A stretch of 63,789 nt of DNA, counting the filler, from Stramenopiles sp. TOSAG23-6 (taxonomy: Eukaryota), in assembly GCA_900128565.1 (NCBI GenBank). It is 38 parts of 38 records of this genome, joined end to end, with 100 filler letters (N's around TTAATTAATTAA, not from the genome) between each part and the next. Parts side by side here need not be neighbours in the genome. Positions count along the whole stretch, not along the records: positions 32,112 to 33,692 come from LT638839.1; 37 more parts are not named here. One strand, written 5' to 3'. Shown here piece by piece: positions 1-63,789 of this stretch; positions within the stretch are counted from its first letter, which is position 1, and the number at the start of each line of letters is the position of its first letter. The position numbers and the translations under genes were made by a program. The notes beneath the pieces are model-generated. The model was not told the DNA's origin and made no database searches. It saw nothing but the letters and a program-made list of their open reading frames with translations.

Positions 1-132
1 TTGTAGAAGAACTATTTTTTTATTTTTTTTTTTATGGTGTGTATATGTAATATATTTCTGTAAGATCAGTTTATCGTCGTTAGGGTTACACAACCAATCA
101 ACCAACCAACAGTCATCAGCAGGGAGAGAATA

Positions 133-249
133 ACGAAAGAAAGAACGAAAGAAAGAACGAAAGAAAGAAATCTAAAAAAGAAAGAAAGAAAGAAAGAAAG
201 AACGAAAGAAAGAAAGAACGAAAGAAAGAAAGAAAGAAAGAAAGAACGA

Positions 250-281
<32 letters not shown>

Positions 282-586
282 ACGAAAGAAAGAAAGAACG
301 AAAGAAAGAACTCGAATCAGTAAAAATCGATCCTCTTACTGTGTTTATGTATTTAAAATTCCATGAAACCGAAAAATCAAAAAATAGAAAAGGCGTTACG
401 AAAATATGGATGGGCGAGAGAAGAAGGGAATTATATATAATGGATATAAATAACTTCCTTATAAAACCACAATAAAAAATAGTAGAAATAATTGCTGAAA
501 AAATAATATTTAATAATAAAAATATAGAAAGAAGAAAGAAGAAAGAAGAAAGAAGAAAGAAGAAAGAAGAAAGAAGAAAGAAGAAA
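133..586 (+). repeat. Purine microsatellites (GAAA/GAAC)n at 133-310 and (AGAAAGA)n at ~527-586
   Basis: Directly visible. Confidence 0.95.
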
Positions 587-954
587 AAGTAAAAAAATAA
601 TAATTTTAAAAATTCATTCTTAATCTATAATAAATTTAATAAAAAAAATAAAGGTAAAATATATATTATTTTAAACTAATAAAAGTAAGATTTTCCAGAG
701 AATATTATACAAGGGAATACGATATAATAGATATTAGAAATTCTTATAAATACTCTCATAATTATGTATTAGATAGGTAAATAATATTGGACTATATATA
801 TAGAACAATAATAAGTACATGTGCTTGGGGGAATAAAGGAAAAGAGTGGGGGGACACAGGAAAACGAAAGGAATGCGAAGCGAAACAAAATGGAAAGAGA
901 TGGTGACTGATGTTTGGTTAAGACTTTTACGAATAAAAATGATAAAAACTGTTT

Positions 955-1597
955 TCATACGTTCAGGTCTCTGTCTTGATCGCCCGCGTATTTTTGCACT
1001 TTGTCCACCTTTGTGCCCCCTAGTAATTTACAGCAGCTGGCAGGTTGCGTTTCCTTTGCGCAACGGGGCGGTGGGGTGATGTATATGCAGCACAGGATCC
1101 AGGTGTACCCCACCACCGTCAATATGAACGCGAGCAGCAGGAACAAGGATTCGGCCATCGACAATCCCGCGACTTTCTGGTCCACTAGCCTCGCGTTTTT
1201 GTGGGGCCGAATGTGCGAACTCTTTTGCAATTNNNNNNNNNNNNNNNNNAGGGTGTACCAATAGCAAAGCTCCGCTTCTTCGGACAGGAACTTGGACGCG
1301 AACGTGCTGCTTGAAATCGCAATTTGGTGGGCGATGGAGTCGTGCTCTTGAGCCCACTTTATCTTTGCGTCTAAATCGCTGGAGTTTCTCGTGGCCAAAA
1401 TGTAATGCTCGTTTTCTTTCAAAAATTCCATCGTAAAGTCCGTGTATTCGTCCTCCAGCTTTATCACCAACATGTCCAAGTTTATAATGTTTTTCAGCCG
1501 AGAACTCCAGCTATACCCTTCTACGTCTATTATGTATTTATACTTCGACTGCTGCTCTTTGTAGGACATGGCCAGTTCCATGGGCGCGCCTTCCTTT
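955..1597 (-). CDS. Glycosyltransferase family 90 (CAP10/KDELC/POGLUT-like), C-terminal part, with C-terminal TM helix
   Basis: KYKYIIDVEGYSWSSRLK, HYI..SDL..KIKWAQEHD..A..IA, CYW motifs of Glyco_transf_90; 5' truncated by linker. Confidence 0.85.
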
Positions 1598-1697
1598 NNN
1601 NNNNNNNNNNNNNNNNNNNNNNNNNNNNNNNNNNNNNNNNNTTAATTAATTAANNNNNNNNNNNNNNNNNNNNNNNNNNNNNNNNNNNNNNNNNNNN
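1598..1697. other. Artificial contig linker N44-TTAATTAATTAA-N44 (first of 37; recurs every ~1.7 kb)
   Basis: Identical 100-bp spacer with stops in all six frames; flanking contigs shrink from ~1597 to ~1563 bp. Confidence 0.98.
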
Positions 1698-1822
1698 GCA
1701 CCACCTGGCCCTACATTTACAAAACTAGCTCCTATTGCGAAAAATATTCCTGTTTTTTTTTTTTGGTATGAAATTTCGTACCTAAGAAATTTTTACATTT
1801 TTTTAAAATATTTTTTGACATT

Positions 1823-2560
1823 ATTTGTGTTGGCCACTGTGGTTGGCATAAAGATCAGTTGGCAAGTGAAATATCACGAAATGTTTGGTTTCATGCGCAA
1901 CCTCGTAGGGTTGGGGTTCAAAATTCTCCCAATACAATGAATAAAACTGACCAAAAAATACCTAACCCTAACCCTAACCCGAATAAAACGAATCAAAATC
2001 TGCCTTATCCTGGTTATTGTAAAAAAGCTGAAGCTACTATCGCTCTATTTGGTGTGAGTGGGTCAGTGCAAAAATCGTCTGCTACAGATGAACGTTTTAT
2101 TTTTTTTTTTTTACAAAAAAATCGAATTTATTTTTTTCGTACGAAATTTTGTACCTAACGATTTTTTTTAATTTTTTTTTGAAATATTTTTCCAAAACAA
2201 ATGTCCAACAAAAAATGTGGTCTTGGGGTATTTCTCAATTAGGGAGTAATTATACCGATTTATCGAAATTGAAAGTTGGAGATCATTCATGTATGTTTTT
2301 TTTCATCATGAATTTCTAATTTATTATTTTTTTTTGGTAAAAAAATTTGTAGCTAAATGAAAAAAAAAAAAAAAAAAAAAAAATTCATACGAAATTTCAT
2401 ACCTAACATTTTTTTTTTTTTAAATTTTTTTTTACACCGTTGTACTCTGGCCTATTTTAGGAAATTGTATGATGAAACGCATGGAAAGCATAAAGGAAAA
2501 TATTGATAGCGACGACGTAGAATCGGATACATTTGATGTTCAATATGCTCCTGATTATTA
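1823..2560 (+). CDS. Multi-exon hypothetical protein fragment
   Basis: Open exons separated by stereotyped introns (e.g. 2090-2202); no family recognised; ends approximate. Confidence 0.45.
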
Positions 2561-3597
2561 AACCCTAACCCTAACTCCTGATTATTAAACCCTAACCCTA
2601 ACTAAGAGACAATGAAACATAAAAATATTTTTTTTTTTTTTTTTTNTTTATTTTTTTTAATATGCATATGCATTAACTTTTTTCGTTTGCTGGTGCTGAA
2701 ATTATTATCTAGAGGTTATGATGAGTTAATAACTTTTTGTTTTTTACTTTTTTACTTTTTTACTTTTTTACTTTTTTACTTTTTTAATTTGATGGTCCTA
2801 ACCCTAACCCTAATTTGATGGTCCTGAAATCGATAAACCACCAGAACTTTCAATTTCTAATCTAACCCTTGCAGGCATTCGGCTTATCAGTTGGTTCTTA
2901 AAACGATTCAATAACTTTTTGTCTCTTGAAATTATATGATTAAAAAAGTTCCTAGAAATGCGAATAGAATCATCATTAATATTTTCTTTTCTATCCTCTG
3001 GTAATGAAAATTTATTTTGGAAAAATATTTCAAAACAAAAATTTTAGGTACAATATTTCGTATGAAAAAAAAATCGATTTTTTTTTTTCCGGAAAAAAAA
3101 AATAAAAATAAAACATACATGCACGACAAACATCTTGTGACATTGCCATTTGCTCAACATCTCCTTGACTACATATTAAGAATATTTTGTGGAGAAATAT
3201 TTTTTTTTTTTGGAAAGAAAAACAATTTAGTTAGGTACGAAATTTTATTTAAAAAAAAAAAAAAAAAAAATTTTTAAAAAAAAAAAAAAAAAANNNNNNN
3301 NNNNNNNNNNNNNNNNNNNNNNNNNNNNNNNNNNNNNTTAATTAATTAANNNNNNNNNNNNNNNNNNNNNNNNNNNNNNNNNNNNNNNNNNNNTAGGGTT
3401 AGGGCTATCCTTAAGAATATTCAATATTTGACAATTCAATATTTGTCATATTCAATATGTTTTTACTAGGGTTAGGGNTATCCTTNAGAATATTCAATAT
3501 TTGACAATTCAATATTTGTCATATTTAATAACAATGTAATTCATTAAGGAAATCATTGCTTTTTGAAGACCATAAAGATCTAACCCTAACCCTAATA

Positions 3598-4930
3598 TCA
3601 ATGTAATTCATTAAGGAAATCATTGCTTTTTGAAGACCATAAAGATCTTGAAAAATCATTTTTACTCACACTCAACAATTTATTATTTTTTGATCCTCCG
3701 ACATTAGGGTTAGGGTTAGAAAAAAAATTTGGCATTTCTGGGAGTAAGGGTGGCGATAATAAAGGATTTTGTGGTGTATCAGGGAGTAAAGGTGGTGACG
3801 TCATATATGTAGTATTAGGGTTAGGGTTAGGTGACGTCATATATCTAGTATTACTTGAATTATTCTTCTCTGAGTTGAGTGATAGAATTTCAGGAGTACC
3901 GGGAATGAAATGTATTGTGAAAAAATATATATTGTAGTCAAGATATATATATTAGGGTTAGGGTTTAGTCAAGACATCAAGACATCAAAACATCAAAACT
4001 TTAAAAAAAAAAAAAAATGAAAATTTTGTACAAAAAAAAAAAAAAAAAAATTCAATTAGGGTTAGGGTTAAGTATACAACAGTCATAATGAAAACGAACG
4101 CCCAATCCAGTCTGCCCTGTAGCATTTAACCCTAATAAAGAACTTTTCAATAAATCAGCTTCATTTTTGTTTAAATCCGACATTTCCTGACCTTGACCTT
4201 GAAATTTTATTGGTGTGATATGATTGGTATGCCTAGGGTTAGGGTTTGCTCGTTGATTCGAGCCATTTCCTTTTGGTCTTCCTTTTTTCCGTTTGGATAA
4301 CTTTTTAGCAGGACTTGCTGGAAGCCCTAGTTGTTCTCGTTTACTTAGAGGGATTCCTGACCCAGGTCGTCGTTTGACTCGATCCTAAATTATACAAAAA
4401 AATCAAAAAAAAAAAAATTGTGAGTAGGGTTAGGGTTTTTTTTTTGTTACATATGATACATATATATTTTGGTACAAAAAAAAATTTTGAAAAAAAAAAA
4501 AAAAATGAAATTAGGGTTAGGGTTAAGAGATAAACATACGTAACTCCCTTTAGGACGACCTCGTTTTCGTCCTTTTTTCTTTTGTTCTAATTTATTGATT
4601 TTTTGTAATTGTTTATTTAACTGGCTAACGAGGGCATAATCTCCAATATCAACTGCCGTTTTTAATTGTAAACGTAACCTGTATTGTACAAATATCATGA
4701 TTTAAAAAAAAAAATTAAAAAAATTTTAGGTACAAAATTTCGTACGAAAAAAAAATCATGATTAGGGTTAGGGTTAGAAAAAAATTACATTGATGCTACA
4801 TTTTCTGTTTCTTCTTCGTCGTATTGTTTCGAAATATAAGTATTATTAGCATTATCTATCGATAGAGGCACAAGTTTAGACGTGTCACATGCATTGGAAA
4901 CATCAGTAGAGTTGGGCGGGTTACACGTAC
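3598..4930 (-). CDS. Multi-exon AT-hook-containing low-complexity protein fragment
   Basis: KKGRKRGRPKG and KRKKGRPKG motifs, exons separated by T-rich introns; ends approximate. Confidence 0.5.
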
Positions 4931-5134
4931 TGTAAAAAAATATTTCAAAAAAAAAAAACTTAAATTTGTTAGGTACAAAATTTCGTACGNNNNNNNNNNN
5001 NNNNNNNNNNNNNNNNNNNNNNNNNNNNNNNNNTTAATTAATTAANNNNNNNNNNNNNNNNNNNNNNNNNNNNNNNNNNNNNNNNNNNNACAAATTTTTT
5101 AGATTTTTTTTTGAAATATTTTTCCAAAATACAT

Positions 5135-5251
5135 AATGTGTGTTTTATTCATCCAAAGGGGAACAGTGAATATCCAATTGGTGGTGAAGGTGTTCTTATT
5201 GAATTAGTCCAAGCACCAGAAGACATAATTTTGACACACTCAAATAGTTAA
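5135..5251 (+). CDS. Terminal exon of VOC/glyoxalase-family (methylmalonyl-CoA epimerase-like) protein
   Basis: [28 protein letters not shown] then stop; preceded by intron end ...CCAAAATACAT; not in ORF track. Confidence 0.75.
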
Positions 5252-6148
5252 TTCAACATTAAATATAAGCATTTCAATAAAATAAATAAAAAATAAATAA
5301 CCCTAACCCTACTCTAAAAAAAGTTCTTTTAATCATTTCAAAATTCAAATTGGACACTTTCGCAAGCATACAGCACAGAATTATATCATCACATGTATGT
5401 AGAAAATAAGAAACGTCAACATACCACTTGAATAAAGTATGTTTTGCTCTCTTAGAGTGGCGTTTAGTGAGTGTATCAAATATTTGAAGGGGTATTATTG
5501 TAGTTATTCCTTGGGCTTATTCTCAAATGGATGTAGTAATTTACGTTACGATGTACATGTATTAAGAGGCTTTAAGTACTAACTTGGATATGTACAAAGT
5601 ATCACAATATTCTACCAAAGAGTCCAATATACCAAGCGTGAAATTTGCGTATACAATGCTATTACCAAAGACGATGATATTGTTCAGTTCTCTATTACAA
5701 TACTATGGTAATATATATAACTCTTTGACACTCTTTGACAACCAAAACATCCTCGGATTGTAAGCATAATAGCGACTACTAGCTAGTGATCTAGGTTTGA
5801 TGGTACCACTATAACAAACAGTATACTCAAATTAGTCGTAATTTACTGAAGGATTCGGGTCCCAGTAGTGCAGCATGGCGTACGTTACGACTATAATCCC
5901 CAAGCAGGTTGTGAACAATGTATGAAGGTACACTAGCGTTTTTTGACTTACGTTGAGTTTCGCTATTGTTCCATTTCGACTTGCATCGCATTCTTCTTGT
6001 TGTGCATGACATAAACTACTATAATTTGTGAAGTAAGGATACTGTAACAAAATTAATGAATGCTGGTTATATATGCGTGTAGTACTTCTTTTAAGTAAAG
6101 TGAAAAAAAAAATAGAAAATGCTAACGTGAAAAGTTAATTACAAAATA

Positions 6149-6496
6149 CTACAAAGTTCTAGCTGATGCGTCTATATCTTTTAACTCTCTCATTATACTG
6201 TATCCTTGATTTTCCCTTTCACTCTTTGGAAGAAGTGCTAATTGTTGTTGAATAGCTGAAATTGCACTCAATATTTCTTGTTTGAGTTTTTTTTGTGAGG
6301 GGTCATCCATAAGTTCTTGAGGGGGATCATTTTCGGAGGGGTCTGAATTCATAGGAGCTTGAGGGGATGATGCAGTTGTTGGTGATGGTATTGGTGCTGA
6401 GGCGTCTGGACTTGTCGGTGTGGTGTCCGGTCCGACTGATGCAACTACAGATATTGCAATCACCATAGATTTCAAAAGTATTTGTGCCCTTTTCAT
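6149..6496 (-). CDS. Small hypothetical protein, possible signal peptide followed by Pro/Ser/Thr-rich region
   Basis: 115-aa ORF with hydrophobic N-terminus. Confidence 0.45.
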   Translation of the reverse strand: MKRAQILLKSMVIAISVVASVGPDTTPTSPDASAPIPSPTTASSPQAPMNSDPSENDPPQELMDDPSQKKLKQEILSAISAIQQQLALLPKSERENQGYSIMRELKDIDASARTL

Positions 6497-8512
6497 ATTT
6501 TTTACTGTTAAATCTTACGATAATTCTAAGTGAAGCGAGTGATATATTTGGCGATAAATGATAAAGTGTGAGTAACCGTGTAATGTTACTAGACTTGTAG
6601 AATAGTAGAGATATTATACTGTAGTTACGTCCTATTTAGCTACCTATACCTAAACCTATACCTATACCGGCCCTTGATACCGACNNNNNNNNNNNNNNNN
6701 NNNNNNNNNNNNNNNNNNNNNNNNNNNNTTAATTAATTAANNNNNNNNNNNNNNNNNNNNNNNNNNNNNNNNNNNNNNNNNNNNCGCGACCTCGTCGAAA
6801 TTACCGGCTTTGACGACCACATGATGCATCGGTTCAAGAACTTGTGTTTTGGACGGTAGCCAAGAGAGCGTATATCAATAATAATTGTCAAAAGTAAAAT
6901 GCATCATTTTCACAGAAATGAACGGATACGAATGCATCTTTGAGTATGTGCGTGTTGAACTATCACAGTAGTAAGCATAAACGGTTGCGTGATGACCANN
7001 NNNNNNNNNNNNNNNNNNNNNNNNNNNNNNNNNNNNNNNNNNNNNNNNNNNNNNNNNNNNNNNNNNNNNNNNNNNNNNNNNNNNNNNNNNNNNNNNNNNN
7101 NNNNNNNNNNNNNNNNNNNNNNNNNNNNNNNNNNNNNNNNNNNNNNNNNNNNNNNNNNNNNNNNNNNNNNNNNNNNNNNNNNNNNNNNNNNNNNNNNNNN
7201 NNNNNNNNNNNNCCCGCCGATATAGACACTGAAGCGCTCTCATGTCGATTCAATTAGTCGAGGATCGGAAGATTCATCGGCCACTTTGTAAACGAGCAGC
7301 ACGTGTACTTGTACTGAATGAGCCTTGGGTAAAAAAACAAAATGGGCCGAGTGAGTTGAATTTGGGTAATGAACTTGTTGGGAGGACAAACCATGGGATG
7401 ATTCGTCAGGGCAAGATGCGCAGTGTCAGAATTGCCAGCAGGTCCCAACTCGGTTCTCAGTTCTTCGCAAAACAATGGAATTCCTCCCTCCGGACGAAGA
7501 CATTGCACTGCATAATAGATTTTCTTTTCGCGTATGCTCCGCATCAGGCGAAGAGTGGACAAGAAACCTTTTGCGCAGATAACTTTTAGGTTTTCGAGCG
7601 CAATGTACTGGGCTCCCGCGAGGTTTGTCTGCGTAGTCCCGTCAGATTGCCCAATAAGNNNNNNNNNNNNNNNNNNNNNNNNNNNNNNNNNNNNNNNNNN
7701 NNNNNNNNNNNNNNNNNNNNNNNNNNNNNNNNNNNNNNNNNNNNNNNNNNNNNNNNNNNNNNNNNNNNNNNNNNNNNNNNNNNNNNNNNNNNGTACGGGT
7801 ACTGGCACGATGCGCGCATCAACGGACTGAAAAGTGCTGCGTAGTCAGGCTCCTGCTGTAAGAAAACGCCAGAGATGTCCTTGACCCACGGTGTCGAGCT
7901 CTCGTAGCAAGCTTGTTTTCTGTTTTCGTCGGTCAAATCAAATGCAGGCCTGCAACAAGTGAACCAGTAGTAAGGAGATGTGCTTGTCCTCCAAGGGTGA
8001 ATCAAGGGACCGGCCCCTTCCAGACTAAAACGCTGTAGCCAAGCGCTCGCGCGAATATGATTGCCAGTGCAGTCGATTCGAACGTGTTGCAGATTCTCAA
8101 AATCTTCCGGACACGGTAAGCCCTGGTTCTGATGCAAGACAGGAAGATTTTGGAGGGTTCGGGAGCGTTAAATGAAATCTGGAGTTCATAAGCGAGGAAA
8201 ACCATCCGTTTCTCACGAGTTTTTCAACACTTAATCCCTCCATTAAAAAGACAGGCCAAACCAGTGCTTGTCTGCAGCTAAACTCGTAATAAAAGAATTC
8301 ACCGCTCATCGCCGTCACAAATTGAAAGGACACTAAGGCCATGGGGACACCTTGAATGGGACAGGCCATTGTTTTAGCNNNNNNNNNNNNNNNNNNNNNN
8401 NNNNNNNNNNNNNNNNNNNNNNTTAATTAATTAANNNNNNNNNNNNNNNNNNNNNNNNNNNNNNNNNNNNNNNNNNNNCACTTTTATACTTTATATGTTC
8501 ACCGACATCAGA

Positions 8513-10071
8513 TCAGTTATTTGTTAGTTCCAATTGAATTTGATAATATTTTTTGAGCCCTTCAAATCCTTCATTGTCTAAAAACTCTTCCATTTCAGAT
8601 GTCCAGTGAACCTGAGATCCATTCAATACACATTGACCAGGCCACTTTTGCATCCATTCCGTTCGAGATATATTTGTGTAATCCACAACACTTTCCCACA
8701 TTCGTGCTCGCATGGCAAGACACATGCCATTTTCCACCCCGTTCATCCAAATCTCGACGTTGACATTAGAAGTTACAACATGTTCAGTAAATTGAACCTC
8801 TTCTTTTTCCTTTGATTGCATGCTAGTGATACAATTATCTTTATTAAATTTAACAGTTTTTATTGCTTCAAAGCATTTTTTCAAGTGGGGTTGTACTAAT
8901 GTAGGGTCTTTAGTCTCTGATAAAATCTCGAGTAATTCGTCATTTGATAAAAAGTAAAAACGAGAAAAACCTGCTCGCTTCGTTTCTAAATAATCCGACA
9001 ATCCTTTCATTACAAGGTCTAGAAACTTCACAGACTCTTGAAATTGTTCACAAAGTTTTGGATTATCACAAAACTCAACAGCTTTTAATCTTTTTTTGGC
9101 TGAAATCATAATTTTCCTCCAATTCTTATCGACTGTGAAAAAACGTTTTGTTTCAATAGGCAACTGTTTTTTAATATCATCGCTGTCGAAAATAGGCTGT
9201 AAATATAGCCAATTGCGTTGAACTGCGAGCCACTCTTCGATCATTTCACTGATATTACTCAATGTTTTCTCCCATTCTTCAATTTCCTCTTCAAAAGGTC
9301 CTTTGAATGACGAAAATGACATCGCTTGAGTCATTGTCACATGCTCATCCAATAGTGCAATAATAACATCTGCTTCCTTTATAATAAAAGTACCAGTGTC
9401 ACGGTATGGTTCGATCAAAAGTTGAACTTCTTCCCACTCTGCTTTCATGCCCAGTAATGCCTTTTCCAATTGAAATGACGAATTACTCGAGATTTTCCAA
9501 TTGAAATTCTTTTCCTGCTGTTTCTCCAATCTTTATTAGTACCTCTTCTTGCTCAACAACACCAAGATCTATAAGTTTTTGAAGTGTGAAAACGCTTTTA
9601 GTAGGATCAAGGTTTAAGCTAAGCTTTTCATTAATTAATTTCCAATGACGCTCTCGCATTCCGGGATTGCGCATGGCTAAAATTGATGGAACTAGCGGTT
9701 TGATCAAGTATATCATTAACAACACTCTCACACTCGACAACATGGTTTGTCTTGAAATATTTCCTTGCCTTTAAAAGTTTTCGGTTATATTCATGAATTC
9801 TCTTTTCAAGTATGTCAGCATCAATTTTTTCAAAATGATCATGTTTCCATAGTGACTCATTTTTTGTCCAGCCATCGACCGTTTGCCACAAGTTCTTGTA
9901 AGGCACAAAATCTTTCTGGATGCTATTGAGAATGGGATATTCAGTAATGTCTATGTTAAACAATCCTTCACGAGAGTTGAACAACATTGCATTCTCCTTT
10001 GCAAGCTTGATTTTCTTTTCAATATTTATTACACAATTATTTACCAAAGCAGCCTTCTTTGGATCTATGAA
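8513..10071 (-). CDS. Axonemal inner-arm dynein heavy chain fragment (DHC_N2/linker, DNAH1-like), with two frame disruptions
   Basis: RNPGMRERHW, WLAVQRNWLYLQPIF, YLETKRAGFSRFYFLSNDELLEILS, VQPHLKKCFE; frame breaks near 9480 and 9700. Confidence 0.93.
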
Positions 10072-10366
10072 NNNNNNNNNNNNNNNNNNNNNNNNNNNNN
10101 NNNNNNNNNNNNNNNTTAATTAATTAANNNNNNNNNNNNNNNNNNNNNNNNNNNNNNNNNNNNNNNNNNNNATGTAATATAAAGATATTCCAAAACGACG
10201 TTGGAAACCTTGACCATGTAACATCAATGCAACCTAAGAAATGTTGCATAATCATGTAACAATGTTTGTTTGAACTTTTAAAACAGAAATTTGTAAATTT
10301 TTTTCTTCATTTTGATTTTTTTATAAAAGAATTATATACAATAATTGTAATCCTATTTATTAAAAA

Positions 10367-11763
10367 TTAAGAAAAATATCTTTCTTCATCGCGTTTAGCC
10401 TGTTCAGCTTTGGAATCAGTTTTATTTTTAACTTGTTTCTTTTCAATATATGATCTTTTCATAATTTTCTTTCCTTTCCGTTTCTTCACTGGAGCGGCCG
10501 CTCGAGCCATTGAACGCCTTAATCTTTCTTCATATTCTTCTTGTTGAATCGCTAAGCGATCTTGTCTTACTTTTTCTCTGCGTTCTTTTTCCTTTGCTTT
10601 TTCTGCCATTTCGACATATTCAGGATCCATTTCGCTCATTTGGTTGAGTAGATTTTCCAAAGTTCCTTCAAGATCCGTGAGCATGCTTAATGTAGATGGA
10701 TTCGCAGATGCATCCAAATTACAAGCAATATAAACTTTCCTTACTTTTTGGTTTAGATTGGTGATAAGTTGATCAGTTGTTTCTTTACCAGATTTACTAG
10801 CTACACGTTGGGATAAAGAGGATAAATTGTTTTTGTCTACTTTAATCTGTGTTTGTAATTCAGAAATATTTGATTTCAATGACTGTGTCTTACCATCCAT
10901 TCTTTTTCGAGTATCAATATATTCCTGTCTTAATTCTTCCAATGCTTGCTCAGTCTCTTGACTGTTTTGAATAAGAAATAAATTTGATTCTTCAAGAGCT
11001 GTAAAAATATCCAATAGTTGGTTAGGATTTTTGAAATACATTGGAATATCTTCATCAGACGAAACTATATCCTCCTCTTCCAACAATGGAGCCCGAGGAA
11101 TTCTTGGCTTAAATTTAGATTTATCTTTTTTTCTTCTGATTTTTCCCTCTTTTGCAAGTCTCTCAGTCTCCGCTGCTTCTTTATCGGCAGCATCTTTCAC
11201 TGCGATCTCTTTTTCTCTTTCCCAAATTATCATTTTATTTTCCCAACTTTTGACACGTCTTTCCTCTTGACGATCAGATTTAACTTTACGTTGTGACTGA
11301 AAATATTCTTCTGGTGTAAGGGAATCCAAGAATATTTTATACTCTTCACATAATTCTAAAAGTTCCTTCAATTTTGACATTTCACTTTGTACAATTTGAA
11401 TTTGACCTTTTAACTTTTTTACTTGCATAATTTTTTCTTGTTTTCTTTTTGTTTCTGCTTCAGTGCGCTTAATCGCATCATGTGCCTTTTTATCATTTTC
11501 TTTCAAAAATGTATCAAACCGTATCGCATCCTCTTCTAACATCAATTCAGATTTACGAAGCGCTTCTTCTTTAAGTTGTGCTTTTTCCTCAAGTTTTCGT
11601 ATTTCTTCGCGTTTTGTATCAAGTGACATTTGAACAAGAAACATTTCACGTTTTTTTGCAATAAATGATGACATATCTTCCTTTTCGTGATGATGATTTG
11701 ATGTTATAGAAGCCCTATCTGCAGCCTCAGTAACTTTTTCTTGTTCACCATTGTCTTCACCAT
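10367..11763 (-). CDS. CFAP100: Cilia- and flagella-associated protein 100 (CCDC37, DUF4200), 5' partial, intronless here
   Basis: FIAKKREMFLVQMSLDTKREEI..LEEDAIRFDTFLKEND and MYF..P.QLLDIF..LEE.NLFLIQNSQETE motifs. Confidence 0.88.
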
Positions 11764-12141
11764 NNNNNNNNNNNNNNNNNNNNNNNNNNNNNNNNNNNNN
11801 NNNNNNNTTAATTAATTAANNNNNNNNNNNNNNNNNNNNNNNNNNNNNNNNNNNNNNNNNNNNGCTCAATTGCCCTCTACAATTCTTTGTACATGCATAC
11901 TTGTCGAATGATTATTTAATTATACATATTTGTATCATGTTTTTTTGTTTTTTTTTCGTAGATAATTTTGTACCTAACAAATTTTTGAAATTCAAGAATT
12001 TGTTAAAAACGGCCAATTTCGCGACGCCCAAAAATGCAAATGGTACGGGCTTATCGGTCAAATTCGAATTGGGCAAGGATAGTATAAACCTTTGGAACAC
12101 ACACAGCAACAATATTTACTCAAAATAGTAGATATAGTCCA

Positions 12142-24597: not shown

Positions 24598-25375
24598 ATT
24601 CATTTTCTCAAATCCTCTACTAGTCAATACAGTCAAATATTGCGGAGACATGTGTGTGCCATCTAGTTTAAACTCATCTTCTTTTTTTTTTACGTTTAAA
24701 AAACGTGCATTTAAAGGTATTTTTTTCATATTTCATTATATTTTTTTTCATACGAAATGTGTAACCTAATGAAAAAAAACAGTTTTTTGTAACATAAAAT
24801 TAAAAAAAAATTAATTTAATTTTTTTTTGGTACGAAATTTTGTACCTAACAATTTTTTTTTTTTGAAATATAATACAACAATATAAGAAAATCTAGACAT
24901 GACAAGCATACAAAACTGTTGTTATATACAAAACACGTTAGAGATGTCAAAATTAAAGACGAATTCAGAAAATATTTACAAGTGAAAAATTATTAAGTTT
25001 CAAAGATTTGTAGCATTTTTGTCTACTTTTGAAAAATTCTGGAATTTTGAATATAATAAAAACAGAAATGGAAATTCTCATTTTTTTTTATATAGAAAAA
25101 ATGGTATGGAATCCAAATATACATAGAAGAACATTGATCGATCAGAGTTAATCATCATTTCTTTCGACAAAAAAAAATCTGAAATTAAAATTTTTTTATT
25201 TTGTTTTCAAGAAAAAAAAATTAAAGCAATTTTTGAATTGCTGTTACCATCTTTGAGCATTCTTTGGTATAATTCNNNNNNNNNNNNNNNNNNNNNNNNN
25301 NNNNNNNNNNNNNNNNNNNTTAATTAATTAANNNNNNNNNNNNNNNNNNNNNNNNNNNNNNNNNNNNNNNNNNNN

Positions 25376-26960
25376 AAAAAGATGTACCAACAGCAGGCAA
25401 CAGACAACATCTTCTTGCACCAGAACCTGAAGTTGACACGTCTACTGTAAATGGTGGGCTTAAGCTAAGAACACAACAAACGCAACTAGATTTCACAAGC
25501 TTTCTAAAACCAAAACCTTTGTCCAAGCTTAAGGAGTCTATAGAGGTTTTTACACGTTTGGCAAAAAAAAGCGCAGACGAATTTCGAGAAATTCAAGCAG
25601 CAAAAGAAGCAGATAGAAGGAAAGAAGCTGATCGTTTGTCAGCTAGATTGGAAGGAAGCACATTAGAAGAAGAAAAAAAAGCAGTAGCAGTGCCAGTAGC
25701 GAAGAAGAAGAACAACAACAACAAGAAGAAGAAGAACAAGAAGAAGAAGAAGAAGAAGAAGAAGACAGCAGCACAAGCAAAAGCAGATCAAGCACGTCAA
25801 CAACCACAAGAAATAGCAGAAGCACAAGCAAAAGCAGTAGAAGCAGAAGTAGCAGCAGCAGCAGCACAAGCAGAAGAAACAAAAAAAACAGAAGCAGCAG
25901 CAGTACGCATTCAAGCTCTCCATCGTGGAAACCAAGGAAGAAAAACAGCAGCGCAAGCAGCAGCAGCACAAAACGCAGCAGCAGCAGCACAAGCACAAGA
26001 AACAAAAAAAAAAGAAGAAGAAGCAGAAACAGCAGCAGCAAAAGTAGCACAAGAAGCAATCGCATCAATAGCAAGAGCTGCTACTACAATTCAAAATGCA
26101 TCGGAAACTGCTGGCAGAAAAGCAGCAGCACAACGAGCACAACCAGCTCCATCAATATCAACAGGAGTTGTAACAGCAGTACGACCACCACATGGTGAGG
26201 GTGGATCAGGAGAGGGTCCTGCACTAACACCTGGTAGTGATAAAATCCAGGAATTACAAATTGTTGCGTCTCCTGAAAGACAAGAAACTGTACAAGTATC
26301 TGGTTCACATGGTGATATGCCTCTTCTTGTAGCAGATGGCAATTTATTCAGACTAAACCCCAAAGTAATTGCGCCTTTATTATTTTTAATTTTACAGCCG
26401 TCAACCTCGACTCCTCAAAGAAGCAAGGAAGTACAACTTGAACTTCTAAATCAACTGAATTCACAGAAATCATCTTTTGGTTCACAAGAGGTAACAGCAG
26501 AACTCCAGCATGTTCTCTCAGATCTCTCAGATCTCATCGGACGAGATGGATCAGAATCCACAGTTGATTTTCTTAAGGGTGATCTCTCAGCTCTCCTCAA
26601 ACTACGTCTTACTCCTCAGGAATGGAACCAATTTATTGCACATGTTCAACCACAACTTCAACAAGCGTTAACCTTGAGTGAACGTCAAAATGATGGAAAC
26701 GTCGTGTTTTTACAAGATGGCAATAATGATGAAATGAGTAGTCTGCAAGATGTTACACATGGTGGTGGTGGTGGTTTTGGTGAAGTTCTTCCAGGAGCAG
26801 CACAGCCATCTCCTGAACTTCATGAACGACTTCGTCAACCACGACTTGCTTATTCACAAGGTACAATAGTCCGAGTACCAGCAACAGCGACACGGCAACC
26901 AGGACAAAAAGATGTACCAACAGCAGGCAACAGACAACATCTTCTTGCACCAGAACCTGA
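25376..26960 (+). CDS. Stop-free reading frame across the whole contig; Ala/Glu/Lys/Gln-rich with IQ motif; 1530-bp repeat unit
   Basis: AAVRIQALHRGNQGRK IQ motif; first 55 nt equal last 55 nt. Confidence 0.75.
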
Positions 26961-27081
26961 NNNNNNNNNNNNNNNNNNNNNNNNNNNNNNNNNNNNNNNN
27001 NNNNTTAATTAATTAANNNNNNNNNNNNNNNNNNNNNNNNNNNNNNNNNNNNNNNNNNNNTTTTTTTTTCTTAGGGAATTT

Positions 27082-27384
27082 TTTACCAAAAAAAAAAAAA
27101 AAAATTCAATTTTTTTTTTTTTTTTTTCCTTCACAATACAGACATCGTATATACACTTGCAAAACAAGCTAATTTATTGGGTGCATTTAAATTGGCTCGA
27201 TATGCCTATTCTAGATTACAAAGATTACTTATACCGAAAGACTGGAGAGATCAATTAGATGTTGCTATCATGTATGTTTTAATTTTTTTTTGAATTTTAA
27301 TTTTTTTTGAATTTTTTATTTTTTTTTATTTATTTTTTTTTTTTTTTTTTATACAAAAAATCATTCTTTTGTTCAGCATGAATT

Positions 27385-27416
<32 letters not shown>

Positions 27417-28584
27417 GTACGAAATTTTGTACCTAACAAATTTCAAAAAAAAATTTTGAAATATTTTCTAAAAAAACATGACATTACAAGCCATGCCGTT
27501 TTCAGATAAAAGTGAATTATTACCAGTGTGCTATCGATGTGCAAATACAAATCCTTTAGTAAATAATTATTCTATTGGTGATGTCTGTGTGACATGTCAA
27601 CATCCATTTATTCGATCATTTTCAAATTTTGATATATTGCCTCTGGTAGAATGTTTGTTTTCAATTTCGAATTTAATTTTTTTTTTTTTTTTCAATTTCA
27701 ATTTCAATTTCGAATTTAATTTTTTTTTTTCATACGAAATTTCGTACCTAACAAATATTTTGGATTTTTTTAGATATTGTCAAACAAAAAAGTTGCACCA
27801 GATCCTACACTAAATATTGATGAAGAGACAGTTGATATATTATTAAGTCAAATTGGTGACATTGACTCAAAAAACACTGTACATAGTAAAACGAGTACAA
27901 TGAAGAATTCGTCAATTCGTAAAAATAATTCAAATTCTCAATATAATGAGGATAATGATGAAAAAGAAACTGATATAAATGAAGAAATCGCGCAAATTGA
28001 CACGTGGCATGCAAATCAAAATAATGATGAAGATGATGATAACGATGAATCAATAGATTTATTTCAAGAAGCAATGCAATCACAAGTTCCACGATCGATT
28101 AAACCTGAGTCTCATACACGAAAAACGAGACATAATGTACGATTTCAAAATTGAATTTTTTTTTTTTTTTTTTTTTNNNNNNNNNNNNNNNNNNNNNNNN
28201 NNNNNNNNNNNNNNNNNNNNNNNNNNNNNNNNNNNNNNNNNNNNNNNNTCAAATCAAAAATTTCAAAATTTCACAATATAGGATCGCTTACCACAACACA
28301 AACCTGTTTATGTTGATGAAAAAATATTACGCCAAATGGATCCATCAGAAGTGTTTATAGCACGTAGTAACAACATCAACGTTAAAACAAAATATTACAA
28401 AAATGTTTTACCTCAACAAGTAAAAATTGTTTTAGGACCGGGTAACCGATTTTTTAATTTAGAAGAATATGAATTTTTATACCTTGAACATGGATTCTCT
28501 CCAGTATGTCGTCAGATTGATAAAAATATGGAAATGGTAGATACAAAAATTAACTCTAAAAATAATGTAGGTTTTGGTAGTGAA
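27082..28584 (+). CDS. IFT122: Intraflagellar transport protein 122, C-terminal exons; introns 27272-27479, 27653-27792, 28137-28281
   Basis: YTLAKQA..LGAFKLARYAY.RL, PF.D..ELLPVCYRC...NPL, C..CQHPFIRSF..FDILPLVEF, FF..EEYE match IFT122/WDR10. Confidence 0.9.
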
Positions 28585-28944
28585 TGTTTTTTTTTTGTAT
28601 GAAAATTTTGTACCTAAAAAAAAATCGTATGAAAAAAAAAATTTTNNNNNNNNNNNNNNNNNNNNNNNNNNNNNNNNNNNNNNNNNNNNTTAATTAATTA
28701 ANNNNNNNNNNNNNNNNNNNNNNNNNNNNNNNNNNNNNNNNNNNNTACTGGGATTGTGAATTGCTTGTGTATGACTTGACTTCGACTTCGACTTCATTTT
28801 AATATTTTATGAAAAATTTCATAAAAAATTAAAACATTGTTAATTTTTTCTGAAAAATTGATTTTTATGAAAAAAAATTCCATTGACTCTTACGGCCATA
28901 CAGCATAAAACCCTTATACCCTTACAGCCATGTAGCATACACCA

Positions 28945-30253
28945 ATGGTTTCGAGATATATCAAATGGCAGGTAGTACCGAGAGTATTAATAGTACTTCT
29001 TGTTGGCACAATGTTGTATTTATTATTTTCTTATGCATNNNNNNNNNNNNNNNNNNNNNNNNNNNNNNNNNNNNNNNNNNNNNNNNNNNAAAAAGATTTT
29101 TCGCCACAGATCTGTATTGCTATAGCAGCAATGGCTCAACGTGATCGGAATCCTGTTCTTGAGTTGGTAGCTTCTATTTTACGAGGTGGTTTATATACAC
29201 TGTCGTCCACCTTGCAAGGTGAGTTTGAAAAAAATACTAAAATAATTGTTCAATTTTCTGGTAAAAGTGGTCAAATTCCTTATCCAGATGAAGATGTTGT
29301 ATCAATTCTTCGTCGTGTTGGTGTACAAGTTGAAGTACACTAAGACTGGTGCAAAATATGTTGTTATTATGGAAGAGGATACATGGGCAACTCCAAATTT
29401 TGTAAAAAAAATGATAGATGCTATTAATGAAACAAAAAAAGGATTTTTTAAAAAATCTCATTGGATGTTGAAGTTATTTGTCACTGATTATTGGCAAGGT
29501 TGGAGCTTTTATGATATCACTCATATCTTCTATTTAATTCGCAGTTCTTTTATTTTTGGTATTGTTACCCTTATACCCGTATTACTTATCGCATCTACTC
29601 TACTATCAAAAGTATTTTCATTAAAGGAAAGAAAACAAAAACAGAAAGAAACAATGTTACCGTTTGCTCAATTAAAAATGTTTCCGCAAAAAAAGCAACA
29701 AACAAAATTTTCAAAAAAACGAAAGTTACGATTTTGTAGAAATATATTCATGAAAACAAAACTCGCTCAAGAATATATGCCTGGTGGCTATCTTACATGG
29801 TTTGTATGGTTATGCCTAGTAGGAGCTGTAACTAGTTTACTTGCTGGTCGTAGAAATTTAGGATGGATTGGAGGAAGTCCCTTTTATCTTCATCGAAGTC
29901 ATTGTGGTGTATTCGCTGGTGTGCAAGGATCACAAGCTCAAGGTATTGTATTTCCAGATTATGCAGCTCGTAAACTTTCCAATTACTTAAAAAAAGATAG
30001 TGAGAATCCACACAAAACTTCTGAAGCTGATATTAGAATTGACGATTGGAGGGAAGAAGGTGATGTAAAATCTTTTTTAATGTCGCCCAGTTTGTTACAA
30101 CATACAGGTTTGAGAACAACAAGTGCAAGTAAATCAAGAAGTAGGCAAAAATTAAAAAATGCCACGCTATTTCATCATTTAAAAAGAGCTTCATCGTTTG
30201 ATGATTTTGATTATAATCAATTGGAAAAAGAAATCTTACAACTGAAAAATTAA
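28945..30253 (+). CDS. PGAP4/TMEM246-like GT-A glycosyltransferase with internal TM pair; frame break near 29340
   Basis: N-terminal anchor, YVVIMEEDT, LKLF, two TM helices, GIVFP, PSLLQHTG layout as in PGAP4. Confidence 0.65.
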
Positions 30254-30577
30254 GGCGCGTCAAAACTAATATTTACAGAAAATATCAAAAAATAAAGAAT
30301 TTCAACTCATGTATTTACTTTTTTTCACTNNNNNNNNNNNNNNNNNNNNNNNNNNNNNNNNNNNNNNNNNNNNTTAATTAATTAANNNNNNNNNNNNNNN
30401 NNNNNNNNNNNNNNNNNNNNNNNNNNNNNAAAAATATATATTATTATTTATTTTTTCAAAATGACAGAATTACATATAAGTAATAATAATAATTAAAAAT
30501 ATATTTTATTTTTTATTTTTTCAAAATGACAGAATTACATATACGTAATAATAATAATTAAAAATATATATTATTTT

Positions 30578-31753
30578 TTATTTTTTCAAAATGACAGAAT
30601 TATAATGCGCACCAAGAGCAAAATAATGTTTGTGAAAAGAAAGTCGTAATGGTGGACTATCCAAGTTAGGGTTAGGGTTTTCGAGACTAGGGTTAGGGTT
30701 CATGTGTACCGTTGGGCCTGTTGCATAAAAAACATCAATTTTTGAAGCAAGTGCAGCTGATAAAGCTTTAATTTCTATTTCACCACCCCATGTCGCTGTT
30801 GTTTCTATCAAATCACAATACATTTCAAATTTTGATTTTTTTGATGATTTTGATAATTTTGATTGATTTAAATGATGAATGCTCTCCGAATTGTCATGTA
30901 TTGATTCACAGTTTTTTGTAATAGAATTTTCTCCAGCTGCGGCAAGAATAAATGGTGAAAATTCTTGCTCATGTGTCCGAATATATTCTGCTGTTAATGA
31001 ACGCAAAAATGAAATTTCATCATTTTTTACACATTTTTTCAAAACATTTTCGTTACATGAAATTGATGCAATTGTTGCAGCTTTAATTGCTGATGTGCCT
31101 AGAGACTTCAATTGATCTGCAACAGCTCTGTATAAACAATTTCCATCTGAAATGATTTCTTTAATGATACAAGGCATTTTAACACATTGAGCTATTTTTT
31201 TTTCCAAGAGCTGCGTTTCTTCTAGGCGTTCGTTGACTGTTCCTTGTTGGATTCGTTTTTTTTCTTTTTCTAATTCGATATTTCTTGCCTTGGCTTTTGC
31301 TCTCTTTTTTTGAGCTCGCGTCAGTTTTTTCGTGTTTGTTGTTGTACTTGTTGTATTGCTGTCTGATATTGGAATATTATTTTCGACATTCCATCGTCTA
31401 CGGGCTTCATTGACACTAGCGTCATCAGTATGAAGACCCATTGCGTCTAATTCTTCTTCATGTCGTTTTTTAATGTTGGATTCCTCTTCAGTAAACCTTG
31501 CCCATATTAGTTTTCTTTTGGTACGGTTTTTCTTTCCCACCAAACCTACTTTCGCTAAAGTAAGATTCTTTAATTCCAATAGTTCAAGTTGTTGCCGATC
31601 AATCAGAGAGGCCAGAGGAGTTTTCTCCACTACGACTGCCATTTCCGCTGGTTCAACCAAGGGAACTGGTGGTAGGGATGCATTAGCAAGTTTCTCCTCT
31701 TCTTCCAGCTTTGCCGCTGCAATTGCATCCATTAAAAAATCCGGTACAGACAT
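30578..31753 (-). CDS. OTUD6B: OTU-domain deubiquitinase OTUD6B/Otu2-like, copy 1
   Basis: I.SDGNCLYRAVADQL, WGGEIEIKALS, LSFHKHYFALGAHYNSV. Confidence 0.9.
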   Translation of the reverse strand: MSVPDFLMDAIAAAKLEEEEKLANASLPPVPLVEPAEMAVVVEKTPLASLIDRQQLELLELKNLTLAKVGLVGKKNRTKRKLIWARFTEEESNIKKRHEEELDAMGLHTDDASVNEARRRWNVENNIPISDSNTTSTTTNTKKLTRAQKKRAKAKARNIELEKEKKRIQQGTVNERLEETQLLEKKIAQCVKMPCIIKEIISDGNCLYRAVADQLKSLGTSAIKAATIASISCNENVLKKCVKNDEISFLRSLTAEYIRTHEQEFSPFILAAAGENSITKNCESIHDNSESIHHLNQSKLSKSSKKSKFEMYCDLIETTATWGGEIEIKALSAALASKIDVFYATGPTVHMNPNPSLENPNPNLDSPPLRLSFHKHYFALGAHYNSVILKK

Positions 31754-32207
31754 GCTGTATACAATTTATTGAACAAGAAACAATCAATCAAAATGTATGG
31801 CTCTTTTTGTCTTTTGTGCTGTTGTTGTATGCGAACGAATGAACGAACTCGTAAGTCGTGTTTCAATATTAGTATGATTAGTATTGAATAGTTTCAGTCA
31901 AGTTGTTGACAATGTTGAGTCAACTGATGATTTATTTAGATTATGAAAAAATTGAAAAAAAAACAACTGACTCTTCTGAACAGGTTTGCGCAAAAATATG
32001 ATGGGTTTCATNNNNNNNNNNNNNNNNNNNNNNNNNNNNNNNNNNNNNNNNNNNNTTAATTAATTAANNNNNNNNNNNNNNNNNNNNNNNNNNNNNNNNN
32101 NNNNNNNNNNNAATGTATGTTTTATATGAATTTCTAATTTAATTTTTTTTTCATACGAAATTTCGTGCCTAACGATTTTTTTTTTGAAATATTTTTTCAC
32201 AATACGT

Positions 32208-33664
32208 GCACATAACCCAAATAACCGAAATTTGGTTGCTGAAGTCAGTGTGAAGGAACCGAAAACTTATGGAGAAGGAAATGCTCATCGTGTTATGGTT
32301 GTCGATTGTGGTATGAAGAATAATATGATCCGCTGTTTTGTTGACCGAGGTGCTGAAGTTACTGTTGTTCCATGGAATTACGATTTTACCAACATGAGCG
32401 AATGGGATGTATGTTTTATTTTTTTTTCAATTTCGAATTTATTTTTTATAGTAAATTTTGTACCTAACGAATTTTTTTTTGAAATATTTTTCCAAAATAC
32501 ATGGTTTATTTATTTCCAATGGACCGGGTAACCCTGCGATGTGTACTGAGACTGTTGAACACTTAAAAAAAGTAATTGATATAACAGAAAAGCCAATATT
32601 TGGAATTTGTATGGGAAATCAATTAATTTCACTTGCTGCCGGTGCATCTACATATAAGATGAAGTTTGGCAATCGCGGGCAAAATGTACGTTTTCAAAAT
32701 TGAATATCGAATTTATTTGTTTTTCATAGAAAGTTTTGTATCTAACGATTTTTTTTCTTACTCAAAAAAAAATATTTTTTCACAATTTATATTCCTGTCA
32801 AAAATGTCTTAACTGGAGAGTGTTTTATTACGCCTCAAAATCATGGGTATGCAGTTGATCCATCAACAATGTATATTTTCATCATTCATTTCAATTTCGA
32901 ATTTATTTATTTTTTATACGAAATTTTGTACCTAACGGCGAACATTTTTTTTCAAGTAAATATTTTTGTTTTTATCATTTATTTCAAATTATTCTTTTTG
33001 TATCTACAATATCTTGCCTAACTCAAAAATCAAATGTTTAAAATACTTTTTTACTTTACATGACAAGCGATTGGCGCCAATTGTTTTACAACGCAAATGA
33101 TGGAACAAATGAAGGTATAATTAATGTACACAGACCTGTCTTTTCTGCTCAGTTTCATCCTGAACACCGAGGAGGTCCTGACGATACCGAGTATTTTTTT
33201 GATGTATTCATGGATATGGTGCGAAATCCCACAGCGCGCCCAAAACTATGGGCATCTCCTAACTTTCCACCACCAAAAGCAGAAGGACGGACTATGCTTC
33301 CACCCCCAGTTCCAAAAGTAACTGATATTAAAAAAGTTTTGATTTTAGGATCAGGCGGTTTATGTATGTTTTATTTTTTTTCAATTTCGAAATAATTTTT
33401 CGTACGAAATTTTGTACCTAATTTTTTTCTGAAATATTTTTCCAAAATACATCAATAGGACAAGCTGGAGAGTTTGATTATTCTGGAGCACAAGCGATTA
33501 AAGCTCTAAAGGAGGAAGGTGTTAAAGTTGTCTTGATGAATCCTAATATTGCATCTGTACAAACAAATGTTGACAAATCCACCGAGATGCAAGCTGATCA
33601 AGTATATTCAGTCCCTGTCACTTTTGACTTTGTTGAAGGTGTTATCAAAAAAGAAAGACCTGAT
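32208..33664 (+). CDS. Glutamine-dependent carbamoyl-phosphate synthase, GATase domain fused to large subunit (CAD/CPS type); introns 32409-32502, 32686-32790, 32871-33061, 33364-33452
   Basis: [71 protein letters not shown]. Confidence 0.96.
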
Positions 33665-33802
33665 GTATGTTTTATTTTTTTTCAAATTCGATNNNNNNNN
33701 NNNNNNNNNNNNNNNNNNNNNNNNNNNNNNNNNNNNTTAATTAATTAANNNNNNNNNNNNNNNNNNNNNNNNNNNNNNNNNNNNNNNNNNNNCAAAATAC
33801 AA

Positions 33803-34990
33803 GGTGAAAGGGGAAGTCTGCTGCATAGAAGTGAACGCGGTGGAAGACTTAGTGATGCTCTTCTTGGTTCTGAATATTCTCGCAACTCTGGTTTCAAATG
33901 TACGTGTTCATCAAGACCTAATTTATTTTTTACTAAGAAAATTTTGTATCTAACGAATTTTTTTTACGAAAAAAAAAATATTTTTCACGATACATCAATA
34001 GACCAAAAATCTCAACTTGGTAGAACATCATTAGGTGGAATATTGAGACAAAGCCATACCACAGGAGGCACTGCTGGATCAAGTCGTCTGTCCTTATTAG
34101 GACCAGAAAATGGTAGAACTGTAGATTTCAGAGCAAGACAGGTCGCAAAGCTTCACGAAGCTGTTTCCACATTAAAGGAAAAATTACGATTGTCTGAAGA
34201 ATCTCGACTTCAACTTGAAATGGATCAAAGTAGTTCAAAAGCAGAATTAGATGATCTTCGATCTGAAGTAGATAAATTGCTAGGGCGTGCCGATGCTATA
34301 GAATGTATGTCGCTAGATGAGCTTGAAGGACTTGAAAAAAAACATCTTTCTGCATTGTCATCTATTGCTGCTGCTAGAGTAGGAAATGCTGGTGTTTTGA
34401 GAGAAAATAAATTGAAACTTCAATTAGAGGAAGCATTGGCCGAGGTGGCTAGAGTAAAGATGGAAAAAGAAATTCAAGCAGTAGACCTCAAAGCAGCAGA
34501 TGACGATATGGCTGCTAGGAGGCTTTCGCTTCAACAACTCCGAAAACAGCATAAGGATGAGATTGAATTACACAAAAAAACAATGTTAGATCTTGAGATA
34601 AAGCTGCATTCTAAAACTTCCCTTGTTAATGGAATTGTACCTGTTGTTACAGGTGTCACCTGCAGTTCTTCAAATACGGCGAATGATGTTGTGAAAGATG
34701 CTCCAAATTCAGCAGTACAAGTGAACAAAAAAGAAAACCAATCTCCAGTAGAAAATTCTATATCTTCTTTGAAGAATAATTCTACTGCTACGCCCCGCAG
34801 GTCTCATTTAAAAACTCCTTCGAGCAAAAGGTTGCCGAATGCTGCTTCTTTGCCGAAGCATGTAGCATCAACACAAAGTATTTTAACACCAGTACAACGA
34901 CGAATATCATCAGAGCGTAGGGTTTCTGCATCTCCTCTTCATTTATATTTTGCAGAAGGTGTGAAACAACACTCCAATGTGAAGAAATGA
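33803..34990 (+). CDS. Coiled-coil protein C-terminus; intron 33900-33995
   Basis: Long ORF with heptad pattern; in-frame join FK-S-IDQK. Confidence 0.65.
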   Translation, partial: GERGSLLHRSERGGRLSDALLGSEYSRNSGFKCTCSSRPNLFFTKKILYLTNFFYEKKNIFHDTSIDQKSQLGRTSLGGILRQSHTTGGTAGSSRLSLLGPENGRTVDFRARQVAKLHEAVSTLKEKLRLSEESRLQLEMDQSSSKAELDDLRSEVDKLLGRADAIECMSLDELEGLEKKHLSALSSIAAARVGNAGVLRENKLKLQLEEALAEVARVKMEKEIQAVDLKAADDDMAARRLSLQQLRKQHKDEIELHKKTMLDLEIKLHSKTSLVNGIVPVVTGVTCSSSNTANDVVKDAPNSAVQVNKKENQSPVENSISSLKNNSTATPRRSHLKTPSSKRLPNAASLPKHVASTQSILTPVQRRISSERRVSASPLHLYFAEGVKQHSNVKK

Positions 34991-35510
34991 ATAAATTTTC
35001 TTTGAACAATTTTGAGCAATTTTTTTTTTTACAACTAAGAAAATTTTATGGCTATTAGTAAATTTATTTTATTCCGCTTAGACTCAGAAAGACATTTGGT
35101 AACGCAAATTTTAACTGTTCTCACATTTCATTAACTTTTGTCTGATATCCTCCACCATGAGCATAGCTATAAAGTGTATTTAAGACTGGCACTAGTGGAG
35201 TATTTCCACCTTCCCACATTAAAGCCATTCGTCTATTATTTGGATCTCTTGAAGGACATTTTGTTCCGTCAATTCGTGCATGACAAAGAAACCCAACGGC
35301 TACATCGCTTTTGCCACGACAATTAAGTTGGAAACATTGACACTTTAAATTTTTGAGTTCTCCCCACCTAGTNNNNNNNNNNNNNNNNNNNNNNNNNNNN
35401 NNNNNNNNNNNNNNNNTTAATTAATTAANNNNNNNNNNNNNNNNNNNNNNNNNNNNNNNNNNNNNNNNNNNNTTTTTAGATTTTTTTTGAAATATTTTTT
35501 CAAAATACTT

Positions 35511-36172
35511 GGTTTACTACGTAAAAATGAATTTTTTTTAATTGCTGAACGAAAAGGAAAAATTGTTGGTTTTGTTAATTATTATTTTACTTGGTTTCGT
35601 GGCTCTCAAAATGATGAATTTGAAGATATTGATGATGATGATGTAAAAGAAAAAAATTCAAAAAAATCAAAAAAAAATCAAAAATCAAAAAAAAACAGTT
35701 TTGTTGATCCTATGGAAAAAACACGAAATCCGAAAAAAAATCAAAAATCGAAACAAGTGATGTATGTGGCAACTTTACAAGCCATTAAAAAAAAATCTCA
35801 TCCAGATGTTTTTTCTACACTAGGTGAACCGGGTATCAGTGAACCTAGATGTGGGACTGTTCTTTTATGTTTAGCCATGAAGCATGGATTGTGTACGTTT
35901 TCATTTGAAATTTTTTTCAAATTTTTTTTAAATTTTTTTCAAATTTTTTTTAAATTTTTTTCAAATTTTTTCTTCTCAAAAAAAAAAAAAAAAAATTAAT
36001 TTTTTTTCATACAAACTTTCATACCTAACATGTTTTTTTTGACAAAAAAATATTTTCCTTCACAATACATATATGGGTATGGAAACTCTTTATTTAGATG
36101 CTACCACAAATTCGATAAATTTTTATGAAAAATTTTTTAATATGAAGAAATGTGTCGCACGAAAAGGTCATA
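35511..36172 (+). CDS. GNAT-family acetyltransferase fragment (mirrored on minus strand at 36353-37014 by fold-back)
   Basis: FLIAERKGKIVGFVNY, MYVATLQ, GTVLL..AM, LYLDAT..SINFYEK. Confidence 0.7.

Positions 36173-63789: not shown

What the first reader, a model, noticed from the sequence alone, without database searches (positions are those of the whole stretch)
32409..33452. Genome-wide intron class that mostly lacks the 3' AG (GT...AT introns)
Seen: in highly conserved enzymes the reading frame and motifs are restored only by removing introns ending in AT. Examples are CPS 32409-32502 ([10 protein letters not shown]), 32686-32790, 32871-33061 and 33364-33452 (GGL-S-IGQAG); GMPR 47535-47644 and 47784-47875; oxidase 12664-12762 and 12921-12960; VPS13 43504-43678 (LH-I-RYED); IFT122 27272-27479. 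The same intron family ends in AG at the homologous position in a minority (27653-27792, 28137-28281 CAATATAG, 59618-59739), which fixes the register. Other inferred ends are TT (~14907, ~45182), TG (~44199) and CT (~60214). The cut usually falls 4 nt after a conserved AAATATTTTT(CCAA/TCAC)AAT box. Established: the spliceosomal 3' AG is nearly invariant, read by U2AF35 and by pairing with G+1 in the Prp8 active site; mass exceptions are known in Fritillaria, Amoebophrya and euglenozoans. Inference: this flagellate selects the 3' splice site by a motif-anchored ruler rather than by AG. I do not recognise this architecture from described systems.
Basis: partly seen in the sequence, partly recalled or inferred. 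Interest (0 to 1): 0.92.

Follow-up and report, generated by a model that had tools for sequence, protein, structure and literature searches.

The report
Repeated introns spliced without AG
Genes of this uncultured marine flagellate are interrupted by many copies of one ~100-base repeated intron that is cut out at GT...AT instead of the near-universal GT...AG, and a public gene model of the organism has missed this.

Summary
The window is 38 unlinked ~1.6 kb contigs joined by N linkers. A source label and stramenopile-like best hits suggest a MAST-3-type assembly. One intron family (about 40-210 nt) fills it, with 71 conserved cores in 22 of 38 contigs. Its form is exon AT|GTAYGTTTT ... TTTCGTACGAAATTTTGTACCTAAC ... 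AAATATTTTT(CCAAAAT/TCACAAT)ACAT|G.

Removing GT..AT gave gapless colinearity with homologues at 7 of 7 junctions tested: CPS 4, GMP reductase 2, IFT122 1. A polyA-RNA contig joins 33361 to 33451, skipping exactly the 89 nt of CPS intron 4. Independent DNA contigs keep AT at two CPS intron ends. Flanking frames match in 23 of 30 informative introns (P = 1.5e-6).

- The introns are one high-copy, introner-like element.
- AT stands on both sides, so GT..AT, TG..CA and AT..AC give the same mRNA in most copies.
- The pattern mirrors canonical AG|GT..AG|G with T in place of G.

The "ruler" idea is partly supported. Four odd-ended introns are in frame at box+4, but three box-less introns still end in ACAT.

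The closest known systems are the Fritillaria and Amoebophrya introners and rare U12-type GT-AT introns. I rate it a new variant of a known kind, and my searches did not find it described.

The parts
32115..32207 (+). First family intron of the CPS contig. Its upstream exon lies outside the contig. It ends ...CACAATACGT, and the exact 3' cut is unresolved.
32409..32502 (+). CPS intron, 94 nt: gat|GTATGTTTT..AAAATACAT|gg
   Evidence: Colinear with P0002 ([13 protein letters not shown]). In frame.
32686..32790 (+). CPS intron, 105 nt: aat|GTACGTTTT..CACAATTTAT|at. In the -2 register it would read AT..TT.
   Evidence: tblastn gap of exactly 35 codons between GNRGQN and IPVKN.
32871..33061 (+). 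CPS intron, 191 nt, GTATAT..CTTTACAT. Its 3' end has no box.
   Evidence: Gapless against P0002 ([13 protein letters not shown]). DNA contig X1 record 6 keeps AT. An AG 6 nt downstream would delete 2 residues; the public model P0001 reads DPSTIDWRQLF here, without M-TS.
33364..33452 (+). CPS intron, 89 nt: tat|GTATGTTTT..AAAATACAT|ca
   Evidence: PolyA RNA contig X8 record 24 joins 33361 to 33451. Colinear GGL|SIGQAG.
33666..33692 (+). Start of the next family intron (gat|GTATGTTTT), cut by the contig end.
   Evidence: RNA contig X10 record 10 leaves the genome at 33665 and goes on with the next exon.
47784..47875 (-). GMP reductase intron, 92 nt, GT..AT
   Evidence: PDB 2a7r_A numbering 181/182/183. 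In frame.
47535..47644 (-). GMP reductase intron, 110 nt: cac|GTACGTTGT..CAATACAT|gg (exon flank AC, not AT)
   Evidence: PDB numbering 228/229.
48696..48789 (-). Family intron in the 5' untranslated part of the GMP reductase gene, cut by the contig end.
27272..27479 (+). IFT122 intron, 208 nt, GT..AT
   Evidence: PDB 8bda_L numbering 992/993/994.
27653..27792 (+). IFT122 family intron ending in AG: aat|GTTTGT..CAAAAAAG|tt
   Evidence: In frame. No homologue check (one search found nothing).
12664..12762 (+). Multicopper oxidase intron, 99 nt, GTATAT..CAATACAT
   Evidence: Restores HTHGMH|VSPLGHGDN. The automated frame test was misled by an overlapping ORF.
12921..12960 (+). 40-nt mini-intron, GTATGTTTT..GCTTACAT, without the core or the 3' box
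   Evidence: in frame; restores GGGM|AGAIIVEE
14111..14252 (+). Family intron, GT..AT
14590..14687 (+). Family intron ending in AG, exon flank AT
   Evidence: The frame fits only the shorter downstream ORF.
14758..14907 (+). Intron with a GTAAGT start, the family core, and an end ...CCAAAATACTT (TT). The exon flank is also TT.
   Evidence: in frame at box+4
22163..23081 (-). Four GT..AT family introns in one gene: 22163-22280, 22473-22565, 22773-22872, 22976-23081
   Evidence: 4 of 4 in frame
3010..3118 (-). Family intron, GT..AAAT
35893..36070 (+). Family intron: tgt|GTACGT..ATACAT (exon flank GT)
   Evidence: The contig is a perfect palindrome.
43504..43678 (-).
   Evidence: ends read only; no homologue check
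44110..44199 (+). Family intron: cag|GTTTGT..CACAATTTTG (TG end)
   Evidence: in frame at box+4
44979..45182 (+). Double-core intron: act|GTACAT..CACAATATTT (TT end)
   Evidence: in frame at box+4
50814..50948 (-). Family intron: ttt|GTATGT..ATACAT (exon flank TT)
51528..51630 (-). Family intron, GT..AT
52763..52922 (+). Family intron, GT..ATAT
53188..53282 (+). Family intron, GT..AAAT
59618..59739 (+). Double-core family intron ending in AG: gat|GTATGT..CAACACAG|gg
59829..60023 (+). Intron tat|GTACATTTT..CATATTACAT|ac in the same gene
60115..60214 (+). Family intron whose family-register end is CCT. A canonical CACAG| at 60229 is also in frame.

Best explanation
These are real introns of spliceosomal (most likely U2-type) design. 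All are copies of one short element that has multiplied through the genes of a marine stramenopile; a source label and the protein hits suggest a MAST-3 lineage.

Each copy carries a yeast-like 5' site (GTAYGT), a palindrome followed by a branch-site-like TACCTAAC 31-47 nt from the end, a T-rich box, and a terminal (T)ACAT. RNA processing removes exactly GT...AT. In most copies this is the same as AT...AC, because AT also ends the upstream exon. The 3' cut is therefore set by element-internal sequence (ACAT, and/or the CAMAAT box plus 4 nt) and not by AG. Where the last T has become G, an ordinary AG is used in the same register.

Shown: precise AG-less removal, family membership, and high copy number.
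Inferred: the GT..AT register, the spliceosomal mechanism, and spread by transposition (introner-like, possibly with a 2-nt AT target duplication).
For: Precise removal:
- 7 of 7 junctions are colinear with homologues.
- One polyA RNA contig crosses a junction exactly, and one RNA contig uses the next donor.
- 23 of 30 informative introns join the dominant flanking frames, P = 1.5e-6.
- 18 of 20 AT-ended introns have no AG in their last 40 nt.

Not an assembly error:
- Independent DNA contigs keep AT (X1 records 6 and 8).

Spliceosomal look (n = 24):
- GT 24 of 24, +3 A 23, +5 G 21, +6 T 24.
- A CTAAC-type motif lies 31-47 nt from the end in 23 of 24.

One family at high copy:
- 71 cores in 59 kb, in 22 of 38 contigs, against 0.4 in shuffles.
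- 6774 DNA-metagenome contigs lie on this 1.6 kb, mostly on its intron parts, against 6 in the polyA library.
- 29 of 76 contig ends fall near a family motif.

Register:
- Of the 20 AT-ended introns, read in the GT..AT register in which they were chosen, only 13 can also be read AT..AC. The flank is not AT in 3, and -4/-3 is not AC in 4.
- AG-ended copies keep the exon flank AT.

Taxon:
- P0001 carries the label GSMAST32 at 99% identity, and oomycetes are prominent among the named full-length hits.
Against: - RNA evidence covers one junction and one donor only; the rest is homology and frames.
- 7 of 30 informative introns failed the automated frame test. One failure lies on a contig that looks chimeric: an IFT122-TPR exon joined to an IPT/TIG exon. 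One was misled by an overlapping ORF. One needs a second AG 5 nt on, and one needs AT 2 nt on. Three stay unexplained.
- The GT..AT register cannot be told from AT..AC by mRNA in most copies. Where the flank differs (47535-47644, 35893-36070), both registers give the same protein.
- G(+1) with U(-1) is not a known compatible first-last pair (recalled).
- No snRNA or splicing factor of this organism could be examined (no genome held; Rfam found nothing in the window).
- Inverted termini are short (GTAT..ATAC). No transposase and no empty site were seen.
Confidence: 0.8

Rival explanations
1. The true termini are AT...AC. The cut lies 2 nt upstream at both ends, using the known A(+1)/C(-1) compatible pair, and GT..AT is only an equivalent way of writing it.
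For: - Exon -2/-1 is AT in 22-23 of 24 introns, and intron -4/-3 is AC in 19-23 of 24.
- The aligner itself placed the RNA joint at 33361/33451, which reads AT..AC.
- The A-C pair is the established alternative to G-G (recalled).
Against: - 7 of 20 AT-ended introns cannot be read as AT..AC. Among them are CPS 32686-32790 (would be AT..TT) and GMP reductase 47535-47644 (would be AC..AC), both with homologue-verified junctions.
- |ATGTATGT matches no known 5' site consensus, whereas |GTATGT is canonical.
- AG-ended copies align T to G at the last position.
Confidence: 0.17
2. The family is an expanded set of minor (U12-type) introns. That spliceosome tolerates non-AG ends and sets the 3' cut by distance.
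For: [quoted passage not shown]
- GTATGTTTT shares 7 of 9 letters with the minor 5' consensus, and TACCTAAC resembles TCCTTAAC (both consensus sequences recalled).
- Some stramenopiles have minor introns.
Against: - +5/+6 is GT, not CC (21 and 24 of 24).
- The branch-like motif lies 31-47 nt from the end, not the roughly 10-20 nt typical of U12 introns (recalled).
- Minor snRNAs could not be sought.
Confidence: 0.1
3. Removal is not spliceosomal. It could be structure-guided excision, as in euglenid non-conventional introns, or elimination at the DNA level.
For: - The intron ends can pair (GUAU with AUAC) in about half of the minimum-energy folds.
- Direct repeats sit at the borders.
Against: - The helix is only 3-4 weak pairs, and the GTACGT subfamily breaks it without compensation.
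- The GTAYGT and CTAAC motifs are strongly conserved.
- DNA metagenome contigs contain the introns together with their exons (X1 records 3, 6 and 8).
Confidence: 0.04
4. It is an artefact: amplification or assembly errors, or contaminant DNA, produce false AT ends.
For: - The assembly is poor. One contig is a perfect palindrome.
- One contig looks chimeric.
- Contigs often break near family motifs (29 of 76 ends).
Against: - An independent metagenome reproduces the intron-exon borders with 0-4 differences.
- An RNA contig shows the exact joint.
- The same ends recur in dozens of copies.
Confidence: 0.02

Closest known systems
Non-canonical introners of the tunicate Fritillaria borealis
   Same: Short repeated elements inside genes are removed by splicing at non-GT/AG ends. 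The splice sites are element termini, and the U2-type spliceosome does the work (introduction of the 2025 preprint).
   Different: There fewer than 10% of introns obey GT/AG, and both ends vary. Here GT and a full canonical 5' consensus are kept, and only the last intron letter differs (T for G). This is one family with a conserved branch motif, in a protist rather than an animal.
Introner elements and non-canonical introns of Amoebophrya (Syndiniales)
   Same: A marine protist with repeated intronic elements and direct repeats over the exon/intron borders, so the borders are ambiguous. Over 60% of its introns are non-canonical (passages).
   Different: Amoebophrya has 8-20 nt inverted repeats pairing the ends, 3-5 nt direct repeats, no dominant dinucleotide pair, and no U1 detected. 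Here the inverted ends are about 4 nt, the direct repeat is 2-3 nt (AT or ATG), and the borders are uniformly GT..AT with a strong 5' consensus.
Canonical introners (Micromonas, Aureococcus and many aquatic taxa)
   Same: A multi-copy, near-identical intron family that fills genes of a marine picoeukaryote, with a possible target duplication supplying one border.
   Different: Those use GT-AG (discussion passage). The survey pipeline depends on annotations and drops families with mostly unfamiliar splice sites unless RNA supports them (methods passage), so a family like this one would be missed.
U12-type (minor) introns with GT-AT ends
   Same: The same terminal dinucleotides, and a 3' cut that does not need AG.
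   Different: Those are rare single introns with the RTATCCTT and TCCTTAAC motifs and a short distance from branch to end (recalled). Neither motif nor the distance is met here.
Non-conventional introns of euglenids
   Same: Removal without GT-AG borders. End-pairing is proposed to bring the borders together.
   Different: Those lack conserved borders (recalled; the papers appeared only in the listing and were not read). Here the borders are highly conserved and the end pairing is marginal.

Membership tests
U2-type spliceosomal intron | 5' GT with an extended consensus able to pair with U1/U6 | tested here: met
   GT 24 of 24; GTAYGT in most: +3 A 23, +4 T16/C7, +5 G 21, +6 T 24
U2-type spliceosomal intron | Branch-site motif (CURAY/UACUAAC-like) upstream of a pyrimidine-rich stretch | tested here: met
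   TACCTAAC-type motif in 23 of 24 introns, 31-47 nt from the end, followed by T runs. Actual branching was not shown.
U2-type spliceosomal intron | 3' terminal AG | tested here: not met
   -1 is T in 21 of 24 and G in 3 of 24. By eye, AT 42 and AG 7 of 55.
U2-type spliceosomal intron | Precise removal from mature polyadenylated RNA | tested here: met
   One junction in polyA RNA contig X8 record 24; one donor in X10 record 10. Only the CPS contig could be laid.
U2-type spliceosomal intron | Lariat formation; dependence on U2 snRNP | not testable with these tools
   No raw reads and no genome held.
U12-type (minor) intron | 5' motif RTATCCTT | tested here: not met
   +5/+6 are G/T, not C/C. 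The consensus is recalled.
U12-type (minor) intron | TCCTTAAC branch motif about 10-20 nt from the 3' end | tested here: not met
   TACCTAAC lies 31-47 nt from the end.
U12-type (minor) intron | Minor snRNAs in the genome | not testable with these tools
   No genome. No Rfam hit in the window, which covers only 64 kb.
Introner / non-autonomous transposon-derived intron | Many near-identical copies at unrelated intron positions | tested here: met
   71 cores in 22 of 38 contigs, in CPS, GMP reductase, IFT122, a multicopper oxidase and other genes. 6774 metagenome contigs laid.
Introner / non-autonomous transposon-derived intron | Terminal inverted repeats | tested here: inconclusive
   GTAT..ATAC is perfect for 4 nt, and about 8 of 9 with one bulge in the CCAAAAT subfamily. 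That is too short to score.
Introner / non-autonomous transposon-derived intron | Target-site duplication | tested here: inconclusive
   For: AT before GT and AT as the last 2 nt in most copies; TT/TT at 14758-14907; G/G at 44110-44199. Against: AG-ended copies have AT flanks, and three AT-ended copies have GT, TT or AC flanks.
Introner / non-autonomous transposon-derived intron | Insertion polymorphism or empty sites; an autonomous partner | not testable with these tools
   The only near-duplicate contig pair (97.35% identical) has no family copy. No transposase was seen, but only a few ORFs were scanned.
Amoebophrya-type introner element | 8-20 nt inverted repeats joining the intron ends, plus 3-5 nt direct repeats | tested here: not met
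   The end helix is 3-4 pairs in about half of the folds. The direct repeat is 2 nt, or 3 nt (ATG) in 14 of 24.

The most novel reading that the evidence does not exclude
A whole eukaryotic lineage may have re-specified one letter of the splice code. Its major spliceosome would read AU|GU...AU|G where other eukaryotes read AG|GU...AG|G. It would use a G(+1)/U(-1) terminal pair and fix the 3' cut by an intron-borne motif instead of by AG and U2AF35. A self-propagating intron element carrying that code would then have colonised thousands of gene positions.
Probability: 0.35. Interest if true: 0.92.

Novelty: new variant of a known kind. Interest (0 to 1): 0.8.

Why it matters
- It would be a clean natural case of mass splicing in which only the last intron nucleotide departs from the rule. 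The 5' site and branch motif stay canonical. That makes it a sharper probe of how the 3' site is chosen in the second catalytic step than the heterogeneous Fritillaria or Amoebophrya cases.
- It adds a heterotrophic stramenopile to the lineages in which repeated elements create introns. It also shows such a family that annotation-based introner surveys would filter out.
- It has a practical cost. The public protein model of this CPS contig (P0001) is mis-spliced: it reads into introns and drops conserved segments.
- If this is general, gene counts and claims of gene loss or poor enzyme repertoires drawn from such assemblies need re-checking. That last point is inference; I examined no other model.

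Tried and rejected
- Whole genome: none is held.
Only the CPS contig could be laid, so no RNA test exists for any other gene.
- Depth figures (intron parts in the thousands, exons about 8-10) are not used as copy numbers. They are per-contig sums and may include other organisms. I use only the count of contigs laid.
- Stretches of the CPS contig without RNA cover say nothing. X5 record 18 starting exactly at 33453 is at most a weak hint.
- Small shares of the stretch's words in runs X5-X17 are not used for habitat.
- Two scans of metagenome contigs, with the 21-nt core and with a gapped core+box pattern, found 0 loci. No relatives could be studied.
- Rfam on the window gave no hit.
- PDB search with the IFT122 exon after the AG intron gave no hit, so that AG junction has frame support only.
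- Pfam on the two short exons of the 59560-60463 gene gave no hit. The argument that the split codon TGG gives W, as in a PH-domain 'GWL' start, and so fixes the GT-AG register, rests on my recall only.
- An end-pairing helix as the mechanism is weak. The sum of pair probabilities between the ends ranges from 0.05 to 7.4, with no compensatory pattern across the two subfamilies.
- The 56594-56710 intron as evidence for a shifted cut is rejected. Its two exons belong to different protein families, so the contig is probably a chimera through the repeat.
- The first Pfam batch of exon ORFs failed on a frame error and was not re-sent. One literature query failed on syntax and was not re-sent.
- Supplementary files of papers were not opened. 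The supplements of the MAST single-cell genome paper and of the introner surveys could mention intron features or species lists that bear on novelty.
Full report
**What the window is**

The 63,789 bases are not one locus. They are 38 contigs of 1,597 down to 1,563 bases, sorted by length and joined by 100-base linkers (N44, TTAATTAATTAA, N44). Neighbouring genes are therefore unlinked, and the CPS segment is one contig, 32112-33692. No whole genome is held.

The best protein match to a CPS exon is P0001, at 99% identity. Its source labels it 'GSMAST32.ASY1.ANO1.426.1'. Oomycetes are prominent among the named full-length relatives, at about 48-52% identity. I read this as a MAST-3-type marine stramenopile from a fragmented, probably single-cell, assembly. 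In keeping with that, the sequence is found mainly in seawater metagenomes and metatranscriptomes.

**Check of the observation**

A relative, P0002 (1,384 aa, 63% identical), aligns by tblastn without loss or gain of a residue across all four junctions:
- ...[13 protein letters not shown]
- GNRGQN|IPVKN, with a gap of exactly 35 codons
- [13 protein letters not shown]
- GSGGL|SIGQAG

For GMP reductase, PDB chain 2a7r_A gives exon 1 to residue 181, the split codon at 182, exon 2 at 183-228, and exon 3 from 229. For IFT122, chain 8bda_L gives 992, 993 and 994 across 27272-27479. That is 7 exact junctions of 7 tested.

I had one call for laying reads, and it could take only one contig. It gave these results:
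- A polyA metatranscriptome contig (X8 record 24, 249 nt, one mismatch) covers 33256-33361 and continues at 33451-33593. It skips exactly 89 nt.
- An RNA contig of another study (X10 record 10) follows the exon to 33665 and then continues with letters that read as the next CPS exon.
- Contigs of an independent DNA metagenome (X1 records 3, 6 and 8; 0-4 differences) carry the exon-intron borders. No difference is listed at 33060-61 or 33451-52.

So the AT ends are neither assembly errors nor bypassed through nearby AGs. At intron 4 the nearest AG would create a stop codon, and the RNA contig keeps those letters.

**Extent**

- The 3' box occurs 67 times against 6.8 expected.
- A stricter core, AAA(A/T)(T/G)T(T/C)N-T(A/G)(C/T)CTAA, occurs 71 times, in 22 of 38 contigs, against 0.4 in shuffles.
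- 29 of 76 contig ends lie within 130 nt of a family motif, which suggests the assembly often breaks near the repeat.
- On the 1.6 kb CPS contig, 6,774 contigs of DNA metagenome X1 were laid, most of them on the intron parts. The polyA library X8 gave 6.

I listed 33 complete introns by eye. Of these, 30 had one clearly dominant open frame on each side, and in 23 of the 30 the two frames join correctly (P = 1.5e-6 against one third).

The seven failures were:
- 12664-12762: misled by an overlapping ORF; the oxidase motifs fit.
- 56594-56710: its exons are an IFT122 TPR piece and an IPT/TIG piece, so the contig is probably chimeric through the repeat.
- 42552-42729: fits a second AG 5 nt on.
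- 55823-55942: fits an AT 2 nt on.
- 13704-13802, 14590-14687 and 56034-56161: unresolved, or they fit only shorter ORFs.

**Anatomy (24 frame-supported introns)**

- 5' side: exon -2 is A in 22 and -1 is T in 23. The intron reads G24 T24 A23 (T16/C7) G21 T24 T23 T20 T24.
- Interior: the palindrome TTTCGTACGAAA, then TTTTGTACCTAAC.
- The CTAAC-type motif lies 31-47 nt from the end. The spacer of A/T runs varies in length.
- 3' side: ...TTT(C/T)CA(C/A)AATACAT. Position -4 is A in 23, -3 is C in 19, -2 is A in 23, and -1 is T in 21 and G in 3. The next exon starts with G in 14.
- Two subfamilies go together: GTATGT with CCAAAATACAT, and GTACGT with TCACAATACAT.
- Lengths run from 40 to 208 nt. 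Several introns hold two cores.
- In the family register, 55 recognisable 3' ends read AT 42, AG 7, TT 2, GT 2, TG 1 and CT 1 (by eye, list).

**Which register**

AT precedes GT and AT ends the intron. So GT..AT, TG..CA and AT..AC give the same mRNA in most copies, and no RNA read can separate them there.

I favour GT..AT for three reasons:
- The 20 AT-ended introns examined were picked in the GT..AT register. Only 13 of them can also be read AT..AC. The flank is GT, TT or AC in 3, and -4/-3 is TT, AT, AA or AA in 4. The 7 include two with homologue-verified junctions.
- |GTAYGT is a canonical donor, and |ATGTATGT is not.
- Copies ending ...ATACAG or ...ATATAG put G where the others have T, and they still have AT, not AG, before the donor.

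This is an inference. At the informative introns both registers happen to give the same amino acid.

**How the 3' cut is set**

There are several AT dinucleotides between the branch-like motif and the real end, so 'first AT' cannot be the rule.

Four introns with other last letters are in frame exactly 4 nt after the CAMAAT box: 14758-14907 TT, 44110-44199 TG, 44979-45182 TT and 60115-60214 CT. The last of these has an in-frame CACAG| 15 nt on that may be the one used.

But three introns lack the box and still end in ACAT: 12921-12960 (40 nt, no core), 32871-33061 and 14111-14252. So the signal is either the terminal (T)ACAT, or the box plus 4 nt, or both redundantly.

A third reading explains the ruler without any ruler. 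If each copy arose as an insertion of GTA...ATAC plus a duplicated 2-nt target, then only removal of element+2 restores the gene, whatever the two letters are. In favour are the TT/TT pair at 14758-14907 and the shared G at 44110-44199. Against it are the AG-ended copies with AT flanks.

End pairing (GUAU with AUAC) appears in about half of the predicted folds. It is only 3-4 weak pairs and is not compensated between the subfamilies.

18 of 20 AT-ended introns have no AG in their last 40 nt. That would fit a machinery that would still take an AG if one were offered, but the copies are related, so this is weak.

**A pattern worth stating**

The consensus AT|GTAYGT...ACAT|G is the canonical AG|GT...YAG|G with T in place of G at the two homologous places (recalled consensus). 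Either a duplication made the two ATs, or this spliceosome prefers U at both positions. I cannot tell which.

**Comparison with known systems**

- Fritillaria borealis removes transposon-derived introns at non-GT/AG ends with the U2-type spliceosome. The ends are the elements' inverted repeats (I read the introduction and abstract).
- Amoebophrya has over 60% non-canonical introns. Part of them are repeated elements with 8-20 nt inverted and 3-5 nt direct repeats, and no dominant dinucleotides (passages).
[quoted passage not shown] Here the minor 5' motif and the short distance from branch to end are not met.
- Canonical introners use GT-AG. The large survey discards families with unfamiliar splice sites unless RNA supports them (passages).

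This case differs from all of these. It has one family, a fully canonical donor and branch motif, and a nearly uniform single-letter departure at the acceptor.

**Is it in print?**

- The paper on single-cell genomes of uncultured stramenopiles holds 'intron' twice (methods only), and never 'splice' or 'canonical' (find).
- The MAST comparative-genomics paper never uses 'intron'. The only 'splice' passage shown is a spliced-leader reference title, and 'canonical' refers to proton pumps (find).
- The Incisomonas paper has no occurrence of 'intron', 'splice' or 'canonical' (find).
- Searches for introner + MAST gave 0 papers.
- MAST-3 + 'splice site' gave 1 unrelated paper.
- The other searches (MAST-3 + single-cell + stramenopiles + introns; GT-AT + non-canonical introns + protist; introners + non-canonical splice + TIR + TSD) listed nothing on this, judging by titles and abstract starts.
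- Supplements were not seen, and subscription journals are not covered.
- The public model P0001 of this very contig reads into two introns and drops [27 protein letters not shown] and a 25-residue stretch.

**Verdict**

The best reading is an introner-like family of spliceosomal-type introns cut at GT..AT (confidence 0.8 for the whole; about 0.93 for AG-less precise removal, and about 0.7 for the register and for U2-type splicing). It is a new variant of a known kind, and of high interest.

The search of earlier findings was closed, no whole genome was held, and supplements were not available.

Noticed in passing
whole window; linkers e.g. 32012-32111: The window is a chain of 38 contigs sorted by falling length (1,597 to 1,563 nt), joined by N44 + TTAATTAATTAA + N44 linkers. 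Adjacency of genes carries no meaning.
   Followed up: yes
35473-37052: This contig is 100% identical to its own reverse complement over all 1,580 nt. It is an inverted chimera of the kind made by whole-genome amplification.
   Followed up: partly
30430-32011 and 62227-63789: Two contigs are 97.35% identical over their full length, and both encode a 395-aa OTU-like cysteine protease ORF. They may be two alleles, cells or strains in a co-assembly. Neither holds a family intron.
   Followed up: partly
55569-57134 (minus strand): The contig joins an IFT122 TPR exon to an IPT/TIG-domain exon through a family intron. It is probably an assembly chimera across the repeat. A second IFT122 piece lies on contig 27061-28645.
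   Followed up: partly
protein P0001 (model of 32112-33692): The public protein model of the CPS contig is mis-spliced. It translates intron sequence ([26 protein letters not shown]) and omits conserved segments.
   Followed up: yes
12921-12960: A 40-nt mini-intron keeps only the family's 5' part and the terminal TTACAT. It has no core and no box, yet its removal is needed to keep the oxidase frame.
   Followed up: partly
1959-1985 (+) and about 4760-4780 (-): Short runs of CCCTAA-type (telomere-like) repeats lie directly beside or inside family elements, starting from the TACCTAAC motif.
   Followed up: no
23690-24545: A tandem array of about 176-nt units at 92-99% identity.
   Followed up: no
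39913-40412: A perfect 250-nt tandem duplication at the end of contig 38833-40412.
   Followed up: no
contigs 5090-11763, 15247-20215 and others: 16 of 38 contigs have no family core. Among them are long intron-free ORFs: a dynein heavy chain piece (339 aa), a DUF4200 protein (464 aa), and a 527-aa ORF with no Pfam match. Intron load is very uneven, or some contigs come from another genome.
   Followed up: no
48696-48789 (minus strand): A family intron sits in the 5' untranslated region of the GMP reductase gene, upstream of the ATG at 48363.
   Followed up: no
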